This document shows, in pieces, positions 1-64,000 of a stretch of DNA of 64,000 bases. The notes under the pieces are model-generated. The model saw only the letters and a list, made by a program, of their open reading frames with translations, had not been told where the DNA came from and ran no database searches. Origin of the DNA: Candidatus Omnitrophota bacterium (GTDB lineage Bacteria; Omnitrophota; Gorgyraeia; Gygaellales; Profunditerraquicolaceae). Position 1 is the stretch's first letter; each line of letters begins with the position of its first letter. A program made the translations under genes and the position numbers. The DNA lies in the NCBI GenBank assembly GCA_026387335.1, contig JAPLLX010000001.1, positions 170,620 to 234,619 on the forward strand, written 5' to 3'.

Positions 1-678
1 GAAGATTTTCGCGGTAAGGACATTCTTGAATGTGGTTGCGGCGGAGGGCAACACACTTTTTTTATTGCCCCTTACGCCAGGAATATTACCGCTGTGGATT
101 TGAATACGGTTAATATAGCGAGAAAAAGGAACGCAGGCTTAGCTAATGTGAAATTCGTAGAAGCCGATATAATGAGTATGGATTTAGGAAGAACCTTTGA
201 TATTGTTTTTTCAATCGGCGTTGTACATCATACTGATAATCCCGACAAGGCTTTTGAAAACCTTAAAAAACACTTACGGCCTGGAGGGAAATTACTCTTA
301 TGGGTATATTCAGAAGAAGGAAATTTTCTGATTAAGTATATAGTGGAACCAATGAGGAAGTTGTTACTCCGCCGTATGAATAGAAATGCTCTTTTTCAAT
401 GTGCTAAGGTCTTGACATTTTTAATGTATCTTCCGGTATATTCGATATATCTGCTACCGTTAAAATTTTTTCCGTATTATGAATATTTCAAAAATTTTCG
501 AAAGCTTACGTTTTATAGGAATTGTCTTAATGTATTTGATAAATTGAACGCGCCGCAAGTCACTTTTATTAATAGAAAAAGGGTTGAGGGCTGGTTTAAT
601 TCGCGAGACTTTAAAAACACGCAGATAAGTAGTTATCGTGGCGTCAGTTGGCGGGCGTCAGGGATAAAAAATGGCTAA
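1..678 (+). CDS. class I SAM-dependent methyltransferase (5' end outside window)
   Basis: Frame 1 is open from nt 1 (EDFRGKDILECGCGGGQ... = motif I G-x-G-x-G). It continues into the listed ORF 94..678. Stop at 676-678. Confidence 0.7.
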   Translation, partial: EDFRGKDILECGCGGGQHTFFIAPYARNITAVDLNTVNIARKRNAGLANVKFVEADIMSMDLGRTFDIVFSIGVVHHTDNPDKAFENLKKHLRPGGKLLLWVYSEEGNFLIKYIVEPMRKLLLRRMNRNALFQCAKVLTFLMYLPVYSIYLLPLKFFPYYEYFKNFRKLTFYRNCLNVFDKLNAPQVTFINRKRVEGWFNSRDFKNTQISSYRGVSWRASGIKNG

Positions 679-2074
679 AATTTTACTTTTAAACCCTAAT
701 TATTATTACGATATTTTTAACCAGTCAAAAGTTCGCTCTGCGGTTTCTCGGGGCACTACTCCGTTGGGGTTGGTATGCATAGCCGCATCGTTAATAAAGG
801 ATGGCCATGGGGTCAGAATTTTAGACCTTAATCTTACGGATAATCCGGATGAATTTCTTCAGAGAGCGATTAAGGATGATAAACCTGATTTTGTGGGGAT
901 TACTTCTACGACGCCGTTAATTAAAAAAGCGTATCATTTATCCTCTTTGATAAAAGCGATAGACAAAAGTATTACCATTATTGTTGGCGGTGCGCATCCC
1001 TCCGCGCTCCCGGAAGACGTTTTGAAAGAAAGTAGTATTGATTGTGTTGTGCAAGGGGAAGGAGATTTCATATTTAGCTTAATTGTAAAAGAAGGCCTTT
1101 CTCGGAGCATCCCTAATATATTTTATAAAAATAATGGGATGATTGTTTCCTCCTGCATTCATAACGATATTATCAAAGATTTGGATCGGTTACCTTTTCC
1201 TGCCTATGAGCTATTGAATATAAATAGATACTATCAGCCGCGTATTTCAAGCCGAAGAGCGCCGCTTGGGTATCTTGAGACTTCCCGAGGCTGTTACGGT
1301 AAATGTATATTCTGCAATAAAAATATACACGGTTATCAAATGAGGATGAAATCTGTTTCGCGCGTGGTAGACGAAATGGACAGAATGCTTGGGCTCGGCT
1401 TTAGGGAAATACAAATTATTGATGACCTTTTTACCGCAGATATGAATAGGGCATATGCTATTTGCGAGGAGATAATGCGGCGCAATCTAAAATTCCCATG
1501 GTATCCGCGAGGAGGAATTCGGGTGGATAGGGTTAATGAAAAGCTGTTGAAAATTATGAAGCGCGCTGGTTGTTACCGTATTCCTTTTGGTATAGAGTCA
1601 GGTAGCCAGAGAATCATTGATATTGTCGGTAAGAAGATTTCCCTTGAGCAAGCTCAAAGAGCGGTTACTTTGGCTAAGAAAGCCGGGCTTGAAACAGAAT
1701 GTTACTTTATGTTGGGGCTTCCCGGCGAATGCGAAGATGACTTGAAGAAGACTATAGAGTTTTCCGTTAAGCTTAATCCGGACTACGTAAAATTTGCCAT
1801 AACAATACCATTACCCGGAACTCGGATGTTTGATGATATGTCTAGCCGTGGGCAAATCAAGACAAAGGATTGGGATAAGTACAATTTCTCGGTTTCTCCG
1901 AAAGAGCTTTATGAACACGATAGTCTTTCTTGGAAAACAATAGATAAATACTATAATATCTCGCACCGAAAATTTTACTTTCGTCTAAGCTATTTATTAA
2001 AAATGTTTTTCAAAACATTAGCAAATGGTACGCTGTTATCACATGCGAGGGCATTTTTACAGACAGATTGGTAA
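671..2074 (+). CDS. cobalamin (B12)-binding radical SAM protein (class B radical SAM, putative methylase)
   Basis: N-terminal B12-binding-like region followed by CxxxCxxC (SRGCYGKCIFC). ATG at 671 overlaps the upstream stop by 8 nt. Confidence 0.75.
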   Translation: MAKILLLNPNYYYDIFNQSKVRSAVSRGTTPLGLVCIAASLIKDGHGVRILDLNLTDNPDEFLQRAIKDDKPDFVGITSTTPLIKKAYHLSSLIKAIDKSITIIVGGAHPSALPEDVLKESSIDCVVQGEGDFIFSLIVKEGLSRSIPNIFYKNNGMIVSSCIHNDIIKDLDRLPFPAYELLNINRYYQPRISSRRAPLGYLETSRGCYGKCIFCNKNIHGYQMRMKSVSRVVDEMDRMLGLGFREIQIIDDLFTADMNRAYAICEEIMRRNLKFPWYPRGGIRVDRVNEKLLKIMKRAGCYRIPFGIESGSQRIIDIVGKKISLEQAQRAVTLAKKAGLETECYFMLGLPGECEDDLKKTIEFSVKLNPDYVKFAITIPLPGTRMFDDMSSRGQIKTKDWDKYNFSVSPKELYEHDSLSWKTIDKYYNISHRKFYFRLSYLLKMFFKTLANGTLLSHARAFLQTDW

Positions 2075-2100
2075 ATAATCCTAACTTAAGGAGGTTTTTG

Positions 2101-2973
2101 ATGCTTAGCGTGATCATCCCCGTATATAATGAAGAAAAAGCAGTAGTAAAGATTTTACATGAGCTCCAAGTTTTTTTGGATGAAGAATTTAAGGAATACG
2201 AAATCATTGTAGTCGATGATGGCTCGACTGATACAACGGGTGAAAAGATTAGGAATGTGAAAATTAAGGGTCTTTCCTTTATTACTCATGTTGAAAATGC
2301 AGGGTATGGCAAGTCTTTGTTAGAAGGTATACTAGTGGCAAAATACAATTGTATTGCGATTATTGACGGAGATGGTTCTTATAATGTAAAAGATTTAAAA
2401 AAGCTTTGTAATTTTTTCCCTCAATACGATATGGTTGTGGGGGAGCGTCAGGGCCAGGAATATCGGCGAGGCGTATGGAAGCGGCCTGCGCGAATGCTTT
2501 TTAAAATGCTGGCCGAATACGCTTCGGGACGCAGCATCCCGGATGTGAATTCAGGGTTACGTATTTTTAAAAAGGATATTGCTTTAAGCTTTCAGGATTC
2601 TTTATGTACAGGATTTTCTTTTACAACCACCTTAACACTGATTTTCTTACTAAATCACTATTTTGTGAAGTATGTTCCAATCCAGTATGCAAAGCGAGAA
2701 GGTAAGACAAAAGTGAAGCATGTTCGTGATACTCTACGCGCAGGCCAGATCATTATCGAAGCAGTTCTTTATTACAATCCTCTAAAACTTTTTTTACTTA
2801 TTGCTTTTTGTAATGCTATTTTTGGTATCGTTGTTGGGGTAATAAATAATATGTTTTTTAAACTTGATTTTCTTTCAGTGGCTGCGGCTCTCTGTATAGC
2901 AAGTTTTATTCCAGTCTTTTGTATTGGGTTCATTGCAGACCAGCTTAGGAAGATATATAATGTTAATAAGTGA
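2101..2973 (+). CDS. glycosyltransferase family 2
   Basis: LSVIIPVYNEE ... VVDDGSTD ... DGDG motifs. ATG 2101 is preceded by AAGGAGG, so it is preferred over the ORF-track start 2068. Confidence 0.75.
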   Translation: MLSVIIPVYNEEKAVVKILHELQVFLDEEFKEYEIIVVDDGSTDTTGEKIRNVKIKGLSFITHVENAGYGKSLLEGILVAKYNCIAIIDGDGSYNVKDLKKLCNFFPQYDMVVGERQGQEYRRGVWKRPARMLFKMLAEYASGRSIPDVNSGLRIFKKDIALSFQDSLCTGFSFTTTLTLIFLLNHYFVKYVPIQYAKREGKTKVKHVRDTLRAGQIIIEAVLYYNPLKLFLLIAFCNAIFGIVVGVINNMFFKLDFLSVAAALCIASFIPVFCIGFIADQLRKIYNVNK

Positions 2974-3023
2974 CAGAAGTAGCATACCTAAAAGCAGGTA
3001 ATAATAAGAGAAGGGGAGGGGTA

Positions 3024-4076
3024 ATGAATAAGAAGGTAATTCCAATTATTGTCTTTTTAATCTGTGTATATGCTTTATTTCTTAGGTTAGGTAATATTTC
3101 TAACTTTCCATTTTGGGCTGATGAAATATACGGATTAAACCAAATGAAAGGCTCCTTTATTAACTTAGTAATGTCAGCACCAAATAATGAAATCGGTTCT
3201 TATTTGTTAGGAGACCACTATTTAATATATCCGTTTTTTAAGGTTTTTGGTTACAACAGAGTTGGATTAGCGTTTCCGCATATTCTTGCAACTATTTTAG
3301 GGTTTTTTATCCTGTATCTTATATGCAGATTGTATTTTAAAACCATATGGGGATATTTAGTAGCTTTTATTATAGTTTGTTTTAATCAAACTCTAATCTA
3401 CCATTCCATAGAAATCAGGCCATATGCCGTAATTCCTACGTTGGCATTAGGGGTTTTTTATTTTACCCACATTTTATTAAAAGAAGGGGCACCGATAGCT
3501 GCTTATAAAAAATGGCTGATTGGAATTTTCTTCATTATTACAATATTATTCCATGTTTATGGCATATTGATTGTTTCTCTTCCAATATTGTTTTTATTAT
3601 TTTCAAATGCAAAAATGAATAATTTTATTATAATTGCCCGGAAGTTATTTTGTTTTTTATTTATTATATTTTGCATAACTCTTCCTGTATGGTGTATTAG
3701 TGTTTTTGGCAAACATTGGATCCATCCAGAACTTCCAGTTTTTGAATATATACCAGATCCACTTTTAAACGTAGTGGGTTTCCTAAAAGGTATCTTTGGA
3801 AATTTAATAGGGAGTAAAGGATTATATTTTCTTTTAGCAGGAGTTTTATTCCCCTTTATTTTTTCTTTCCCGGAAAGGACAAAACAGATTAAGTTTTTAT
3901 TAATAATGGTAATTTTACCTATAGGGCTTATTCTTTCACAGGACATAAGAGAAAAATATTGGTTTTTGCAACGTCAGTTTATTTGGGTTATGCCTTATTT
4001 TGCTTTTTTCTTGGGCTGGGTGTGGGATTCTATGGCGCAGTTATTTATAAAAAATTTACCAACAAGAAGGGGGTAA
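3024..4076 (+). CDS. polytopic membrane protein, GT-C-like (ArnT/PMT-type) glycosyltransferase candidate
   Basis: Many hydrophobic helices. ATG 3024 is preceded by GGGGAGGGG. The extracytoplasmic-loop motif WADEIYG resembles GT-C proteins. Confidence 0.55.
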   Translation: MNKKVIPIIVFLICVYALFLRLGNISNFPFWADEIYGLNQMKGSFINLVMSAPNNEIGSYLLGDHYLIYPFFKVFGYNRVGLAFPHILATILGFFILYLICRLYFKTIWGYLVAFIIVCFNQTLIYHSIEIRPYAVIPTLALGVFYFTHILLKEGAPIAAYKKWLIGIFFIITILFHVYGILIVSLPILFLLFSNAKMNNFIIIARKLFCFLFIIFCITLPVWCISVFGKHWIHPELPVFEYIPDPLLNVVGFLKGIFGNLIGSKGLYFLLAGVLFPFIFSFPERTKQIKFLLIMVILPIGLILSQDIREKYWFLQRQFIWVMPYFAFFLGWVWDSMAQLFIKNLPTRRG

Positions 4077-4120
4077 TTTTCCCCCGAAAAAGTGTATACG
4101 GCGAAGAGCTAAGGGAAGGC

Positions 4121-4912
4121 ATGACGCAAAAGGAAGTGTTTGAAAAGATATATAGTGAAGAACGACTTGATCATTTCAGTTTTCATGATAGCAAGGATCC
4201 ACTTACCAGATACCTTCGCGATAGAAGATTGAATATTGCTTTAAGTGAGATTAAAAAAAATGCCAAGGATTTCAATTGCGATTGGAAAATTCTAACGGTC
4301 TGTGATGGCGTGGGAGGAGAAGGGACTTTTTTTGCGAATTTAGGGTTCAATTCAGTAACTGTTTCTGACATTTCTCAAAATGCTTTGAATTATTGCGTAA
4401 AACGCGACCCTCGATTAAAGACTTTATTATTAAATGCAGAAGATACGGAATTAACCGAAGCAACATTTGATTTAGTTGTAGTGCAAGATGGGCTTCACCA
4501 TTTAAAAAGGCCATTTTTAGGATATACGGAGATGCTCAGGATCGCAAGGAAAGCGGTCATTGTTATTGAACCGCATACTGGTGTTGTAGCTCGAATTTTT
4601 GGGACGGTTTGGGAGAAGCATTATGGTGAAGTGAATTACGTTTTTCGTTGGAACTACTTTATTTTGAGGCAAATCACAAATAGTTATTTGTTAAAATCGG
4701 ATTTTTCTATCAAATTTATTCGCCTATGGGATCATAACTTAGTTATGGGAAAAATAGCGAAAATTTTTGGAGGAGGGAAAGCGGGGTTATTTATTGTTAA
4801 GATCGTTTATTCTATTTTAAATTCTATTTTCTCAGGGTTTGGCAATATGATGATAGGGATTGTAATCAAAGAAAACAGTGTGATAAAAGAGATTATTAAT
4901 GAAAATAGATAA
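4121..4912 (+). CDS. class I SAM-dependent methyltransferase
   Basis: DGVGGEGTFFANLGF (motif I). ATG 4121 is preceded by AGGGAAGG. The upstream extension to 3959 overlaps the preceding gene and was rejected. Confidence 0.65.
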   Translation: MTQKEVFEKIYSEERLDHFSFHDSKDPLTRYLRDRRLNIALSEIKKNAKDFNCDWKILTVCDGVGGEGTFFANLGFNSVTVSDISQNALNYCVKRDPRLKTLLLNAEDTELTEATFDLVVVQDGLHHLKRPFLGYTEMLRIARKAVIVIEPHTGVVARIFGTVWEKHYGEVNYVFRWNYFILRQITNSYLLKSDFSIKFIRLWDHNLVMGKIAKIFGGGKAGLFIVKIVYSILNSIFSGFGNMMIGIVIKENSVIKEIINENR

Positions 4913-6359
4913 AATTTTGCTAATTGTGCCTCCGGCATTAACTTTTAAAGTTTATCGGGATATAAGCCCTATGCCGCCAATGGGGCTTGGTTATCTTGCT
5001 TCGGTAATAGAAAATATGGGGATAGAAGTAAGGATCTTGGATTGTTTAATATCGGATTGGAATAAAGAAGAAGCTGTTAATGGGGATTTGATTCAGGTAG
5101 GTTTATCGGAGAAAGAAATAGCTGAGCGAATTTTAGATTTTAATCCAGATTTGATCGGATTAAACTGTCAATTTTCCAGGCAGCATAGAACGTATAGTAA
5201 AGTATTCTCTTTAATAAAAAAAATTAGCCCTAAATGCGTAATCGTCGCGGGAGGAGCGCATACAACGGTATGCCCGAAAGAGGTACTAAGCGAACAGGAT
5301 TGTGATTATGTAATTATTGGAGAAGCCGAGAATTCTTTTAAGGAGTTAATAGAGTACTTAAAATTAGATAAGGATATAGGCACGATTGATGGCTTGGGAT
5401 GGAAACAAGATAGAAAACTAAATATTAACCTAAAGAATAAATGGATTTCTGATCTGGACACCTTACCTTTTCCGGCGTATCATCTCATGGATTTAGAAAA
5501 ATATTTTAAGCTTGAATTATCCCATGGGTTCCGTCATAGAGAAAAATTCAGCCCTATAATTACATCCAGAGGCTGTATTGCCAAATGCACATTTTGCAGC
5601 GCAAATAAAGTTTGGGGTAATAAATACAGGACCAGGTCAATAGATAACGTTATTAAAGAGATGAGGTTATTGAAAGATAAGTACGGAATCCAGGAGTTAA
5701 TGTTTGAGGACGATAATGTTACAGCCGACCCTAAAAGAGCAAAAGAACTATTTTCCAGAATGGTTGAGGAAGAACTAGATTTTATTTGGGATACTCCCAA
5801 TGGTGTAGGGATATGGTCAATGGATGAAGAGATGTTGGATTTAATGAAACAATCGGGCTGTGTTAACGTTAATTTCCCGGTTGAAAGCGGTTCTCAGAGA
5901 GTCTTAACCGAGGTAATTAGGAAACCATTGAAACTTACTAAGGTCAGGAAATTAACTGACTATTGCAGGAAAATAAAGCTAGGTTACGGGATGTTCTTTG
6001 TTGTCGGGCTACCGGGAGAAACCAAAAAAGATATTTGGCGTTCATTTCGGTTTGCTGTTTCTTGTAAAGTTCGTGCGCCGTTTTTTTCCGTTGCAACTCC
6101 TTATCCGGGCACAGCCCTCTTTGAACAATGCAAAAACGATTCGCTTTTTAGCAGAGAATTTTCATTTGATGATCTTTTTATAAGGAGTTATTTAATTAAG
6201 ACAAAAGAGTGGGACGGGGATGAATTAAAAAAAATATTACGAAAGGGGTTATTTTACTTAAAAATAAGTAAATTAATTTATGATCCAATTGGATTTTTAA
6301 AATTAGCTTTTAAAAAGCTTAAAAGAATTACTAAAACATATTTTTTAAAAACGACTTAA
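4899..6359 (+). CDS. cobalamin-binding radical SAM protein (second paralog)
   Basis: SRGCIAKCTFCS CxxxCxxC motif. Architecture is similar to 671..2074. Confidence 0.75.
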   Translation: MKIDKILLIVPPALTFKVYRDISPMPPMGLGYLASVIENMGIEVRILDCLISDWNKEEAVNGDLIQVGLSEKEIAERILDFNPDLIGLNCQFSRQHRTYSKVFSLIKKISPKCVIVAGGAHTTVCPKEVLSEQDCDYVIIGEAENSFKELIEYLKLDKDIGTIDGLGWKQDRKLNINLKNKWISDLDTLPFPAYHLMDLEKYFKLELSHGFRHREKFSPIITSRGCIAKCTFCSANKVWGNKYRTRSIDNVIKEMRLLKDKYGIQELMFEDDNVTADPKRAKELFSRMVEEELDFIWDTPNGVGIWSMDEEMLDLMKQSGCVNVNFPVESGSQRVLTEVIRKPLKLTKVRKLTDYCRKIKLGYGMFFVVGLPGETKKDIWRSFRFAVSCKVRAPFFSVATPYPGTALFEQCKNDSLFSREFSFDDLFIRSYLIKTKEWDGDELKKILRKGLFYLKISKLIYDPIGFLKLAFKKLKRITKTYFLKTT

Positions 6360-6361
6360 TA

Positions 6362-7594
6362 ATGGACCAACTTCTTCAAGAAATGGATTCAGGGAAGAGC
6401 AAGTATTGGCCATATATAGACAAAATATTGATTTCGTTCTTTCTGATAACTTATCTGTTTATCGTTGCAACATTCTTTCTGGGAAAGATGTTTGATTCTT
6501 TTTATAAGCCGTTTTGGACAGATGAAATTGTCGGACTAGGTACAGCTAGAGCTTATAGCTATATCCATATGTTGTTTAAGGGAGCATCTGGACAAGCCAG
6601 TCCAGCTCCTTTAGATTTTTTTGTGTGTAAAATACTGGACCAAATTAAGGAAAAGATCTCTTATTTTGGTTTTACTCCGGAAGTTTATTTTCGTTTATTT
6701 GCTAATGGAATTACAGCACTCAGTGTATTAGTAATAATGTTTGTGTTTAAAAACGAAATAGAAAATAACAAAAGTAATATTGCCCTTAAAGCAACGCAAT
6801 TATTTTTACTTTTATGCCTACCAATCGCTTATTTATTCCAACGGCAGGTTTATTACTATGCCGCTGAGACGAGGCCGTATGCTTTATGGAACTCACTTTT
6901 TATGATTGCGTTAGCTGTCAGTTTGCTGGAGGGAAAAAATAAAAAGTTTTTCTTTTTTTCATTAGTATTGCTTGCTTTTTCAGCTACGGCAGTAATTTTT
7001 CAGATCATCGCTGTAGCAGTTGCTTATTTTATAGCACAGCTAATAAATGAAGACAATTTTAAAAATATTTTCAAGAACGAAATTAAATTGTTAGCAGTGC
7101 CTTTTTTTATTGTTCTATATTATTGCTTGCAGGTCGAAAGTAGCAATGTGGTTTCTGTGGGTGGTACGTTCGGTGATTTTATAGAATTATGGAAGCACAA
7201 AGCAGTGACGATCCCTATTATGTTTTCAGCAATCGCCGTATGTTACCTGAAGAAGGAAAATAGAAAATATGCGCTAGCTGCGTTAACTTTTCTTATCCTT
7301 TTTCTAATGGGGCCGTTAATATTCTTGTTTACTCGGTTGAAAGGTTATTTTTACGCTGAAAGGCAGTTTATCTACTATGAATTAACAACAGCCGTTTTTA
7401 TCCTGACATTAATAAAATGCATCCCTGCTTACATAAAAAATGTTAAGTCAAGGTTCAGGGTGAATATTATTCTGATTATTTTTTGTTTAATCGGCGCTTC
7501 TTTTACTTTTAGGCCAAAACTAATTAAAAAATTTAATAGAACAGAGGCCAATGCGCTAAAGGTATTATTCACTGATTTTACTAATTCTAAATAA
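6362..7594 (+). CDS. polytopic membrane protein, GT-C-like
   Basis: At least 10 predicted TM helices. WTDEIVG motif is similar to 3024..4076. Confidence 0.5.
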   Translation: MDQLLQEMDSGKSKYWPYIDKILISFFLITYLFIVATFFLGKMFDSFYKPFWTDEIVGLGTARAYSYIHMLFKGASGQASPAPLDFFVCKILDQIKEKISYFGFTPEVYFRLFANGITALSVLVIMFVFKNEIENNKSNIALKATQLFLLLCLPIAYLFQRQVYYYAAETRPYALWNSLFMIALAVSLLEGKNKKFFFFSLVLLAFSATAVIFQIIAVAVAYFIAQLINEDNFKNIFKNEIKLLAVPFFIVLYYCLQVESSNVVSVGGTFGDFIELWKHKAVTIPIMFSAIAVCYLKKENRKYALAALTFLILFLMGPLIFLFTRLKGYFYAERQFIYYELTTAVFILTLIKCIPAYIKNVKSRFRVNIILIIFCLIGASFTFRPKLIKKFNRTEANALKVLFTDFTNSK

Positions 7595-7708
7595 AATTTT
7601 ATTAAGGAGAAGTCGTTGCGCTACAGGCCTTATCCGTTTTTCTGTCCTGCGCTGCCTGTTCGATAAGCTACGTAAGGCAGAACAAATATCCTCGTTAAGC
7701 TTAATAAG

Positions 7709-8503
7709 ATGAATTGTAATTATCCTAAGAACATATCTTCAATAATGATTTTGGGGACACGGGTTGATGCTGTCCAAATTCCATATATCATTCAATATAT
7801 GGAAGACTGTATCGCTAAAAATATTCATCATAATTATATTATTGTCGCTAATGTCGATACTATAATGCAAAGTAAGCATAATCCCAAAATACAGGAGGCG
7901 GTCAATGCGAGCAGCTTATCAATTCCGGATGGGTTTCCTTTACTAATTATGCAGAGATTACATGGTAATCCACTAAAAAAAAGGGCGTACGGCCCGGATT
8001 TAATGAATGGGTTTCTGAAAATAACTGGAGAAAAAAAATATTCGCATTTCTTCTATGGCGCCACTGAGGACACGCTGGATAATTTAACTAAAAAATTGAA
8101 GGTTTTATTTCCTGGAATAAGGATAGCGGGCGCGTATTCGCCGCCTTTTAGACCACTTACTTTAGATGAGGATGCGAAGATCGTAGAGATGATTAATAAG
8201 GCTGCTCCCAGCGTGTTATGGGTGGGGATAGGTTGTCCTAAACAAGAGCTGTGGATGTATGAACACAGGGAACAACTGAGCGTTCCTGTTATGCTTGGAG
8301 TAGGCGCAGCTTTTGATTTTTTGGCAGGAGTTAAGCCGCAAGCTCCGCGTTGGATAAGGGATAATGGTTTTGAGTGGTTTTTTAGGCTTATTACGGAACC
8401 TAAACGTTTATGGCGCAGGTATTTAATGAATTACCCGCTCTTTGTTTATCATGTGTTAGTAGAATTAGTCTCCAAGCCTATAAAATCATTATTAAATAAG
8501 TAA
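7709..8503 (+). CDS. WecB/TagA/CpsF family glycosyltransferase (GT26)
   Basis: N-terminal ILGTRVDAV and overall WecG/TagA-like sequence. Confidence 0.75.
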   Translation: MNCNYPKNISSIMILGTRVDAVQIPYIIQYMEDCIAKNIHHNYIIVANVDTIMQSKHNPKIQEAVNASSLSIPDGFPLLIMQRLHGNPLKKRAYGPDLMNGFLKITGEKKYSHFFYGATEDTLDNLTKKLKVLFPGIRIAGAYSPPFRPLTLDEDAKIVEMINKAAPSVLWVGIGCPKQELWMYEHREQLSVPVMLGVGAAFDFLAGVKPQAPRWIRDNGFEWFFRLITEPKRLWRRYLMNYPLFVYHVLVELVSKPIKSLLNK

Positions 8504-8524
8504 AATTGTGATAAAATAAAGGTT

Positions 8525-9919
8525 ATGCATAAACTAAACAAGCGGGTTCGTATTGCTTATTTTTTTGTAGATATCGCGTTTATAATCATTTCATTTTATG
8601 AGGTATTCAAGCTTAACTTTGGTTTAATTCAATTTAATCCGGAGGATATCAAGTTATATCTGTCAGTTTACTTCTTTTGGGGCGTTGTTCTGGTTTTTTT
8701 ATTACATAACGCTTATCTTCACCATACCAATCGTTATCTAAGTGTCTCAGGAGAATGGTTGAAGGTAGGTAGATGTGTTTTATTGGCTTCTATTTTAACC
8801 GCATTGTTTATCTTTGTCCTTAAGTTAGATATTTTCTCACGCGCGGTTTTTATAGAATCAAGCTTTGCGTTATTATTAAGCCTTTCTGCTTGGAGAACGA
8901 TAAAACGGCTCTGTGTCCGTTATTTAATCCGAAAGGGATATGCTAATTATAATATTTTGATAATAGGCGCCGGAAATGCGGGTTTAGCGCTTGCGGATGA
9001 AACTAAAGCCTTTCCTTACTTAGGGATAAAGGCAGTCGGATTTCTGGATGATGTAAGGGTGGGTGAAAGAAACGGAATTAAGATTTTAGGCAAAATTAAC
9101 GATATTGAACAGGTTGTGAAAAATTATTTTATTGATGAAATTTACGTTACTATTCCTTCTGAGCGTAGAATTTCCGGAGAGATAATCCAAAAAGGTACAA
9201 AATTAGGCAAAACGGTGAGGGTTGCTGCCGAGCATTTTGGTCTACCATACAGCCAAGTAAGGCTAAATTATATCGGTGCTATCCCTTTATTGACTTATTT
9301 TGAGGAAAGTGGATACAGGACAAGAAACATGGTTAAGAGATTGTTGGATATTTTTATCTCCGTTTCAATTTTGGTATTATTTCTGCCTTTATTTGTATTA
9401 ATTGCCTGTTTAATTAAAATAGAAAGCTACGGACCAGTATTTTATATCTCAAAACGAAGTGGAAGAAAAGGGGTAATTTTTGATTTTTATAAGTTCCGTT
9501 CCATGATTAAGGGAGCGGATAGTCATAAGGAATCCTTAAAGAGTAAATCTGAAGTAGAGGGACCGATTTTTAAAATCCGTAACGACCCTCGTTTGACTAA
9601 AGCGGGTAGATTTTTACGTAAATACAGCTTAGATGAATTGCCCCAGTTAATAAATGTTTTAAAAGGCGACATGAGTTTGGTTGGTCCCCGTCCTTTTCCC
9701 GTTGAAGAAAGCAATAATATAGAATATAAGCATATACCGCGATTGAATATCCGGCCGGGGATTACAGGTTTAGCGCAAATAAAAGGCAGGTCGGATTTAA
9801 AATTCAGCCAGTGGATGCGTTGGGATATTTGGTATGTTAAGAATTGGTCTTTAGGTTTAGACATAAAGATACTTTTTTGGACCATCCCGGTAGTCTTTAA
9901 GGGGAAGGGAGCGTATTAA
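8525..9919 (+). CDS. polyprenyl-phosphate hexose-1-phosphate transferase (WbaP/exopolysaccharide sugar transferase family)
   Basis: N-terminal TM helices and a C-terminal catalytic domain carrying the signature DELPQLINVLKGDMSLVGPRP. Confidence 0.85.
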   Translation: MHKLNKRVRIAYFFVDIAFIIISFYEVFKLNFGLIQFNPEDIKLYLSVYFFWGVVLVFLLHNAYLHHTNRYLSVSGEWLKVGRCVLLASILTALFIFVLKLDIFSRAVFIESSFALLLSLSAWRTIKRLCVRYLIRKGYANYNILIIGAGNAGLALADETKAFPYLGIKAVGFLDDVRVGERNGIKILGKINDIEQVVKNYFIDEIYVTIPSERRISGEIIQKGTKLGKTVRVAAEHFGLPYSQVRLNYIGAIPLLTYFEESGYRTRNMVKRLLDIFISVSILVLFLPLFVLIACLIKIESYGPVFYISKRSGRKGVIFDFYKFRSMIKGADSHKESLKSKSEVEGPIFKIRNDPRLTKAGRFLRKYSLDELPQLINVLKGDMSLVGPRPFPVEESNNIEYKHIPRLNIRPGITGLAQIKGRSDLKFSQWMRWDIWYVKNWSLGLDIKILFWTIPVVFKGKGAY

Positions 9920-11113
9920 TTGAAAGATGAATTCTATAATTTCTTCAAGTTTATTAGCGAGTACGCGTTATATGGTTTGTTATTTTTTTTGTCAATTTCA
10001 AACGCTTTGGTTGAGACTTTTGTAGGTTTGGCAGTTTTTGGTTTTGTCGGACGCAAAGCAATAAGGCCGGACTTTAAGTATCTTAAGTCCTTACCGAATT
10101 TATTTCTTCTACTGTTTTTATTTTTTAGCGCGCTTTCTTTGTTTAATAGCGGAGCGTATCTTAAAATAAGCCTGAACGCTTTACTTGGAAAGTGGATGCA
10201 ATATCTCGGAATTTGTATCATTATCCAAGATGGCATATATGACCAAAAAATAATTAGGCGTGGGGTGTTTATCTTTTTGCTTGGTGCCGCCTTAGTAGTT
10301 CTTTCTGGGTTAAGCCAGTATTTTTTTAACATTGAATTCTTGCGAAATAGAAGTATCGCAGTTTTAAGCAACGGCCTGCATGCCGCGACATCTTCTTTTA
10401 GCCACTACAATGCTTTTGGCGGGTATTTGGTAGTTGTTCTATCTCTTGTCTCCGCTTTATTGTTAGCGAATAATTATTCTCGCCTTAAAACTAACAGTTT
10501 ATCAGCTTTAGCCATCTTATCAACCACGGCAATTATTTTGACTTTTTCTCGCGGTAGCTGGTTAGCTATGTTTATTTCGTTTATTTTTATGACTATTCTT
10601 TCTGAGAGAAATCTTAAGCGGTTAATTCCTGTTTTTCTTGTGATTATTATTTTATTTCTATTCCCCATCTTCCATGAAAGGTTATTTCTTACTTTTAAGG
10701 CCGGCGGTGATAGCGATAGGTTTAGGTATTGGCTGGTAGCATGGAAAATGATTAATGAACATCCATTTTTTGGAATGGGCTTAGGGACGTTTATGGCCAA
10801 TTTCCCAAAATTTCTACCGACTGCAAATATTTCATATGCGCACAATTGTTATTTGCAGATTTGGGCTGAAACAGGTATTTTTGCCTTATTTAGTTTTGGG
10901 GGTTTTATAGTTTCAGTTGTTTATTTTGGTATTAAAAGGTTTATTGATTCCAAGGATTTTGTATTGCTCGGATTATTGTCCGGAGTCGTGGGCTTCTTGT
11001 TACATAGTTTTTTTGAAACGAATTTATATTCTTTACGCCTTGCTATTTTATTCTGGGTTTGGGTTGGCTTGATTATTGTGAGAACGCGAAATGAACAACT
11101 GCCAAAAACATAG
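9920..11113 (+). CDS. O-antigen ligase/Wzy-family membrane protein
   Basis: Polytopic, with the Wzy_C-like motif TFSRGSWLAM. TTG start is adjacent to the upstream stop. Confidence 0.65.
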   Translation: MKDEFYNFFKFISEYALYGLLFFLSISNALVETFVGLAVFGFVGRKAIRPDFKYLKSLPNLFLLLFLFFSALSLFNSGAYLKISLNALLGKWMQYLGICIIIQDGIYDQKIIRRGVFIFLLGAALVVLSGLSQYFFNIEFLRNRSIAVLSNGLHAATSSFSHYNAFGGYLVVVLSLVSALLLANNYSRLKTNSLSALAILSTTAIILTFSRGSWLAMFISFIFMTILSERNLKRLIPVFLVIIILFLFPIFHERLFLTFKAGGDSDRFRYWLVAWKMINEHPFFGMGLGTFMANFPKFLPTANISYAHNCYLQIWAETGIFALFSFGGFIVSVVYFGIKRFIDSKDFVLLGLLSGVVGFLLHSFFETNLYSLRLAILFWVWVGLIIVRTRNEQLPKT

Positions 11114-12401
11114 TTTAGGTATTAAGAGGTATTTTTATCAGCTGCTTTTTAGGTACCTGTCGGTATTTATCCGTCCTGATAATCCGGTAATTGAAATAAA
11201 CCCGGAATCATTCCCGGTAAGCGCTTATTTTAAGAATTCAAAACAGATTTCTTCGGATCAAGATTTGGGGCAATTATTAAATAAGACCCCCGAATATTTG
11301 ATTCTAAATGGGACCGTCCATTACGAAAGGGAGATTTTGTCCTATTTTCGTAAATTAAAAAGTTCTCTGAGCCCTAAAACTAGAGTAATTATTTTGTATT
11401 ATAGTAGTTTGTGGAAACCGCTAGCAAGGCTTGCTTCTTTTTTGGGGATACGTTCCAGGACGCCTGAACAAAATTGGGTTGACCACGATGATATCTTAAA
11501 TATTTTGTCGTTAGCTGATTTTGAGCCGGTACTTATTGATAGAAAGATTATCCTCCCTTTCTATATTCCCATATTAAGCAATTTAATTAATCGTTATTTA
11601 GCCCCGCTTCCATTAATTCGTTCTTTTTGCCTTGTAAATATACTTGTGGCTAGGCCGCTTATAAGAAGTAGAAGAAATGATCTATCTGTATCAGTCATTG
11701 TTCCCGCCAAGAATGAAGCTGGGAACATTGAGAATATAGTCAAAAGGTTGCCAAAGATGGGTTCGGCAGATGAAGTAGTTTTTGTTGAGGGACATTCTAA
11801 AGATAACACCTGGCAGGAAATTAAAAGGGTGGAAGAGGCATATGGTAAGGTTTTAAACATAAAATGCGTTAAGCAGGATGGGAAGGGTAAGGCCGATGCC
11901 GTAAGAAAGGGCTTTGAATGCGCCTCAAAGGATATCTTTATGATTTTAGACGCTGATTTATCTGTCGCTCCCGAAGCTCTCGAGGATTTTTATAAAGCCA
12001 TGTGTGAAGATAAAGCTGAGTTCTTAAACGGAAGCAGGCTGGTTTATCCTCACGATGGCAAGGCTATGCGATTTTGCAATATGGTTGGCAATAAATTCTT
12101 TGCGGCAGTTTTTTCTTTTCTTGTTGGACAGAGGTTTAAGGATACATTATGCGGTACAAAGGCTATCTCCGGAGAAAATTACAGGAAAATCGCCTTAAAT
12201 AGAAGTTTTTTTGGCGAATTTGACCCGTTTGGTGATTTTGATCTGATTTTAGGCGCAACGCGGCTTTGCCTTAAAATCCGGGAGATACCGGTGAGGTATT
12301 ATGAAAGGACCTACGGAAGTACTAATATAAACCGCTGGAGACACGGGTTTATTCTTTTGAAGATGGCTTTATTTTCGGCGAGGAAATTAAAGTTTATTTA
12401 A
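11091..12401 (+). CDS. glycosyltransferase family 2 with N-terminal extension
   Basis: SVSVIVPAKNEAGNIENIV ... ILDADLS ... GSRLVYP. Confidence 0.7.
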   Translation: MNNCQKHSLGIKRYFYQLLFRYLSVFIRPDNPVIEINPESFPVSAYFKNSKQISSDQDLGQLLNKTPEYLILNGTVHYEREILSYFRKLKSSLSPKTRVIILYYSSLWKPLARLASFLGIRSRTPEQNWVDHDDILNILSLADFEPVLIDRKIILPFYIPILSNLINRYLAPLPLIRSFCLVNILVARPLIRSRRNDLSVSVIVPAKNEAGNIENIVKRLPKMGSADEVVFVEGHSKDNTWQEIKRVEEAYGKVLNIKCVKQDGKGKADAVRKGFECASKDIFMILDADLSVAPEALEDFYKAMCEDKAEFLNGSRLVYPHDGKAMRFCNMVGNKFFAAVFSFLVGQRFKDTLCGTKAISGENYRKIALNRSFFGEFDPFGDFDLILGATRLCLKIREIPVRYYERTYGSTNINRWRHGFILLKMALFSARKLKFI

Positions 12402-12454
12402 ACAGTAGGTCATTATTAGCTAGTATATGAATGTCTAAGAAAAATATTTAGCCC

Positions 12455-13399
12455 ATGGATAAGAAGCGAATTTATCTTGTAACTGGTGCAAGCGGTTTCG
12501 TCGGCGCTTGCCTGGTGAGGAGACTGATTTCCAGGAATGAGATAGTTCATATCATTGTAAGAAATAATTCCAATCTTTGGAGGGTTAATGATATCCTTCG
12601 TAAGATTAATGTGCATATATGCGATTTAACGGAGTTTAATAAATTAGCAAGAATAATCCGTAAGACTAAACCGAATGTTATCTATCATTTAGCTACCTAT
12701 GGTGCGTATTCCAGTCAGAATGACACAGATTTGTGTATAGATACAAATGTTAATGGTACGCGTAATTTATTGAATGCTGCTTCAGCGGTCGACTATGAGT
12801 TATTTGTTAACACTGGGAGCTCGTCTGAGTATGGTTTTAAGAAAAAACCGATGAAGGAAACTGATTTACTTGAGCCGGCGAGTTACTATGCCGTAGCTAA
12901 GAGCGCGCAGACCCTCTTGTGTTCATATTTTGCAAAGGAGAATAGTAAGCCTATAGCTACGCTTAGATTGTTTTCTGCGTATGGGCCTTATGAGGGCGGT
13001 AGCAGGTTTATTCCTACGCTCCTGAAAGCTTTGTATAACGGTAAAAAAATGAATTTGGTCTCTCCAGAGATTTCTAGAGATTGGATTTATGTTGAGGATA
13101 TAGTAGACGCGTATTTAATGATAGATAAGCTTAAGAAATTTAAAGGGGAAATTTTTAATATTGGTACCGGGAGGCAGAAGAATATAGAGGAAGTAGTAGG
13201 GCTGTCTTCTAAGATAACCGGTAAGACTACGGTTTTTAATTGGCAGGGCATGAATAATAGGATCTGGGATACTGATTATTGGGTTGCTGATATGAGTAAA
13301 ACAAAGAAACTTTTAAAGTGGCGTCCGAAAGTAGATTTGAAAGAAGGGATTTTACTTACTTGGAGTTGGCTTAGGGATAATTTACATCTTTATGTTTAA
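12455..13399 (+). CDS. NAD-dependent epimerase/dehydratase (SDR); possible NDP-4-keto-deoxyhexose reductase
   Basis: VTGASGFVGACLVRRL Rossmann motif. Paralog of 23165..24118 (about 45% identity by eye). Confidence 0.7.
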   Translation: MDKKRIYLVTGASGFVGACLVRRLISRNEIVHIIVRNNSNLWRVNDILRKINVHICDLTEFNKLARIIRKTKPNVIYHLATYGAYSSQNDTDLCIDTNVNGTRNLLNAASAVDYELFVNTGSSSEYGFKKKPMKETDLLEPASYYAVAKSAQTLLCSYFAKENSKPIATLRLFSAYGPYEGGSRFIPTLLKALYNGKKMNLVSPEISRDWIYVEDIVDAYLMIDKLKKFKGEIFNIGTGRQKNIEEVVGLSSKITGKTTVFNWQGMNNRIWDTDYWVADMSKTKKLLKWRPKVDLKEGILLTWSWLRDNLHLYV

Positions 13400-14149
13400 T
13401 TGCTGAAAACCCAGCGCATTAAGAATATGAATACAGCAAAGCTTAATACTGGACAAAAGAGAACAAGAAGAAGGATAATTGAGATCAGCTATGAATCTAA
13501 ACTTGCTCATCTCGGATCTTGCTTAAGTGTTGTGGATATAATAGAGGCTATATATCTAATTAAAAAGCAGGATGAGCGTTTTATTCTCTCAGGAGGGCAT
13601 GCGGGAATAGCTTTGTATGTTATTTTAGAGAAGCACGGTTTTATTAAACCCGAAGTAATTCCTGCTCTTCATATCCATCCGGACAGAAACATTAATTTAG
13701 GCATAGATTTTTCAACGGGAAGCTTAGGCCAGGGGCTGCCTGTGGCGGTTGGGATGGCTTTGTCTAATAGAAATAGACGTATTTTTTGTGTAATTACCGA
13801 CGGAGAATGCGCGGAGGGAAGTATCTGGGAAGCTTTAAGGATAACATCTGAAAATAAAATATGCAATCTTATTACTATAGTTAACGCAAACGGATGGGGA
13901 GCGTATGATCCGGTTTCTTCCGTATCGCTTTTAAAGCGTATTAAGGCCTTTGGTTTAAATACGATAGAAGTAGACGGGCATAATATAAAGGGAATAACTG
14001 ATGTAATTGAGAAAGCCGTAAAGAATGGCCCTTCAGTGATTTTTGCAAAGACAAGCGTAGAGCAATTCAACTTTTTAAAAGGTCAGGATGCGCATTATTA
14101 TGTAATGGATGAAAATGATTATAAAAGCGCGATGGAGATTTTAAAGTGA
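13400..14149 (+). CDS. transketolase N-terminal (TPP-binding) subunit
   Basis: Split-transketolase N-terminal section motifs (SKLAHLGSCLSVVDIIEA, GSLGQGLPVAVGMA). TTG start at 13400; an alternative ATG at 13427 is possible. Confidence 0.7.
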   Translation: MLKTQRIKNMNTAKLNTGQKRTRRRIIEISYESKLAHLGSCLSVVDIIEAIYLIKKQDERFILSGGHAGIALYVILEKHGFIKPEVIPALHIHPDRNINLGIDFSTGSLGQGLPVAVGMALSNRNRRIFCVITDGECAEGSIWEALRITSENKICNLITIVNANGWGAYDPVSSVSLLKRIKAFGLNTIEVDGHNIKGITDVIEKAVKNGPSVIFAKTSVEQFNFLKGQDAHYYVMDENDYKSAMEILK

Positions 14150-14649
14150 ACGATAATTACTCAACCGTAAGAATGAGGAGATATTTTGTTGATATTTTAC
14201 ATAAGAAAATGTCGGAATATAGAGATATTTGGGTTGTAACCGGTGACCTGGGATATAAAATGTGGGATGAAATCAGGAGAGATTATCCGGGCCGGTTTAT
14301 AAACGTGGGAGCTGCTGAACAGGCTATGATAGGGGTTGGTATAGGGTTGGCCTTAGAAGGCAAGATTCCCTTTGTTTATTCAATATCCCCATTTCTTTTA
14401 TATAGGCCTTTTGAGACTATTAGAAATTACATAAACGAGGAAAAGATTCCGGTGAAATTAGTTGGTTCGGGAAGAGATAAGGATTATATTCATGACGGTT
14501 TCTCTCACTGGGCGCAGGAGGATAGAGATATAATGAAGATTTTGAATAATATAAACGCCAGATGGCCGGAAACTAATGAAGATTTACCCGAGATAATAAA
14601 TGAAATGATTAGAAGAAATTCCCCGTATTATTTAAACCTTAAGAAATAG
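14146..14649 (+). CDS. transketolase C-terminal subunit, pyrimidine-binding domain only
   Basis: Pyr-domain motifs (VGAAEQAMIGVGIGLALEGKIPFVYS). GTGA overlap with the upstream gene. It lacks the usual C-terminal domain. Confidence 0.65.
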   Translation: MNDNYSTVRMRRYFVDILHKKMSEYRDIWVVTGDLGYKMWDEIRRDYPGRFINVGAAEQAMIGVGIGLALEGKIPFVYSISPFLLYRPFETIRNYINEEKIPVKLVGSGRDKDYIHDGFSHWAQEDRDIMKILNNINARWPETNEDLPEIINEMIRRNSPYYLNLKK

Positions 14650-14665
14650 TTATTTAGGAGAAAAT

Positions 14666-15601
14666 ATGAAGAAAATTTCAGCAGTAGTAGCCTGTTATAA
14701 TGACGAAAGAGCCATTCCGCATATGCATAAGAGATTGACCGATGTTTTTAGGAAAATAGGGGTTAATTATGAAATAATATTTGTTAATGACGGTAGTCCT
14801 GATAATACGGAAGTTTTATTGCGTGATCTTGTAAGAAGCGACCCGCACACAATCGGAGTAAACCATTCCCGTAATTTTAATTCTCAGATGGCTTTTACAA
14901 GCGGTATGGATATCGCTAATGGTGATGCGGTAGTTCTGTTAGATGGGGACTTGCAGGATCCGCCGGAGATTATTGAGCAATTTTATAACAAGTGGCTGGA
15001 GGGTTACGATATTGTATACGGAGTGAGGGTGAAACGAGAGGCTCCCTTATTTATGCAAGTAGCATATAAACTATTTTATTACATTTTTCACAAACTTTCT
15101 TATGTGAAAATACCTCTAAACGTCGGAGACTTCTCACTCATGGATAAAAAGGTGATTGAGGTAATGAAATTATTTCCCGAGAGAGACAGGTTTCTTAGAG
15201 GCCTAAGGGCATGGACGGGTTTCCGAAATACAGGCATCCCGTATATCAGGCCGGAGAGGATGTTCGGTAGGACAACGAATAATATTTTCCGGAATTTAAA
15301 CTGGGCGACAAAAGGAATTTTCTCTTTTTCATACGTACCACTTGAATTAATGACATTTTTCTCTTTCTTTGTGTTTATTCTTGCCTTATCCGGAATAATT
15401 TTTCAGATTATCGCAAGAATTCTAGAGCCGAATATTCCGCATGGAATTACAACCGTATTAGTTGTCGTGTTATTTATTGGCGCTATTCAGTTACTGGGGA
15501 TAAGTGTATTAGGTCAATATATCGGTAGGATATTCGAAGAAGTGAAACAGAGGCCTAAGTATATTGTTAAGAGTGTATTCCGTAATGAAGGAAAAGTATG
15601 A
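14666..15601 (+). CDS. GT2 polyprenyl-phosphate glycosyltransferase (GtrB/ArnC/DPM1-like)
   Basis: GT2 core motifs plus two C-terminal TM helices. This is the typical GtrB architecture. Confidence 0.75.
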   Translation: MKKISAVVACYNDERAIPHMHKRLTDVFRKIGVNYEIIFVNDGSPDNTEVLLRDLVRSDPHTIGVNHSRNFNSQMAFTSGMDIANGDAVVLLDGDLQDPPEIIEQFYNKWLEGYDIVYGVRVKREAPLFMQVAYKLFYYIFHKLSYVKIPLNVGDFSLMDKKVIEVMKLFPERDRFLRGLRAWTGFRNTGIPYIRPERMFGRTTNNIFRNLNWATKGIFSFSYVPLELMTFFSFFVFILALSGIIFQIIARILEPNIPHGITTVLVVVLFIGAIQLLGISVLGQYIGRIFEEVKQRPKYIVKSVFRNEGKV

Positions 15602-17679
15602 TTAATCTGATAGTAGTGAATGCAATCGTAATCTTTAGCTCTTGGATAATTGCAAGAAAGTATTTTGGCGTGCGTTTATTTAGTGAATTAATTTTAGTTT
15701 GGTTTATATTGTTCTTTGCTCAAATAGTCTTAGTTGAGATGATATTGGGAATTTTCAATCTGCTCTTTTTTAAGAATGTCTTTTCCGTACACCTGTTAAT
15801 TCTTATATTTATATTGTTGATAAGCCGCAAGAGAAGAATTGCCGAGTTTTTAAAACCTGATTTAGAATTTTTTGTAAATAGCAAATTGCTTTTTTTTGCC
15901 TTCTCTGTATTTGCAGCATTTTTCTTAGTGAGAATAGTTATTAATTTAATGACACCGGCTGTGTTCCCTGACGGATTGCAAATCTATTTATCTTTTCCTG
16001 CAACTTGGATTAAAAGCGGAAATTTGGATAATCCGGTAAATATATTCGGAGCATCGCCTATATTAAACGCAAAATTCTTGCAAACCAGTGCGACTTCTTA
16101 TTATCCTATTAATGGCCAGCTATTCTTTGCCTGGCTTATGTTGCCATTAAGAAGTTCATTCTTAGCAAATATTGGGCAGGCCCCATTTTACATAACAGGT
16201 ATAGCAGTTTTTTATTCAATATTAAGGAAATATGATTTAAATAGAACGATTGCCCTCTTAAGCGGCTTTCTTTGGGCCCTTATCCCTAATATTTTTAAAC
16301 AATTTAGGAATGGCGCTCAAATTGACATCATTTGTTCAGTCTTGGTGCTTTTGTTTTTTTACACAATTTTATTGCTTAAACTGAATTTTACTTTTAAGAA
16401 CGTAATCTTGTTTGGTATATCGGCGGGGCTTTTAATTGGAACTAAGGTTATTAATATTGTATGGTTTGCTGCTTTTCTACCTTTTACCTGTTATGTGTTA
16501 TTTAATGGGATAAAGGAAAACAAGCTTACAATGAGCAAGGTATTAAATTTTACAGGAGTCATTGCTTTAATGGTTATTTTATTCGGTGGTTTCATATATA
16601 TAAAAAATTATATTTTTACTGGTAACCCTCTGTTTCCTGTGAGCTTAAAAGTTTTCGGTGTCACTATCTTTAATGGTTTGCTTGATAACGCCGCATATGG
16701 AATGCAAATTGCCAGCGGAGATAAATTTGATTTAATGAGAATAATTTTTAAAGAAGGTTTAGGTGCGCAATTTTTAGTTTTAGTTTTACCCGGTTTGTTT
16801 CTGCCGGTAGTATTTTTTGCGTATTTAAGAAGAAAGTGCCAGCCTTTTGGAGAGTACGTGCTGATTTTTATCACACCGCTTATAATGTTTTTCTTATATT
16901 ACTTTCTTGTTAATGTGTACGTAGTCAGGTATCTTTTTCCGTTTATAAGTATGGGGTTGATAACTGCCGTTATTTTTATAAGCAGGTTACCTCGCGGAGA
17001 GAGATATTTGACATTGGTTTCATTTATAGCAATTTTTGTTTCAGCTTCCGAATTAGCTCATAGATATGAACTTATTACTTCGCTTTTGCTTTCTTTGATA
17101 TTCTTTATAGCATTAGTAGCATATAAAAAACAATTCATTTCATTTTATAAGAGCAAAGCATTTACTAAGAAGATGATTATTTTATTATCCGTGGTGTTAA
17201 TATTTCTAGGTTACCTAAATGAAAAATATAATAAAGAGGCATATGACCGCTATCCTCTAAGTTTCAGCAAGAAGGAAGCATCGCAGAGAGATATAGCTAG
17301 AGGTTGGAAGGCTCTCAATGACTTAACCGGGCCAGGCGCGCGAGTTGCTTATACCGGCAGGCAGGAGTTTTACCCTTTATTCGGCACGCGGCTTAAGAAT
17401 TATGTAGTCTATGTGTCTATTAATGAAAAAGAAGTTTCTCCTTATAATGAATTTGATGGGTTATTCCGGCAAACCAAGGATTTCCTTGCCTGGAGGATAA
17501 ATTTAAAGAGAGAAAAAATTGAGTATTTATTTATAGCGCATCCATTTTTTAATAGCCGTGAATCGGAAGATCCTGCTAAATTTCCAGTTGAAGATGAATG
17601 GGCTGTTGCGCATCCCGAAGATTTTAAGCTTTTATACAATAATTCATTAGCTCATATATATAAAATTTTAATTAAATAA
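15598..17679 (+). CDS. large polytopic membrane protein, GT-C-like partner of the GtrB-like GT2
   Basis: 693 aa with many TM helices followed by a soluble C-terminal domain. ATGA overlap with the upstream GtrB-like gene. Confidence 0.55.
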   Translation: MINLIVVNAIVIFSSWIIARKYFGVRLFSELILVWFILFFAQIVLVEMILGIFNLLFFKNVFSVHLLILIFILLISRKRRIAEFLKPDLEFFVNSKLLFFAFSVFAAFFLVRIVINLMTPAVFPDGLQIYLSFPATWIKSGNLDNPVNIFGASPILNAKFLQTSATSYYPINGQLFFAWLMLPLRSSFLANIGQAPFYITGIAVFYSILRKYDLNRTIALLSGFLWALIPNIFKQFRNGAQIDIICSVLVLLFFYTILLLKLNFTFKNVILFGISAGLLIGTKVINIVWFAAFLPFTCYVLFNGIKENKLTMSKVLNFTGVIALMVILFGGFIYIKNYIFTGNPLFPVSLKVFGVTIFNGLLDNAAYGMQIASGDKFDLMRIIFKEGLGAQFLVLVLPGLFLPVVFFAYLRRKCQPFGEYVLIFITPLIMFFLYYFLVNVYVVRYLFPFISMGLITAVIFISRLPRGERYLTLVSFIAIFVSASELAHRYELITSLLLSLIFFIALVAYKKQFISFYKSKAFTKKMIILLSVVLIFLGYLNEKYNKEAYDRYPLSFSKKEASQRDIARGWKALNDLTGPGARVAYTGRQEFYPLFGTRLKNYVVYVSINEKEVSPYNEFDGLFRQTKDFLAWRINLKREKIEYLFIAHPFFNSRESEDPAKFPVEDEWAVAHPEDFKLLYNNSLAHIYKILIK

Positions 17680-19076
17680 TGAAAATAGCGCTTGTATATC
17701 CACCGTCCCAGGAATTAAACCTTAAGGGGTATCCTTTAGGGCTGGCATACCTATCGGCCTCTTTAAAAAGAAAACATAAGGTGGATGTATATGATTATAA
17801 TGGCAGGGAGTTTAAGAAGAGCTTGAATTTGTTTTTTAATTCTGTCAGACAATCTAAGCCTGATTTAGTGTCAGTTTCTTTTAATTCCTTTAACCGCTGG
17901 GCTGCGTATAAAATAATTAATAAGGTTAAAAATATCAATAAGGATATTATTGTTGTTTTGGGAGGGGTTCATCCCTCTACAATGTATACCCAGATTTTTC
18001 AAAATTTCTTTGATGATATTGATTTTATTATTCAGTCAGAAGGCGAGAGCTCACTGTATAAGTTATGCAGTGCTTTAGAAACAGGATCAGATTACAAAGA
18101 AATAAGCGGATTAGTTTATAAAGACGGTGACAAAACTTTTAAAGCAAATCCTGTTACCCAGATTGCCGCTAATCTTGATGATTTACCTCTTCCGGATTAT
18201 TCATATGCTTCTCAAAGGATAATGGAGAGCGGGTCCGCGTATCTTATTACTTCCCGGGGATGCCCGGTTAACTGTTCTTTTTGCTCAACTTCTTCTTTTT
18301 GGGGACAGAACGTTAGGATGAATTCTCCGGAAAGAGTGGGAGAGGAAGTGGATTATGTAAAAAGTTTAGGCGCCAAGAGAATCTTTTTTCATGATGATAC
18401 TTTTAATCTCGGGATTGAGAGGACCATTAAGCTGGCCGAGATACTGAAAAATAAGAAAATTGAATATGCTGTTTCTTGCCGGGTAAAGCCCGTGAATGAA
18501 GAAATGGTCGCCAGATTAGTTGAGTCTGGCTGCAGGCATATAACCTGGGGGGTAGAGAGCCTATCCGATAAGATATTGCAGACAATTGATAAGAAGATTA
18601 CTAAAGAAGAAGCGAAGAATGCTTTTGATATCTGCTCTAAATATACTGATAGATTGACTACCAGCGGATTTTTCTGTGTCGGAATCCCGGGTGAAGCTGA
18701 AGAAACAATCAATGAAACAGTTGATTATTTGAATAAATTTATCAAGTCTACCCATGGGCCGGGAGCGTCTATGCTCTATATTTTGCCTGGGACAAAGATT
18801 TACAGGGAGTTGGTTAAGTCTGGGGAGTTTGACGAAAGCATATGGATAAAGACCAATTCAGTTTATTATTATACTGAAGAACATAGTATGAAGGTTTTAA
18901 ATAGATGGAGGAAGAGAGTCAATTCTAGTGGGATAAGGTTGCCATCCAACCTTAAATATTTTTGGGATTATGCCTTGGTTAATAAGGAAGATAATGCGGG
19001 CAGGTTAAGAAAAGCGCTTCGTAAGAATGTCAGGAAAATAACCAGATTTATAAATATGCTGCGCAACAGATACTAG
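17679..19076 (+). CDS. cobalamin-binding radical SAM protein (third paralog)
   Basis: TSRGCPVNCSFCS CxxxCxxC motif. N-terminal B12-binding-like region. Confidence 0.75.
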   Translation: MKIALVYPPSQELNLKGYPLGLAYLSASLKRKHKVDVYDYNGREFKKSLNLFFNSVRQSKPDLVSVSFNSFNRWAAYKIINKVKNINKDIIVVLGGVHPSTMYTQIFQNFFDDIDFIIQSEGESSLYKLCSALETGSDYKEISGLVYKDGDKTFKANPVTQIAANLDDLPLPDYSYASQRIMESGSAYLITSRGCPVNCSFCSTSSFWGQNVRMNSPERVGEEVDYVKSLGAKRIFFHDDTFNLGIERTIKLAEILKNKKIEYAVSCRVKPVNEEMVARLVESGCRHITWGVESLSDKILQTIDKKITKEEAKNAFDICSKYTDRLTTSGFFCVGIPGEAEETINETVDYLNKFIKSTHGPGASMLYILPGTKIYRELVKSGEFDESIWIKTNSVYYYTEEHSMKVLNRWRKRVNSSGIRLPSNLKYFWDYALVNKEDNAGRLRKALRKNVRKITRFINMLRNRY

Positions 19077-19104
19077 GCGTTTATAATAGAAAGAAAGGTT
19101 TGGA

Positions 19105-20139
19105 ATGAGAGAAAGTGTGTTAAAATTATTAAGATGTCCGGCCTGCAAAAGCAACTTATTGTCCTTACGCAAAGAAACCGTCAATGAGATTGAGACTAGA
19201 ACCGGCAGGATTGTGTGTAATAATTGCAGCGCAGATTATAAGATTGAAGATGGGATAATTAATTTTCTCCATAATGCCAATGAGGGAGTTTTGCGTGAAA
19301 GAAAGGCTATGGATGACGATGAGTACATTGTTGATGAAAGTGGCATTAAATATAGAATATCAAATGAAACGATAGAAAAGTTTAAAGATAAATTTCTTGC
19401 TTTGCCCGAAGGAGATGGTTCGTATTTCTTCAAGGCTAACGGAAGTTTTCAGACCACTGCCGAAGCATCAGGTAGATTTTATTCCGCATTAGCGGACCTA
19501 AACCTTAGCGGAAAGGAAAGTGTATTAGAGGTAGGCTCATGTTTTTCTTACGCCTCTTTTAATTTTGCTAAAAAAGGATGTAGTGTAGTCGCTACGGATA
19601 TAAGCAACTACTTAAAGGCCTCTAACCTTTTTATAAAGCAGGCGTATTTTGAAAGAATATTTTCGGATATGCACTATATACCATTTATGGATAATTCATT
19701 TGACATTGTGTTTGGTTCAGCGATTCTTCATCACAGTAAAGACTTGAAAAAAGTTTTTAGCGAGATATACAGGGTTTTAAAGCCAGGAGGCAGGCTTTTT
19801 GTGATTAACGAAGCATGTAGAGGGGTTTTAGAAAAAGTCCATCCAGTTTTTAAGAAAATGGAAGAAAAAGGTTTCGCGGACACCTCTTATACTATTCCGC
19901 AATTTATTAAGGGAGCCAAAGCCGGTGGTTTTAGAAAGGTAAAGGCTATATTTTCGTCCTTAGCCGATGATTATATCTTGAGGCGTAAAAACAGGAATCC
20001 TGACGAGCGCACCTTTAAGCTGGAATTAGCTAACTTTTTTAAGAAACACAGAAGATTAGAGCGTTTAGTATCTTTTTTTATGATACTGCCGAGATTATTA
20101 TTCAGGCCGAAAAGCTGGAAGCTTATTTGCTATAAATAA
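19105..20139 (+). CDS. SAM-dependent methyltransferase with N-terminal Trm112-like zinc ribbon
   Basis: CPACKSN ... CNNCSADYKIEDGIINF, then the MTase motif VLEVGSCFSYASFNFAKKGCSVVATDIS. Confidence 0.7.
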   Translation: MRESVLKLLRCPACKSNLLSLRKETVNEIETRTGRIVCNNCSADYKIEDGIINFLHNANEGVLRERKAMDDDEYIVDESGIKYRISNETIEKFKDKFLALPEGDGSYFFKANGSFQTTAEASGRFYSALADLNLSGKESVLEVGSCFSYASFNFAKKGCSVVATDISNYLKASNLFIKQAYFERIFSDMHYIPFMDNSFDIVFGSAILHHSKDLKKVFSEIYRVLKPGGRLFVINEACRGVLEKVHPVFKKMEEKGFADTSYTIPQFIKGAKAGGFRKVKAIFSSLADDYILRRKNRNPDERTFKLELANFFKKHRRLERLVSFFMILPRLLFRPKSWKLICYK

Positions 20140-20161
20140 TAATCAGAAAACGGAGAGATAA

Positions 20162-21409
20162 ATGACTTTGCGCGAGAAGATTTTAGTTGTATGTGAGAAG
20201 ATGATTTATTGGGGGATAATCCTTATACCGTTTGTGGTAAGTTTCTCTTCAGCCGCGGTAAATATCTTTATCGGTTTTGTAATTGTAGGATTCTTGGCTA
20301 AGAGGATAATCTTACGGGATCGCTCGTTCATTAAAACTCCCGTAAGTATCCCGTTTCTTTTGCTTATCGCAATCGCGTTGGTTTCCTTTATAAATTCAGT
20401 GAATATAAAATCCAGTATCCAAGGCATTGAAAAACTACTTAAATACGGCTTTTTGTTTCTGATTATGGTTGCGGAAATTAAAGATAAAAAACATGTTCAA
20501 AGGATAGTCGTAGCTATTATTGCCGGTTTGTTCCTGGCCTCAGCGGATGGTTTTTACTCGCTTATTTTCGGTAAAGATCTGTTTAACGGAGAGCCTCCGC
20601 AGTTTGTAATCGGTTTATCCCGGATAAGGGCAGCTTTTCCGCATACAAATATCTTCGGTGGCTATCTTACATTGTTTTTGGCGCTTCCCATATCATTAGC
20701 GCTGTATTATTTAAAAGGCCGTAAAAAGGTATTAGTAAGCATAGTCTCAGCTTTTGTGCTTTACGCCTTGATTTATACGTTTTCACGCAGCGCCATTTTG
20801 GGGGCATGGGTGGCAGTGCTTTTTATGGCATTAATAAAAAAGGATAAAATTATCCTTTTATTACTTCTATTATCGGTTATTTTATTGCCAATACTTATCC
20901 CGCGAAATATCGCGAATTGGGCAAGTAAGCAGGCATCTGTCTGGCAGATTGTTTTTGACGATACAAGGCTTAGTATATACCGGACATCTTTAAATATGAT
21001 TCAACATCACCCTATGATAGGGGTAGGGGTAAATACCTACTGCCTTAATTTCCAAAAGTATAAAGTGTATGAGAGCGAAGATTATACCGGCGATACCCAA
21101 TGGTACGCTCACAATATTTATTTGCATATGGCAGGTGAAATAGGCTTAACCGGATTGTTAATATTCATTTGGTTGCTTTTCATAGTTTTTAAGTATTGGG
21201 CTTATTTTTACCGTAGGGTTAACGGCGATGAATTCCTTAAGACTTGCAGTTTGGGTATTACCGCTGGCCTTGTAGCATTCCTTATTAACGGAATGACTGA
21301 AACAAATCTGTATTATTCTAAGATCGCGACATTTTTCTGGTTTCAAATCGGTTTATTACTGGCAATCATTAAATTAAAAAGAGGTGATTATGAAAAACGA
21401 AAAAATTAA
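20162..21409 (+). CDS. O-antigen ligase/Wzy-family membrane protein (second copy)
   Basis: Polytopic, with TFSRSAILGAW. RBS GGAGAG upstream. Confidence 0.65.
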   Translation: MTLREKILVVCEKMIYWGIILIPFVVSFSSAAVNIFIGFVIVGFLAKRIILRDRSFIKTPVSIPFLLLIAIALVSFINSVNIKSSIQGIEKLLKYGFLFLIMVAEIKDKKHVQRIVVAIIAGLFLASADGFYSLIFGKDLFNGEPPQFVIGLSRIRAAFPHTNIFGGYLTLFLALPISLALYYLKGRKKVLVSIVSAFVLYALIYTFSRSAILGAWVAVLFMALIKKDKIILLLLLLSVILLPILIPRNIANWASKQASVWQIVFDDTRLSIYRTSLNMIQHHPMIGVGVNTYCLNFQKYKVYESEDYTGDTQWYAHNIYLHMAGEIGLTGLLIFIWLLFIVFKYWAYFYRRVNGDEFLKTCSLGITAGLVAFLINGMTETNLYYSKIATFFWFQIGLLLAIIKLKRGDYEKRKN

Positions 21410-22187
21410 GGTAGTTATTTTATGCGGCGGCAGAGGAACGCGTTTAAGAGAAGAGACTGAGATAAGGCCGAAACCGTTGGTAGAAATCGGCAGTAGACCG
21501 ATTTTGTGGCATATCATGAAGACTTATTCTCATTATGGTTTTAAGGATTTTGTGTTATGCCTGGGGTATAAAGGCGACCTTATTAAAGATTATTTCTTAA
21601 ACTATGAAGCAATGAATAACGATTTTACCATTAATTTAGGCAACCGCAGTAATGTTATCTTTCATAATTCACATCTTGAAAAAGATTGGAACGTAACCCT
21701 GGTAAATACGGGAGCTCATGCGCAGACAGGTGCCCGGATAAAAAGAATTGAAGAGTATATTGACAGCGAAACTTTTATGGTTACATATGGAGACGGGGTT
21801 GGCGATATAAATATTAAGGAATTGCTCGAGTTTCATAGAGAAAATAAGAGTATTGGCACATTGACGGGTGTTCATCCATCTTCGCGATTTGGCGAGCTTT
21901 TGGTGAAAGGAAAGAATATTGTTGAATTTAATGAAAAGCCCCTGGTAAGTCAGGGTTTTATAAACGGAGGGTTTTTCATATTTAATAGAGAATTATTTCA
22001 TTATTTAAGTAATGAAGATAAATGTACGCTTGAACATGAGCCGCTAGGAAAGCTATCTAGAGATGGAAAACTTTCTGTTTATAAGCATGATGGTTTTTGG
22101 CAGTGTATGGATACTCAGCGTGAGCTTGACATATTGAATGATCTCTGGAAGCAAGGAAAGGCCCCTTGGAAGATTTGGAAGGATTAA
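21390..22187 (+). CDS. rfbF: glucose-1-phosphate cytidylyltransferase
   Basis: KVVILCGGRGTRLREETEIRPKPLVEIGSRPILWHIMKTYSHYGF is the canonical RfbF/DdhA signature. ATG 21390 is preceded by AGAGGTG. Confidence 0.9.
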   Translation: MKNEKIKVVILCGGRGTRLREETEIRPKPLVEIGSRPILWHIMKTYSHYGFKDFVLCLGYKGDLIKDYFLNYEAMNNDFTINLGNRSNVIFHNSHLEKDWNVTLVNTGAHAQTGARIKRIEEYIDSETFMVTYGDGVGDINIKELLEFHRENKSIGTLTGVHPSSRFGELLVKGKNIVEFNEKPLVSQGFINGGFFIFNRELFHYLSNEDKCTLEHEPLGKLSRDGKLSVYKHDGFWQCMDTQRELDILNDLWKQGKAPWKIWKD

Positions 22188-22190
22188 TAT

Positions 22191-23165
22191 ATGCCTAAGA
22201 GTTTTTGGAAAAATAAGAAGGTTTTGGTTACAGGTTATGAAGGGTTTCTTGGATCTTGGTTAGCAAAGACTTTAGTCGAGTTAGGCTCAAGGGTAGTCGG
22301 TATCGATATAATCAAAGACAGGCCACATTCAGTGTTGGAAGGCTACAGGAAAAGACTGGTTTCTATAAAGGCAGATGTATCAAATTTAAGCTTAGTCCGA
22401 AAAACGGTAATTGAGCATAGGCCCTCTGTAATCTTTCATCTTGCGGCAGAGGCTATAGTTGGACGCGCAAACATAGATCCAGTTAGGGCTTTTAAATCAA
22501 ACATTGAGGGGACTTGGAATATACTGGAGGCTTCAAGGGGTATGAAATTTATTGATTCGATAGTTGTAGCTTCCAGCGATAAAGCTTACGGCCCACATAG
22601 AGACCTGCCTTATTATGAAGATACAACAGCTTTAAAAGGCGATCATCCTTATGATGTTTCCAAAAGTTGCGCTGATCTTCTGTGCAATGCTTATTTTGTT
22701 TCTTTTAAATTGCCTGTATGTGTTACCAGATGCGGTAATATATACGGTCCGGGAGATAACAATTTCTCCAGGCTTATGCCGGATTTATTCAGGTCAATCG
22801 CAAGAAACAAAACCTTTATGATAAGGAGTGATGGAGCATTTACGCGCGATTATATTTATGTTGAGGATGTAATCAGTGGTTATATTTTACTCGGTGAGAA
22901 GATGAAGAGTAAGAATTTAGCTGGCCAGTCGTTTAATCTAAGTAACGAGAAGCCATTATCGGTAATTTCGATGGTTAAAACTGTTTATAAGCTGGCAGGT
23001 AAAAAGCCAAACTATAAAATACTTAATTCAACTTGCAATGAAATAAAAGACCAATATTTATGCTCATCAAAAGCAAAACGGATTCTTAGCTGGAAAGCAA
23101 GATACGAGTTATCCAAAGGATTAAACAAGGCAATGGGTTACTATATGAACAGGTTTAGCAGATAA
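22191..23165 (+). CDS. rfbG: CDP-glucose 4,6-dehydratase
   Basis: FWKNKKVLVTGYEGFLGSWL is the N-terminal signature of RfbG/DdhB. Confidence 0.85.
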   Translation: MPKSFWKNKKVLVTGYEGFLGSWLAKTLVELGSRVVGIDIIKDRPHSVLEGYRKRLVSIKADVSNLSLVRKTVIEHRPSVIFHLAAEAIVGRANIDPVRAFKSNIEGTWNILEASRGMKFIDSIVVASSDKAYGPHRDLPYYEDTTALKGDHPYDVSKSCADLLCNAYFVSFKLPVCVTRCGNIYGPGDNNFSRLMPDLFRSIARNKTFMIRSDGAFTRDYIYVEDVISGYILLGEKMKSKNLAGQSFNLSNEKPLSVISMVKTVYKLAGKKPNYKILNSTCNEIKDQYLCSSKAKRILSWKARYELSKGLNKAMGYYMNRFSR

Positions 23166-24118
23166 TGAATATAAATGGAAAAAACATTCTTATAACAGGT
23201 GCAACTGGTTTTGTTGGTGCCAATCTCGTCCGGTATTTTATAAATAAAAAAGCAAGGGTTAACATTTTTAAGAGAAAACAATCAGAATTATGGAGAATCA
23301 ATGATATAAAAAACAAATTTTTTTCGCACGATGTTAATCTTTTAAACCATGCGGATGTTAAGAGGGCAGTAAAAATAATTAAGCCGGAAGTAGTAATTCA
23401 TACCGCAACTTATGGCGGGCACGTAACCCAGCGAAATATTCCGCTTATCTTTAAGACTAATTTTGATGCAACGATAAATCTCTTAGATTCTTCCCTTAAG
23501 TCAGGAGCCGGTATTTTTATTAACACAGGATCAAGTTCAGAATATGGCCTCAAAAATTGCCCTATGAAGGAAACGGATGTGCTTAAGCCTATAACACCTT
23601 ACGGAGCTTCCAAGGCACTGGCGACAATTTATTGTCAATACGCGGCTAAGAAATTCAGTGTGCCTGTCGTAACGCTAAGATTATTTTCTCCGTATGGTTA
23701 TTATGATGACGTAAACAGGGCAGTTAGCTATTTGATTTTATCATGCCTCAGGAAAACTCCGCTGAATATTAAATCTCCTGATTCCGTAAGGGATTTTGTA
23801 TTTATTGAAGATGTAATAGAATCTTACGGGAATGTTTTAAGGAATAGTAGTAATTTATCCGGGGAAATATTTAATATAGGCTCGGGCAAGCAGTACTCTA
23901 TAAAATATTTGGCGGAGAAGATTGCGAGATTAACCGGTATGAATGCGCAGCTATCTTTCCAGAAGAAGAATAAAACTCTGATGACTGAGCCAAAAACCTG
24001 GGTAGCTGATTGCTCTTTATCTTTTAAGGAACTCGGCTGGAGTCCTAAATTTAATATTGAGGGCGGACTTAAGAAAACAATAAATTGGTTTAGGAGCAAT
24101 ATTGGTTTGTATTCTTAG
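23165..24118 (+). CDS. SDR epimerase/dehydratase-family protein; candidate CDP-sugar 4-reductase (YerF/RfbS-like)
   Basis: ILITGATGFVGANLVRYF; paralog of 12455..13399. It sits between rfbG and the YerE-like gene. Confidence 0.65.
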   Translation: MNINGKNILITGATGFVGANLVRYFINKKARVNIFKRKQSELWRINDIKNKFFSHDVNLLNHADVKRAVKIIKPEVVIHTATYGGHVTQRNIPLIFKTNFDATINLLDSSLKSGAGIFINTGSSSEYGLKNCPMKETDVLKPITPYGASKALATIYCQYAAKKFSVPVVTLRLFSPYGYYDDVNRAVSYLILSCLRKTPLNIKSPDSVRDFVFIEDVIESYGNVLRNSSNLSGEIFNIGSGKQYSIKYLAEKIARLTGMNAQLSFQKKNKTLMTEPKTWVADCSLSFKELGWSPKFNIEGGLKKTINWFRSNIGLYS

Positions 24119-24121
24119 CAT

Positions 24122-25915
24122 ATGAAATCTTCCGACTATATAATAAATTTTTTAAGCAAAAATAAAGTGACTCATGTTTTTGAGGTTTGCGGCGGTGCCA
24201 TCACGCATTTACTTGATTCGATGTATGGCAGGAAAGATATTGCTGCTGTGTCTATGCATCATGAGCAGGCAGCGGCGTTTGCTGCAGAAGGATATTCTAG
24301 GGCCAGTGGAAACATAGGTGTGGCTATGGCTACAAGCGGGCCAGGCGCAACAAATCTGATAACCGGTATTGGCAGCGCTTTTTTTGATTCAACCGCTACC
24401 CTGTTTATAACCGGTCAGGTAAACACATATGAATTTAAATTCAAAAAACCGATAAGGCAAAAAGGTTTTCAGGAGGCGGATATTGTAAGTATTGTTAGGC
24501 CTATTGTTAAAGAAGCGCATCTTATTGATAAACCGGAAAAAATTGTAAAAAACCTCAGAAAGGCTTTTTATACAGCAAAATCCGGAAGGCCGGGCCCTGT
24601 TCTTTTAGACATACCTATGGATATACAGCGTTTTAATTTGCCTTATAAGCGTGCGGATAAAGTTTATAATCTTAAATATATAAATTCCAGGCCTAGTTCT
24701 AAAGCGATCAGTCAAATAATAAGGCTTTTATCTATTGCTTCTCGACCAGTAATTATTTCCGGAGGCGGAGTGGGAATTTCCGGAGCAAGACAAGAATTGT
24801 TGTTATTATTAAGGAAAACCGGTATACCTGTTGTTGCTTCTTTGATGGGGTTGGATTCTTGCCCGCACGATATAGCAAATTACTGCGGGATGCTGGGAAC
24901 GTACGGCAACCGATATGCAAATTTGACTGTGGCTAATTCAGATTTAGTATTAGCTTTAGGCACTAGATTAGATACAAGGCAGACTGGCACAGTTTCTTCA
25001 ACATTTGCGCGTGGAGCAAAATTGATTCATATAGATATAGATCAATTTGAACTAAATAACAAGATTAAGGCGGATATTGGTTTAGTTTGCGATGTTAAGT
25101 TGTTTCTCGCAGCTTTAAATAAAAGTTTAACGAAATACAATAAAGCGCGTATATTGCCATGGATCAGTAAGACATTAGAATTTGAATGTAAATACCGGTC
25201 ATGGGTTAATCAGGAGGGCAACAATATAGCTCCAAATCTATTTATGCATATCCTTTCCGGATTTCTGCCCTCGGATGCTATAGTCTGCTTAGATGTTGGG
25301 CAGCATCAGATGTGGGCAGGGCAATCACTTGAGCTGAAAGAGAAGCAGATGTTGATTACGCAGGGGGGTATGGCTTCTATGGGATCCAGCCTACCTATGG
25401 CAATCGGCGCTTCTTTTGCCCAGCCGAATAGGCCTGTAGTTGTAATAACAGGTGACGGTGGATTCCAGTTAAATATCCAGGAGTTGGAAACTTTGCGTTG
25501 CCATAATCTTCCTGTTAAAATAATTCTGCTTAATAATAAAGGATACGGTATGATCCGTCAGTTCCAGCGGCAATATTTCGGGAGTAGATTTCAGTCTACA
25601 GTTAAAGGTTACAGCCAGCCTGATTTTAAGAAAGTAGTTTCAGCTTTCGGCATACCGGCAAGTCGGGTCGAAGGTATTGCTAGTTTAAAAAGTAAACTTA
25701 AGGAATTATTTAAGAGTAACAAGCCGGAATTTCTAGAAGTGATGATAGGTAAAAATAATTTAGTGCTTCCTAAGTTAGCTGTAAACAGGCCGATAGAGGA
25801 TCAGGATCCCCAACTTTCTTTTAATGAGTTAAAAAGCAATATGTTTATAAAGGCGCTGCCAAGAGTAGCCAATAGTTATGATAGAAAGAAGAATAAGAAA
25901 AAAAATATTCGATAA
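24122..25915 (+). CDS. thiamine-diphosphate-dependent acetolactate-synthase-like enzyme (YerE-like branched-sugar synthase candidate)
   Basis: ALS large-subunit-like three-domain protein of 597 aa, carrying TPP-binding GDGGFQ...NN. It is embedded between CDP-dideoxyhexose genes. Confidence 0.7.
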   Translation: MKSSDYIINFLSKNKVTHVFEVCGGAITHLLDSMYGRKDIAAVSMHHEQAAAFAAEGYSRASGNIGVAMATSGPGATNLITGIGSAFFDSTATLFITGQVNTYEFKFKKPIRQKGFQEADIVSIVRPIVKEAHLIDKPEKIVKNLRKAFYTAKSGRPGPVLLDIPMDIQRFNLPYKRADKVYNLKYINSRPSSKAISQIIRLLSIASRPVIISGGGVGISGARQELLLLLRKTGIPVVASLMGLDSCPHDIANYCGMLGTYGNRYANLTVANSDLVLALGTRLDTRQTGTVSSTFARGAKLIHIDIDQFELNNKIKADIGLVCDVKLFLAALNKSLTKYNKARILPWISKTLEFECKYRSWVNQEGNNIAPNLFMHILSGFLPSDAIVCLDVGQHQMWAGQSLELKEKQMLITQGGMASMGSSLPMAIGASFAQPNRPVVVITGDGGFQLNIQELETLRCHNLPVKIILLNNKGYGMIRQFQRQYFGSRFQSTVKGYSQPDFKKVVSAFGIPASRVEGIASLKSKLKELFKSNKPEFLEVMIGKNNLVLPKLAVNRPIEDQDPQLSFNELKSNMFIKALPRVANSYDRKKNKKKNIR

Positions 25916-27194
25916 TATAAGAGAATTATACAAAATTTCTTGTTGTGTCAATAAGAAAGCCGTTGTCAATCGTCCCATTCCTTATGCGGGCAGGGTGTAT
26001 AACGAGAAGGAGATTATCAACCTGGTGGATGCGTCTTTAGATTTTTGGTTGACCGCGGGTAGATATACGCAAAAATTTGAGAATTTATTATCCAGGTTTC
26101 TTAAGGTTAAATATGTTTCTTTTGTAAACTCTGGATCTTCAGCCAACTTATTAGCTATATCAGCGCTTACTTCTACAAAACTTAAGGACAGAAGGCTGAA
26201 ACCCGGTGATGAGGTGATTACTACTGCCAGTTGTTTTCCTACAACTTTGGCTCCGATTATACAAAATAGATTAGTGCCAGTATTCATAGATGTTGGTTTG
26301 GGAAATTACAATATAGAGGTTAAAAAGATTGAAAAAGCGATAAGTAAGAAGACTAAGGCGATATTCATAGCGCACGCCTTAGGTAATCCCTCCGATATTA
26401 AGACTATTTTAGATATATCCAGAAAATATAAGTTGTGGTTGGTAGAGGATAACTGTGATGCGCTGGGCTCTAAATATAATAATAAATATACCGGAACATT
26501 CGGCCATATTGCTACTTTAAGCTTTTATCCCGCGCATCATATAACTACTGGCGAGGGCGGCGCAGTAATAACTAACGATGGAGCCTTAAGCAGAATCGTT
26601 AATTCTTTTCGCGATTGGGGACGTGATTGTTGGTGTGAATCAGGTTATGATAATTCGTGCAAAAAAAGGTTCAGCTGGAAATTTGGGGAATTACCTTTTG
26701 GGTATGACCACAAGTATGTTTATTCTCATATAGGCTATAATCTTAAGGCCACAGATATGCAGGCAGCTGTAGGAGTGGAGCAGATAAAGAAGCTGCCAGG
26801 TTTTATCAGGAGAAGAAAAGAGAATTTCTTATTGCTATACAATGGGCTTAAGAGCCATGAGCATAGCTTAATACTCCCGGAATGGGAAAAAGGCGCTGAT
26901 CCTGCATGGTTCTGTTTTCCGATTACGGTTAAGGAGCGCGCAAGTTTTAAAAGAGAAGAGCTTACTGCATTTCTTGAGAAATCAGGAGTTCAGACAAGGT
27001 TAATTTTTGCCGGTAACGTGTTAAGACAACCTGCTTTTATGAACATAAAACACCGAGTTACTGGGGGGTTAGACAATACAGATATAGTTATGAAAAATTC
27101 ATTTTTCATAGGAGTTTACCCGGGGATTGAGCGAAAAGATACCCTGTATATAATTAGTCAATTTAATGCTTTCTTTAAGGAGCAAAGTAGATGA
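25878..27194 (+). CDS. rfbH: CDP-4-keto-6-deoxyglucose 3-dehydrase (E1)
   Basis: DegT-fold protein in which the PLP-lysine is replaced by histidine (SFYPAHHITTGEGG). It carries an exact C-X57-C-X1-C-X7-C [2Fe-2S] motif (NCDALG...DCWCESGYDNSC). Both are diagnostic of E1/DdhC. Confidence 0.85.
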   Translation: MIERRIRKKIFDNIRELYKISCCVNKKAVVNRPIPYAGRVYNEKEIINLVDASLDFWLTAGRYTQKFENLLSRFLKVKYVSFVNSGSSANLLAISALTSTKLKDRRLKPGDEVITTASCFPTTLAPIIQNRLVPVFIDVGLGNYNIEVKKIEKAISKKTKAIFIAHALGNPSDIKTILDISRKYKLWLVEDNCDALGSKYNNKYTGTFGHIATLSFYPAHHITTGEGGAVITNDGALSRIVNSFRDWGRDCWCESGYDNSCKKRFSWKFGELPFGYDHKYVYSHIGYNLKATDMQAAVGVEQIKKLPGFIRRRKENFLLLYNGLKSHEHSLILPEWEKGADPAWFCFPITVKERASFKREELTAFLEKSGVQTRLIFAGNVLRQPAFMNIKHRVTGGLDNTDIVMKNSFFIGVYPGIERKDTLYIISQFNAFFKEQSR

Positions 27195-27874
27195 AATTAA
27201 CAATTTTGGTTACTGTTTACAACGAGAAAGCTACTATACTTAAGGCAATCGAAGAGGCCAAAGGAATCCAGGTAGATAAGGAAGTTATTGTTATCGATAA
27301 TTGCTCAACGGACGGAACACGGGAGATCCTTAAGTCTCTGAATGATCAATCTATCCAGGTAGTCTATCAACCTTTAAATTACGGCTATGGCATGTCGGTA
27401 ATTACCGGGATGAGATTGGCTAAAGGCGAATATATGTATGTGCATAATTCCGATTTAGAGTATGATCCGGAATGCGTTTATAGAATGCTTAGCTTAGCTG
27501 AAAATGAAAATCTCGATGCTGTCTTTGGCTCTCGCTTGTCTTCCCGTAAGCAAGATTCAAGGTTTAAGATTCTCAAAGAGAGGCCCTTTTATTTAGGGAC
27601 TATGATTACAACAACACTGATCAATATTCTTTATAACAAGAATTTTACGGATATAATCGGCAATAGATTCTACCGTACGGATTCATTAAGAAAAGTAAGT
27701 CCTCAAATTTCTGGTATTGGTTTTGATTTTGAAGTGGTTAGTAAATTGTGCAAATACAGGTTTAATGTAAATGAAGTCCCGGTTAAATATTCTCCCAGGA
27801 CCTTGGGGAAGAAAATAAAAGTTTATGATATTGTGCCTGCACTGATGACAATATTAAAAGTTAAGTTCTTTTAG
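27191..27874 (+). CDS. short glycosyltransferase family 2 protein
   Basis: LTILVTVYNE ... VIDNCSTDGTRE. Confidence 0.65.
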   Translation: MKLTILVTVYNEKATILKAIEEAKGIQVDKEVIVIDNCSTDGTREILKSLNDQSIQVVYQPLNYGYGMSVITGMRLAKGEYMYVHNSDLEYDPECVYRMLSLAENENLDAVFGSRLSSRKQDSRFKILKERPFYLGTMITTTLINILYNKNFTDIIGNRFYRTDSLRKVSPQISGIGFDFEVVSKLCKYRFNVNEVPVKYSPRTLGKKIKVYDIVPALMTILKVKFF

Positions 27875-27883
27875 GATAAAATA

Positions 27884-28447
27884 ATGAAGCTGACAATAGT
27901 TATCCCAGTTCATAACCATAAAGATAATATACTTAAGACAATTGAAGAAGCTAAAAATATCCAGTTGGATAAGGAAATTATCGTGGTAGATAATTGCTCA
28001 ACGGACGGAACACGGGAAATTCTTAAAACCTTAAGCGGTAACGCGGTAAAGATTGTTTATCAGTCTAGGAATTACGGTTATGGGATGTCGGTTGTAACTG
28101 GAATGAATTTAGCGCAAGGCGAGTATTTGTTTATTCATAACCCTGAACTTGGAAACGATTTTAAACGTGTATATGAAATGTTGGATTTGGCGGAAAAAGA
28201 GAGTTTGGATGCTGTTTTTGAGCCTAGGCTGCTCGGTAAGAACTTCGGAATGGTTATCTATGCCGCGCTGGTTAGCCTTTTTTGCGGCAGAGATTTTAGC
28301 GATATAAACGGAAACAGGCTTTACAGGACAGCTTCTTTAAGGAAACTAGACCCCAAAGCCTCAAATATTGGTTTTAATTTTAAGGTGACCAGAAAATTAT
28401 GCAGAGATGGATTTAAGGTGAAGGAAGTTCCGGTAGGAAGAGGATGA
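27884..28447 (+). CDS. short GT2 paralog, C-terminally truncated relative to 27191..27874
   Basis: Same N-terminal motifs as the neighbour. It ends about 40 aa early and has an ATGA overlap with the next gene. Possibly degenerate. Confidence 0.5.
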   Translation: MKLTIVIPVHNHKDNILKTIEEAKNIQLDKEIIVVDNCSTDGTREILKTLSGNAVKIVYQSRNYGYGMSVVTGMNLAQGEYLFIHNPELGNDFKRVYEMLDLAEKESLDAVFEPRLLGKNFGMVIYAALVSLFCGRDFSDINGNRLYRTASLRKLDPKASNIGFNFKVTRKLCRDGFKVKEVPVGRG

Positions 28448-29562
28448 AAAATAAAAAACTCTTAATTGCTATTTTGACAGTTGCTGTTTTAATAAAATTC
28501 GGCTTATTTACTTTTGCGACGCTTCGGGTTCCTCAGAGCAAGTTTGACGGGGATTCCGAAAATTATTTAAATACCGCTTCAATGCTATATTCTAAAGCTG
28601 CGTTTGCGACTCAAGATAGCAATGGTAATCTTAGCCCCCATGTGCTGAGGACCCCCGGTTATCCTGTTTTTCTCGCTATCACGCATAATTTAATGAAGAT
28701 TCCTTTAAGCGGAGTGCTTTTCTTACAGGTTTTATTGACAATCCTGGTTGCTGGGATTGTTTATAAAACCTCGCTACAGATAGACAGCCGTATTGCTTTT
28801 TTAAGCGCGATAATTATATTGTTTGATCTGCCGATAACGGTCTTTTCCTTAAAGATTTTAACTGAGACCCTATTTTTATTATTAGTTTCAATTTTTATTT
28901 ATACGTTTATCAGGTATTTAAAAACAGGAAAAACCGGATTTATCCTGTTATCTTCTTGGCTGCTGGCTATGGCTACCTATACTCGGCCGATCAGCTATTT
29001 TTTAGGTGGAGCAACCGCTATTTTCATAGTTTATGCGAATGTGCTTAAGAATTTTAAAAGGGTTTTTACGCAGGCCTTGATTTTTCTGGTGATAGTTTAC
29101 AGTTTAATTGGCCTATGGCAAATCAGGAATTACCGGTGTTGCGGTGAAAAGTTTATCACTACTATCGCTAGATCTAACTTTCACTACTACGGATTAATTA
29201 AGGAGCCCCAGAGTAAACTTGATTACGCGTATGAATCCTGGCGGTCCTTTCTTTCTCTAATGACCCGGCCGGGGACACTGAAGTATTTCAATTCTAAGCC
29301 GTTAGCAATTACTGCTAAAGTATTAGCTTATCCCTGGATGGCTCTTTGGATGGTTGGTTTCTTGGTGGGTGTCTATAAAATAAGAAGGAATGTTTATTAT
29401 CAATTTCTGCTGCTGGTTATTCTCTATTTTGTCGGAGTCTCTGTTTTTAACCTCTCTTCGGCAGTTTCCGAGAGGTTCAGGGTGCCGATAGTGCCATGTA
29501 TAGCCATTATCTCCGCTTATGGCTGGTCAAACCTTTTAAATGGGGCTTTTAAGAAGAAGTGA
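28444..29562 (+). CDS. polytopic membrane protein, GT-C-like
   Basis: About 10 TM helices, with no recognisable soluble catalytic motif. Confidence 0.5.
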   Translation: MKNKKLLIAILTVAVLIKFGLFTFATLRVPQSKFDGDSENYLNTASMLYSKAAFATQDSNGNLSPHVLRTPGYPVFLAITHNLMKIPLSGVLFLQVLLTILVAGIVYKTSLQIDSRIAFLSAIIILFDLPITVFSLKILTETLFLLLVSIFIYTFIRYLKTGKTGFILLSSWLLAMATYTRPISYFLGGATAIFIVYANVLKNFKRVFTQALIFLVIVYSLIGLWQIRNYRCCGEKFITTIARSNFHYYGLIKEPQSKLDYAYESWRSFLSLMTRPGTLKYFNSKPLAITAKVLAYPWMALWMVGFLVGVYKIRRNVYYQFLLLVILYFVGVSVFNLSSAVSERFRVPIVPCIAIISAYGWSNLLNGAFKKK

Positions 29563-31016
29563 ACATTCTGGGCTTATCTTGCTTTTATCATGATAGCGCC
29601 GCCTGTTTAACCCGCGATGGAGAGATTACCGCAGCCGCTCAGGAAGAACGTTTTAGCCGCAAAAAATACGACCCTCGTTTTCCTACCCAGGCAATTAACT
29701 GGTGCCTTAAATATAACAATGTTAGTTCCCGCGCTTTAGACCGTATAGCTTGCTGTGGAAATAACCTAAGTCTAATTTTTAATCCAAAAGTAAAATTCTA
29801 TAGCCCCCGGGATGCATACCTGGCTGCGGCTTATTATCCTTCGCCCTTTAAAGAAGCGCTTATTCTGGTTAATGATGTTGATACTGGAGTTATCTTTGGC
29901 CGGAGCGAGGGAGAGAGAATCAGTTTAGTTAAAAATTCCATTTTTAAGTATCCTTTAGGCAAGGTTTATGCGCGAGTTAGCCGTTATTTAGGGTTTGGCG
30001 GATATGGCGATGAATTTAAAGTAATGGGTTTAGCTGCTTATGGTAAGCCAATATATAAAGAGAGATTGCTTCCCGCTTCGGCTTCGCCCCGCGGTCGCAA
30101 TGACATAACACAATTCCATATGGATGTTGCCGCTTCCTTACAGGTGGTAATGGAAGAAGAGGTTTTAAAGATTACCGAATATTTATCCGGGCTTAAAATG
30201 AGCGGTAACCTTTGTTTATCTGGAAATATGGCTTTAAATTGCCTGATTAACGCTAAGATTATAAAACAGGGTCTATTTAAAAATATCTGGATTCAACCTG
30301 CCAGCGCTAACGCCGGATGCGCTCTTGGCGCGGCCCTATTAGCCTGGTATGAGAAGAATAAGCGTAATGATGGCCCTGGAATGGACAAGATGAGCGGTAG
30401 TTTTCTTGGCCCGGATTATAATGAAGATTATATTGAGAATTTTTTAAGAAACGAAGGTATTCTTTATAAGAAATTGTACCATACGGATATTGCAAAAATT
30501 GCGGCAGGGTTGATTGCTCAAGGTAAGGTAGTCGGGTGGTTCCAGGGAAGGGCGGAATTTGGGCCCCGGGCCTTGGGGAACCGTTCTATTCTTGGGGATA
30601 GCCGCGACTTACGTATGCATAAGAAGCTTAACCTTGAGGTAAAAAGGCGCGAGGCTTTCCGGCCGTTTGCTCCGACTGTATTGTGGGAGAAAGCGGGTGA
30701 TTATTTTGAATTAGACAGAGAGGATCCGTTTATGCTGTTTACCGCTCAGGTAAAAGAGGAGAAGAAGGCTGAAATTCCCGCGGTAGTCCATATTGATGGC
30801 TCAAGCCGCGTCCAGACTATAAAAAAAGAAAACAATCCTTTGTATTATGATTTAGTAAATGAATTCTATCAAATTACGGGTTGCCCTGTTATAATAAATA
30901 CGTCGTTTAATAGCGGGCCTGAACCGATGGTTTTAAGCCCCGAAGACGCTTACCGCTGCTTTAAGTCATCGGCGATTGATTGTTTAGTTTTAGGGCGTTA
31001 CTTAGTAGAGAAATGA
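29559..31016 (+). CDS. carbamoyltransferase (NodU/CmcH family)
   Basis: N-terminal NILGLSCFYHDSAACLTRDGEI. GTG start in a GTGA overlap. Confidence 0.85.
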   Translation: MNILGLSCFYHDSAACLTRDGEITAAAQEERFSRKKYDPRFPTQAINWCLKYNNVSSRALDRIACCGNNLSLIFNPKVKFYSPRDAYLAAAYYPSPFKEALILVNDVDTGVIFGRSEGERISLVKNSIFKYPLGKVYARVSRYLGFGGYGDEFKVMGLAAYGKPIYKERLLPASASPRGRNDITQFHMDVAASLQVVMEEEVLKITEYLSGLKMSGNLCLSGNMALNCLINAKIIKQGLFKNIWIQPASANAGCALGAALLAWYEKNKRNDGPGMDKMSGSFLGPDYNEDYIENFLRNEGILYKKLYHTDIAKIAAGLIAQGKVVGWFQGRAEFGPRALGNRSILGDSRDLRMHKKLNLEVKRREAFRPFAPTVLWEKAGDYFELDREDPFMLFTAQVKEEKKAEIPAVVHIDGSSRVQTIKKENNPLYYDLVNEFYQITGCPVIINTSFNSGPEPMVLSPEDAYRCFKSSAIDCLVLGRYLVEK

Positions 31017-31921
31017 TGAAGAATATTTTAGCTATACGTAATGATAGGTTTGGGGAGTTTTTACTCAATATTCCGGCGTTTAGGGCACTTAAAGAAAGTT
31101 TTCCTGGCTCCTTGCTTACTTTGGCGGTAAGCCCAGCGGTTAAAGAGCTAGCGGAATGCGTAGAATATGCTGACCAAGTAGTTATTTGGGATGATGATTT
31201 TGAGAAAAATTTAAGGAAGCAGAAATTTGATACTTGCGTTGTTTTAAATCCTACAAAAGAAGCGCACTGGATAAGTTTTTGGGCGGGGATCCCTAAGCGG
31301 GTTGGTTATAATAGGAAATGGGGCATTTTATTGACCCATAAAATACAGGATAATAAAAACTTAGGCCTCAAGCATGAAGTTGAGTATAATTTGGATTTAG
31401 TTGGTCTAATTGGCGCAAAAACTAGCGATAAGATAGTTCGCTTAGGTAAGTTGCCGCAATATAATAAACCTGAGTATGTGGGAGCGATTGCCGTGCACCC
31501 TTTTACAAGTGATACGCTTAAGCAATGGCCCATTGATAAGTTTAGGCAATTAATAAAACGCTTATCTGAAGAGGCTGGGGTAAAAGTGTTGGTTGTCGGT
31601 AGGGATGAAGTCATCGGCAGAGAATATTTTGATAACCTAGGTAGTAGTATTATAAACTTGGTTAACAGGACCTCGCTTGTTGAATTGGCCCAGATCCTTA
31701 AACAATGCAAGTTATTGGTAACTTGTGACAGCGGGCCGATGCATTTGGCCGCGGCAGTGGGGATACCAGTGGTGGCGTTATTTCGAAATGATTTAGCGGG
31801 TAAAACGCCTAAGCGCTGGGGGCCTTGGGGCAAGAGGCATGTGGTGATTGAAAAAGGCCAACTTACAGATATAAGCGTTGAAGAAGTACTTGACAAAGCC
31901 AAATATATCAGGTATAGTTAG
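31013..31921 (+). CDS. glycosyltransferase family 9 (heptosyltransferase-like)
   Basis: ILAIRNDRFGEFLLNIPAFRALKESFP is the GT9 N-terminal signature. ATG overlaps the upstream stop. Confidence 0.75.
   Translation: MMKNILAIRNDRFGEFLLNIPAFRALKESFPGSLLTLAVSPAVKELAECVEYADQVVIWDDDFEKNLRKQKFDTCVVLNPTKEAHWISFWAGIPKRVGYNRKWGILLTHKIQDNKNLGLKHEVEYNLDLVGLIGAKTSDKIVRLGKLPQYNKPEYVGAIAVHPFTSDTLKQWPIDKFRQLIKRLSEEAGVKVLVVGRDEVIGREYFDNLGSSIINLVNRTSLVELAQILKQCKLLVTCDSGPMHLAAAVGIPVVALFRNDLAGKTPKRWGPWGKRHVVIEKGQLTDISVEEVLDKAKYIRYS
31890..31918 (+). promoter_or_regulatory. sigma-70-like promoter TTGACA-17-TATAGT for the AbiEi-like gene
   Basis: TTGACA at 31890-31895, a 17-nt spacer, and TATAGT at 31913-31918. 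The -10 lies inside the palindrome. Confidence 0.55.
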
Positions 31922-31947
31922 TTAACAGTTTTGTTAACTAACTATAC
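31912..31947. promoter_or_regulatory. perfect 16-bp inverted repeat (36-bp palindrome) GTATAGTTAGTTAACA-gttt-TGTTAACTAACTATAC; candidate autoregulatory operator or terminator
   Basis: Read directly. It overlaps the -10 and ends 4 nt before the ATG at 31952. Confidence 0.7.
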
Positions 31948-31951
31948 TCAG

Positions 31952-32545
31952 ATGAACTACACAAAAATTAAGTTATTAAATAAGCTTTACTTTAGCTACC
32001 GGGATATTTCAAGGGTGTTTGGCATATCTCCTGGCTCAGGGCGCGTTGCGGCTACAAGGTTGGTAAAAAGCGGCGACATCACCAGAGTTAAGAGGGATTT
32101 TTATATATTAAGCCAGAGATGGAGCTCTTCTTCTCTGGAAGACCGGTTTATTTTAGCTAACCTACTCCAAGTCCCTTCCTATATATCACTTATGACCGCT
32201 TTAAGTTATTATGAGATCACTACTCAGGTGCAGCGAGATTTTATAGAATCTGTGGGTTACTATAGGACTAAGCTGGTTGAAGTTAAGGAAAGTAGTTTCA
32301 ATTACAGTAAAATAAATAGAAAATTATATTTTGGGTTCGCAAAAATTAAGGGATTTTTTATCGCTAGCCCGGAAAAGGCGTTTCTTGACGCGATCTATCT
32401 TAAGTCTTTAAAAAAATATAATTTTGACCTTACGTCTATTGATCCTAGCAAGTTGAATATTAAGCGGATTAAACTAATGTCCGGAAAATATCCGTTATTA
32501 ACCAGGAAACTATTATTAAAATATGGATATCTTAAGAAAACATGA
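31952..32545 (+). CDS. AbiEi-like antitoxin / winged-HTH transcriptional regulator
   Basis: N-terminal wHTH signature ISRVFGISPGSGRVAATRLVKSGDITRVKRDFYIL. It is immediately upstream of the NTase gene. Confidence 0.6.
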   Translation: MNYTKIKLLNKLYFSYRDISRVFGISPGSGRVAATRLVKSGDITRVKRDFYILSQRWSSSSLEDRFILANLLQVPSYISLMTALSYYEITTQVQRDFIESVGYYRTKLVEVKESSFNYSKINRKLYFGFAKIKGFFIASPEKAFLDAIYLKSLKKYNFDLTSIDPSKLNIKRIKLMSGKYPLLTRKLLLKYGYLKKT

Positions 32546-33191
32546 AATATTTGAGATAGAGGTCCTGGAAAAGCTCAAGAATGGAGATTTCTTGAGGCCG
32601 CTTATTTTTATCGGCGGCACAATGCTTAGGCTTTGTTATGAGCTGAGCCGCTATTCCACGGATCTTGATTTCTGGTTTGTTAAAAAAACAGACCAAAAGG
32701 GTTATTTTAATAAACTCAAAAGTTATTTGAGCGGGTTTTATGAAGTTACTGACGCGCAGTTAAAGTTTAATAGCTTGCTTTTAGAGCTACGCAGTAAGAA
32801 TTATCCCAAGCGGCTTAAAATTGAAATCAGGAAAGAGCTTAGGGAGTGTGATATTCAGGAAAGAATCGCCTTTTCAAAATATAGCACTAACCAAGTTGTT
32901 TTAAGGGTGATTGTCCTGGAAGAAGCAATGAAGTATAAGATTATGGCGGCTTTAGATAGAAAAGATATAAGAGATTTTTTTGATTTGGAGTTTTTGCTGC
33001 GGCAAGGTGTTGAGCTTAAGGCCAAAAGCAGTGATTTAGAAGCCTTGAGGGATATTGCAGAGGGTTTTAAAGATAAGGATTATAAGGTCGTTTTAGGCTC
33101 GCTTTTGGAGGCAGATTTGCGTAATTATTACGTGAAGAATAAATTTGAATTCTTAATAGCGAAGATAGATAACTTGGGGAAGAAAATATGA
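32523..33191 (+). CDS. AbiEii/AbiGii-family nucleotidyltransferase (putative type IV TA toxin)
   Basis: FIGGTMLRLCYELSRYSTDLDFWF is the Pol-beta NTase G[GS]...DhD motif of the DUF1814/AbiEii family. Confidence 0.65.
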   Translation: MDILRKHEIFEIEVLEKLKNGDFLRPLIFIGGTMLRLCYELSRYSTDLDFWFVKKTDQKGYFNKLKSYLSGFYEVTDAQLKFNSLLLELRSKNYPKRLKIEIRKELRECDIQERIAFSKYSTNQVVLRVIVLEEAMKYKIMAALDRKDIRDFFDLEFLLRQGVELKAKSSDLEALRDIAEGFKDKDYKVVLGSLLEADLRNYYVKNKFEFLIAKIDNLGKKI

Positions 33192-34582
33192 ATTACGCGG
33201 TGATTTTAGCAGGAGGGGTGGGAAGCAGATTCTGGCCTTTTTCGCGTGAGCTCGAGCCAAAGCAGTTTATGCGCCTGATTGGCGAAGAAAGCCTGCTGCA
33301 GTCCACATTTAAGCGCCTGAAGGGCATAGTTACGCCCAAGAATACCTTTATTATTACAAATGATATCTATTTTTATGAATTATTAAATCAGATAAAGGGC
33401 TATGGGATACCGGAAGGCAATATTATCCTGGAGCCTGAAGGAAAAAATACCGCTCCGGCAATCGGCCTTTGCGCGAAATTAATCTCTAAACTTGATAAAA
33501 ACGCAACTTTAATAGTTTTGCCAGCTGACCATTATATAAAAGGCCTGTTTAATTTTAAGAGAGCTATTAAAAATGCGATTGAAGCGGCGCGCAATGATTT
33601 ATTAGTTACTATTGGGATTAAGCCGAATAAGCCTTCAACAGCGTATGGGTATATAAAAATAAAGTCAAAAGTCAAAAGTCAAAAGTCAAAAGTCTATTCC
33701 GTGGAGAAATTTCTGGAGAAGCCGGGTTTAGATAAAGCGAAAAAATACTTAAAAGATAAAAGTTTCTTCTGGAACAGCGGGATGTTTATCTGGAAGGCGG
33801 ATATATTTTTAGGAGAGGTAAAGAAATATTTGCCGGATTTGTTCAAACGTCTGGATTCCATAAAATCAGTAAATGATATTAAGAAAATCTGGCCGAAGAT
33901 AAAATCAATCTCGGTTGATTATGGGATAATGGAGCATTCTAAGAAGATCGCGCTTATTCCGGCAAACTTTTATTGGACGGATTTGGGAAGTTGGGATGCG
34001 CTGGCGGAAATATTGCCGAAAGATAAGAAGGGGAATATTACTAACAGCGATACTTTGAATGTGGATAGCCAGGGCGTATGCGTATTTTCCAGAGGCAACA
34101 GGTTGGTTTCAACCATCGGTGTTAATAATATGGTTATCGCGGATACCCCAGATGCTTTGTTAGTTTGTGACAGGAATAGGACTCAGGATGTGAAACAGCT
34201 GGTGGAGAGGTTAAAGACGCTTAAGCGTAAAGAGCATCAGGTGCATTTGACTGAACGTAGGCCTTGGGGGTCGTTTACTGTTTTGCAGGAGGGGCCAGGT
34301 TTTAAGATCAAGCTTATTGAGCTTGCGCCAAAAAAACGCCTTAGTCTACAAAGACATAAAAATCGCGCTGAGCATTGGGTAGTAGTTTCCGGTATGGCCA
34401 AGACAACTCGCGCCGGCAAGGTTTCATTTGTGCGCAGTAATGAGAGTGTGTATATACCTAAGGGTAGGAAGCATCGCTTGGAAAATCCTTTGCGTATACC
34501 TTTGAAGATTGTGGAAGTGCAAACAGGCGCGTATTTGGAAGAGGATGATATTGAGAGATTTGAGGATGATTTTAAAAGGTAA
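33188..34582 (+). CDS. manC: mannose-1-phosphate guanylyltransferase / mannose-6-phosphate isomerase (bifunctional ManC)
   Basis: N-terminal NTP-transferase domain (ILAGGVGSRFWPFS) and C-terminal cupin PMI domain. ATGA overlap with the upstream NTase gene. Confidence 0.8.
   Translation: MNYAVILAGGVGSRFWPFSRELEPKQFMRLIGEESLLQSTFKRLKGIVTPKNTFIITNDIYFYELLNQIKGYGIPEGNIILEPEGKNTAPAIGLCAKLISKLDKNATLIVLPADHYIKGLFNFKRAIKNAIEAARNDLLVTIGIKPNKPSTAYGYIKIKSKVKSQKSKVYSVEKFLEKPGLDKAKKYLKDKSFFWNSGMFIWKADIFLGEVKKYLPDLFKRLDSIKSVNDIKKIWPKIKSISVDYGIMEHSKKIALIPANFYWTDLGSWDALAEILPKDKKGNITNSDTLNVDSQGVCVFSRGNRLVSTIGVNNMVIADTPDALLVCDRNRTQDVKQLVERLKTLKRKEHQVHLTERRPWGSFTVLQEGPGFKIKLIELAPKKRLSLQRHKNRAEHWVVVSGMAKTTRAGKVSFVRSNESVYIPKGRKHRLENPLRIPLKIVEVQTGAYLEEDDIERFEDDFKR
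33661..33694 (+). repeat. heptanucleotide tandem repeat (AAAGTCA/AAAAGTC) x about 4.9, inside the manC coding sequence
   Basis: Read directly: aaagtcaaaagtcaaaagtcaaaagtcaaaagtc. It encodes KSKVKSQKSKV. Confidence 0.8.
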
Positions 34583-34595
34583 ACCAGATTATTAG

Positions 34596-34624
34596 TTGAC
34601 ATAAGTTATACAACAATATATATT
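34596..34624 (+). promoter_or_regulatory. sigma-70-like promoter TTGACA-17-TATATT
   Basis: TTGACA at 34596-34601 and TATATT at 34619-34624. It overlaps an inverted repeat. Confidence 0.55.
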
Positions 34625-34646
34625 ACTATATACATTGTTGTATAAC
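34605..34646. promoter_or_regulatory. inverted repeat GTTATACAACAAT ... ATTGTTGTATAAC (13 bp perfect, extendable to 19 bp with 1 mismatch); candidate operator
   Basis: Read directly. It lies between the -35 and the RBS of the small gene. Confidence 0.6.
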
Positions 34647-34659
34647 AGGAGTGTGTTAT

Positions 34660-34980
34660 ATGAGAGGCTTAATTAAGGGTGTGTTGTCAGAAGAATTGGG
34701 TAACTCTCTGCGTATGAAAAAAAGATATGTAGAGGAGCTCGATAAGCTTCCTAAGGGGTGCCTCTCCCGTAAAAAAATTAAAGGACACTATTATTTTTAT
34801 TTAGTTCAAAGACATAAAGGTAAGTTTCTATACAATTATAAGGGTAGGCTTTCGCCCGATGAAGTTAAAAAACATAAGTCTTTACAGCTTAAGCGCGCGG
34901 GTTACCGTAAGTCTTTAAGCAAACTAAATAAACAGATTAAGTTTTTACGGAGTACTTTACGTGGAAAACAGCCAGTATAA
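34660..34980 (+). CDS. small basic protein (possible antitoxin/DNA-binding partner)
   Basis: ATG 34660 lies 8 nt after AGGAG. 106 aa, Lys/Arg-rich. Confidence 0.45.
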   Translation: MRGLIKGVLSEELGNSLRMKKRYVEELDKLPKGCLSRKKIKGHYYFYLVQRHKGKFLYNYKGRLSPDEVKKHKSLQLKRAGYRKSLSKLNKQIKFLRSTLRGKQPV

Positions 34981-35641
34981 ATTATGTACAGAAGTCTTAA
35001 AAAGGCTGGATGGTTCTGGGATATTAAAACACTTAGTTCTTATTGGAAGCTGGTGCGTTCCTTTTTATAAAGAATATTTTTCAGATGTAGAGTATTCTAC
35101 TTCTATAACAACCAGAGATCTCGATTTCTTTGTTCCCCTACCGCTTGTAACAAAAAACAAAATTGATATTGAGAAATTGTTAGATGGACTTGGTTTTGTC
35201 ATTGATTTTAAGGGTTCTGACGGTTACATTAAGTTATACCATCCTGAGCTTATTCTAGAGTTTCTGGTTACGGAAAAAGGCGTGGGTTTAAATAAGCCTT
35301 ATAAATTGGATCAACTTGGGATTAATGCCCAGCCTTTACGGTTTCTTAATTTACTTACAGCGAAACTTATAAATGTTATGGTTGAAGGAATTAGAATTAA
35401 TTTGCCTCATCCCGCCCTTTTTGCTTTACACAAGTTGATTGTATCAGATAGAAGGATAAAAAAGGACAAAAAAGTCAAAGATTTAGATACGGCAATTAGA
35501 ATAATAAGGGCATTGCTTGATAAAGGCGAAGCTAATAAATTGAAATTTTTCTTTATGGGTTTTACTCCTAAGTTGCGTAACAGAATTACGGCTGTATTGA
35601 AAGATGACGGCCAATTAGATTTAGTGGATGTGCTTATATGA
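34961..35641 (+). CDS. nucleotidyltransferase-fold protein (second NTase, TA-toxin-like)
   Basis: LIGSWCVPFY ... TTRDLDFFVP carries the NTase G-S ... D-x-D motif. Confidence 0.5.
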   Translation: MENSQYKLCTEVLKRLDGSGILKHLVLIGSWCVPFYKEYFSDVEYSTSITTRDLDFFVPLPLVTKNKIDIEKLLDGLGFVIDFKGSDGYIKLYHPELILEFLVTEKGVGLNKPYKLDQLGINAQPLRFLNLLTAKLINVMVEGIRINLPHPALFALHKLIVSDRRIKKDKKVKDLDTAIRIIRALLDKGEANKLKFFFMGFTPKLRNRITAVLKDDGQLDLVDVLI

Positions 35642-36708
35642 TAAAATTGTTAATTATTAACCCTTTTGGCATCGGAGATGTTTTATTCACCACGCCGGTA
35701 ATCAAGGCGATAAAGGAAAAATACGGGAATAGTTTTATCGGTTACTGGTGTAATCGCAGAGTGCGGCCATTATTGGAAGCAAACCCTGGAATCAACAAGC
35801 TTTTTGATTTAAACCGGGGGGATCTTAAAAAAATATACCAAGAATCATTTTTTAGCGGGCTTGGGGAAACTTTAAAGCTCGGATGGGAGATTAAAAAAGG
35901 TAACTTTGACATTTGTTTTGACTTTTCGCTGGACTACCGCTATAGTTTATTTGCAAAAATAATCGGCATACGCAAAAGAATAGGTTTTAATTATAAGGGC
36001 CGGGGCAGGTTTCTTACGGATAGAGTTGATTTAGATGGTTATAGCGCTAAGCATGTTGTGGAGTATTATCTGGGGTTGCTTAGCTTTCTGGGTATAGAAA
36101 CAGAAGATAAATCTTTGGATTTGATTGTTTCTTCTGTTGCTCAAACAAAGGCTCAGAATATACTTAGCTCAAAAGGGATTGAAAGAGGCGACTTGTTGGT
36201 TGGTATTGCTCCCGGAGCCGGCGGGAGTTGGGGTAAGGACGCAAGTTACAAGCATTGGCCGCCATTAAAGTTCGCCCAGGTAGCGGATAAACTTATGGAT
36301 AAATTTAAAGTAAAAGTAGTAATTCTGGGAGATGAAACCGAACAGCCAATTTCGGATGTAATTATTAATTCTATGCGCCAAAAACCCATAGATTTGACCG
36401 GAAAGATTAAGCTGGAGGTACTCCCGGCAATAATCAAAAGTTTAAACCTTTTGCTATCCAATGACGGCGGACCGATGCATATGGCCGTTGCTTTAGGTAT
36501 AAAAACTGTTTCGGTATTCGGGCCGGTGAGCGAGCGGGTTTACGGGCCGTATCCGGATAGCCGCAACCACGTAGTTTTAAAATGGGATATGGAGTGCCGG
36601 CCATGCTATAAGAATTTTAGGCTACCCGTTTGCGATAAAGATAAGGAATGCTTGAGGCAGGTGAGCGCTGATGCGGTGTTTGATGCAGCGGAAAGGTTGT
36701 TAAGTTAA
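35638..36708 (+). CDS. glycosyltransferase family 9 (heptosyltransferase-like), second copy
   Basis: IINPFGIGDVLFTTPVIKAIKE is the GT9 signature. Confidence 0.75.
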   Translation: MIKLLIINPFGIGDVLFTTPVIKAIKEKYGNSFIGYWCNRRVRPLLEANPGINKLFDLNRGDLKKIYQESFFSGLGETLKLGWEIKKGNFDICFDFSLDYRYSLFAKIIGIRKRIGFNYKGRGRFLTDRVDLDGYSAKHVVEYYLGLLSFLGIETEDKSLDLIVSSVAQTKAQNILSSKGIERGDLLVGIAPGAGGSWGKDASYKHWPPLKFAQVADKLMDKFKVKVVILGDETEQPISDVIINSMRQKPIDLTGKIKLEVLPAIIKSLNLLLSNDGGPMHMAVALGIKTVSVFGPVSERVYGPYPDSRNHVVLKWDMECRPCYKNFRLPVCDKDKECLRQVSADAVFDAAERLLS

Positions 36709-36717
36709 GAGGGATTA

Positions 36718-37836
36718 ATGAAAATATCTGCGTTAGATCTTAAGAGACAAATTGCGCCGATTCGCCAGGAAATAGACGCGGCGATAAAAGGGGTAATTGA
36801 TAATACCAGTTTTATCCTTGGAGCTCAGGTTGAAAAGTTTGAGCAGCATATTGCGCAATATTCTGGGGCAAAATACGCAATTGGGGTTTCCAATGGAACT
36901 GATGCTCTAGCGCTGGCTTTGATGGCGTTGGGGATTAAAGCCGGAGACGGGGTGATCTGCCCTACGTTTACCTACTACGCTACGGCAGGGGCAGTGGCCA
37001 GTATCGGGGCGCGGCCGGTTTTTGCGGATATTGACAGGGATACTTATAACATTTCTATAGAGAGCGTTGAGAAGATTTTAACTAAGAAAAATAAACTTAA
37101 AATAAAAGCAATTATCCCGGTGCATCTTTACGGCCAATGCGCGGATATGGACGGGATTCTAAAGTTGTCCCGTAAATATAAATTAAAGGTTATTGAAGAC
37201 GCGGCTCAAAGCTTTGGCGCGGAGTATCGAGGTAGGAAAGCCGGCACGTTGGGAGATTGCGGCGCAGTGAGTTTTTATCCGGGTAAAAACCTTGGCGCTT
37301 TCGGGGATGCTGGATTAATTTTAACAAATAATAAAGCTGTCGCTGAAAAATTAAAAATCCTGCGTAATCAAGGAAATGAGAATAAATATTATCATTTAGT
37401 TTTAGGTAGGAATAATCGTATGGATACAATTCAGGCAGTTGTACTGGATGTAAAGCTGAAGTATTTGGATGCCTGGAATAAAAGAAGGCTGGAGATCGCG
37501 CAGTATTATAATAAAAATCTGGCGGGAGTAGCGATAAAGACCCCGTTTGTGCCTAGCTATACCACGCATATTTATCATCAGTATACATTGAGGGCATTTA
37601 AATCCAACAAGAAATTCATGGATTATTTACAGGAAAAAGGGATTGACTCGCGCGTATTTTATCCGATGCCGCTACATTTACAGATTTGTTTTAAGTATTT
37701 AGGATATAAAAGAGGGGATTTTCCGGAAGCTGAAAAAGCCGCGGGGCAGATTCTGACTCTGCCTATTGACCCGGAACTTAGCCGTAAGGAATTAGATTAT
37801 ATTGTTCAAACTGTGAAGGAGTATATGCATGGTTAA
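36718..37836 (+). CDS. DegT/DnrJ/EryC1/StrS-family PLP-dependent sugar aminotransferase
   Basis: SFYPGKNLGAFGDAG, with the catalytic Lys retained. Confidence 0.8.
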   Translation: MKISALDLKRQIAPIRQEIDAAIKGVIDNTSFILGAQVEKFEQHIAQYSGAKYAIGVSNGTDALALALMALGIKAGDGVICPTFTYYATAGAVASIGARPVFADIDRDTYNISIESVEKILTKKNKLKIKAIIPVHLYGQCADMDGILKLSRKYKLKVIEDAAQSFGAEYRGRKAGTLGDCGAVSFYPGKNLGAFGDAGLILTNNKAVAEKLKILRNQGNENKYYHLVLGRNNRMDTIQAVVLDVKLKYLDAWNKRRLEIAQYYNKNLAGVAIKTPFVPSYTTHIYHQYTLRAFKSNKKFMDYLQEKGIDSRVFYPMPLHLQICFKYLGYKRGDFPEAEKAAGQILTLPIDPELSRKELDYIVQTVKEYMHG

Positions 37837-38581
37837 TTTATCGGTTGTCGTATTGACTAAGAATGAAGAGTCTTGTATTGCCGAGTGCTTAGAGTCAGTG
37901 AAGTGGGCAAATGAAATTATTGTGGTAGATGATGAGAGTACGGATAAGACTGTTGAGATTGTCAAAAGATATACCACTAAAATTTTTCATCGCAAGATGG
38001 GTATTGAAGGAAAACACCGGAATTGGGCGTATGAACAGGCAGCTAATTTGTGGGTATTAAGCTTGGATGCTGACGAAAAGGTCACTCCGGAATTAAAAAT
38101 TGAAATTGAAGAAGCGATTAAGTCCCAGGAATTTATTGCATTTGATATACCGTTGCGTAATTACATCGGCAACTATTGGGTAAAATATGGCGGATGGTAT
38201 CCGGCGTCCAAGGTAAGGCTTTTTAGGAAGGATAAGTTTAAGTATGAAGAAGCAGAGGTCCACCCTCGGATAATCCTGGATGGAAAATGCGGCCACTTAA
38301 AAAGCGATATTATCCACAAGGGTTATCCGGATCTAGAGCATTTTATGAATAGTGTTAACCGGCAGTCAACCTTAGAGGCGAAGAAATGGATAAATACCGG
38401 ACGGAAAATGACTTTACTCTGGATTACCTGGCGCACAGTGGATAGATTTTTTAGGAGATATTTTGGCAAAAAAGGGTATAAAGACGGAATATATGGGTTT
38501 GTGATTGCTTATTTTGATTCATTGTATCAGATATTAAGTTACGTCAAGTTCAGAGAAATGCAGAAACAATTAAAAAAATGA
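37829..38581 (+). CDS. glycosyltransferase family 2
   Basis: LSVVVLTKNEE ... IIVVDDESTD ... LDADE. Confidence 0.7.
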   Translation: MVNLSVVVLTKNEESCIAECLESVKWANEIIVVDDESTDKTVEIVKRYTTKIFHRKMGIEGKHRNWAYEQAANLWVLSLDADEKVTPELKIEIEEAIKSQEFIAFDIPLRNYIGNYWVKYGGWYPASKVRLFRKDKFKYEEAEVHPRIILDGKCGHLKSDIIHKGYPDLEHFMNSVNRQSTLEAKKWINTGRKMTLLWITWRTVDRFFRRYFGKKGYKDGIYGFVIAYFDSLYQILSYVKFREMQKQLKK

Positions 38582-39114
38582 AAGTTGTGTTTTTAGATAG
38601 AGATGGGGTAATTAATAAGTATCCGGGTGATAAGCTGTACGTCACTTCGTTAAAAAAGTTTTGTTTTTTGCCCGGCGCAAAGAAAGCAATTGCCAAATTA
38701 ACAAAAGCCGGTTTTAAAATATTTATTGCTTCTAATCAGGCAGGTATTGGAAGAGGAATATACGCTAAGCGCACGCTGGCTGCGATTACCGCTAAGATGC
38801 TCTCAGGGATTGAGAAGGCCGGTGGCAAAATTACTAAAGTTTATTATTGCATACATCGTAAGGACGAAGGTTGCCTGTGTCGCAAACCTAAGCCAGGATT
38901 GCTTAAAAAGGCCTCCAAAGAATTCAAATTCAGCCTTAAAAATTCCTATTTTATAGGCGATACTATCCGCGATGTGCTTACTGCGCATGCAGCAGGTTGT
39001 AAATCCATTCTGGTGTTAAACGGTAAGGAAAAACTGGTAAATCAAAAGAACTGGGAAGCAAAGCCGGATTTTGTGTTTAAAGACCTCTTGGAAGTAGCGA
39101 AATTTTTAATTTAA
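38578..39114 (+). CDS. gmhB: D-glycero-D-manno-heptose 1,7-bisphosphate 7-phosphatase
   Basis: HAD-IIIA motifs FLDRDGVIN, ASNQAGIGRG, the Zn-binding CLCRKPKPG loop, and GDTIRD. Confidence 0.8.
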   Translation: MKVVFLDRDGVINKYPGDKLYVTSLKKFCFLPGAKKAIAKLTKAGFKIFIASNQAGIGRGIYAKRTLAAITAKMLSGIEKAGGKITKVYYCIHRKDEGCLCRKPKPGLLKKASKEFKFSLKNSYFIGDTIRDVLTAHAAGCKSILVLNGKEKLVNQKNWEAKPDFVFKDLLEVAKFLI

Positions 39115-39156
39115 AACGAGATTGCTTCGGGCACTTTGCGCCCTCGCAATGACGAG

Positions 39157-40248
39157 ATGAAGGTATTGATTACTTATGCTTCTGCCGGAGCTGGCCATCG
39201 CAGGGTAGCCGAAGCAGTATATAATTATTTTAAGGAAAACCGGCCGGAAGTTGAATTAAAGATAGTTGATATACTGGCGCAAACCAATGCCTTATTCAGG
39301 TTTGATTATACCAAAGGTTATACATTTCTTATAAGGCATGCGGTTGCATTGTGGCACTTCGCATTTTGGCTGACTGAGTTTAAGGTTTTTAGGCCTTTAA
39401 CGCGTTTAATCGCCTCCACGATCAACTCCATCAATACGCGCGGTTTTGTTTCATATTTAGTCAGCGAAAACCCGGATTATATAATCTCCACGCATTTCCT
39501 GCCTTCAGAAATCGCCGGCCGCCTAAAATTAAAAAATAAGATAAGCTCAAAGTTAGTTACCATAATTACGGATTTTGGAGTGCATCCATTCTGGATAGCT
39601 AAAGGCACTGATTTTTACGTCGTGGCATCGGATTTTACTAAAGATAGGCTTTTAGCCGAAGGCGTGCCGGAAGATAAGGTAAAGGTATTTGGCTTGCCTT
39701 CCGACGCTAAATTCTTAAAACAGTTTGACAGGCTGGCTTTGGGCAATAAGCTGGGAATTCAGGTGGATAAATTCACGGTTTTACTTATGACGGGATCTTT
39801 TGGCACTGGCCCGCTTGAGGATATTGCCGAATTATTAGCTCCCGAGGCGCAGGTTATCCTTGTGTGCGCGGGTAATAAAAAGTTATACGCAAGATTAACC
39901 GCCAGAAACCTAGCCAATGTAAAGGTTTTTGGATTTGTAAATAACGCCGAAGAGCTTATGGCGGTTTCCGATGTTATTGTAACTAAGCCCGGCGGCTCCA
40001 CTATCGCTGAGATACTTAATATGGAGCTGGCCCCGATATTTATATCTATGATCCCCGGCCAGGAAGAAGCAAACGTCCGGGCCTTAAAACAATTCGGGAT
40101 AGGCGCTAGCCCTAAAGGTATCCCTGAGGTAAAGGATTTAATCCTAGATTTAAAAAACCACCCTGAAAAACTTAAGGAAATAAAAGAAAGAATCCAAAAA
40201 ATAAAGAAGCCTTTCAGCTGCCAGGAGTTATCCGGTGTTATACGCTAA
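39157..40248 (+). CDS. GT28-family glycosyltransferase (MGDG synthase/UgtP/MurG-like)
   Basis: N-terminal VLITYASAGAGHRRVAEAV and a C-terminal GT-B domain. Confidence 0.65.
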   Translation: MKVLITYASAGAGHRRVAEAVYNYFKENRPEVELKIVDILAQTNALFRFDYTKGYTFLIRHAVALWHFAFWLTEFKVFRPLTRLIASTINSINTRGFVSYLVSENPDYIISTHFLPSEIAGRLKLKNKISSKLVTIITDFGVHPFWIAKGTDFYVVASDFTKDRLLAEGVPEDKVKVFGLPSDAKFLKQFDRLALGNKLGIQVDKFTVLLMTGSFGTGPLEDIAELLAPEAQVILVCAGNKKLYARLTARNLANVKVFGFVNNAEELMAVSDVIVTKPGGSTIAEILNMELAPIFISMIPGQEEANVRALKQFGIGASPKGIPEVKDLILDLKNHPEKLKEIKERIQKIKKPFSCQELSGVIR

Positions 40249-42076
40249 AATAGTGGTGGGGCTAGCAGTCAGCGGCCCGTTTGATTATATTGTCCCTGAG
40301 GCAATAAAAGAAAAAATTAAAGTAGGCGTAAGGGTCTGGGTTAGCTTCGGAACCCGGCGCATAGTTGGTTATGTGGTGGGGTTAGCCAAAAAGAGCGGGG
40401 TTAAGAATTTAAAACCGGTATTAGAGCTGATTGATGAGCAGCCATTGTTAACTGAGAAGTTACTTTTACTGACTAAGTGGATAGCGGATTACTATTGTTG
40501 CTCTTGGGGCGAGGCAATTGAAACAGCGATACCTGAGGATTTAAGAAAGGGAAAGAAAACAGGGGACGCTTCGGGGGTTTTAAAAGTAGAAACTACCGAA
40601 GCGTCCCCTTATCTTTTAATTCATGATTTGGATGGCCAGGCGCGCTGGGATGTGTATATAGCTGAGATAAAAAAGGCCTTAGATAGTAAGTTATCAGCGA
40701 TACTCTTGTTACCGGATGTGCCTTATGTATTTAAGGCTCGCGATACAATTGAGAAGCGTTTGGGAATAAATGCCCGGATCTTATACCGTAAGCAGCCAAA
40801 AGAATTAGAAGAGTGGGTCAAACTTAAGGACAATGAACCCAAGGTCGTTGTGGGCACGCGCTCAGCAGTTTTTGCGCCGTTAAGTAATTTAGGCCTGATG
40901 ATTATAGACGATGAAGAGGATTCGGTCTATAAACAGGAACAGGCGCCGCATTATCACGCCCGGGAAGCAGGATTAACCCGCTCTAAATTAGAGGGTTTTA
41001 AGCTGATTTTAGGGAGCAGTGCGCCTTCGTTAGAAAGTTTTTATTTAAGCAAGAAACAAAAAGCTAAATATACGCTTATTCCCAGGAGAAAAGAGTTTCC
41101 CGAAGTTAAAATTATTGATACGCGGCGTTTACCTTTTCAAGCGGGAAAGAAAAAAGCTATTTTGTCCCGCTTGCTGGAAGATTCTATCTATTCTGTTTTA
41201 AATGAAAAAGGTAAGACACTTTTATTTCTTAACCGCCGGGGTTTTGCTACAAGCGCAACCTGTCATAATTGCGGAAAAGTCCTTAAATGCCCGCGCTGTA
41301 GTATAAATTTAGTTTATCATTTTAAAGAAGATTTGTTAGGTTGCCACTATTGTAATTTTAAGATGCAACCTCCAAAGATATGTCCGGAATGTAATTCCGG
41401 TTATATTAAATTTTCCGGAGCAGGGACAGAGAAGATAGAGAGCGAGCTCGCCCGTATATTTCCGCAGGCCAGGATCAATATATTGGATGAGAATAATTTA
41501 AATCCGCAGAATTCCGATATAGCAATAGCCACGAGCAGTGTTATCAGACAGGCTGGGTTAGAGTTTGACCTTATAGGCGTTTTAGGGATAGATAACGCCT
41601 TAAACCGCGTGGACTTTCGTTCTACGGAGAAAGTCTCCGGTTTATTATCCGGGCTAATCAGCCTGACGCGCAAGAAATTTCTGATTCAGACCGGCTTGCC
41701 TGCGCACCATTGTTTTCAAGCGCTGCTAAAAAAAGACGCCAATTTCTTCTATGAAGAAGAGCTAAAGCAAAGAAGGCAGCTGGGATTTCCGCCATATAAA
41801 CATATGGTTTTAGTAAAATTGCGGGCTAAAATTGAGGATAAGGTCAAAGATGCCGCAGAGTCATTATGCGCTAACTTAAGAGAAATAAACAAAAGTAAAG
41901 ATATTGAAATAGTTGCGGTTAATCCGTCTAACCCGGCTAAGCTAAGAGGGAATTATCATTGGCAGGTGTTGCTACGCTGTAGCAAGGTAATTGCGGCCAG
42001 CGCGTTCTTAAGAAATAGTTTAAAAAATTTCCGGCATTCGGGTATAATAGTAACCGTAGATGTTGATCCATTATAA
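40235..42076 (+). CDS. priA: primosomal protein N' (replication restart helicase PriA)
   Basis: Helicase motifs and a Cys4 zinc-finger cluster (CHNCGKVLKCPRC ... CHYCNF ... CPEC). Confidence 0.85.
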   Translation: MLYAKIVVGLAVSGPFDYIVPEAIKEKIKVGVRVWVSFGTRRIVGYVVGLAKKSGVKNLKPVLELIDEQPLLTEKLLLLTKWIADYYCCSWGEAIETAIPEDLRKGKKTGDASGVLKVETTEASPYLLIHDLDGQARWDVYIAEIKKALDSKLSAILLLPDVPYVFKARDTIEKRLGINARILYRKQPKELEEWVKLKDNEPKVVVGTRSAVFAPLSNLGLMIIDDEEDSVYKQEQAPHYHAREAGLTRSKLEGFKLILGSSAPSLESFYLSKKQKAKYTLIPRRKEFPEVKIIDTRRLPFQAGKKKAILSRLLEDSIYSVLNEKGKTLLFLNRRGFATSATCHNCGKVLKCPRCSINLVYHFKEDLLGCHYCNFKMQPPKICPECNSGYIKFSGAGTEKIESELARIFPQARINILDENNLNPQNSDIAIATSSVIRQAGLEFDLIGVLGIDNALNRVDFRSTEKVSGLLSGLISLTRKKFLIQTGLPAHHCFQALLKKDANFFYEEELKQRRQLGFPPYKHMVLVKLRAKIEDKVKDAAESLCANLREINKSKDIEIVAVNPSNPAKLRGNYHWQVLLRCSKVIAASAFLRNSLKNFRHSGIIVTVDVDPL

Positions 42077-42135
42077 TGACCAATGACCAAATCCCAATGC
42101 CGAATGAAATTCCAATGATTCAATATCCAATATGA
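42076..42135 (+). CDS. 19-codon mini-ORF (MTNDQIPMPNEIPMIQYPI) exactly bridging the priA stop and the fmt start
   Basis: The ATG overlaps the priA TAA (TAATG). Its TGA overlaps the fmt ATG (ATGA). It contains repeated CCAATG. Confidence 0.35.
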   Translation: MTNDQIPMPNEIPMIQYPI

Positions 42136-43082
42136 AAATAATATTTTTTGGCAGCGCACATTTTGCGGTTCCGGCATTAGAGGCTTTGATAAAAAGCCCT
42201 TATGAAGTTTGTTGCGTGGTGACCCAGCCTGATAAAAAGAAGGGCAGGGATATGCATTTGGCTGCGACCGATATAAAGGCTGCGGCGAAACTGGCGGGAT
42301 TAAAAGTTTTCCAGCCGGAAAGTGTAAATTCTCCTGAAGCGCTGAATTACCTGAAGAGTTTCTCTGCCGATTTATTGGTTATTGTCGCTTACGGCCAGAT
42401 TTTATCCCAAGAAGTATTAGATATACCTAAGGTTATACCCATCAATATACATGCTTCACTTTTGCCGAAATACCGGGGAGCCGCTCCTATAAATTGGGCT
42501 ATAATTAATGGCGAGAGCTCTACAGGCGTAACTATTATTAAGGTAATCCGTAAGATGGATACCGGGCCCATAATCGCGCAAAAAGAAGTTTCTATAAACA
42601 AAGACGATGACGCAATAACCCTAGAGGAAAAACTACGCTCGCTGGGCGCGGAGTTATTAATGGCTGCGCTTAAGGATATAATGAATAAAACATTTAAATT
42701 AATTGAGCAGGATGAAGCCCAAGCGGTAATGGCGCCTAAATTAAAAAAGGTTAACGGTTATATTGATTGGGCCAGGCCCGCTAGTGAAATCAATAATCTA
42801 GTAAGAGGATGTCTACTCTGGCCAGGCGCTTTTACATATTATAAAGGGAAGCTGCTTAAGATTTTTAAGGCTGAATTCGGGCCAGATTTAAGCTGCAAAA
42901 ATAAAATTCAGCCTGGAGAAGTCGCGCAAATCACAGAGCCTAAAAACGAGATAGTTGTAGCAACCGCTAGAGGCTTTCTGATGATTGAAGAGCTGCAATT
43001 AGAGGCTGGTAAGAGAATGAGCGCTAAGGAATTTGTCCACGGCCATAAAATTAAGGCCGGCGACCTCTTTGGGAAAAAGTAG
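42132..43082 (+). CDS. fmt: methionyl-tRNA formyltransferase
   Basis: IIFFGSAHFAVPALEAL ... HASLLPKYRGAAPINWAIING. Confidence 0.9.
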   Translation: MKIIFFGSAHFAVPALEALIKSPYEVCCVVTQPDKKKGRDMHLAATDIKAAAKLAGLKVFQPESVNSPEALNYLKSFSADLLVIVAYGQILSQEVLDIPKVIPINIHASLLPKYRGAAPINWAIINGESSTGVTIIKVIRKMDTGPIIAQKEVSINKDDDAITLEEKLRSLGAELLMAALKDIMNKTFKLIEQDEAQAVMAPKLKKVNGYIDWARPASEINNLVRGCLLWPGAFTYYKGKLLKIFKAEFGPDLSCKNKIQPGEVAQITEPKNEIVVATARGFLMIEELQLEAGKRMSAKEFVHGHKIKAGDLFGKK

Positions 43083-43110
43083 TTGCATAATGGTCTTGTT
43101 ATGTTATAAT
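43083..43110 (+). promoter_or_regulatory. sigma-70 promoter TTGCAT-16-TATAAT ending 8 nt before the ATG (leaderless-mRNA candidate)
   Basis: TTGCAT at 43083-43088 and TATAAT at 43105-43110. ATG at 43119, with no SD. Confidence 0.5.
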
Positions 43111-43118
43111 TTCAGCTT

Positions 43119-44144
43119 ATGCCAGAACTAAGAAAAGATCCGATTATCGGCAGGTGGGTAATTATTGCTACTGAGCGCGCTAAAAGGCCCGATCAATTCA
43201 GCAGTAAGCAGGAAGAATTGCCTCCTGATAAGTCTTGCCCTTTTTGCGAAGGTTCAGAATCCCAGACTCCCCCGGAAATTTATTCCATAAGGCCAACGAA
43301 TACTGCGCCCAATACACCCGGCTGGGAATTAAGGGTCGTGCCCAGCATCGCCCCGTTTTTAAGGATAGAGGGCGAGCTTGACCGAAGAGGTAAGGGCCTT
43401 TATGACATGATGAACGGTATCGGCGCGCACGAGATCATCGTGGAGACGAACCAGCATATCGCTAATATGAGCGATTTAAGCGCTGAGCAGATAGCTAAGG
43501 TTTTAAAGTGCTATTCCGATAGAATCACGGATTTAGAGAAAGACAAACGTTTTAAATATGCTCTGGTGTTTAAGAATTACGGGAAAAGCGCCGGGGGCAG
43601 TTCTTTAAAGCATTCCCGCTCCCAACTTATTGCTACACCCGTAAACCCCAAGCGCGTAAAGGAAGAACTTGCCGGTTCCAAACAATATTTTGATTATCAT
43701 GAAAGATGTATATTCTGCGATTTAATCCGGCAGGAGATTGAACAGAAAGACCGCATAGTCCTGGATTTGGATGGTTTTATCGCTATTACGCCGTTTGCGG
43801 CGAGGTTTCCTTTTGAAATCTGGATACTCCCTAAAAAACACTGTTGTGATTTTACTTGTCTGGATGCAGAATCCATAAAAAATTTAGGCAAGGTTATGAA
43901 AATAGTCCTTTCTAAACTTAAGAAAGGATTAAATGACCCGCCGTATAATTATGTTATTCATACCGCGCCTTTTCGCAGGCAGAAGGCCGGCTACTGGAAG
44001 ACGGTAGATCAGGATTATCACTGGCACATTGAGATTATGCCCCGTCTGACGCGCGTTGCCGGTTTTGAATGGGGAACGGGATTTTATATCTGTCCGCTTC
44101 CACCGGAAGACGCCGCTACTTTTTTAAGAGGAGTAGAAGTATAA
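43119..44144 (+). CDS. GalT-family (HIT superfamily) nucleotidyltransferase-like protein, catalytic His replaced (KHSRSQ)
   Basis: CPFCEG zinc motif is conserved. The HxHxQ motif is degenerate: the nucleophile His is replaced by Arg. Confidence 0.7.
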   Translation: MPELRKDPIIGRWVIIATERAKRPDQFSSKQEELPPDKSCPFCEGSESQTPPEIYSIRPTNTAPNTPGWELRVVPSIAPFLRIEGELDRRGKGLYDMMNGIGAHEIIVETNQHIANMSDLSAEQIAKVLKCYSDRITDLEKDKRFKYALVFKNYGKSAGGSSLKHSRSQLIATPVNPKRVKEELAGSKQYFDYHERCIFCDLIRQEIEQKDRIVLDLDGFIAITPFAARFPFEIWILPKKHCCDFTCLDAESIKNLGKVMKIVLSKLKKGLNDPPYNYVIHTAPFRRQKAGYWKTVDQDYHWHIEIMPRLTRVAGFEWGTGFYICPLPPEDAATFLRGVEV

Positions 44145-44145
44145 A

Positions 44146-45147
44146 ATGGGTGAATTAAGGAGAGATCCGGTTGTGGGCAGGTGGGTGATCGTAGATACTG
44201 ATCATCCCAGCGCGCCGAGCGACTTTCAATATGAACAGTATATTCAAAAAGGAGGAGTTTGTCCTTTTTGCTACGGTAACGAAGCGATGACTCCGCCGGA
44301 AATTGACGCGATCCGCGAGCCGGGGACGCAAGCCAATACTTCAGGGTGGCAGGTGCGGGTTGTCCCGAATAAATTCCCGGCGCTACAGGTGGAAGGGGAA
44401 TTAAATAGAAGGCCGCAGGGGATATATGATATGTCCAGCGGAATAGGCGCGCATGAAGTACTGGTAGAGACGCCGTATCATGCCAAGGATATCTGTGATT
44501 TATTGCCGCAGGAGGTTGAAAATTATTTAAAGATGTGCTGCCGCCGGGCGATAGATCTAGCTAAAGATAAACGCTTTAAGTATCTTATGTTTTTTAGGAA
44601 TTTCGGTTCAGCTGCAGGGGCATCGTTAGAGCATCCGCATACCCAGATTGTCGCGCTTCCGATGGTGCCTAAGAACGCGTTAGAGGAAATACACGGGGCC
44701 AAGAATTATTTTGAGTACCGCGAAAGATGCATATTTTGCGATATTATCCGGCAGGAAACTCAGGAAAAAGAACGCATAATCCTGGAGAATAAATATTTTA
44801 TATCATTTTGTCCGTTTGTTTCGCGTTTTCCGTTTGAAATCTGGATAATGCCGAAAAAGCACAGCGGGCATTTTTGCTATATGACCCAGGAAGAAATCCA
44901 GGCCTTGGCTGAAGTTTTGAAAGAAACAATAGCTAAAATAAAAAAAGTATTTATTAATTTGTCTTACAATTATATTATTCATTCTGCACCAATCAATGGC
45001 GATGGGGAAATGGAGTATTACCATTGGCATATTGAATTCATGCCTAAGCTTACGCAGGTTGCCGGTTTTGAATGGGGGACGGGATTTTATATTGACCCCA
45101 CCTCTCCGGAATTAGCCGCCAAGCACTTAAAGGCGATAAAAGAATAA
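44146..45147 (+). CDS. galT: galactose-1-phosphate uridylyltransferase-family enzyme (intact HPHTQ)
   Basis: CPFCYGNE, GAHEVLVE and EHPHTQIVA motifs are all present. Confidence 0.7.
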   Translation: MGELRRDPVVGRWVIVDTDHPSAPSDFQYEQYIQKGGVCPFCYGNEAMTPPEIDAIREPGTQANTSGWQVRVVPNKFPALQVEGELNRRPQGIYDMSSGIGAHEVLVETPYHAKDICDLLPQEVENYLKMCCRRAIDLAKDKRFKYLMFFRNFGSAAGASLEHPHTQIVALPMVPKNALEEIHGAKNYFEYRERCIFCDIIRQETQEKERIILENKYFISFCPFVSRFPFEIWIMPKKHSGHFCYMTQEEIQALAEVLKETIAKIKKVFINLSYNYIIHSAPINGDGEMEYYHWHIEFMPKLTQVAGFEWGTGFYIDPTSPELAAKHLKAIKE

Positions 45148-45179
45148 AACCAATATATTAATCAAAAGGAGGAAACAAA

Positions 45180-46232
<1,053 letters not shown>

Positions 46233-46233
46233 T

Positions 46234-46299
46234 AAATAGGGACAGCGACCGTTTTTTCTAATACTATATACACGAAAAAAACGGTCGCTGTCCCTATTT
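46234..46299. repeat. hairpin repeat element copy A: 24-bp perfect terminal inverted repeats AAATAGGGACAGCGACCGTTTTTT / AAAAAACGGTCGCTGTCCCTATTT with a 17-nt loop
   Basis: Read directly. It lies downstream of gap and upstream of the 746-aa gene. A T-rich tract on both sides suggests a bidirectional terminator. Confidence 0.8.
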
Positions 46300-46305
46300 A
46301 TTTCT

Positions 46306-48546
46306 ATGGCGCTTCTATCTACTATTTTTATTATCGGTTTAAGCGGCTTAATCGCTCAGATTATTATCCTGCGCGAGCTTCTGGTCAATTTTTCCGGTAA
46401 TGAGTTAACCGTAGGCATTATTCTGGCTAACTGGGTTATTCTGGAAGCCGCCGGTGTTTTTTTCCTCGGAAAAGCTATAGAGAGGATTAAGAATAAATTA
46501 AGCGTTTTTATAGCTTTAAATATACTCTTCGCGTTGATCCTGCCGTTTACTATTTACTTTGCGCGCACGTTTAAGGCGTTTACAGGCCTACCTTTTATAG
46601 AAGCGGTTTCTTTACCCGTTATATTCTTCTCTTCGTTGGCGATAATCTTTCCAGCGGCATTTTTACATGGCGCGCTCTTTAGCTGCGCTTGTAAGGAACA
46701 TTCCTTAATAACCAACAACTCTGAACGCTCAATAAGGATGGTTTATGCCTGGGAGGCCCTTGGGACAATATTCGGCGGGATAATTCTGGTATTTTTACTC
46801 ATACCGCGCCTGACTTCATTTCAAATAGTGCTTATTATTTCCTTCCTAAATATTATTTTGTCCATTTTTCTTACCCGGGCTAAGAAAAGATATTTTTATC
46901 TGTGCGTTATTACGTTTTTATGCGTTTTATTTTCCGCTAAAGCCGCGGGTTATTTGCAAAGAGCCTCAATTGATAAACAATGGCAGGGCCAGTTTATCCT
47001 GGATTATCGGAATTCTAATTACGCTAATATTACCGTAACCAAAAAACTTAACCAGTACACCTTTTTCTATAACGGAGTGCCGGCGATTACTACTCCTTTC
47101 CCGGATAAGCAATTTGTCAGCGACTTCGCCAACTTACCGTTATTATTTCATGACTCGCCGCAGGATATCCTGATTGTAGGTTCCGGTATCGGAGGCTTAA
47201 TCGCAGAGTCCCTGAAACACCCCCTCAAAAGCCTGGATTATGTTGAAATTGACCCCTTGATTATCAAGTTACTTAAAGAATACCCTACGTCTTTAAGCGA
47301 AGCTGAGCTCGCTGACAGCAGAGTAAATATTATTAATACCGACCCCCGGCTGTTCTTAATGACCAGCAAAAAATCTTACGATGTGATTTTGATAGGGCTA
47401 TCGGCTCAAGCGGATTTATCCAGTAACCGGTTTTTTACGGAAGAGTTTTTTAAGAGGGCTAAGATGAGACTAAATCCCAAAGGTATAATCGCTTTGTGGA
47501 TGCCAGGTTCATTGACCTACCTGAGCAGTGAGTTAAAAGATCTGAATAACTGCGTATGGAATAGTTTAAGGCTTTCTTTTAAATATACGCGCGTCATTCC
47601 TGGAGATTACAACATATTTATCGCTTCTGAGGCAGACGGGATAATGCTGGTTAATCCTACTTTATTATCCGAGAGGCTAATGAAGCGCGGTGTCGCGCAG
47701 GGGATACTCATTCCGGATTATCTTCAAGAGCGCTTAAGCCAGAGGTGGCTGGATTGGTTTAATCAGGAACTTAGGTTAGCCACAAAGGAGAGTAATCAGG
47801 ACCTGCGGCCCGCGGCAGTATATGCAACCTTAAAGATTATAAATAAGAAGTTCTCTCCCGGATTTAGCCGGGTATTTAGTTATCTTGGCTATGTTAATTT
47901 AAAATTATTATTCCTTATAATTTTTCTGATGAGCTTAGGGGTAATGGTTGTCTCTAAAATTAAACGTGATCCAAAAATCCCGGTTGCCTACGCGATTTTT
48001 ACAACCGGATTTTTCGGAATGCTGGCTAACCTGCTTTTATTATTTGCTTACCAGGTTTCTTACGGGTGCTTGTATCAGATGATAAGTATATTAACCGCGG
48101 TATTTATCTTTGGAGCCGCAATAGGGGTTATTTTACTTTCTCCGGCGTTTAGCCGGCTAAAGAAACCGGGATCAATTTTAATTATAATGGAAGCCTTAAT
48201 AATTAGTTTTATATTTATACTGGGGTCAGTTATTACCAGAGGCAACGTTATTTTAAACAATTCAGCTGCAATTTTCTATTGCCTATTGTTTATTGCGGGC
48301 TTACTTATGGGCCTGGAATTTCCTTTAGCCGCCAAGATATACCTAAAAGATAATAGGGATAACGCAGGCGCTGTTTCAGGGTTGCTTTATGCCAGCGATC
48401 TTATTGGCGGGTGGTTAGCCGGAATATTCGGGGGAGTCGTATTTTTGCCCGTGTTAGGCTTTTTTAATACCTGCCTGCTTATGGTTATGTTGAAGCTGAG
48501 CAGCCTTCTTGTGTTAATAAATAGGGACAGCGACCGTTTTTTCTAA
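46306..48546 (+). CDS. membrane protein fused to a spermidine-synthase-like (aminopropyl/methyltransferase-fold) domain
   Basis: N-terminal and C-terminal TM bundles flank a SpeE-like domain (ILIVGSGIGGL ... VEIDPLIIKL). Confidence 0.65.
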   Translation: MALLSTIFIIGLSGLIAQIIILRELLVNFSGNELTVGIILANWVILEAAGVFFLGKAIERIKNKLSVFIALNILFALILPFTIYFARTFKAFTGLPFIEAVSLPVIFFSSLAIIFPAAFLHGALFSCACKEHSLITNNSERSIRMVYAWEALGTIFGGIILVFLLIPRLTSFQIVLIISFLNIILSIFLTRAKKRYFYLCVITFLCVLFSAKAAGYLQRASIDKQWQGQFILDYRNSNYANITVTKKLNQYTFFYNGVPAITTPFPDKQFVSDFANLPLLFHDSPQDILIVGSGIGGLIAESLKHPLKSLDYVEIDPLIIKLLKEYPTSLSEAELADSRVNIINTDPRLFLMTSKKSYDVILIGLSAQADLSSNRFFTEEFFKRAKMRLNPKGIIALWMPGSLTYLSSELKDLNNCVWNSLRLSFKYTRVIPGDYNIFIASEADGIMLVNPTLLSERLMKRGVAQGILIPDYLQERLSQRWLDWFNQELRLATKESNQDLRPAAVYATLKIINKKFSPGFSRVFSYLGYVNLKLLFLIIFLMSLGVMVVSKIKRDPKIPVAYAIFTTGFFGMLANLLLLFAYQVSYGCLYQMISILTAVFIFGAAIGVILLSPAFSRLKKPGSILIIMEALIISFIFILGSVITRGNVILNNSAAIFYCLLFIAGLLMGLEFPLAAKIYLKDNRDNAGAVSGLLYASDLIGGWLAGIFGGVVFLPVLGFFNTCLLMVMLKLSSLLVLINRDSDRFF

Positions 48547-48583
48547 TACTATATACGCGGAAAAATGGTCGCTGTCCCTATTT
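48519..48583. repeat. hairpin repeat element copy B (about 95% identical to copy A, loop included)
   Basis: The left arm is identical. The right arm has 2 mismatches. The element encodes the last 9 codons and stop of the 746-aa gene. Confidence 0.8.
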
Positions 48584-48624
48584 AATCTATTGTTTTTGGG
48601 TATTGCGGTGGTATAATAAATTTT

Positions 48625-49233
48625 GTGACTGATTTAGATTTCGTCCAGAAATGCGTCAAAGGGGACAGCCAATCCTGGGATGAATTCTTAAAACGTTATT
48701 CCCGCCTGATATATAAGTATATCCACAGCGTATTAAACTCTAAGAACATTCTTGCCTCTAACCCTGACCATATAGACGATATATTTCAGGGTTTTTTCTC
48801 TTCTTTGATCCAAGACGACTATAAAAAACTAAAAAGCTTTAGAGGTATAAATGGCTGTAGCCTGGCCAGCTGGTTAAGGCTGCTTACTATAAATTTCACC
48901 CTGGATTATCTGCGTAGGGTTAAACCGGCATTTTCTCTGGAAGCTGAGAATGACGAAGGTTTTAGCCTTAAGGATACACTAGCTGATGGTTCAATTTCCG
49001 TGCCTGAGCTGCTTGCCCAGGAAGAAATGTTAAAGAGCCTGGAGGATTGCCTGGACGGTTTAAGCCTGCAAAGCAGGTTTCTTATAGAGTTAAATATTAA
49101 TCAAGGCGTAAAGCTGGAGGCCTTAAAAGATTTATTTAAACTTTCCCGCGGGGCCATAGATATGCAGAAGAAGAGGATTATTGATAAACTAAGAGAGTGT
49201 TTTAGGAGTAAAGGTTTTAAGTTAGATTTTTAA
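48625..49233 (+). CDS. ECF-type RNA polymerase sigma factor (sigma-70 family)
   Basis: Region 2 and region 4 architecture, 202 aa. GTG start lies 8 nt downstream of TGGTATAAT (extended -10 at 48609-48617). Confidence 0.7.
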   Translation: MTDLDFVQKCVKGDSQSWDEFLKRYSRLIYKYIHSVLNSKNILASNPDHIDDIFQGFFSSLIQDDYKKLKSFRGINGCSLASWLRLLTINFTLDYLRRVKPAFSLEAENDEGFSLKDTLADGSISVPELLAQEEMLKSLEDCLDGLSLQSRFLIELNINQGVKLEALKDLFKLSRGAIDMQKKRIIDKLRECFRSKGFKLDF

Positions 49234-49272
49234 GGCGCTTGCGTCTATTATACTAAGGAGGGGACTATCAAT

Positions 49273-49977
49273 ATGCCGGATAAGTTAGAGGTTTTAATTA
49301 AAAAAGTTTACAACAGATGGAAGAGGCGCTCTAGGGTTAACGATGCTCATCCTGATGAAGAGGCCATGGCTTGTTTTTTTGATGGTTGCTTAAGCTATGA
49401 AGAAAGCGAGCGGATAAAAGCCCATTTAGCTGCTTGTGATGATTGCGCTCATCTTTTTGCTCTTAGCTTAAACGCTGAAAGTTCCGCTGAATTAAAAGAG
49501 GTGCCTGAAGAGCTGCTAAACAGGGTGCTGGAGTTATTGAAATCAAATGATAAGCCGTCGATCCTGGATATTGTTTTACGGCTCAAAGAGAATATGCTTG
49601 AGATAATCAATGCCAGCGGAGATATTCTTTTAGGCCAGGAGTTAATTCCCGTACCGCTATTACGCAGCCGTAAAATCCGGGATTTTAAGGAGGAAGTCAC
49701 TATATTCAAGGATTTTAAGAATATTCGATTAGAGGTGCGGATAGAAAATAAGGATGGAAAATTCTTTAACTTAATGACCAGGGCTATTTTTAAGCCTGGC
49801 GCGCTACCCTTTAAAGGCTTAAGGGTTACTCTCTTTAAGGATGGTTTGGAATTAGAATCCTACCTTAGCGATTCGGGTTCGGTTAATTTTGAGCATGTTG
49901 CCTTGGGTAAATATGAGTTAGAGCTGAGCAACGATAGCGGTAAGTTCGCTTCAGTGGTTTTAGATATTAAGGCCTAA
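49273..49977 (+). CDS. soluble zinc-binding (ZAS-type, HxxxCxxC) anti-sigma factor candidate
   Basis: HLAACDDC motif. No TM segment. RBS AAGGAGG. Confidence 0.55.
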   Translation: MPDKLEVLIKKVYNRWKRRSRVNDAHPDEEAMACFFDGCLSYEESERIKAHLAACDDCAHLFALSLNAESSAELKEVPEELLNRVLELLKSNDKPSILDIVLRLKENMLEIINASGDILLGQELIPVPLLRSRKIRDFKEEVTIFKDFKNIRLEVRIENKDGKFFNLMTRAIFKPGALPFKGLRVTLFKDGLELESYLSDSGSVNFEHVALGKYELELSNDSGKFASVVLDIKA

Positions 49978-49985
49978 ATAAAAGA

Positions 49986-52205
49986 ATGCCAGAAGAAAAG
50001 ACCCTTATTTTGGAGATTAGCCGCCAGGTTGACCTGCTGAAGATGAGCCTTTTTGAGGCCAACGACTCTCCGGCAACCCTAAAGCAATATAGCCAGCACA
50101 AAGTCGATCTTAGCCAGATTGATCGGCTCTGCGCCGAGGTCACTTCAGTATTAAATAAGGTTGTCTTACAGGATAGCGCTTTAATTAGAAGCTTACAGAA
50201 AACAGGACAGGCCCTCTGGGATCATCTTTTAAGCCGTTCGGTTAAAGAGAGGTTAAAATCATCCCTCTCTGCCAACTTAGCGCTGACCATTGATGAAGAG
50301 CTGATTAATATTCCCTGGGAACTGCTTTATGATGGAGATAATTTTCTCTGCCTGAAATTTAACTTAGGAAGGCTGGTTAGGACGAAAAGCCAGGCTAGCC
50401 GGGTGCAATACCGCTCGGCTACGCATATTTTTAAGATGTTAATTTTGGCCAATCCGACCAATGATTTAAAATGCGCTTATCAGGAAGGCCTAAGCATTAA
50501 AAACCAGTTTGACCGTAAGCGTTCAAACATACACGTTGATTTTAAATCCACAAATATAGATAAGTTATACCTAAAGAAGAACCTTTGCGACTATGACATT
50601 ATACATTTTGCCGGGCATGGCGAGTATGACCAGTATAACCAGAAAAATAGCGGATGGGTCTTAAGCGACGGGAAATTTAATATACAGGATATTTTAAGCA
50701 TGGGGCAGGCTGTTTCTTTGCCGGCGTTGGTTTTTTCTAATGCCTGTAATTCGGCGCAAGGTAACGCCAGCGGTATAATTGAGGCGGATTATCAGAAGAG
50801 ATATTATTCCTTTGCTTCGGCCTTCCTTTTTTCAGGAGTCAGGCATTACATCGGCTCAATACGCAAGATTGATGATTTCGCCAGCCTGGCTTTCGCCAAA
50901 GAATTTTATCACCATTTAATCTTCGGGAAATCTGTCGGTGAAAGTTTGCGTTTAAGCAGGATCAAGTTAGTCCGGGATTATGGGCTCATCTCTTTACATT
51001 GGGCGAATTACCTGCTTTATGGAGACCCGGCTTTTTTTCTCTTTAAGCCCAAAGACAAAGCGTTTAAGAGCAGGGATAAAATAAGGGTAAGGCTAAACCG
51101 GAAATGGCTGGCCGGGTTTTTAATTTTAGCCGCCGGCATAGGGTTAGGTCTATGTCTCTTTATGTTTTTACCTACGCTTAATCCAAATGCCTACCGTTTA
51201 TTCTTGAAGTCCAGGGATTTATTTAGCAAAGGCGATAACCAGCAAGTTATCCAGCTGGCTGACCGGATTATTAAGAAAGACCCGGACTTCCGGGATATTT
51301 ACCGGTTGCTTGGCGATACTTACCTTAGGCTGGGGAATAAGGAGAGGGCCTTAAAATATTATTTTGACTACGCGCTTTTAGCGGAGAAGAAGCGGGATTT
51401 TAAGTGTTTAGCCGCAGGCTATATTGAAATTGGCTGGCTTTACCAACTGCAAGGTGAATACCTTAAGGCAGCTGATTTTTATAATAAGGCCCTGGAATTG
51501 GCGCGCAAGAACAATGATAAATTAAATGAAGCCGTAGCCATGCGTAAGCTGGCTGTATGGCATATAGATAAGGATGAAAACGATTTGGCCTTAAGTCTTT
51601 TAACCAAAAGCGCCGAGATTAACCGCGAAAGGCAGTATTCTTATGAGCATCGCTATAACCTGGCTTGCGATTATTTTGATATCGGATTGGTTTTTTCCAA
51701 TAAGGAGGATTTTAAAGCCGCGGATGAGTTTTACCGCAAAAGCCGGGTGATTTTTGAGAGACTTAAAATTAAGAATGGTTTAAGCGATTATTATTTTAAT
51801 CTTGGGGAATTGTGTTTATTTGAAAAACAGTATCAAAAGGCCAAAGATTATTACTTAGCCGGGCTAAGGATAGATTTGAGCCAGGGGAATAAATTGAACC
51901 TGCCTTCGGATTATAACATGATCGGCGAGCTGTATCTTGAGATGGATATGCTACTGGAAGCTAAACTTGCCTTGGAAGAGTCGCTAAATGCCGCAAAAGA
52001 GATCCAGGCGCAGCCGGAAGTGGCCGCGGCGTATCATAATTTAGGTTTGTTGTATAAGAAACTGGGAAAAAAGAATAAGGCCAAGGAATTCTTGCGGCTG
52101 GCGCAGGAAATTTACAGTATTATTGACCCCTTGGCTTATAAAGAGGTAAAAAATGAGATTTTAGGCCTGGATGGGGCAAACCTGCCGGACTTGACAAAGC
52201 CTTAA
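49986..52205 (+). CDS. CHAT-domain (caspase-like) protease fused via one TM helix to C-terminal TPR repeats
   Basis: His in HFAGHGEYD and Cys in FSNACNSAQG form the catalytic dyad. TM helix FLILAAGIGLGLCLFMFL. Several TPR repeats follow. Confidence 0.75.
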   Translation: MPEEKTLILEISRQVDLLKMSLFEANDSPATLKQYSQHKVDLSQIDRLCAEVTSVLNKVVLQDSALIRSLQKTGQALWDHLLSRSVKERLKSSLSANLALTIDEELINIPWELLYDGDNFLCLKFNLGRLVRTKSQASRVQYRSATHIFKMLILANPTNDLKCAYQEGLSIKNQFDRKRSNIHVDFKSTNIDKLYLKKNLCDYDIIHFAGHGEYDQYNQKNSGWVLSDGKFNIQDILSMGQAVSLPALVFSNACNSAQGNASGIIEADYQKRYYSFASAFLFSGVRHYIGSIRKIDDFASLAFAKEFYHHLIFGKSVGESLRLSRIKLVRDYGLISLHWANYLLYGDPAFFLFKPKDKAFKSRDKIRVRLNRKWLAGFLILAAGIGLGLCLFMFLPTLNPNAYRLFLKSRDLFSKGDNQQVIQLADRIIKKDPDFRDIYRLLGDTYLRLGNKERALKYYFDYALLAEKKRDFKCLAAGYIEIGWLYQLQGEYLKAADFYNKALELARKNNDKLNEAVAMRKLAVWHIDKDENDLALSLLTKSAEINRERQYSYEHRYNLACDYFDIGLVFSNKEDFKAADEFYRKSRVIFERLKIKNGLSDYYFNLGELCLFEKQYQKAKDYYLAGLRIDLSQGNKLNLPSDYNMIGELYLEMDMLLEAKLALEESLNAAKEIQAQPEVAAAYHNLGLLYKKLGKKNKAKEFLRLAQEIYSIIDPLAYKEVKNEILGLDGANLPDLTKP

Positions 52206-52220
52206 AAAATATGTTATACT
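52191..52220 (+). promoter_or_regulatory. sigma-70-like promoter TTGACA-18-TATACT upstream of the riboswitch
   Basis: Read directly. The -35 lies within the last codons of the CHAT gene. Confidence 0.45.
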
Positions 52221-52257
52221 TTTTTAGTTGATATTTGACAATTTAAACCTGACCTAA

Positions 52258-52345
52258 TGAAAAGGCTAACCAGCAGCAATGCTGGGGCGCAAAACTTCCG
52301 GACCCGCCAAAGGCGGGCTAGCGGGGTTGCCAAAAGGAGCTAACC
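52258..52345 (+). ncRNA. c-di-GMP-I (GEMM) riboswitch aptamer candidate
   Basis: GGCUAACC, a 4-bp hairpin with a GCAA tetraloop, GGGGCGCAAAAC, the P3 hairpin CCCGCC-AAAG-GCGGG, and CUAGCGGGGUUGCC. This closely parallels the Vc2 pattern GGCAAACC-[GNRA hairpin]-GGGACGCAAAGCC ... GGUAGCGGGGUUACC. Confidence 0.6.
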
Positions 52346-52372
52346 CTAAAATTAATCCTTTTAGGGTTTTTT
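52342..52372 (+). terminator. intrinsic terminator (riboswitch expression platform)
   Basis: AACCCTAAAA-ttaatcc-TTTTAGGGTT followed by TTTTTG. It overlaps the 3' strand of the aptamer. Confidence 0.6.
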
Positions 52373-52445
52373 GTTGCAGAGGGCAACACACCGAACCATC
52401 CGATAGGTTTGGGTGACCCTGGAGGAGGGCGCAAAGGAGGCTAAG

Positions 52446-52553
52446 ATGAGGCGAATGCATAGAAAGTTAATGCGCAAACCAGCAAGAAGGCACCATAAGA
52501 GGCAGCCAAGCTTTATCCAGGCTATAAGGCTATATTTAGGCATGCCAGCGTAA
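52446..52553 (+). CDS. 35-aa highly basic small protein (MRRMHRKLMRKPARRHHKRQPSFIQAIRLYLGMPA)
   Basis: Consensus SD AAAGGAGG sits 5 nt upstream of the ATG. The ORF lies in the GC-rich island downstream of the riboswitch and is not in the ORF track because it is under 60 aa. Confidence 0.4.
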   Translation: MRRMHRKLMRKPARRHHKRQPSFIQAIRLYLGMPA

Positions 52554-52556
52554 AAT

Positions 52557-52609
52557 AAATAGGGACAGCGACCGTTTTTCTATGGGAAAAACGGTCGCTG
52601 TCCCTATTT
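52557..52609. repeat. hairpin repeat element copy C (same 23-bp arms, 7-nt loop)
   Basis: Read directly. It lies immediately after the small ORF stop. Confidence 0.8.
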
Positions 52610-52618
52610 AAAGTGGCC

Positions 52619-52646
52619 TTGAAAATCAGGGCTGATGTGTTATACT
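52619..52646 (+). promoter_or_regulatory. sigma-70-like promoter TTGAAA-16-TATACT
   Basis: Read directly. The predicted TSS is at the GGCAAGGGG stem. Confidence 0.45.
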
Positions 52647-52733
52647 TAGTTTAGGCAAGGGGTAAACTACCAGCGGGCAGGCAATGCCCGGTAAAAAACA
52701 AAGAAAAATAGAATTCCCCTTGCCAGTTTTATT

Positions 52734-52769
52734 TTCCCCGTATTGAAAAAATGCGGGGATTTTTTTTAA
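52734..52769 (+). terminator. strong intrinsic terminator/attenuator in the leader of the BNR-repeat gene
   Basis: CCCCG-tattgaaaaaatg-CGGGG followed by T8. Confidence 0.6.
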
Positions 52770-52816
52770 GTTAGATTTCTCTACCTCCCGCGTCTATTGA
52801 AGCAGGAGGTGGTAAA

Positions 52817-54367
52817 ATGAAAAAAGTTATAGTAGTTTTAGCAGCGCTGGTTTTGGTGAGCGGGAAGGCCTGGTCGTCAGAGCCTGAGTGGCAGGAGGTA
52901 AGCAGGGGCATAGTTAACGTAAGAAGCGTTTTAGTCAGTCCGGATAACCCTAAAGTAATTTATGCCGGAGCGGATAAAGGGGTATTTAGAACTGAAGACG
53001 CGGGTAATACTTGGCGGAATATCCTTTCAGTCCGCGGGGATAGCCGCGCGGTTAATTATCTGATTTTTGATGCCCAGAATAAAAATGCCCTCTACGCGGC
53101 AACCGGAAACGGTCTCTATTTTAGCGAAAACGCTGGCCAAAGATGGAACAGGATTTTTAAAGGTAAGAATTCATTTGAAAATGAGTGCGTATTCGTAACC
53201 ATAATACCTCAAGGCATGTATCTGGGGACAAAATCCGGTTTGTTCGTTAGTAAAGATAGGGGCCGCTCCTGGTATAAGGAAGCAGGAAAATTAGGGGCAA
53301 GCAGAATATTTAATATTAGCGTTGTTTATAAGGAGCCGGAGCAGCTTTATGTTTCCTGCAGTGATGGGGTATTTAAAACCGTTGATAGCGGGATGACCTG
53401 GGAAAGAATTTTTATCGCGCATCCGGTAGAAAACGGCTTAGAGCAGGAAGAAGAAACTGAAGACCGCGATGAAGATGAACGGCATTCTGAGATAAGGTAT
53501 GTAGCCATAGATCCGCAAAGTCCGGATAATCTATACTTGGCGACCAGCCGCGGAGTATACAAGAGTAAAAACAGGGGCGCGGGTTGGGAATTATTATCCG
53601 AATACGGATTACTCAGCCGCGACACCCAATTTTTATTATTTTCGGATAAATCATCCGGGTTCTATGCAATGAGTAAGTCAGGAGTTTTTATGTATAAGGA
53701 TGACGCCTGGAGAGAACTTTCTTTTAACCTTGCTTCCGGTAGCATTAATTTCTTACTATTGGATAAAGATATGAATTTATACGCCTGTAGCGATAAGGGA
53801 TTATTTAAGACTAGTTTAAGCTATACAAGTTCGTTTGAGGTTCCGGATATAATTTCGGGGTATTCCAACGGAGAGCCCGGGATTGAAGAGGTGCAAAAAC
53901 AGGCAATTAAATACGCTGAGGTAGAGCCCAGTAAAATAATTAATTGGAGGAAGCAGGCGCAGAAAAAAGCTATATTTCCCAAGGTAAGTATGGGTCTGGA
54001 AAGAAATACCGGCGACCTCTGGCACTGGGAGGGCGGTTCAACCACTAAAGATTGCGATGATACTTTAAGGCGCGGACGGGATACGCTGGATTGGGATGTT
54101 ACTTTAAGCTGGGATTTAAGCGAGTTGGTCTGGAATAGCGACCAGACCTCTATTGATACGCGCTCACGGCTGATGGTGCAGCTAAGGGACGACATACTTG
54201 ACGAAGTGAATAAAACATATTTTGAGCGTATTCGGGTTAAGATGGAGATGGATAGTTTACAGATTGAGGATAGAAAGAAGCGCTTTGAAAAAGAATTACG
54301 GGTCAGGGAGTTGACCGCTTCGCTGGACGCCCTTACCGGCGGCTATTTCTCAAGCCATACGCGCTAA
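52817..54367 (+). CDS. secreted BNR/Asp-box repeat beta-propeller protein (Ycf48/sialidase-like repeats)
   Basis: Signal peptide MKKVIVVLAALVLVSGKAWS. At least 5 repeats of S/T-x-D-x-G-x-T/S-W. RBS AGGAGGTG. Confidence 0.7.
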   Translation: MKKVIVVLAALVLVSGKAWSSEPEWQEVSRGIVNVRSVLVSPDNPKVIYAGADKGVFRTEDAGNTWRNILSVRGDSRAVNYLIFDAQNKNALYAATGNGLYFSENAGQRWNRIFKGKNSFENECVFVTIIPQGMYLGTKSGLFVSKDRGRSWYKEAGKLGASRIFNISVVYKEPEQLYVSCSDGVFKTVDSGMTWERIFIAHPVENGLEQEEETEDRDEDERHSEIRYVAIDPQSPDNLYLATSRGVYKSKNRGAGWELLSEYGLLSRDTQFLLFSDKSSGFYAMSKSGVFMYKDDAWRELSFNLASGSINFLLLDKDMNLYACSDKGLFKTSLSYTSSFEVPDIISGYSNGEPGIEEVQKQAIKYAEVEPSKIINWRKQAQKKAIFPKVSMGLERNTGDLWHWEGGSTTKDCDDTLRRGRDTLDWDVTLSWDLSELVWNSDQTSIDTRSRLMVQLRDDILDEVNKTYFERIRVKMEMDSLQIEDRKKRFEKELRVRELTASLDALTGGYFSSHTR

Positions 54368-54449
54368 AACTCCTTGCAATTCCTACCTAGTTATGATAAT
54401 TTAATTAAGCTTTCCGCATTAATAATCTTTTAACTTGAGGATAAAAGAT

Positions 54450-54773
54450 ATGAGTATTCTGCATTTTAGCGATGGCAACTTTAAGAAAGAAGTCTTGGAA
54501 TCCAAGGTCCCGGTTATGGTTGATTTTTGGGCGAATTGGTGCGGGCCCTGCAAAATGATCGCTCCGCTAGTTGAAGAGTTAGCCAAGGAATACGCCGGCA
54601 AAATGAAAATCGGCAAGCTGGATGTTGACACTAACCCTAAAAGCGCTGCAGCCTACGGTATTATGTCAATTCCTAGCCTGATATTTATTAAGAACGGCAA
54701 GGTCATGGACCAGGTTACTGGTGCCCTGAATAAGGCGGCCTTAAAGAAAAAAATAGAAGAAAACCTAGAATGA
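54450..54773 (+). CDS. trxA: thioredoxin
   Basis: WANWCGPCKMIAP. RBS GAGGA sits 8 nt upstream. Confidence 0.9.
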   Translation: MSILHFSDGNFKKEVLESKVPVMVDFWANWCGPCKMIAPLVEELAKEYAGKMKIGKLDVDTNPKSAAAYGIMSIPSLIFIKNGKVMDQVTGALNKAALKKKIEENLE

Positions 54774-55858
54774 AGAAAATATTCATCGCTGCTACCAAGC
54801 AGAATGATGGTAAGACCACGGTTTCATTAGGCTTAATCCGCAATTTCCAGAATATCTTTAAAAAAGTATGTTTCATTAAGCCGATCGGCCAGCGTTACCT
54901 GGAAGAAGAAGGCCTGAAAATTGACGAAGATTCTGTCCTGATCGAGGAAGTCTGCGGCATAAAGTGCGGGCTAAAAGATATGAGCCCGATTGCCGTAGAA
55001 AAAGGATTTACAGAGAGGTATATCGCCTCTCCCAATAAAGAATCCATTAGCCGGCAGATTAAAGATTCGTTTCGCCGGGTTTCTAAAGGACAGAATTTAG
55101 TTATTGTTGAAGGGACGGGCCACGCCGGAGTAGGTTCGGTTTTTGACCATTCTAACGCTACAGTCGCGAAATTGCTGGGTTCAAAAGCAATATTGATCTC
55201 TTCCGGAGGAGTAGGCCGGCCGATTGATGAGATTATTCTGAATAAAGCGCTCTTTGAACGGGAAGGCGTTAAGCTCTTAGGTGTAATCATTAATAAGGTC
55301 CTTCCGGATAAATTTAACAAAATCAATGATCTGGTCAGGAGGGGATTAAAGAGGAAAGGCGTAGATGTTTTAGGGGTAATTCCTTATAACCCTATGCTTT
55401 CACGCCCGACCATTGAGCAGATCCTGGAAGAAACAGGTTTTGAGATTTTGTGCGGTAAGGAATATTTGGAGTCATACGTTTCTCAGGTCATTGTCGGGGC
55501 AATGGAGCCGCGCGACGCAGTAAAATATATCGTTGAAGATAGCCTGGTGATTACGCCCGGAGATCGGGAAGATATGATTATGACTGTTTTAAGCTGTTTT
55601 CGAGAGAAAAACGCTAAAAGGCTTAAGGCTAGCGGTATAGTTTTATCCGGAGGGATAACACCGGAACAGCCGATAATGAATTTATTATATAAAGCCCAGA
55701 TTCCGATTTTACTGGCTAAGTCCGATACCTATGATGTGGCAACTTCTATTCATGATTTAACCGTAAAGATCCGGCCGCGGGATAAGGAAAAAATTAACGC
55801 GGTAGTGAAATTGATTAAGGATAACGTAGACTTAAATAAAATATTGAAAGGGATGTAA
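54770..55858 (+). CDS. phosphotransacetylase N-terminal-domain-like protein (P-loop/DRTGG domains) encoded separately
   Basis: N-terminal MKKIFIAATKQNDGKTTVSLGL (CobQ/Pta N-terminal P-loop-like). ATGA overlap with trxA. Confidence 0.6.
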   Translation: MKKIFIAATKQNDGKTTVSLGLIRNFQNIFKKVCFIKPIGQRYLEEEGLKIDEDSVLIEEVCGIKCGLKDMSPIAVEKGFTERYIASPNKESISRQIKDSFRRVSKGQNLVIVEGTGHAGVGSVFDHSNATVAKLLGSKAILISSGGVGRPIDEIILNKALFEREGVKLLGVIINKVLPDKFNKINDLVRRGLKRKGVDVLGVIPYNPMLSRPTIEQILEETGFEILCGKEYLESYVSQVIVGAMEPRDAVKYIVEDSLVITPGDREDMIMTVLSCFREKNAKRLKASGIVLSGGITPEQPIMNLLYKAQIPILLAKSDTYDVATSIHDLTVKIRPRDKEKINAVVKLIKDNVDLNKILKGM

Positions 55859-55861
55859 AAG

Positions 55862-56794
55862 ATGAACGCAATTGAACAGATCCGCCAGAGGGCAAGAAAA
55901 AAGATAAAATCCATCGTGCTTCCGGAATATAATGATCCGCGCGTAATTGAGGCAGCGCGTATTATTCAGGGAGAGGGTTTGGCTAAGGTTACGCTTTTTA
56001 CCAAGGAGATGGTGGATAATCAAGAGAGAGAGCGCTATATTCAGGAATATTATGAAACATATAAGGCAAAAGATATTGATATTTCGCAGGTGAGAAAACT
56101 TTTTGAAGCGGATACGCTTTATTATACCGCGATGATGACTACAGAGGGTAAGTTTGACGGATTGGTTGCTGGAGCCGCGCACACAACTCCGGATATGGTC
56201 AGGGCTTCTATGCGCTGTATCGGGATAGACGAGCGTATCACCATAATTTCCAGTTGTTTTATTATGGATGTCCCGAATTGCCCTTATGGGGAATCCGGGA
56301 CTTTTGTATTCGCGGATTGCGGCGTAATACCGGATCCAAATTCGCGACAATTATCCCGTATCGCCCTTTCGGCCGCGGAATTAGCCGGAAAGGTTTTGGA
56401 GATTACCCCGCGTATAGCTTTTTTAAGTTATTCCACTAAAGGCTCAGCCAGAGCTAAATCCGCTGAGAAAATTGCCGAGGCGCTCTCTATGCTTAAAGAG
56501 CTGGCTCCCGGAATGCTGGCGGATGGAGAGATGCAGGTGGATGCGGCGATTGTCCCGGACGTAGCCAAAATAAAATATCCGGATAGCCCGCTAGGTGGAA
56601 AAGCGAATGTTTTAATATTTCCTAATTTAGAGGCAGGCAATATTGGCTATAAATTAACCCAGCGGCTCTCTGGAGCCAGGGCATTAGGGCCGTTGCTTCT
56701 GGGCCTAAATAAGCCGGCTAGCGATTTATCGCGCGGATGCTTAGTTGAAGACGTTGTGGATTGCGTAGCGGTAACAGCAATAAGGGCGCAATAA
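55862..56794 (+). CDS. pta: phosphate acetyltransferase (catalytic PTA_PTB domain)
   Basis: IVLPEYNDPRVIEAARII ... SRGCLVEDVV. Confidence 0.85.
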   Translation: MNAIEQIRQRARKKIKSIVLPEYNDPRVIEAARIIQGEGLAKVTLFTKEMVDNQERERYIQEYYETYKAKDIDISQVRKLFEADTLYYTAMMTTEGKFDGLVAGAAHTTPDMVRASMRCIGIDERITIISSCFIMDVPNCPYGESGTFVFADCGVIPDPNSRQLSRIALSAAELAGKVLEITPRIAFLSYSTKGSARAKSAEKIAEALSMLKELAPGMLADGEMQVDAAIVPDVAKIKYPDSPLGGKANVLIFPNLEAGNIGYKLTQRLSGARALGPLLLGLNKPASDLSRGCLVEDVVDCVAVTAIRAQ

Positions 56795-56795
56795 A

Positions 56796-57851
56796 ATGAA
56801 TATACTCGTAATTAATAGCGGAAGTTCATCCATAAAATATAAGCTCTTTAAGATGCCCCAGAAAAAACTTTTAACTAAGGGCGTAATCGAGCATATTGGC
56901 GAAGAGGGCTCGGATATCCAGGATCACTATACCGGACTAAAGCTTATTTTAAGTAAAGTTAATTCCGTTGACGCTGTGGGGCATAGGGTAGTTCACGGAG
57001 CAGAGAGTTTTAAGAAACCGGCGTTAATTAATCCTTTGGTTATTAGAAAAATCCGGCAGTGTTGCGCCATAGCGCCGTTGCATAATCCGGCAAACCTGGC
57101 CGGGATACTTGCCTGCAATAAGTTACTGGCAGGCATAAAACAGGTCGCGGTATTTGATACCGCCTTCCACCAAAGCCTTCCGGATTACGCTTATATTTAC
57201 GGACTCCCTTATGAATATTATACTAAGCTTTGTATACGCAAATACGGTTTTCACGGAACCAGCCATGAATATGTGGCCCACGAAGCCGCGCGCCTATTAA
57301 AGTCGCCCATAAATAAATTAAAATTAATCACCTGTCATTTAGGTAATGGCAGTAGTATTACCGCTGTAGATAGAGGCAAATCCATAGATACGAGTATGGG
57401 TTTTACTCCTTTAGAAGGCCTGGTTATGGGGACGCGCTGCGGAGACGTGGATCCGGCCTTAATTACCCATATCATGAAAAAGAAAAAACTGGATATTGCC
57501 GCAATGAATACTTTGTTAAACCGGGAAAGCGGGCTTAAGGGGATATCCGGCATAAGCAATGATGTGCGTATTTTGGAAGAAAAGTCTAAGCTGGGGAATA
57601 AACGCGCGAGGCTGGCGCTAGAAATATTTATTTATCGCATCAAAAAATATATTGGCGCTTATACGGGAATTATGTCCGGCTGCGATGCCCTTGTTTTTAC
57701 CGGTGGTATCGGAGAAAACCAGAAGAGGGTAAGGGGAAAAATTATCCGGGGCCTCTTTAGCCACCTGAAGAAAAAGCCCAAAATACTTATTATTCCGACT
57801 AATGAAGAGCTAATGATAGCTAAACAGACTTATTTGTTGATCAATGGTTAA
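56796..57851 (+). CDS. ackA: acetate kinase
   Basis: ILVINSGSSSIKYKLF ... HLGNGSSITA. Confidence 0.85.
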   Translation: MNILVINSGSSSIKYKLFKMPQKKLLTKGVIEHIGEEGSDIQDHYTGLKLILSKVNSVDAVGHRVVHGAESFKKPALINPLVIRKIRQCCAIAPLHNPANLAGILACNKLLAGIKQVAVFDTAFHQSLPDYAYIYGLPYEYYTKLCIRKYGFHGTSHEYVAHEAARLLKSPINKLKLITCHLGNGSSITAVDRGKSIDTSMGFTPLEGLVMGTRCGDVDPALITHIMKKKKLDIAAMNTLLNRESGLKGISGISNDVRILEEKSKLGNKRARLALEIFIYRIKKYIGAYTGIMSGCDALVFTGGIGENQKRVRGKIIRGLFSHLKKKPKILIIPTNEELMIAKQTYLLING

Positions 57852-57933
57852 AGCGCTAAAGCGGTATGGAATAGTTTTGTTTATTTTAAGCTTAGGCTGC
57901 GTAATTTCCGGCTACGCCAAGGAGGTGGGTCAC

Positions 57934-58443
57934 ATGAAAAAAGCGGTCATGATTATTGCCCACGACGGTTTTCGCGACGAGGAGTTACTGGATACTAAAG
58001 CAGTTTTAGAAAAAAATGGCGTAGAAGTCCAGGTCGCTTCAACCGCACTTGGCTTGGCCAGGGGTAAACTGGGGGCGCAGGTGAGCCCCGATATGCTATT
58101 TAACGCTATAAAGGTAAAAGATTTTGACGCCATTATATTTGTAGGCGGCCCGGGCGCGCTGGATTATTGGAATAACGCTTTAGCGCATAAACTGCTTAAG
58201 GAGTCTGTTTCTTTAGGCAAAGTCACTGCCGGGATTTGCAGCGCGGTCGTTACCTTGGCCAAGTCAGGAATACTTAAAGAAAAGCGGGCAACGGTTTTTC
58301 CCGGGGATTTTCAGGAGCTAATTGATAATGGAGCAAAATATACCGCCAGCCACGTAGAGATAGATGGCGATATTATAACGGCTGACGGGCCTTATGCCGC
58401 TAAAGATTTTGGAGAGGCAATTGTTAAGGCGTTAAAAAAATGA
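57934..58443 (+). CDS. DJ-1/PfpI-family protein
   Basis: ATG 57934 is preceded by GGAGGTGGG. GICSAV nucleophile-elbow-like motif. The extension back to 57844 overlaps ackA and is not preferred. Confidence 0.7.
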   Translation: MKKAVMIIAHDGFRDEELLDTKAVLEKNGVEVQVASTALGLARGKLGAQVSPDMLFNAIKVKDFDAIIFVGGPGALDYWNNALAHKLLKESVSLGKVTAGICSAVVTLAKSGILKEKRATVFPGDFQELIDNGAKYTASHVEIDGDIITADGPYAAKDFGEAIVKALKK

Positions 58444-58447
58444 CAAT

Positions 58448-58522
58448 AGGGACGGTTCTCAACTCAAAGCTAAAGTGTCCCCTAACAGGGGACACTTTGA
58501 GATTGGCTTGAGAACCGTCCCT
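58448..58522. repeat. nested palindromic element (15-bp outer stem AGGGACGGTTCTCAA/TTGAGAACCGTCCCT enclosing a 12-bp inner hairpin AAAGTGTCCCCT/AGGGGACACTTT); shares the AATAGGGAC start with the other hairpin elements
   Basis: Read directly. Intergenic between the DJ-1 gene and panD. Confidence 0.7.
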
Positions 58523-58541
58523 GACTGACGAGGAGAATAAA

Positions 58542-58892
58542 ATGTTAAGGACAGTTTTAAAATCTAAAATTCACCGGGCTATAGTCACTGAAGCAAATCT
58601 TTATTATGAGGGCAGCATCACTATTGATAGCAAGTTAATGCGGGCGGCGGATATTCTGGAGCATGAAAAGGTCGAGGTTTTAAATCTGAATAATGGCCAG
58701 CGCCTGGAAACTTACGCTATTAAAGGAAAACCGGGAAGCGGAGTAGTCTGCCTTAATGGTCCTGCAGCCCGCGGAGCCTGCAGCGGCGATACAGTGGTTA
58801 TACTTACTTATGTCAGCGCTGAAGATAAAGAAGCAATAAAAATAAAACCCAAAATAATTAAAGTAGATGAAAAAAACCGGATTAAGAGTTAG
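58542..58892 (+). CDS. panD: aspartate 1-decarboxylase
   Basis: [38 protein letters not shown]. Confidence 0.9.
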
Positions 58893-59415
58893 AAAATTTG
58901 GAGATTTGGTTTTAAGAAAAAAGTCAGTTCCGGTAAAAAAGATCACCCCTGAGCATGGCGAGTTCTTAAGTAAAATGGCCCAGCTTATGTATGAGGATGA
59001 AGGCGTAGGGTTAGCCGCGCCTCAGGCAGGGTTAAATCAGGCCATGATTGTGGTGGATATAGGAAAAGGGCTGTATAAATTAATCAATCCCAAGATTACT
59101 AAACAGCAGGGTGCGCAGGTAAATAAAGAGGGTTGCCTAAGTGTCCCCGGGGTATGCATTAATGTAAGGCGCGCGAAGAGAATTAAATTAGAGGCTCTCG
59201 ATGAAAGCGGCCAGCCCTTAAATATTGAAGCTGAAGGGTTGCTCGCCTGCGTCTTTCAGCATGAAATTGACCACCTGCGCGGAAAACTTATCGTGGATTA
59301 CGCGTCATTATTAGAAAAGATTAAATTCGCTAAAATCCTTAAGGAATTAAAAAAGCACGCTAAAGATGAAAAGTTGCCTGAATCAAAAACAGAATCTTGC
59401 AGTCTGCAATTGTAG
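58867..59415 (+). CDS. def: peptide deformylase
   Basis: EGCLSVPG and QHEIDHLRG metal-binding motifs. Confidence 0.85.
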
Positions 59416-59424
59416 TTCTTACCG

Positions 59425-60279
59425 ATGAATCGCCTACCTTCCTGGTTAAAACAGGATATTCCGGACGACTTTGCTCGCGCTACAGCCGATAATATCCGTA
59501 AGTTAAAGTTAGATACTGTCTGTCAGGAGGCAAGGTGTCCGAATATAAATGATTGTTTCAGCCGCAAGCATGTTACTTTTATGATCCTGGGAAAATCCTG
59601 CACCAGGAATTGCAAGTTCTGTAATATTTCCGGGGACACTTTACGCTTGTTTCCAGAACCGTCCCTAGATGAACCTAAACGAATCGCAGAAGCAGTAAAG
59701 GTTTTAGGATTAAAATATGTGGTAATAACTTCGGTAACCCGGGATGATTTAAGCGACGGAGGTTCTGGCCAATTTATTAAGACAATAGAGGCAATACGCG
59801 GATTAGACGGCGGTATCCGGATCGAAGTCTTAATCCCGGATTTTCTGGGGAAACTTGAAAGTTTAAATTCTATCGTTAAGGCCGCTCCGTTTGTTTTGGC
59901 CCATAATCTTGAGACAATCCGCAGATTATATAGTATAATAAGGCCCCAGGCAGATTATGCTCGTTCATTAATGCTGTTGAAAAAAGCAAAAGAAATTAAC
60001 TGTAATCTTACTACCAAGTCTTCGCTTATGCTTGGCTTGGGTGAGACAGAAGAGGAAGTAGTGGCTTCCTTAAAAGATTTGCGTAACTGCGGCTGCGCTA
60101 GCCTAACTTTAGGCCAGTACCTTGCGCCATCTGCTCAACATTACCCGGTAATAGAATTTGTTCCTCCGGAGCAATTCCGGAAATACGCGGATATTGCCAA
60201 AGGATTAGGCTTTCAGAATGTTTTATCCGCCCCGAAAGTGAGAAGTTCTTATCGGGCAGGAGAATTAAGCTATGCATGA
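59425..60279 (+). CDS. lipA: lipoyl synthase
   Basis: CPNINDC and CTRNCKFC cluster motifs. Confidence 0.9.
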   Translation: MNRLPSWLKQDIPDDFARATADNIRKLKLDTVCQEARCPNINDCFSRKHVTFMILGKSCTRNCKFCNISGDTLRLFPEPSLDEPKRIAEAVKVLGLKYVVITSVTRDDLSDGGSGQFIKTIEAIRGLDGGIRIEVLIPDFLGKLESLNSIVKAAPFVLAHNLETIRRLYSIIRPQADYARSLMLLKKAKEINCNLTTKSSLMLGLGETEEEVVASLKDLRNCGCASLTLGQYLAPSAQHYPVIEFVPPEQFRKYADIAKGLGFQNVLSAPKVRSSYRAGELSYA

Positions 60280-61183
60280 TTTAATAATTATCGGAGCCGG
60301 CCCGGCAGGCCTGACCGCGGCTTTATATGCCGGAAGGTTTAAACTGGATACTCTGATCTTTGAGAAAATGTCGGCGGGTGGGCAAATCTTACTTTCTCCG
60401 ACCATCGAAAACTACCCCGGGTTTCCCGAGGGGATCTCTACTTTTAGCCTGGTGGATAAATTTAAAAAACAGGTGGAAGATTTAGGTTTACGGATAGAAG
60501 AAAAAGAGGTAGTAGAGATTATTCCTGAGGACAAGTTTTATCAGGTTAAAACAACAGACGGTATTTTCCAAACCAAGGCAATTGTCATCGCCAGCGGAGC
60601 GTGTTCTAAAAGATTGGATGTCAAAGGCGAAAATGAATTTATCGGCCGCGGTGTTTCTTACTGCGGGACTTGCGACGGGCCTCTTTTTAAGAATAAAGAT
60701 ATCGTGGTGGTTGGCGCCGGGGACCGGGCAGTTGAAGACGCTATTTTTCTGGCTAGTTACGCCAAATCCATACACCTGGTGCACCGCCGGTCAGAATTCC
60801 GGGCGGCAAAAATTTTAGTAGAGAGGCTTAAAGGAAATCCTAAAGTAAGATTTGTATTAGATAGCGTAGTGGAAGAGATTACCGGCAGTAATAAGGTAAA
60901 TGCGGTTAAGGTTAAAAATATTAAGACGCTTGAAGAGTCAGTGATCAACTGTGACGGAGTTTTTATATTCGTGGGCATAATCCCGGAAACCGGCTTTACA
61001 AAAAATATATTGGAAAAAGATGAATTAGGGTTTATAATTACAGCTTCAGAAATGCGCACTTCCCGGGAAGGTATATTTGCCTGCGGTGATTGCATAAGAA
61101 AAACTTTATACCAGGTCATCAATGCCTGCGGCGACGCCGCTACTGCCGTAGATTCAGCGCATAAGTACCTGTTAAAACTATGA
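60272..61183 (+). CDS. trxB: thioredoxin-disulfide reductase
   Basis: IIGAGPAGLTAALYAGR, redox-active CGTC, and GDRAVEDA. Confidence 0.85.
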   Translation: MHDLIIIGAGPAGLTAALYAGRFKLDTLIFEKMSAGGQILLSPTIENYPGFPEGISTFSLVDKFKKQVEDLGLRIEEKEVVEIIPEDKFYQVKTTDGIFQTKAIVIASGACSKRLDVKGENEFIGRGVSYCGTCDGPLFKNKDIVVVGAGDRAVEDAIFLASYAKSIHLVHRRSEFRAAKILVERLKGNPKVRFVLDSVVEEITGSNKVNAVKVKNIKTLEESVINCDGVFIFVGIIPETGFTKNILEKDELGFIITASEMRTSREGIFACGDCIRKTLYQVINACGDAATAVDSAHKYLLKL

Positions 61184-62970
61184 AAAAATTCCCCACACAT
61201 AATAAGAAACTAAGAGATTGGGTGGCCAAGATGGCCAAGCTTTGCCAGCCGCTGGATATTGTTTGGATTAATGGAACAGACGCCCAGAAGTTAATTTTAG
61301 AGAAAGAGGCTATTGAGTCAGGCGAGTTGATCCAATTGAATAAAGAGAAGCATCCTGACTCTTTCCTGCATCGCACAGCCATTGATGATGTTGCCCGCAC
61401 CGAGCATCTCACTTTTATCTGCACCAAAAAGAAAGCAGACGCCGGACCGAATAATAACTGGATGGCCCCAACTGCCGCCTATAGGAAGGCCAAGGCTATA
61501 TTTAAAGGCTCTATGCGGGGCAGGATAATGTATGTTATTCCTTTTTCTATGGGCCCGGTCGGTTCAAGGTTCTCTAAGATCGGGGTTGAACTTACGGATT
61601 CGCGTTATGTAGTCCTAAATATGCTCATTATGACCCGCGCCGGCGAGGCAGTTTTAAGGCAGTTGGAGAAGGAAGATAATTTTACCAAGTGTTTGCATTC
61701 TAAGGCCGAGTTGGATATTAATAAAAGGCTGATTTTACATTTTCCCGAAGATAATACTATTTGGAGTGTGGGTTCAGGTTACGGCGGAAATGTCCTCCTG
61801 GGGAAAAAATGTTTGTCTTTGCGTATCGCTAGTTTCCTGGCCCGGCGCGAGCACTGGCTGGCAGAACATATGCTGATCATGGGTATTGAAGAGCCCAACG
61901 GCCATATTGAATATATTGCCGCGGCTTTCCCCAGCGCTTGTGGCAAGACGAATTTAGCCATGCTTGTCCCTCCGGAAGGCCTGAAAGTGAAAGGCTACCG
62001 GATCTGGACAGTCGGAGACGATATTGCCTGGATGCGCGTGGATTCTGATGGCGCGCTTTGGGCGATCAATCCGGAGTCCGGGTTTTTTGGCGTCGCTCCC
62101 AACACAAATTCCGAAACTAACCCGAATATGGTCGCTACAATAAAGAAGGGGGCAATTTTTACCAATGTCCTGCTTAAACCGGATAAGACTGTCTGGTGGG
62201 AAGGCGCCGACGGCGAGATTCCGGCTAACGGTATTGACTGGCAGGGCCGGGCTTGGAAGCCGGGCTTGAAAGATGCTACTGGTAAGCCTATTCTGGGAGC
62301 GCATCCCAATAGCAGATTTACTGTTCCGATCATTAATTGTCCTTCAGCCTCGTTTCGCTTAGAGCAGCATCACGGGGTTCCCATATCCGCGATTATCTTT
62401 GGCGGCCGCAGGCAACAGGTGGCGCCGCTGGTTTATGAAACATTTAACTGGCAGCATGGCGTCTTTGCCGGGGCGACTATGGCCTCTGAACGCACAGCAG
62501 CTCAGGTGGGAGAACTGGGAGAGGTGCGTAGAGATCCCCTGGCCATGCTTCCGTTCTGCGGTTACAATATGGCGTATTATTTCAGGCATTGGCTGGATAT
62601 GGGTAAGCGTATGCCTAAGGCTCCGAAGATATTCCATGTCAATTGGTTTCGGACTGATGATAAAGGGAAATTTTTGTGGCCCGGTTTCACCGAGAATTTA
62701 AGGGTCCTGGAATGGATACTCGACCGTTGCAACAATAGAGTAGAGGCATTTAAAACTCCCATAGGCTATGTGCCGTATCCGGCGGATATTGATATGACCG
62801 GGCTTAATCTTTCAGGAGGGACGCTGGAAAAATTATTAGAAGTCCGTAAAACTGACTGGCTGGAAGAATTAAAAGGGATCAAAAAATTCTTTTCACAGTT
62901 CAAGCAGGATTTACCTGCGGAATTATGGCAGGAATACACCGCGCTGGCTAGCCGCCTTAAGACCTCATGA
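61180..62970 (+). CDS. pckG: phosphoenolpyruvate carboxykinase (GTP)
   Basis: FPSACGKTNLAML kinase-1a P-loop. 596 aa. Confidence 0.9.
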   Translation: MKKFPTHNKKLRDWVAKMAKLCQPLDIVWINGTDAQKLILEKEAIESGELIQLNKEKHPDSFLHRTAIDDVARTEHLTFICTKKKADAGPNNNWMAPTAAYRKAKAIFKGSMRGRIMYVIPFSMGPVGSRFSKIGVELTDSRYVVLNMLIMTRAGEAVLRQLEKEDNFTKCLHSKAELDINKRLILHFPEDNTIWSVGSGYGGNVLLGKKCLSLRIASFLARREHWLAEHMLIMGIEEPNGHIEYIAAAFPSACGKTNLAMLVPPEGLKVKGYRIWTVGDDIAWMRVDSDGALWAINPESGFFGVAPNTNSETNPNMVATIKKGAIFTNVLLKPDKTVWWEGADGEIPANGIDWQGRAWKPGLKDATGKPILGAHPNSRFTVPIINCPSASFRLEQHHGVPISAIIFGGRRQQVAPLVYETFNWQHGVFAGATMASERTAAQVGELGEVRRDPLAMLPFCGYNMAYYFRHWLDMGKRMPKAPKIFHVNWFRTDDKGKFLWPGFTENLRVLEWILDRCNNRVEAFKTPIGYVPYPADIDMTGLNLSGGTLEKLLEVRKTDWLEELKGIKKFFSQFKQDLPAELWQEYTALASRLKTS

Positions 62971-63860
62971 CTAAAAATACGCTCTTAAATACTGATTTTA
63001 AGGATTTAAAGTTATTCCGCAAGGGTAAGGTCAGGGATGTTTATGATTTAGGCGATAAACTGTTGATTGTTTCAACAGACAGGATATCCTGTTTTGATGT
63101 GGTTTTGCCCTGCGCTATACCGCAAAAAGGAGAGGTTTTATCCAGCCTTTCCTGTTTCTGGTTTTCCTTCCTGAAAGATCTAATCCCCAATCATTTTATT
63201 ACTGCCGATATAAATGAATATCCTCAAGAACTAAAGAAATACAAAAGTGTATTAACCGGCCGCTCAATGCTGGTACTAAATTGCAAACCGCTTCCCGTAG
63301 AATGCATTGTCAGGGGTTATCTTTCGGGTTCCGGATGGAAGGAGTATCAAAAAGAGCAGGCGGTCTGCGGGATAAAGCTTCCGGCCGGGTTAAAAGAATC
63401 CGCTAAGCTTCCCCTTACGCTATTTACGCCTTCCACTAAAGCGGATGTAGGCCATGACCAGAATGTCAATCAGGGAGAGATAGAAAAGTTAATCGGCAAA
63501 GAAATAACCGCTAAAATATCTAAAGCCAGCCTAGACATTTATGAAAAAGCCAGCGCCTACGCTTTAAAGAGAGGCATAGTTATTGCCGATACAAAATTTG
63601 AATTTGGGTTCTCTAACGGTAAGGTTATTTTAATTGATGAAGTATTGACCCCGGATTCATCGCGTTTTTGGCCGTTGGATCAGTATAATGAGGGCCGGTC
63701 CCAGCCAAGTTTTGATAAGCAATTCGTCCGTGACTATCTGGAAACATTGGACTGGAATAAGACTCCTCCGGCCCCGGATTTACCCGCGGATATAATCGCT
63801 AAAACCACCCAGAAATACTTAGAGGTTTACCGGAAATTAACCGGTAATGAACTTAAATAA
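62967..63860 (+). CDS. purC: phosphoribosylaminoimidazole-succinocarboxamide synthase
   Basis: GKVRDVYDLGDKLLIVSTDRISCFD. Confidence 0.9.
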   Translation: MTKNTLLNTDFKDLKLFRKGKVRDVYDLGDKLLIVSTDRISCFDVVLPCAIPQKGEVLSSLSCFWFSFLKDLIPNHFITADINEYPQELKKYKSVLTGRSMLVLNCKPLPVECIVRGYLSGSGWKEYQKEQAVCGIKLPAGLKESAKLPLTLFTPSTKADVGHDQNVNQGEIEKLIGKEITAKISKASLDIYEKASAYALKRGIVIADTKFEFGFSNGKVILIDEVLTPDSSRFWPLDQYNEGRSQPSFDKQFVRDYLETLDWNKTPPAPDLPADIIAKTTQKYLEVYRKLTGNELK

Positions 63861-64000
63861 TGAAAATCATTAAGAAAATATTTTCCATATTATTAAGAGT
63901 TGGGATAAGTATAATTTTGTTAGTCTTATTGTTCAGGCAGGCTGACGAGAAGAGCCTTTTAGCGGTTATTAAGGGTATTCATAAACCGCTTTTAGGTTTA
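63860..64000 (+). CDS. membrane protein, 5' fragment (continues past window end)
   Basis: The ATG overlaps the purC TAA. Hydrophobic N-terminus ISIILLVLLF. Confidence 0.4.
   Translation, partial: MKIIKKIFSILLRVGISIILLVLLFRQADEKSLLAVIKGIHKPLLGL

Follow-up and report, generated by a model that had tools for sequence, protein, structure and literature searches.

Wiring of CHAT-family proteases to sigma factors has precedents. Craspase is a type III-E CRISPR system (Cas7-11, Csx29, Csx30, Csx31 and the sigma factor CASP-sigma/RpoE) in which Csx29, a TPR-CHAT protein, cleaves Csx30 and relieves inhibition of the ECF-like sigma factor (PMC10028731). In Myxococcus xanthus, the anti-sigma factor DdvA carries a fused TPR-CHAT domain in the periplasm (PMC11506125, PMC6061681), and CHAT proteolysis has been put forward as the step that activates DdvS/DdvA. 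In the RseA/DegS/RseP and RsiW systems, the canonical cases of regulated intramembrane proteolysis, an extracytoplasmic signal leads to anti-sigma proteolysis and release of an ECF sigma factor. Likewise, CalpL-CalpT-CalpS combines a protease with a soluble anti-sigma as well as an ECF-like sigma factor that is activated by anti-sigma cleavage; CalpL is a cytosolic SAVED-Lon protease of type III CRISPR, belonging to the Lon family, activated by cyclic oligoadenylate and linked to CRISPR defence.

The locus described here joins an ECF sigma factor, a soluble anti-sigma factor, a CHAT-TM-TPR protein and a secreted beta-propeller. We read it as a candidate four-gene trans-envelope signalling unit in which CHAT would cleave the anti-sigma linker and release sigma, a reading to which we give a probability of about one half. 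The original prediction did not recognise the wiring of a caspase-like protease to an ECF/anti-sigma pair as a characterised mechanism; Csx29 of Craspase (PMC10028731) and DdvA (PMC11506125) make that view outdated.

As in Craspase, a cytoplasmic CHAT-family His/Cys protease would cut a soluble sigma inhibitor once, within a flexible loop, and the His-Cys spacing is 43 residues in both (Csx29 H615/C658; here H211/C254). The two differ in that Cas7-11, crRNA, Csx30 and Csx31 are absent here, that the domain order is CHAT-TM-TPR instead of TPR-CHAT, and that the inhibitor is a ZAS anti-sigma factor with a beta-sandwich, unrelated to Csx30. Craspase is triggered by binding of a target RNA, whereas the trigger predicted here is an extracytoplasmic domain that works through a TM helix; the cut in Csx30 falls between residues 427 and 429, and the candidate P1 residue here is an Arg. 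With DdvS/DdvA the locus shares an ECF sigma factor under a zinc-binding anti-sigma domain that is coupled to a membrane-spanning TPR and CHAT module. DdvA, however, is a single polypeptide (cytoplasmic ZAS, TM helix, periplasmic TPR-CHAT), its periplasmic CHAT domain is without a three-helix motif, and it is proposed to cleave itself and then to undergo intramembrane proteolysis by RseP; here anti-sigma and CHAT are separate, CHAT is predicted to be cytoplasmic with the TPR array outside, and no site-2 protease step would be needed. RseA and RsiW resemble the locus also in that the anti-sigma gene adjoins the sigma gene. Their anti-sigma factors are membrane proteins cut by two proteases, outside and then within the membrane, whereas here a single membrane-anchored protease would relay the signal and cut a soluble anti-sigma factor in the cytoplasm.

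Gene order, promoters and genomic setting

The three co-oriented genes placed here by the original prediction are real and lie on the plus strand of the window, the whole 64,000-nucleotide stretch of DNA analysed (Table 1). The sigma factor scores 59.2 bits against the NCBIfam ECF superfamily model TIGR02937, above the cutoff of 42.9, which upholds its proposed identity; its Pfam region-2 and region-4 matches fall under their cutoffs. Missing synteny in other genomes had been named beforehand as a possible refutation of the trio. Among the related loci with enough upstream DNA to be informative (n=76), which come from different species and are 52-72% identical, the order sigma/anti-sigma/CHAT and the orientation were kept in 76 of 76, the sigma gene always lying upstream of the anti-sigma gene. 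Likewise, the trio is syntenic in 8 of 8 highly divergent contexts, in which relatives of the anti-sigma factor are 20-30% identical and which include Nitrospinota; in each of them the anti-sigma gene adjoins a CHAT gene of the same subfamily (36-40% identity over ~380 aa). The gap between anti-sigma and CHAT genes is mostly 4-12 nt in the related loci, and the two genes, which come after the sigma gene, are by sequence comparison translationally coupled. Sigma factors of the divergent lineages are 27-40% identical over their full length and co-diverge. Protein of the locus is inherited at 52-100% identity in at least 302 species genomes; the sigma/inhibitor/protease gene unit is kept across hundreds of Omnitrophota species and is found also in other phyla.

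Table 1. Features of the locus in window coordinates.
Feature	Position	Strand	Evidence or detail
Long hairpin (element B)	48522-48581 (approx.)	+	visible in sequence
Housekeeping-type promoter of sigma gene	48590-48617	+	-35-like TTGTTT (48590-48595), 16-nt spacer, extended -10 TGGTATAAT (48609-48617)
ECF-type sigma factor, 202 aa, GTG start	48625-49233	+	TIGR02937
Candidate cognate ECF promoter P1	49221-49249	+	GTTAGATT-N13-CGTCTATT; motif match, conserved core
Soluble anti-sigma factor, 234 aa	49273-49977	+	zf-HC2
L130-R131-S132-R133 codons, candidate cleavage site (P1 = R131)	49660-49671	+	R131 invariance
CHAT-TM-TPR protein, 739 aa	49986-52205	+	CHAT PF12770, residues 71-347, E=5e-34
His211 codon	50616-50618	+	catalytic pair
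Cys254 codon	50745-50747	+	catalytic pair
TM segment, ~residues 372-395	51099-51170	+	single hydrophobic segment, ~residues 377-395
TPR array, ~residues 400-728	51183-52169	+	
Riboswitch promoter	52191-52220		
c-di-GMP-I riboswitch aptamer	52254-52334	+	Rfam RF01051, 64.7 bits (gathering score 35)
Riboswitch terminator	52342-52368		
Intrinsic terminator followed by T8, directly 5' of P2	52735-52759		
Candidate cognate ECF promoter P2	52770-52798	+	GTTAGATT-N13-CGTCTATT; second window match
Secreted BNR/Sortilin-type beta-propeller, 516 aa	52817-54367	+	Sortilin-Vps10 1e-13, BNR matches

The hexamer of the extended -10 TGGTATAAT is separated from the sigma start codon by 7 nt. A -10 hexamer (at most one mismatch) lies 3-10 nt 5' of the sigma start in 72 of 73 loci, with a TG extension in 64 of those 72, and a Shine-Dalgarno-like motif precedes the sigma gene in 2/73 loci versus 65/76 for the anti-sigma gene. 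Since the promoter ends so close to the start codon, the sigma mRNA should be leaderless; what had been proposed as "possibly leaderless" is a conserved feature, and a conserved promoter of the extended -10 type is predicted to drive the sigma gene. Its start codon is GTG in the window and ATG in 68 of 74 orthologues.

A second promoter-like motif, GTTAGATT-N13-CGTCTATT, has two matches in the window versus 0.11 expected, one 5' of the anti-sigma gene (P1) and one 5' of the BNR beta-propeller gene (P2). P1 overlaps the last sigma codons, its CGTC box starting ~28 nt 5' of the anti-sigma ATG; 66 of 76 loci have the core without change, and the spacer measures exactly 15 nt in 69/69 sites (15 nt in 104 of 105 motif instances overall). 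All ~120 motif sites in 1.17 Mb of related loci precede an anti-sigma or a BNR gene. The BNR gene lies downstream on the same strand in ~50 of 80 loci, P2 is always there when the region is present, and it is kept before BNR orthologues at any distance from the CHAT gene. Divergent lineages repeat the promoter geometry and the -10 box, with a lineage-specific -35 box. We take the motif as the candidate ECF-type promoter of the anti-sigma/CHAT pair and the BNR gene. Because its copies stand only at these two positions, the locus reads as a four-gene unit, to which the BNR gene belongs by virtue of the same sigma-type promoter. The sigma gene is without an ECF-type promoter of its own, which argues against positive autoregulation, in contrast to RseA/RsiW. 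The BNR protein begins with a signal-peptide-like segment, counts a BNR-repeat glycosyl hydrolase and Ycf48 among its PDB relatives, and is the candidate output of the sigma factor. Counting against the promoter assignment, the P2 spacer is complementary to the BNR Shine-Dalgarno region (duplex -12.4 versus -8.4 kcal/mol for shuffles), which shows that some transcripts also contain this stretch as RNA.

The original prediction had bounded the module by the upstream hairpin and the c-di-GMP riboswitch. Both elements exist, but the unit extends to the BNR gene, and the riboswitch, which has its own promoter and terminator and turned up in no more than 3 of 10 related loci, is a neighbour and not a conserved part of the module. 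The hairpin overlaps the stop codon of the upstream MFS/spermidine-synthase gene; it is not a module part and is probably the terminator of that gene. One arm of it is found again at 52560-52606, and analogous GGGAC...GTCCC hairpins occur 5' of the sigma promoter in many loci.

In distant species as in the window, the locus sits within a conserved block of housekeeping genes (H+-PPase, thioredoxin, Pta, AckA, PanD, deformylase); it belongs to the core genome, unlike the defence island of Craspase. This setting bears on the idea that the locus is an anti-phage or abortive-infection sensor like Craspase or DdvA, with the TPR array detecting a phage component and sigma turning on defence genes. 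Both characterised CHAT-sigma systems are defence-linked, and the sigma factor weakly matches the type III-E CRISPR sigma model (E=7.7e-5), though with 22.7 bits against a cutoff of 100. No PADLOC model matches the sigma, anti-sigma or BNR protein, and the PADLOC matches of the CHAT protein are weak (a generic TPR model; BovA at 19.4 bits), none of them a CHAT-type defence model. Inheritance in so many species is unlike that of patchy mobile defence islands, and the sole local targets predicted for sigma are the anti-sigma/CHAT pair and the secreted BNR propeller. The "defence-like" reading thus finds no support and is very improbable.

The CHAT protease and the anti-sigma linker

The predicted architecture of the third protein, a CHAT domain joined by one TM helix to a TPR array, was confirmed (Table 1). 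Loss of the catalytic dyad in orthologues had been another possible refutation; H211/C254 is invariant in 79 of 79, and judged by its sequence the protease looks active. The flanks of the TM segment hold 5.9 (N-terminal) and 1.5 (C-terminal) K+R, and no signal peptide was found in the protein. This positive-inside bias and the missing signal peptide place CHAT in the cytoplasm together with the TM-less anti-sigma factor, and the TPR array would lie outside the membrane. AlphaFold2 models the TM helix and TPR array confidently and the CHAT core poorly (pLDDT <50 for residues 133-296); no solved structure is detectably related in sequence to the CHAT domain.

The anti-sigma factor passes Pfam zf-HC2 (26.6 bits, cutoff 22.2), carries the motif H51-x3-C55-x2-C58 and shows no hydrophobic segment over its 234 aa, in agreement with the soluble zinc-finger protein originally proposed. 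Its family is uniform (~235 aa; 126 clusters at E<1e-30). The N-terminal zinc-binding domain has the ligands H26, H51, C55 and C58, in the conserved spacing (H/C)26-x24-H51-x3-C55-x2-C58, the first ligand being His or Cys among relatives. In ChrR the ligands are H6/H31/C35/C38, with a His likewise 25 residues before HxxxCxxC. ChrR (RpoE-ChrR, Rhodobacter; PMC8999054) is also soluble, combines an N-terminal zinc-binding domain with a C-terminal beta-rich domain, and is reported to be proteolysed on induction too; it differs in its C-terminal cupin, where an Ig/FN3-like sandwich is found here, and is without a dedicated CHAT partner.

With a ChrR-like zinc site, the anti-sigma factor could answer redox or metal stress on its own. 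It would then be a self-contained ChrR/RsrA-like sensor, its zinc site or beta-sandwich sensing cytoplasmic stress, and CHAT-TM-TPR a non-cleaving co-transcribed target or membrane-tethering scaffold; indeed, CHAT stands behind a sigma-type promoter, as a regulon member would, and could be target and not regulator. The conserved ligands, with the first alternating between His and Cys as in zinc-binding anti-sigma factors, fit this view, as do weak N-terminal matches to the RsrA and ChrR models and the description of soluble ZAS anti-sigma factors acting by conformational change (PMC8999054). Those matches, however, fall far under their cutoffs (20.6 versus 62.5 bits for RsrA, 16.9 versus 124.5 for ChrR). 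A self-contained sensor also leaves unexplained the invariant catalytic dyad, the constant pairing of anti-sigma and CHAT subfamily (in all 76 and all 8 contexts) while the domain fused to CHAT is swapped, and a single invariant Arg in an unstructured linker. We consider it unlikely.

This linker, residues 89-132 in the AlphaFold2 model, precedes a C-terminal 8-strand beta-sandwich (residues 141-232); with pLDDT <50, it is yet the most conserved part of the protein. R131 is its sole invariant residue (121 of 121 sequences, namely 120 cluster representatives and the window), lies within the pLDDT <50 region and has L/F/V/M before it and S/G/A/N after it, a hydrophobic-Arg-small context, while the surrounding linker drifts and takes indels. 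In sequence and model the linker looks like a protease substrate; the invariant Arg and conserved linker could instead bind sigma, CHAT or the beta-sandwich.

CHAT might also cut sigma itself or another substrate (its own linker, envelope proteins), making it a negative regulator or parallel effector, as proposed for the peptidase/CHAT neighbours of ECF54. DdvA is proposed to cut itself, and the region between the two sigma domains (~residues 100-140) is fairly long and poorly conserved. The strong conservation of the anti-sigma linker contrasts with that region, and an anti-sigma factor is present, with no other partner as tightly coupled to CHAT: even in one locus where sigma lies 2.6 kb off, the anti-sigma and CHAT genes overlap or lie at most 10 nt apart. 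Cleavage of sigma or of another substrate is therefore quite improbable.

Proposed signalling mechanism

Together the data support a functional three-gene module, and proteolytic sigma activation through a putative cut by CHAT is the best-fitting mechanism. Divergent members of the CHAT subfamily share HxAGH and SNAC motifs, have no signal peptide, span the membrane with a TM helix at ~residue 410, and differ in the C-terminal domain, which is TPR, trypsin-like, CsgG-like or none recognised. Trypsin-like and CsgG-like domains are typically extracytoplasmic. A constant CHAT domain with exchanged C-terminal domains marks a fixed transducer whose sensors can be swapped.

In the resting state, sigma would be held by the anti-sigma factor through its zinc-binding domain. 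On sensing a signal, the external TPR array would activate cytoplasmic CHAT through the single TM helix, and CHAT would cut the exposed conserved linker, most likely after invariant Arg131, releasing sigma. Free sigma would transcribe the BNR gene as output, along with more anti-sigma and CHAT, giving negative feedback and reset. The unit thus probably switches genes on by cutting its inhibitor. Wiring of a caspase-like protease to a sigma factor in this form has not yet been described for envelope signalling and, if the mechanism is true, a single protease would here take the place of the two-step intramembrane proteolysis by which membrane anti-sigma factors are usually removed.

The conserved trio and its proteins

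We found the three co-oriented open reading frames of the original prediction exactly as claimed, and profile searches upheld the identities given to them as an ECF sigma, a zf-HC2 anti-sigma and a CHAT protein, all above cutoff. The coordinates are collected in the table. The sigma factor matches TIGR02937 over residues 17-192 (NCBIfam, 59.2 bits, cutoff 42.9), covering regions 2 and 4 of the ECF (group 4) profile and lacking regions 1 and 3. Its scores against the Pfam models for region 2 (20.2, cutoff 24) and region 4 (12.6, cutoff 24.1) are both sub-threshold, indicating that it is a divergent ECF member. The paper that classifies ECF sigmas has no mention of Omnitrophota or of caspase-like neighbours.

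Features of the module and its surroundings (window coordinates)
Feature	Position	Strand	Remark
MFS-like/spermidine synthase fusion gene	46306-48546		746 aa, multi-pass membrane protein; NF037959, 53 bits (cutoff 40)
Hairpin, first copy	48522-48581		at the end of the spermidine-synthase/MFS gene
TGnTATAAT region	48590-48627		no Shine-Dalgarno motif
Extended -10 TGGTATAAT of sigma gene	48609-48617	+	7 nt upstream of GTG
ECF sigma gene	48625-49233	+	202 aa
Motif copy 1 (P1)	49221-49249	+	overlaps last sigma codons, just 5' of anti-sigma gene
Anti-sigma gene	49273-49977	+	234 aa
CHAT-TM-TPR gene	49986-52205	+	739 aa
Riboswitch promoter, sigma-70-like	52191-52220		overlaps CHAT gene end
c-di-GMP-I aptamer	52254-52334	+	Rfam RF01051, 64.7 bits (gathering score 35)
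Riboswitch terminator	52342-52368		followed by T run
Hairpin, second copy	52560-52606		in CHAT-BNR intergenic region
RNA of about 110 nt	52619-52768		span includes its sigma-70-like promoter, TTGAAA-16-TATACT with TG
Terminator of this RNA	52735-52759		strong, followed by T8; directly upstream of P2
Motif copy 2 (P2)	52770-52798	+	just 5' of BNR gene
P2 spacer	52778-52816		span includes the BNR Shine-Dalgarno region, to which the spacer is complementary
BNR gene	52817-54367	+

When one genome per GTDB species was scanned by pattern, relatives of the CHAT-TM-TPR protein turned up in 302 species genomes, almost all of them labelled Omnitrophota. The protein has more than 700 homologues; the top 120 are uniformly close to 730 aa in length and 57-100% identical to it. 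An annotated protein of a Candidatus Omnitrophica MAG has the identical sequence. By tblastn, sigma, anti-sigma and CHAT genes follow one another in identical order and on the same strand in 76 of 80 related loci; in the remaining four the contig end interrupts the trio. Anti-sigma and CHAT genes are mostly separated by 4-12 nt, and few CHAT genes (9/77) have a Shine-Dalgarno motif of their own, implying that the two are translationally coupled. Between sigma and anti-sigma genes the gap is typically 27-50 nt.

We also considered whether the module could be a defence sensor; the original prediction had allowed for a defence-like system. A PADLOC scan of the module returned no defence-system match. 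In two distant orthologue contexts annotated with Pfam, an H+-pyrophosphatase lies upstream, and downstream come a BNR propeller, thioredoxin, a CbiA/DRTGG protein, Pta, acetate kinase, DJ-1, PanD and peptide deformylase; the sizes of the downstream window ORFs fit this order. The locus is thus part of a vertically inherited core genome with housekeeping neighbours and not a mobile defence island. We dropped the defence reading on the PADLOC result, and the neighbourhood likewise makes it very improbable. In the window itself, the gene upstream of the module is a fusion of an MFS-like membrane protein with spermidine synthase. This gene is not conserved beside the module, and in other species the H+-pyrophosphatase stands there.

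The anti-sigma matches zf-HC2 (Pfam PF13490, 26.6 bits, cutoff 22.2) and carries, in its N-terminal helical domain, the ZAS motif HxxxCxxC with an upstream His/Cys ligand. An exhaustive profile search placed it in a family of 126 clusters (E<1e-30), nearly all of 225-245 aa; at E<1e-10 the family counts 522 clusters. We aligned the window protein with 120 full-length cluster representatives: H51, C55 and C58 are each conserved in 120 of the 121 sequences, as is a His or Cys at position 26. The claim that this protein has the zinc motif and no TM helix is also borne out. The window anti-sigma has no hydrophobic segment, and the maximum 19-residue hydropathy over 77 orthologues has a median of 1.06, versus 2.3 for the TM segment of the CHAT protein. 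Adjacency to the sigma gene in 76/76 loci supports the protein as a putative inhibitor that would bind the adjacent sigma.

AlphaFold2 models the anti-sigma as a helical part with the zinc ligands (residues 3-68), a low-confidence linker (89-132) and an eight-strand C-terminal beta-sandwich (141-232, pLDDT about 88). Foldseek against the PDB gave only weak, generic Ig/FN3/SoxZ-like matches for the sandwich (best E about 2e-3), and we rejected them as an assignment. In a rival reading the anti-sigma would be ChrR-like and sense its signal by itself, and the CHAT protein would be a target or a scaffold; we regard this as unlikely. Despite its low model confidence, the linker is the best conserved part of the anti-sigma among orthologues. 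Its Arg at position 131 (R131) is the only linker residue invariant in all 121 sequences, with L/F/V/M before it and S/G/A/N after it; the remaining linker positions vary, and indels occur among them. Separase, metacaspases and gingipain have Arg specificity. We regard the hydrophobic-Arg-small motif in this flexible linker as a candidate P1-Arg site for a clan-CD protease.

The third protein contains a whole CHAT domain, a family of the caspase-like clan CD peptidases (PF12770, E=5.3e-34, 118.4 bits, cutoff 24), residues 71-347 matching profile positions 1-289 of 289, followed by numerous Pfam TPR matches over residues 405-730. The His/Cys dyad, described earlier as intact, is invariant: His211 (FAGH) and Cys254 (SNAC) are kept in 79/79 orthologues, and also in four lineages with only 36-40% identity to the window CHAT. 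Of the outcomes that the original prediction named as refuting it, the two open to computation, a dyad lost in orthologues and a trio not syntenic elsewhere, were both looked for and did not occur. That CHAT acts on the sigma itself or on other substrates we consider improbable. A PDB sequence search with the CHAT domain returned no relative, only chance-level Shiga-toxin B matches, and a profile search with the full-length protein returned only generic TPR proteins.

Between the CHAT and TPR parts lies one strongly hydrophobic segment, at about residues 377-395, and AlphaFold2 models residues 372-394 as helical. The TM helix and TPR array are modelled with confidence and the CHAT core (residues 133-296) poorly, with pLDDT below 50. 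All 78 orthologues compared have a single hydrophobic segment (median 19-residue hydropathy 2.3) and no N-terminal signal peptide, and the 15 residues before the segment hold on average 5.9 K+R versus 1.5 in the 15 after it. By the positive-inside rule, and because a 370-residue N-terminal domain would be hard to export without a signal peptide, the CHAT domain is predicted to be cytoplasmic and the TPR array to lie outside the membrane.

Putative promoters, the candidate BNR output gene and neighbouring RNA elements

The sigma gene had been described as possibly leaderless, and the related loci bear this out. In 72 of 73 loci the sigma start is preceded, at a distance of 3-10 nt (mostly 6, 7 or 9), by a -10 hexamer that has no more than one mismatch; 64 of these 72 carry the TG extension. 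A Shine-Dalgarno-like motif precedes the sigma gene in only 2/73 loci versus 65/76 for the anti-sigma gene. Very probably, then, the housekeeping sigma transcribes the gene into a leaderless mRNA. The arrangement of TGnTATAAT, its end 6-9 nt from the start codon, without a Shine-Dalgarno motif is kept across Omnitrophota. A similar -10-to-start layout occurs at other long window ORFs (starts 8525, 43119, 2970, 17679, 32523 and 58867), so leaderless starts are not peculiar to the sigma gene and may be fairly common in Omnitrophota.

Upstream of the sigma gene we found no ECF-type motif, which argues against positive autoregulation. Such a motif, GTTAGATT-N13-CGTCTATT, occurs in exactly two copies in the 64-kb window, versus 0.11 expected for its core, and no further site appears in the window even at three mismatches. 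One copy (P1) precedes the anti-sigma gene and the other (P2) a gene for a secreted BNR beta-propeller. We scanned both strands of 1.17 Mb of related loci, allowing at most one core mismatch, and all of about 120 sites precede an anti-sigma or a BNR orthologue. The spacing from GTTAGA to CGTC is exactly 15 nt in 104/105 instances, and the CGTC box lies about 27 nt 5' of the start codon. Divergent lineages keep this geometry and -10 box with another -35 box, GCAAGG-N15-CGTCTATT, located upstream of the anti-sigma and of neighbouring genes. We infer that GTTAGATT-N13-CGTCTATT is the cognate promoter of the module's sigma. If so, the local regulon would consist of the anti-sigma/CHAT pair, as negative feedback, and the BNR gene, as output.

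Plain conserved synteny could also link the BNR gene to the module, since the whole downstream block is syntenic. We rejected this explanation: the BNR gene keeps its sigma-type promoter even where 0.06-6 kb of other DNA lies in between, and we therefore treat it as a target. The motif could alternatively be an RNA element, because the P2 spacer pairs with the BNR Shine-Dalgarno region. This duplex has a mean energy of -12.4 kcal/mol versus -8.4 for shuffles (n=35), and apparent compensatory changes occur in three related loci (L026, L039 and L069). We prefer the promoter reading, since no pairing signal is found at the anti-sigma copy, intrinsic terminators often lie directly upstream of the BNR copy, as in the window, and the -35 box varies with the sigma lineage. 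The anti-SD pairing may then be an extra layer of control, in which the BNR SD would be masked in upstream read-through transcripts and free in transcripts initiated at P2.

The region between the CHAT and BNR genes holds further elements. The c-di-GMP riboswitch, proposed earlier as the downstream boundary of the module, has a genuine aptamer. It was found in only 3/10 related loci, where it is called as the c-di-GMP-I-GGC variant, and we rejected it as a conserved part of the module. It has its own sigma-70-like promoter and terminator, and no ORF of at least 50 aa lies on the + strand between it and the next hairpin. A low-threshold Rfam scan of this intergenic region returned, besides the riboswitch, only hairpin noise (miRNA and snoRNA models). 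A second sigma-70-like promoter precedes an RNA of about 110 nt in which GGCAAGGGG ... CCCCTTGCC form a long-range stem and which has a strong terminator. This RNA has no Rfam family match and is kept in the closest relatives (L002, L003, L004, L006 and L007). It may act as a small RNA, or as an attenuator-type leader that stops just 5' of the BNR promoter.

Two hairpin copies in the window share an arm of roughly 20 bp, TAGGGACAGCGACCGTTTTTC, and its complement. In many other species, related GGGAC...GTCCC hairpins with T-rich tracts after them lie upstream of the sigma promoter; they resemble a terminator or repeat element typical of the phylum. Insertions of about 60-100 nt that can fold into hairpins, their ends resembling AACTTATG...CATAAGTT, split the sigma/anti-sigma or promoter/BNR spacers in several species (loci L010, L020, L027, L029, L032, L033, L042, L062, L063 and L068) and look like miniature mobile repeats. 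L063 also has a small GIY-YIG-like ORF between the BNR promoter and the BNR gene.

Divergent lineages and known CHAT-sigma systems

Eight divergent relatives of the anti-sigma, 20-30% identical to the window protein, all have an adjoining CHAT gene (8/8 contexts). A Nitrospinota lineage encodes sigma, anti-sigma and a CHAT-TM-trypsin-like protein of 851 aa, followed by OmpA and alpha-2-macroglobulin; other lineages encode CHAT-TM-CsgG-like proteins followed by CsgG/LpoB-like and FadL-like genes. Some divergent CHAT partners match no recognised domain at the C-terminus. One context is ordered CHAT-TPR, sigma, anti-sigma, and another lies on a short contig that stops within the CHAT N-terminus. 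A homology search with P0387 gave only two matches and supplied the CsgG-type lineage with no taxonomy.

Four aligned divergent CHAT partners are 36-40% identical to the N-terminal 380 residues of the window protein. They retain HxAGH and SNAC and are free of signal peptides; each spans the membrane once, with a TM helix at about residues 407-421 whose flanking charges are biased as in the window protein. The sigmas of the divergent lineages are full-length homologues, 27-40% identical. Judged from these alignments, the constant core is the sigma, this anti-sigma family and a membrane-anchored CHAT subfamily, and the outer domain is exchangeable, which gives the module the look of a modular sensor-transducer system.

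The neighbouring genes in these lineages are envelope-related. In the Nitrospinota loci (L084-L086) and in L087-L090 they encode either OmpA and an alpha-2-macroglobulin of 1837 aa, or a CsgG/LpoB/Glucodextran_B-like protein together with a giant PKD-repeat protein and a FadL (Toluene_X) channel. The lineage-specific GCAAGG-N15-CGTCTATT precedes some of these genes. This suggests that the module of each lineage controls a different envelope or surface function.

The original prediction was partly supported: what it observed is confirmed, and its view of CHAT wired to an ECF/anti-sigma pair as uncharacterised has been overtaken. Csx29, the TPR-CHAT protease of Craspase, cuts Csx30, which binds and inhibits an ECF-like sigma (PMC10028731). 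In Myxococcus DdvA, a ZAS anti-sigma is joined via a TM helix to a periplasmic TPR-CHAT part, and self-cutting has been proposed (PMC11506125). CalpL/CalpT/CalpS employs a Lon protease to the same end. A review (PMC8999054) points to CHAT-domain neighbours for ECF54 sigmas that lack an anti-sigma.

The module differs from each of these systems. Csx29 is encoded with Cas7-11 (gRAMP), Csx30, Csx31 and a CRISPR array, whereas the module is without Cas7-11, Csx30 and Csx31, has housekeeping neighbours in the annotated orthologous loci and in the window ORF layout, and gave no CRISPR or defence match in PADLOC; its sigma scores 22.7 bits against the type III-E sigma model (cutoff 100). DdvA is one polypeptide with cytoplasmic ZAS, TM helix and periplasmic TPR then CHAT, whereas here ZAS and CHAT are on separate proteins and the order is CHAT-TM-TPR, with CHAT N-terminal and on the cytoplasmic side. 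Under RseA/RsiW-type regulated intramembrane proteolysis (RIP) the anti-sigma has a TM helix, and that of the module is soluble. Unlike the ECF54 sigmas, the module has an anti-sigma. In the papers searched we found no account of a CHAT protein anchored in the membrane and paired with a soluble ZAS anti-sigma, nor any description of the module in Omnitrophota. Thus, CHAT-to-sigma precedents exist yet the module lacks the defining features of each, and we class it as putative protease-gated anti-sigma control that is not categorically new. Beyond the earlier description, it is phylum-wide, extends to several phyla at the family level, and has a candidate promoter, output gene and cleavage site.

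A proposed signalling chain and its meaning

ECF sigmas are one main bacterial route for information across the cell envelope. We propose that the external domain, here the TPR array, would sense a signal, that the cytoplasmic CHAT domain would then cut within the linker of the soluble anti-sigma, the cut most likely falling after R131, and that the freed sigma would transcribe the BNR gene and more anti-sigma and CHAT. We give this full chain a probability of about one half. It draws on comparative evidence: the linked genes, the conserved dyad, the topology signals, the invariant Arg in the linker and the specificity of the motif. It presupposes that the anti-sigma binds the sigma, that CHAT cleaves the anti-sigma at the proposed site, that a signal crosses the membrane, and that the sigma recognises the promoter. 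More tentatively, the chain may describe a widespread class of trans-envelope modules in several phyla, in which a membrane-anchored, caspase-like CHAT protein with an exchangeable outer sensor (TPR, trypsin-like or CsgG-like) is the transducer that directly cuts a dedicated soluble ZAS anti-sigma at an invariant Arg and frees an ECF sigma.

Many ECF groups are uncharacterised, and the model, if true, would add a mechanism of activation: a caspase-like protease that carries the signal through the membrane and directly cuts a soluble anti-sigma, a one-protease alternative to site-1/site-2 intramembrane proteolysis. The module would then stand as a housekeeping counterpart to the CHAT-sigma wiring in Craspase and DdvA, to which it might also be related by descent, and a logic so far linked only to CRISPR or defence would serve core physiology throughout a phylum and beyond. 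The candidate cleavage site R131, the catalytic residues H211 and C254, and the 29-nt candidate promoter, suited to reporter assays, are cheap experimental targets, and a protease-gated sigma switch with exchangeable sensors could, like Craspase, serve as a synthetic-biology part. The Omnitrophota are uncultured and little understood; a unit that is conserved through hundreds of their species and comes with a candidate promoter and a putative secreted output offers an entry to their envelope biology.

Follow-up and report, generated by a model that had tools for sequence, protein, structure and literature searches.

A predicted class-I cyclic-di-GMP riboswitch and its terminator precede a conserved small basic protein gene in Omnitrophota

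The locus described here lies in a 64-kb stretch of DNA from a Candidatus Omnitrophota MAG, the whole of which we refer to as the window, and its features are collected in Table 1. Directly upstream is a signalling module that an earlier note on this DNA had described as ECF/CHAT; the module is real, consists of ECF sigma, anti-sigma and CHAT genes, and is found phylum-wide, in a gene order that runs ECF sigma, anti-sigma, CHAT/TPR, riboswitch cassette (in a subset of genomes), BNR propeller and thioredoxin. The cassette opens with the sigma-70-type promoter that the same note had proposed, which agrees with the consensus at 11 of 12 positions and is kept in the related loci L002, L004 and L006 and, in part, in L003 (four loci aligned). 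The stop codon of the CHAT/TPR gene (52203-52205) falls within this promoter. Transcription probably starts at about 52227-52229, and no further promoter-like sites were found on the + strand between 52221 and 52618. The segment had also been called a GC-rich island, a description that holds for the aptamer core (58% GC) but not for the span 52191-52375, at 40.5% GC versus 39.8% for the window.

Table 1. Features of the riboswitch cassette and the adjoining BNR-like gene (window coordinates)
Feature	Position	Strand	Details
Sigma-70-type promoter	52191-52220	+	TTGACA-18-TATACT, TG-extended -10; 11/12 consensus positions
c-di-GMP-I (GEMM-I) aptamer, predicted	52254-52334	+	RF01051 match and covariation among homologues
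Aptamer P1, 5' strand	52253-52259	+	CCUAAUG; also first half of antiterminator
Aptamer P1a	G52265-C52266 with G52289-C52290	+	read from RF01051 alignment
Aptamer P1b	52270-52275 / 52280-52285	+	GCAA loop; read from RF01051 alignment
Aptamer P2	52293-52308 / 52312-52328	+	read from RF01051 alignment
Aptamer P1, 3' strand	52331-52337	+	CAAAAGG; partner of CCUAAUG 52253-52259
Intrinsic terminator	52342-52375	+	AACCCUAAAA / UUAAUCC loop / UUUUAGGGUU, then UUUUUUG; stem 52342-52368, 10 bp
Shine-Dalgarno	52433-52440	+	AAAGGAGG; strong; 5 nt before small-ORF ATG
Small ORF, 35 aa	52446-52553	+	MRRMHRKLMRKPARRHHKRQPSFIQAIRLYLGMPA; N-terminal part strongly basic (Arg/Lys/His-rich)
Perfect 20-bp hairpin after small ORF	52561-52605		weak + strand U-tail (AUUUAAAG)
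Second promoter, for BNR-like gene	52619-52646	+	TTGAAA-16-TATACT with TG; 10/12 consensus positions; conserved in aligned relatives
Second leader	52654-52767	+	outer stem GGCAAGGGG (52654-52662) / CCCCUUGCC (52716-52724)
Secreted BNR/Sortilin-Vps10/Ycf48-like beta-propeller protein, 516 aa	52817-54367	+	signal peptide

The note had suggested a scan with the RF01051 (c-di-GMP-I) covariance model. Performing this Rfam scan, we obtained a match of 64.7 bits (E 2.3e-10), well above the gathering score of 35 and far beyond chance, with model positions 1-87 of 87 aligned to 52254-52334. An Rfam E-value scan of positions 50000-56000 returned, beside the aptamer, only junk matches (miRNA, snoRNA and sRNA, E 0.02-0.2). 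The motifs from which the aptamer had originally been proposed, namely GGCUAACC, the AGCA-GCAA-UGCU hairpin, GGGGCGCAAAAC, CCCGCC-AAAG-GCGGG and CUAGCGGGGUUGCC, were all present and in the same order, and every sequence feature that the note listed was found where it had placed it.

In the RF01051 alignment the equivalents of the ligand-contact bases are all there (G20 = G52264, A47 = A52291, C92 = C52330), and an inter-helix pair that aligns with C44-G83 of Vc2 is formed by C52288, with which the GGC junction ends, and G52321, which belongs to the AG preceding the 3' strand of P2. The roles of these bases and of the C44-G83 pair in Vc2 have been described (PMC4744006, PMC5888326), and the pair, an inter-helix Watson-Crick pair, is stated to be universally conserved (PMC4744006). 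Dozens of Omnitrophota contigs carry a homologous aptamer. Among 27 Omnitrophota matches, in an alignment fitted to the model, 95.3% of cells in the P1a/P1b and P2 helices were paired, and both sides had changed in 14 of 21 pairs; none of 500 shuffles reached the observed level, and slid controls were 24-46% paired. The outermost helix, P1, is weak, having five Watson-Crick pairs around two A-A mismatches, and its 5' strand is kept as CCUANUG in most of 39 loci. Judged by its sequence, the element at 52254-52334 (+) is a true, if unremarkable, class-I cyclic-di-GMP (c-di-GMP-I, GEMM-I) riboswitch.

Two features of the aptamer depart from the Rfam model: the conserved junction is GGC, versus GAC in the RF01051 consensus, and, while the GNRA loop (GCAA) on P1b is present, the positions of the 11-nt tetraloop receptor are deleted. 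Members of the c-di-GMP-I class with a GYRA loop commonly lack this receptor, and its absence therefore does not exclude membership. Nevertheless, both departures would fit a specificity variant of the GEMM-I fold that binds another ligand (3',3'-cGAMP or some other dinucleotide, for example), as would the labels assigned by Rfam: clan competition places several close homologues in RF03167 (c-di-GMP-I-GGC), and in E-value mode the best clan match of the window is RF03168 (UAU). The bases themselves point the other way. At the A47 position the RF03167 model carries G (GCGAA), but the window and its homologues read GCAAA; RF03168 carries U at positions 20 and 92, where the window has G and C (diagnostic bases of both variants deduced from the Rfam consensus lines). 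Moreover, the RF03168 score of the window (60.3 bits) is below the gathering score of 65.9 and that of RF03167 (59 bits) is not reached, leaving RF01051 as the sole model past its gathering score. As for 3',3'-cGAMP, the GEMM-Ib RNAs that select it have an A at position 20, which in the window is G52264. We thus consider a different ligand very unlikely. The main text of the 2017 NAR paper contains no description of the GGC and UAU variants.

The aptamer and terminator are followed by a small ORF whose control by c-di-GMP the earlier note had envisaged, and the linkage between the two is borne out: all 19 BNR-anchored loci that have the small ORF carry the aptamer immediately before it in the same orientation, and of the 55 aptamer-anchored loci with enough downstream sequence, 29 have a motif-matching small ORF as the first one downstream. 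The motif in question is a conserved C-terminal one, F-[IL]-x-x-[IL]-R-L-Y-L-G-M-P-A, and a GGAGG-type Shine-Dalgarno precedes the ORF in nearly all homologous loci. Searches for relatives of the protein yielded little: there was no Pfam or NCBIfam match, two unnamed matches in a word-index search of 5.8 billion proteins, three weak matches when 1.84 billion representatives were scanned in full with HMMER, only eL39 (E 2.1) in the PDB and a best E of 0.5 against PHROGs, giving no assignable family.

This near absence from protein databases is what one would expect if the ORF were untranslated and formed part of a long BNR 5' UTR, the aptamer and terminator then producing a stand-alone short RNA or regulating nothing beyond a non-coding leader, and in L004 and L006 no hairpin separates the ORF from the BNR leader. 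Against this, pairwise differences among relatives fall mainly at third codon positions (1426/1184/3233 at the first, second and third positions; 372/174/1246 in the C-terminal half), indicating that the ORF is protein-coding. Its relatives also show an in-frame 3-nt indel, the start, stop and GGAGG Shine-Dalgarno are kept even between lineages with BNR proteins of only 45-70% identity, and the BNR leader has a separate conserved promoter. An untranslated ORF is, accordingly, extremely improbable, and comparison of these sequences strongly supports the prediction that 52446-52553 is the direct target of the riboswitch.

The terminator through which such control would act had been described as overlapping the 3' strand of the aptamer with its 5' arm. 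An intrinsic terminator does follow the aptamer, but there is no such overlap: the 5' arm begins 5 nt past the end of the P1 3' strand (52337). The stem sequence, ACCCUAAA..UUUAGGGU, is kept across distant loci; of 39 distinct loci, 38-39 retain it and the CC at the loop end. Two stretches in the 5' part of the aptamer, CCUA at 52253-52256 and AAAGG at 52261-52265, the latter containing the G20 equivalent, are complementary to the loop end and 3' arm (CCUUUUAGG, 52357-52365). All 39 distinct loci show this complementarity, with a mean duplex dG of -8.8 kcal/mol, versus -4.0 kcal/mol for shuffled sequences. We attribute the phylum-wide fixation of the stem sequence to the need to mirror aptamer strands. 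A further alternative pairing appeared in the minimum free energy (MFE) structures, between AAAAGGA of the P1 3' strand (52332-52338) and UCCUUUU (52356-52362). Two other candidates were set aside: a GGGGUU/AACCCU antiterminator, joining the P2 3' strand to the terminator 5' arm, was demoted, being 5 kcal/mol worse than the alternatives when enforced and requiring in addition that the stable P2 helix be opened, while a long-range AAACCU (52245-52250)/AGGGUU pairing, although present in the MFE structure, was rejected, its 5' partner not being kept in relatives.

Since complementarity to the aptamer 5' segment was found in every locus, ligand binding is predicted to free the terminator, that is, to act in the OFF direction. 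Once the aptamer is transcribed from the promoter at 52191-52220, CCUA and AAAGG would, without ligand, pair with CCUUUUAGG of the terminator, or AAAAGGA of the P1 3' strand could pair with the same terminator bases; either alternative would block the terminator, and RNA polymerase would continue into the small ORF. With c-di-GMP bound, P1 and the junction would be locked into the aptamer, the terminator hairpin would form, and transcription would end at about 52370-52375, such that at high c-di-GMP the 35-aa basic protein would be OFF. Binding of the ligand to the aptamer, the direction of the switch and whatever influence it has on the BNR gene are inferred.

Both ON and OFF directions are known among c-di-GMP-I riboswitches, and folding offers one observation in favor of an ON switch here, in which c-di-GMP binding to the same aptamer would promote read-through into the small ORF. 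At unconstrained equilibrium the window sequence folds the terminator by default, as an ON switch would need: its probability was 1.00 for a segment starting at P1, and it is also in the centroid structure. Under the OFF reading, ligand-free read-through would consequently depend on folding kinetics. The terminated and antiterminated folds, however, have the same energy, -44.6 kcal/mol, and in L062-type relatives the unconstrained ensemble favours the antiterminator (terminator probability 0.04-0.26). Furthermore, the terminator, from 52342 onward, lies wholly outside the aptamer, whose P1 ends at 52337, and the folded aptamer therefore cannot sequester either terminator arm; indeed, the terminator still formed when the aptamer and P1 were enforced. 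The strands that compete with it, conversely, belong to the aptamer, and ligand binding would make them unavailable. These observations render an ON switch unlikely, and we favor a functional c-di-GMP-I aptamer that, with the terminator at 52342-52375, serves as an OFF switch for the 35-aa protein, a reading to which we assign a probability of roughly 0.7.

Control of the downstream secreted BNR-repeat protein had also been raised as a possibility. What supports such a link is synteny: the BNR-like gene accompanies the riboswitch cassette across Omnitrophota. In the window the small ORF is separated from it by a large hairpin, then a second promoter and a further leader that ends in a terminator of its own. 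The hairpin (52561-52605), which is possibly a partial terminator or an insulator, has an unrelated sequence in L002 and L003 and is missing from L004 and L006. The second leader has an invariant core, AAACUACCAGC-GGGCA-GGCAA-UGCCC-GG, with a hairpin at 52675-52689, and its 3' part consists of an A-rich tract followed by a terminator (52735-52759) and a U-run. It lies outside the riboswitch, yet in the same conserved cassette. It had no Rfam match at E<=1, and the idea that it is a degenerate copy of the aptamer was rejected, given that an Omnitrophota aptamer model run over 52380-52830 with filters off gave only a 2.8-bit fragment. Because the core is invariant, no compensatory pairs (0 in 11 sequences) were found.

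With its 5-bp stem and GNRA-like pentaloop, the hairpin of the second leader resembles the boxB of phages. It is conceivable, albeit a long shot, that the small protein, as a family of 34-40-aa Arg/Lys-rich Omnitrophota proteins, is a trans effector of c-di-GMP signalling. To give a speculative example, the arginine-rich peptide might bind the GGGCA-GGCAA-UGCCC hairpin and thereby control the terminator before the BNR-like surface-protein gene. If true, this would constitute a two-tier cascade, from riboswitch to peptide to antitermination.

Aptamers of the same subtype also precede TPS-domain adhesins, TIG/fn3 surface proteins and a response regulator, which are typical c-di-GMP targets. A simple regex search of the 64-kb window for GGDEF, EAL, HD-GYP and PilZ motifs found none, an absence that is weak evidence because the search was by regex only. 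On its own the riboswitch brings nothing new for RNA biology, and a routine Rfam scan finds the aptamer. What the locus does suggest is that c-di-GMP riboswitch signalling is widespread in the Omnitrophota, which are uncultured bacteria with very small cells, and that the commonest first gene downstream of this aptamer subtype encodes a conserved, unannotated basic protein of 34-40 aa, which offers a testable entry point. The platform, in turn, appears to be a clear case of a terminator stem held constant across a phylum by mirroring aptamer strands.

In comparison with known systems, the aptamer shares with Vc2 of Vibrio cholerae, the RF01051 prototype, the two-helix layout (a P1a/P1b hairpin and a P2 hairpin), the equivalents of G20, A47, C92 and C44-G83, and the GNRA tetraloop on P1b, as well as the 5' leader position and an intrinsic terminator after the aptamer. 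It differs in having GCAA or GUAA as the loop, a P2 without the canonical 11-nt GAAA tetraloop receptor, a GGC rather than a GAC junction and a weak P1, in its uncultured Omnitrophota host, and in its target, which is no pilus, flagellar or chitin-binding gene but encodes a 35-aa orphan protein. The RF03167 and RF03168 variants belong to the same clan and have the same fold, but the A47-to-G change of the former and the G20-to-U with C92-to-U changes of the latter are absent here. With regard to the expression platform, Bc1, a c-di-GMP-I riboswitch from the Bacillus cereus group, has a long one with terminators (PMC11218506). The two systems share a transcription-termination platform downstream of a class-I aptamer, and some relatives of our locus (e.g., L002) likewise carry two successive terminator-like hairpins; the platform sequences, on the other hand, are unrelated, and it is in the Omnitrophota system that the terminator stem sequence is conserved phylum-wide.

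We scanned the window with the Rfam model RF01051, the check named in the earlier note, which had proposed a c-di-GMP-I (GEMM-I) riboswitch here; the scan returned a full-model match of 64.7 bits (threshold 35, E 2.3e-10), the sole match above gathering score in the entire 64-kb window (Rfam 15). All of the motifs listed in that note were found, in the order given, by direct reading of the sequence, and a consensus scan recovered the sigma-70-like promoter. As for the supposed GC-rich island, the aptamer core reaches 58% GC, yet the span so described stands at 40.5%, against 39.8% for the window. The element belongs to a well-known riboswitch class, the call was right, and any Rfam-based annotation would pick it up. 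The present analysis corrects the platform logic and predicts an OFF direction; it identifies the regulated gene, whose product is a basic protein of 35 aa, conserved and unannotated; and it adds the phylum-wide setting and an unexplained conserved leader adjoining. Coordinates are collected in the table.

Features of the riboswitch region and of related Omnitrophota loci (window positions, or positions within the named locus)
Feature	Location	Remarks
Spermidine/spermine synthase-domain ORF	46306-48546	746 aa; weak sub-threshold MFS match C-terminally
ECF-to-thioredoxin gene order	48625-54773	also in ~60 loci
Promoter	52191-52220	TTGACA-18-TATACT; 11/12 consensus positions; TG-extended -10
Leader motif	52236-52247	TTGACAATTT; transcribed, between promoter and aptamer; not called as promoter; kept by each of the five loci aligned, two of them with TTGATAAT
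c-di-GMP-I aptamer	52254-52334 (+)	
Terminator hairpin	52342-52368	10 bp, then UUUUUUG
Small ORF	52446-52553 (+)	product MRRMHRKLMRKPARRHHKRQPSFIQAIRLYLGMPA
Intergenic hairpin	52561-52605	20 bp, perfect
Second promoter	52619-52646	conserved
Second leader	52654-52767	nearly invariant, directly upstream of BNR-like gene; structure spans 52654-52724
Second-leader terminator	52735-52759	
BNR gene	52817-54367 (+)	
Small-ORF family members	window 52446-52553; L002-L011, L024, L048-L077, L082-L141	
~80-93-aa protein	L085, L086, L088, L091, L096, L098, L105, L108, L109, L126, L135, L140, L143; L062 3245-3466	
Aptamers with insertion	L004 1101-1251, L006 3401-3553, L010 2614-2790	
Opposite-strand aptamers	L014 3818-3910 (-), L073 3795-3896 (-), L042 5651-5743 (-)	
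TPP riboswitches	L050 1710-1823, L066 1699-1811, L077 1769-1884	~1 kb upstream of c-di-GMP aptamer
Group II intron	L012 106-278 and 1784-1857	

The window's BNR-like protein is 100% identical to that of a Candidatus Omnitrophica MAG and has >1200 relatives, essentially all of them in Omnitrophota. Through it we retrieved 80 genomic loci, among which a covariance model built on seven aptamers detected aptamers in 24. The resulting alignment, itself fitted to the model, has 95.3% of its cells paired, and both sides have changed in 14 of the 21 pairs; no shuffle reached this level, and slid controls were 24-46% paired. Three homologous aptamers carry a ~70-90-nt insertion with predicted hairpins inside, at an identical site in different lineages (the junction where the P1b 3' strand, GGGGC, meets GCAAA). 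In other Omnitrophota genomes, three loci bear a canonical c-di-GMP-I aptamer, with GAAA loop and receptor, on the opposite strand. Two of these (L014 and L073) occupy the same CHAT-BNR gap, and that of L014, with its own promoter and terminator, reads antisense into the CHAT gene at its 3' end, a possible antisense-acting arrangement.

The consensus scan confirmed the intrinsic terminator, but not the proposed overlap between its 5' arm and the aptamer: the arm (52342-52351) lies clear of P1, which ends at 52337. The terminator stem (ACCCUAAA..UUUAGGGU) and U-run are near-identical after aptamers from lineages with BNR-protein identities of only 45-70%, and the loop ends in CC at 38 of 39 distinct loci. 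Such conservation is unexpected of a plain terminator, and is explained by complementarity to the aptamer. Specifically, CCUUUUAGG (52357-52365) is complementary to the aptamer 5' segment, i.e., to CCUA of the P1 5' strand (52253-52256) and to AAAGG (52261-52265), where the G20 equivalent lies. This complementarity was found in 39/39 loci, with a mean duplex energy of -8.8 kcal/mol versus -4.0 for shuffled partners; the window duplex, at -7.3 kcal/mol, was equalled by 6 of 200 shuffles. The P1 3' strand, AAAAGGA (52332-52338), is a second potential partner of this region, through UCCUUUU; in relatives of the type seen at locus L062 its counterpart (GUAGGG) forms additional pairs with the 5' arm of the terminator.

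Since the competitors of the terminator are the aptamer 5' segment and the P1 strands, the ligand-bound aptamer would hold every one of them. In line with this, the terminator formed when the aptamer and P1 were enforced in folding, the 149-nt leader (52228-52376) had the same energy (-44.6 kcal/mol) whether folded with the terminator or with the antiterminator, and L062-type relatives preferred the antiterminator in the unconstrained ensemble (P(terminator) 0.04-0.26). Together, the competing strands and these calculations predict an OFF switch, in which ligand binding would promote termination. Equilibrium folding of the window sequence favours the terminator, so ligand-free read-through would need co-transcriptional kinetics.

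In the window and four aligned relatives, the intergenic order is kept: promoter, aptamer, terminator, Shine-Dalgarno and small ORF, an optional hairpin, a second promoter, a second leader and its terminator, and the BNR gene. The small ORF was found by tblastn in 19 BNR-anchored loci, nearly all with a GGAGG-type Shine-Dalgarno, and in 19/19 the aptamer precedes the called ATG by 18-198 nt, both being on the same strand, bearing out the suggested link to a small basic peptide. Pairwise differences among 20 distinct 34-codon versions number 1426/1184/3233 at codon positions 1/2/3 (372/174/1246 in the C-terminal 14 codons) and an in-frame 3-nt indel separates the relatives' ORF from the window's, which argues that it is protein-coding. 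Its products form an orphan family of basic, 34-40-aa proteins under purifying selection, almost never annotated, with two subtypes (MRRMHRK...FIQAIRLYLGMPA and MKRILHKALA...FLKALRLFEGMPLFGIRR) and no relatives in Pfam, NCBIfam, PDB or PHROGs.

To avoid the bias of BNR anchoring, metagenome contigs were scanned for the aptamer core itself (63 loci). A motif-matching small ORF was the first downstream ORF in 29 of the 55 loci with at least 350 nt downstream; other first genes encode secreted small proteins, a TPS-domain exoprotein, a giant TIG/fn3 surface protein, a response regulator and, in one case (L117), the BNR protein. The surface and adhesion genes among them agree with the ligand assignment, such genes being typical targets of c-di-GMP. 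In many loci the first gene downstream of this aptamer subtype, or the one behind the small ORF, encodes a conserved ~80-93-aa protein (..RVVTFLNREEVDFLDKIGKDALFSTG.K.SR..) with no Pfam match; in three (L085, L091, L105) a basic small ORF lies 3' of that gene. By eye, the N-terminus of the protein resembles a ribbon-helix-helix.

The upstream signalling module noted earlier is part of an order kept phylum-wide: ECF sigma, zf-HC2 anti-sigma, CHAT/TPR, BNR/Ycf48-like propeller and thioredoxin. Only a subset of genomes has the riboswitch cassette in the CHAT-BNR gap. Possible control of the BNR gene was also raised in the earlier note. In the window, the intergenic hairpin, second promoter and second leader with terminator intervene, making direct control unlikely. 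The U-tail of the hairpin is weak on the plus strand, and the consensus scan scores a terminator solely in the minus orientation, in which it would have no gene to terminate. At this position relatives carry hairpins of unrelated sequence, or no hairpin at all. In more distant genomes, aptamer, small ORF, two small genes and BNR follow one another with short gaps, and this order, along with the locus where the aptamer directly precedes BNR, points to an old functional association.

The second leader is confined to a close Omnitrophota clade and has no Rfam match. A 9-bp outer stem (GGCAAGGGG/CCCCUUGCC) encloses an invariant core, AAACUACCAGC-GGGCA-GGCAA-UGCCC-GG, followed by an A-rich tract and a terminator; the terminator stem covaries between loci, and the core showed no compensatory changes among the loci compared. 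Kinship with the c-di-GMP aptamer was considered and rejected, as there is no resemblance. The leader is a candidate cis-regulatory RNA or protein-binding site. Because its hairpin (5-bp stem, GNRA-like pentaloop) lies beside an arginine-rich peptide, one could speculate, from this co-location, that the small peptide might act on it in boxB/N-like antitermination; L074 has the leader, but lacks the small ORF within 3.7 kb upstream.

Under clan competition in E-value mode, the window was reported as RF03168 (c-di-GMP-I-UAU), whose threshold of 65.9 bits it misses with a score of 60.3, and several close homologues as RF03167 (c-di-GMP-I-GGC). The UAU consensus has U at both the G20 and C92 positions, and the GGC consensus replaces the GCAAA of the parent by GCGAA, i.e., has G at A47. 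The window and its homologues keep G, A and C at these positions (G52264, A52291 and C52330 in the window), so the labels are artefacts of competition between near-alike models. In Vc2, the Vibrio cholerae prototype, G20, A47 and C92 contact the ligand, and a C-G pair between the helices is described as universal (PMC4744006; PMC5888326); both of its partners are found in the window (C52288 and G52321). Compared with the RF01051 consensus, the window aptamer differs in two respects: its GCAA loop lacks the 11-nt receptor, and its junction reads GGC rather than GAC.

Follow-up and report, generated by a model that had tools for sequence, protein, structure and literature searches.

The DNA in front of a BNR-repeat beta-propeller gene of Candidatus Omnitrophota probably holds two adjacent transcription units rather than one long leader: a small RNA gene and, directly behind it, a BNR unit with an ECF-sigma-type promoter and a helix that folds back on the ribosome-binding site (RBS). 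The first unit would be a free-standing small RNA gene (52619-52767). The second would begin at 52770, where the motif GTTAGATT-N13-CGTCTATT would be read by an ECF sigma factor encoded 3.5 kb upstream, and the same factor would also drive its own anti-sigma and CHAT-TPR genes, there from an identical copy of the motif at 49221. Transcripts coming in from further upstream, by terminator read-through or from upstream genes, would hold the promoter spacer, fold back and hide the RBS; transcripts from the ECF promoter would lack the spacer and should be translatable, so that BNR protein would be made only when the ECF sigma factor is active. Positions refer to the window, the whole stretch of 64,000 nucleotides that was analyzed, and the features are collected in Table 1.

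Table 1. Features of the small RNA-BNR region and of the gene cluster upstream of it
Feature	Position	Strand	Basis or detail
ECF sigma / anti-sigma / CHAT-TPR cluster	48625..52205	+	Syntenic with the BNR gene
ECF sigma factor	48625-49233	+	TIGR02937 sigma70-ECF, 59.2 bits (cut-off 42.9)
Second exact motif copy, GTTAGATT-N13-CGTCTATT	49221..49249	+	Zero mismatches
zf-HC2 anti-sigma factor	49273-49977	+	Pfam
CHAT-TPR protein	49986-52205	+	Pfam
Separate upstream unit: promoter, riboswitch aptamer, terminator-like hairpin	52191..52374	+	
Promoter of the upstream unit	52191-52220	+	TTGACA-18-TATACT
c-di-GMP-I riboswitch aptamer	52254-52334	+	Rfam RF01051, 64.7 bits (gathering score 35)
Terminator-like hairpin of the riboswitch unit	52342-52368 plus T-run	+	
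Arginine-rich small ORF, 35 aa, MRRMHRKLMRKPARRHHKRQPSFIQAIRLYLGMPA	52446..52553	+	Shine-Dalgarno AAGGAGG 52434-52440
Palindromic repeat, bidirectional terminator-like hairpin	52548..52611	.	26-bp stem; three copies in the window
Small RNA promoter, sigma-70 type	52619..52646	+	TTGAAA 52619-52624, 16 nt, TATACT 52641-52646
Small RNA core, about 71 nt	52654..52724	+	MFE fold and covariance model R1
Small RNA linker and intrinsic terminator	52725..52767	+	U-rich AGUUUUAUUUU; stem 52735-52759; T8 52760-52767
ECF-sigma-type promoter motif, GTTAGATT-N13-CGTCTATT	52770..52798	+	Conserved bipartite motif, two copies in the window
Promoter spacer (anti-Shine-Dalgarno strand)	52776..52790	+	CUACCUCC 52781-52788 pairs with 52805-52812
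BNR Shine-Dalgarno, short spacer and AUG	52805..52819	+	GGAGGUGG 52805-52812, 3' strand of the fold-back helix; RBS GGAGGT 52805-52810; ATG 52817
BNR / Sortilin-Vps10 / Ycf48-like beta-propeller protein	52817..54367	+	Pfam, NCBIfam

The region folds more stably than shuffled sequence does: a 177-nt stretch has a minimum free energy (MFE) of -65.7 kcal/mol against -40.2 +/- 4.1 for the shuffles (z = -6.3; none of 200 equals it), and a 117-nt part of the region gives z = -4.9. An earlier note on this DNA had picked out a promoter (TTGAAA-16-TATACT), a long stem (P1), an inner hairpin (CGGGCA-GGCAA-TGCCCG), a terminator with T8 and the RBS; all lie where it placed them, and the MFE fold contains precisely the helices that it named. 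It read them as a riboswitch or attenuator in the leader of the BNR gene or, as a fallback, as an independent small RNA of about 115 nt.

It is the fallback that comparison among lineages supports, namely a self-contained small RNA gene of Omnitrophota at 52619-52767 in which promoter, structured core and terminator form one conserved unit. The promoter matches 10 of 12 consensus positions and carries TG at 52638-52639, which gives an extended -10 element (TGtTATACT); from this strong housekeeping-type promoter transcription would start at about 52653/52654. The core opens and closes with P1, nine base pairs between GGCAAGGGG (52654-52662) and CCCCTTGCC (52716-52724), which encloses P2, six base pairs between CGGGCA (52674-52679) and TGCCCG (52685-52690) around the loop GGCAA (52680-52684). 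The 5' strand AAACUACCAGC (52664-52674) has its first ten nucleotides (52664-52673) in the P1-P2 junction and its last, C52674, at the start of P2; on the 3' side, the strand 52691-52715 is variable and rich in A. Sequence features like those of Hfq-dependent class II small RNAs are visible in this A-rich strand, in UUUUAUUUU and in U8. The RNA may end either at the U-tract that follows P1 or at the hairpin and U8 of the terminator, giving products of about 80 and 115 nt.

Twenty-three distinct versions of the small RNA were found, in Omnitrophota, and covariance model R1 and alignment A3 were built on them. A promoter of the form TTGAAA-16/18-(TG)nTATAnT stands at every locus with enough upstream sequence, and a hairpin with a T-run follows at every distinct locus with downstream sequence except L019, where the sole terminator candidate is P1 and then a T-run. 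The terminator stems are unrelated in sequence between lineages, and L033 has its G-rich arm and its C-rich arm in exchanged order. All 23 sequences have the same GGCAA loop and the same AAACUACCAGC strand; for the metagenome-derived loci, the search pattern itself imposed part of this invariance (of AAACTACCAGC and GGCAA), so that only the 8 protein-sampled loci test it independently. These invariant unpaired nucleotides could be the working surface of a trans-acting RNA, used for base-pairing to a target or for protein binding. A search of the window for the complement of the invariant 11-mer (GCTGGTAGTTT) led only to the small RNA gene itself, and apparent target matches in the signal-peptide codons of the BNR gene are, judged by eye, not conserved. 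Inspection by eye for covariation between the small RNA (U or C before AAAC, or the GGCAA loop) and the anti-Shine-Dalgarno or post-Shine-Dalgarno sequences gave no consistent pattern.

Both stems are paired in 99.4% of the alignment cells (99-100% per stem; 23 sequences). The covariation analysis that the earlier note had proposed found compensatory changes in 5 of the 15 pairs, spread over both stems, against 0.2 in shuffles (none of 500 reaches 5) and 0-1 pairs in slid-partner controls; each compensatory change occurs in one single sequence, so the covariation support is modest. G-U variants in P1 favor the + strand as the transcribed strand. With the search pattern, 13 of 31 metagenome loci (about 10 distinct places) were discarded as chance matches inside coding sequence because their P2 was not complementary, and a scan of viral contigs gave zero matches. 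No second copy of the small RNA was found in the window, or in those loci that have no small RNA upstream of BNR.

An Rfam scan, also proposed at the outset, found no family for the small RNA: 52648-52770 matches nothing in Rfam 15 at the gathering score, and the scan of the window found only the c-di-GMP-I aptamer at 52254-52334. In permissive scans the best match was PreQ1 (RF00522), at 16.2 bits against a gathering score of 39, and the others were terminator or noise. The likeness to preQ1-I, whose model gives the best Rfam alignment to the core, lies in a short hairpin followed by the A-rich tail UAAAAAAC-AAG. The small RNA differs in its 5-nt loop, with which no H-type pseudoknot is possible, in its outer P1, and in its neighbors, which are BNR, ECF sigma and CHAT-TPR genes, with no queuosine genes nearby; we therefore rejected membership on score, loop and gene context. 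A sobemovirus frameshift element (13 bits; UAAACUACCAGCGGG in common) was set aside as a chance or partial resemblance. The small RNA and the c-di-GMP-I aptamer have CCAGC..GCAAUGC..GG in common, and model R1 scores 18 bits on the aptamer of L011 (E = 0.13), whereas c-di-GMP models do not match the small RNA; kinship between the two is an unproven resemblance.

Directly after the terminator comes the motif GTTAGATT-N13-CGTCTATT, with a -35-like box GTTAGA (52770-52775) and a -10-like box CGTCTA (52791-52796), and this looks like an ECF-sigma promoter of the BNR gene. The window holds exactly two copies, both with zero mismatches. The copy at 49221-49249 overlaps the 3' end of the sigma gene and ends 24 nt before the start codon of the anti-sigma gene; its spacer is not an anti-Shine-Dalgarno strand. 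The same two positions are occupied in L006, L008, L009 and L010, and 12 other distinct loci have the copy at the anti-sigma gene in the same place. Altogether there are 40 distinct instances, at all BNR orthologues and before anti-sigma genes, and all 40 have identical spacing: 15 nt from GTTAGA to the -10-like NGTCTATT, which equals 13 nt from GTTAGATT to CGTCTATT. The -10-like element is CGTCTATT in all but two. We read this exact box spacing as the signature of sigma -35/-10 geometry. A CGTC-type -10 element beside an ECF sigma gene also fits ECF promoters such as that of SigW (TGAAAC-N16-CGTA), and the best PDB matches of the encoded sigma factor are SigW and sigma-E. The motif comes directly after the T-run of the terminator at many loci, L011, L016 and the window among them, and this leaves no room for another promoter. 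We infer a BNR start site near 52802-52805.

The 15 nt between the two boxes form a spacer that is complementary to the Shine-Dalgarno and start region of the BNR gene. The earlier note had proposed an ACCUCC-GGAGGU helix here, and in substance this stands: the Shine-Dalgarno-sequestering helix is real and covaries, and its 5' strand is the promoter spacer. Its extent needs correction, as ACCTCC lies at 52783-52788 rather than at 52784-52789, and the helix is longer (52781-52788 with 52805-52812). In the window the duplex has a predicted energy of -14.5 kcal/mol, a moderate z = -1.3 against shuffled spacers. The 27 BNR-type spacers average -15.9 kcal/mol (z = -2.6) in pairing with their Shine-Dalgarno region, and 13 anti-sigma-type spacers of the same motif, taken as a control, -4.4 kcal/mol (z about 0). 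When partners were swapped, 0 of 20000 permutations paired as well as spacers with their own partners; these pairing statistics treat the sequences without correction for relatedness. Matched changes accompany the pairing: UUUGCC faces GGCAAA and UUUACC faces GGUAAA, CUUCUCCCUU faces AAGGGAGGUG in L016, and GCCUUCCU faces AGGAGGGC in L013. The pairing also persists across an 80-nt insertion between the two strands in L002, L024, L033 and L036. An H-type pseudoknot between the two promoter boxes and this helix was rejected on geometry.

Since the promoter spacer supplies the 5' strand of the helix, silencing would be confined to transcripts with a start farther upstream. The predicted probability that the Shine-Dalgarno is unpaired in the window is 0.17 if the transcript holds the spacer and 0.67 from the presumed ECF start; the means over 24 BNR-type loci, a few of them mis-assigned, are 0.19 and 0.67. 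The helix would thus act on read-through transcripts, and not as a ligand-controlled platform.

The same boxes could instead be an RNA-level or operator-type regulator site, with the BNR and anti-sigma genes transcribed from upstream promoters and the anti-Shine-Dalgarno helix serving as a translational lock that a protein, a small RNA or temperature would open. The strand between the boxes clearly functions as RNA, so that at least some transcripts must include the region between them; the copy at 49221 is part of the sigma/anti-sigma operon transcript; motif and Shine-Dalgarno stand 5-6 nt apart, with little variation, wherever there is no insertion; and, by our own reading of the boxes, UAGAU and GUCUA could form 5 base pairs. 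We nevertheless think this unlikely. The box spacing and the type of -10 element described above fit a sigma factor promoter, the anti-sigma copies come without an anti-Shine-Dalgarno strand, and transcription from upstream would be weak where the motif abuts the T-run of a terminator.

In addition to the two units proposed here, one can imagine a small RNA that responds to a ligand or protein and regulates the ECF/BNR system. Conditional read-through of its terminator would yield a translationally locked long transcript and occlude the ECF promoter, so that the junction and GGCAA would set the extracytoplasmic stress output; in a variant, the 35-aa peptide, under control of the c-di-GMP riboswitch, would bind a boxB-like P2 and tie c-di-GMP to the small RNA. 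The boxB hairpins of lambdoid phages are bound by arginine-rich N peptides, and the boxB pentaloop of P22 is GACAA. P2 is likewise short and GC-paired, with GGCAA as a pentaloop of the form G-N-(N)-A-A, and many loci have a gene for an arginine-rich 35-aa peptide just upstream. It is no more than a resemblance, and six lineages have the small RNA but no peptide gene nearby. We regard such a circuit as quite unlikely.

The peptide itself has no family match in Pfam, NCBIfam or PDB, and only 2 database proteins match it. Besides the window, 19 other distinct loci have its small ORF conserved; 18 of them, like the window, also have the small RNA, and L016 has the small ORF alone. One scan detected a c-di-GMP-I aptamer in 17 of 18 related loci; none of 11 others has it. 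Obligatory pairing of small ORF and small RNA was rejected, since the small RNA is found with or without riboswitch and small ORF nearby (without them in L019, L023, L026, L027, L033 and L040, the six lineages just mentioned). A palindromic repeat stands between the small ORF and the small RNA promoter in this genome only; L006, an 85%-identical locus, has no copy at the corresponding site.

Such frequent company could also mean that the small RNA lacks any independent function, being the structured 3' end (stabilizer and terminator) of the riboswitch-controlled small-ORF mRNA, or an insulator before the BNR promoter. In L002, L006, L009, L021, L034, L036 and L042 there is no terminator between the stop codon of the small ORF and the small RNA, so that in these seven loci the small RNA terminator also ends the small-ORF mRNA. 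Against this, the small RNA carries its own conserved promoter and persists in the six lineages that have neither small ORF nor riboswitch. Its eleven-nt strand and 5-nt loop are invariant although BNR proteins are only 54-85% identical across Omnitrophota, and a plain terminator or stabilizer would not need an invariant strand and loop. We hold this reading to be very unlikely.

The single cis-acting leader favored by the earlier note, with a BNR mRNA that starts at 52654, a P1/P2 aptamer for a ligand or protein that gates the terminator and the anti-Shine-Dalgarno helix as its translational half, is highly improbable too. It has in its favor that 20 of the 23 distinct versions of the small RNA have the BNR promoter immediately downstream (one more is cut by a contig end), that a P1-closed junction with invariant unpaired nucleotides before a terminator is aptamer-like, that the A-rich tail resembles that of preQ1-I, and that the Shine-Dalgarno-sequestering helix is real. 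The earlier note had itself named a leader not conserved upstream of orthologous BNR genes as evidence against it, and in about half of them (7 of the 15 sampled by protein) the RNA is missing, yet the promoter-like motif and the anti-Shine-Dalgarno strand are kept; conversely, the small RNA adjoins genes unrelated to BNR in L023 and L026. A conserved promoter-like motif also stands between terminator and RBS, no conserved antiterminator or alternative P1 pairing was seen on inspection, and the terminator stems, as described, are unrelated in sequence, even to swapped arms. Finally, the GC-rich P1 of 9 bp is very stable, unlike a ligand-gated P1, and no Rfam riboswitch family reaches threshold. 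Given the 20 of 23 adjacency, a cis relationship between small RNA and BNR gene may still exist.

Omnitrophota are uncultivated, and their RNA regulators are almost wholly uncharted. The small RNA described here is a new, well-delimited and highly conserved family, absent from Rfam, that can be modeled and searched. The motif provides a candidate promoter for an ECF sigma / anti-sigma / CHAT-TPR signaling module, with a regulon of two operons, and the fold-back helix a covariation-supported case in which a promoter spacer also encodes the anti-Shine-Dalgarno strand, so that likely only transcripts made by the correct sigma factor are translated. The N-terminus of the BNR protein looks, by eye, like a signal peptide. 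For annotation, the lesson is that a terminator followed by a Shine-Dalgarno-sequestering helix need not be a riboswitch.

Several known systems bear on these two units. DapZ and MicL are small RNAs that lie within a 3' UTR and have their own promoter. The Omnitrophota small RNA is similar in that, in most lineages, it directly follows an upstream ORF's stop codon, with its own promoter and a terminator common to the mRNA; it differs in that it also occurs without the upstream partner gene.

ECF promoters of the SigW/SigX/SigM type have a TGAAAC-N16-CGTA-like form, and the motif resembles them in its fixed bipartite spacing, its CGTC-type -10 element and its place beside genes for an ECF sigma and a zinc-finger anti-sigma factor. 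It also stands before a gene of the sigma factor's own cluster, as in other ECF systems. The -35-like GTTAGA has no AAC, which is typical of many ECF promoters, and the motif precedes the anti-sigma gene rather than the sigma gene, which is unusual. A CHAT-TPR partner is known from the ECF sigma system DdvS/DdvA, in which anti-sigma and CHAT-TPR are fused in DdvA (PMC11506125). In the Omnitrophota locus, which likewise has a CHAT-TPR protein in the module, they are separate proteins.

To our knowledge, the principle of insulation by fold-back has been described mainly for insertion sequences. In fold-back inhibition of the IS10/Tn10 transposase (Davis, Simons & Kleckner 1985, Cell 43:379, as cited in PMC13181058), as at the BNR gene, sequence upstream of the gene's own start is complementary to the RBS, such that transcripts from outside promoters are silent and those from its own promoter are translated, an effect that is predicted for BNR. 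The BNR gene differs in being chromosomal, apparently ECF-sigma-regulated and not a transposase gene, in having its anti-Shine-Dalgarno strand as the spacer between the -35 and -10 boxes, and in a pairing that many lineages of one phylum have kept, with covariation. Conservation of a fold-back at a chromosomal gene suggests a wider use of this insulation principle.

Between the CHAT-TPR gene and the BNR gene lie a member of a new small RNA family, a probable promoter of ECF type, and an anti-Shine-Dalgarno (anti-SD) element embedded in that promoter. The earlier note had described a leader RNA, acting as riboswitch or attenuator, or else an independent sRNA of about 115 nt. Its observation is confirmed, as every element that it named (promoter, P1, inner hairpin, terminator, and SD helix) is present; its interpretation is partly supported, in that we find an independent small RNA and not a leader riboswitch. 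The minimum free energy fold of 52654-52830 consists of exactly the helices described there, at -65.7 kcal/mol versus -40.2 +/- 4.1 for shuffles (z = -6.3; 0/200 shuffles as good).

Features of the BNR locus and its gene setting (window positions)
Feature	Position	Details
ECF sigma gene	48625-49233	TIGR02937, 59.2 bits (cut-off 42.9); best PDB matches SigW and sigma-E
zf-HC2 anti-sigma gene	49273-49977	with the ECF sigma gene, directly upstream of the CHAT-TPR gene
CHAT-TPR gene	49986-52205	
Gap holding small RNA and motif		610 nt, between CHAT-TPR gene and BNR gene
Small RNA promoter	52619-52646	TTGAAA-16-TATACT, extended -10 TG
P1	52654-52662 with 52716-52724	
Inner hairpin P2	52674-52690	CGGGCA-GGCAA-TGCCCG
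Terminator hairpin	52735-52759	followed by T8
BNR / Sortilin-Vps10 / Ycf48-like gene	52817-54367	516 aa

Right after the small RNA terminator stands a bipartite motif, GTTAGATT-N13-CGTCTATT, at 52770-52798. A second copy with zero mismatches (49221-49249) runs across the end of the sigma gene and stands 24 nt ahead of the anti-sigma start codon; related genomes have the motif at both of these positions as well. The 40 distinct instances, 27 before BNR genes and 13 before anti-sigma genes, have identical spacing throughout. SigW promoters have the form TGAAAC-N16-CGTA, and the layout here, TGTTAG-N16-CGTCTA, matches the general form of such ECF promoters. Given the duplicate copy, the fixed spacing, this layout, and the adjacent cognate-looking ECF sigma, we think it probable that the motif is an ECF-dependent promoter of both the BNR gene and the anti-sigma/CHAT-TPR operon, with BNR transcription predicted to start near 52802-52805. 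It usually abuts a terminator T-run, so that a further promoter would not fit in between; the sigma gene itself has no such motif upstream. Alternatively, the boxes might serve as an operator or RNA site, with the SD helix as a regulated lock. The helix does prove that the region is transcribed at times, but constant box spacing, a -10 of CGTC type, and a location behind terminators speak for a promoter and make this alternative unlikely.

Comparison of sequences supports the 5' part of the interval as an independent small RNA gene. A TTGAAA-16/18-(TG)nTATAnT promoter, the P1/P2 core, and an intrinsic terminator are common to 23 distinct sequences, as a unit separable from its neighbours. The sample is biased by the search pattern: a metagenome scan with AAACTACCAGCNNNNNGGCAANNNNNGG returned 31 loci, 18 true and 13 chance matches inside coding sequence. 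Neither the junction strand AAACUACCAGC nor the GGCAA loop varies, which the pattern forces in the metagenome loci, so that the independent test is the 8 protein-sampled loci. The model-based alignment has 99.4% of its pair cells paired, and covariation across homologous loci gives the stems modest support: 5 of the 15 pairs show double changes, each in a single sequence, versus 0.2 in shuffles (0/500) and 0-1 in slid-partner controls. In P1, a C-G pair becomes U-A in locus L015, and one A-U pair is missing from both strands in L019; the G-U variants of P1 fit the + strand only. P2 has A-U in place of G-C in both L023 and L026, at a different position in each. Terminator stems are wholly different between lineages, yet a stem is always there; the sole candidate in L019 is P1 followed by a T-run.

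The riboswitch and small ORF upstream accompany the small RNA in the window and in 18 further distinct loci; it lacks both in L019, L023, L026, L027, L033, and L040. Several lineages have no terminator between small ORF and small RNA, as expected of a mere 3'-end module of the small-ORF mRNA; its constant own promoter, its occurrence without the small ORF, and its 16 invariant unpaired nucleotides make that reading very improbable. A single riboswitch or attenuator leader ahead of the BNR gene is likewise disfavoured, with scant probability, as the modules are separable, the promoter motif lies between them, and inspection revealed no conserved antiterminator. Nor is the supposed leader present throughout: among 15 distinct BNR loci gathered via protein (54-85% identity) the small RNA is absent from seven (L003, L005, L011, L012, L013, L014, and L016), and the motif is kept at all. 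The small RNA is most likely trans-acting, its invariant unpaired nucleotides forming a functional surface; no complementary site was found within the window.

In L023 and L026 the small RNA is flanked on one side by a permease or secreted-protein gene and on the other by a promoter carrying a palindromic operator. There (L023 2600-2780, L026 3100-3710) no BNR gene stands beside it; a TTGACA...TATCAT promoter overlapping a perfect palindrome (ATGATAC..GTATCAT) is followed by a short conserved ORF or leader (MDITVR(F/Y)MLRPVAHCKEGC...) and, in L026, by a regulator of 133 aa that looks Rrf2-like on inspection; the L023 locus stops short of this position.

No Rfam family matches the small RNA, the best permissive match on its core being PreQ1-I (16.2 bits versus gathering 39). 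At gathering threshold the 64-kb window yields a single family, a c-di-GMP-I riboswitch (52254-52334), which is upstream of the small RNA and has its own promoter (52191-52220) and terminator-like hairpin. In one scan a c-di-GMP-I aptamer was in this intergenic region in 17/18 related loci and 0/11 others; in L005 (2820-2910, minus strand) such an aptamer adjoins the BNR promoter on its upstream side and faces away from the BNR gene. A covariance model of the small RNA core weakly matches the L011 aptamer (2839-2969; 18 bits, E = 0.13), and the P2 region (CCAGC GGGCAGGCAAUGCCC GG, then an A-rich run; 52664-52700) resembles the aptamer's first hairpin (CCAGCAGCAAUGCUGG GGCGCAAAAC; 52262-52290), which may reflect shared ancestry or coincidence. 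Within 52191-52553 the riboswitch unit is followed by a conserved 35-aa arginine-rich small ORF, MRRMHRKLMRKPARRHHKRQPSFIQAIRLYLGMPA, whose C-terminal half hardly varies between the window and 19 further distinct loci. This peptide is without relatives in Pfam, NCBIfam, or PDB and has only two matches in a 5.8-billion-protein database, and is thus essentially unannotated. A long palindromic repeat (AAATAGGGACAGCGACCGTTTTT ... AAAAACGGTCGCTGTCCCTATTT) has three window copies, each just after a gene end (46225-46301, 48510-48585, and 52548-52611); the last is absent from the homologous site of the 85%-identical L006, so the repeat resembles a mobile terminator element of REP or MITE kind.

The helix that sequesters the SD holds up, and its strands covary. 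A pyrimidine tract is predicted to pair with the RBS as claimed, with ACCTCC at 52783-52788, one base from the position first assigned, and the helix is longer, extending to CUACCUCC:GGAGGUGG. Its 5' strand is the spacer between the motif's boxes. The 15-nt BNR-type spacers pair with their own SD/start region at a mean of -15.9 kcal/mol (z = -2.6 versus shuffles of the same spacer), often through 12-15 contiguous pairs; those of the anti-sigma-type copies of the motif reach -4.4 kcal/mol (z about 0). Partners covary as UUUGCC with GGCAAA, UUUACC with GGUAAA, CUUCUCCCUU with AAGGGAGGUG (L016), GCCUUCCU with AGGAGGGC (L013), and UUGCCG with CGGCAA (L024), and own partners outdo swapped ones in 20000/20000 permutations, a statistic that ignores phylogeny. 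Pairing is kept across an 80-nt 5' UTR insertion in L002, L024, L033, and L036.

Structured insertions of 80-190 nt between CGTCTATT and the BNR SD occur in L002 (476-574), L036, L024, L033, and L014. An outer stem UAAGU/ACUUA encloses a long hairpin, followed by GAACUU and a second GC hairpin; six pairs show compensatory changes (four sequences), and no Rfam match was found. Such an insertion may act in cis as a regulatory RNA of its own within the transcript started from the ECF promoter.

The window belongs to a metagenome-assembled genome of Candidatus Omnitrophota, and its BNR protein matches NCBI entry NTW18_01180 at 100% identity. Upstream, 48625-52205 is a conserved cluster of ECF sigma, zf-HC2 (ZAS-like) anti-sigma, and separate CHAT-TPR protein, with a weak NCBIfam match to type III-E CRISPR-associated RpoE-like sigma. 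A sigma-70-type promoter (TTGTTT ... TGGTATAAT; 48590-48627) precedes the sigma gene, with only 7 nt between the end of its -10 and the earliest start codon available (GTG 48625); the mRNA would be leaderless, or else the true start would be ATG 48651. The cluster resembles a split version of DdvS/DdvA, whose anti-sigma carries a fused TPR-CHAT domain (PMC11506125).

We propose that transcripts from upstream, reading through the small RNA terminator (or, in L012/L013, coming straight from the preceding gene), would contain the spacer, fold back on the RBS, and escape translation, and that ECF sigma-started transcripts, lacking it, would be translated. The predicted probability of an unpaired SD is 0.19 for spacer-containing transcripts versus 0.67 from the inferred ECF start (0.17 versus 0.67 in the window). 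The proposal shares its logic with the fold-back inhibition of IS10/Tn10 (Davis, Simons & Kleckner 1985, as cited in PMC13181058); the BNR case concerns a chromosomal gene and places the anti-SD inside the promoter spacer.
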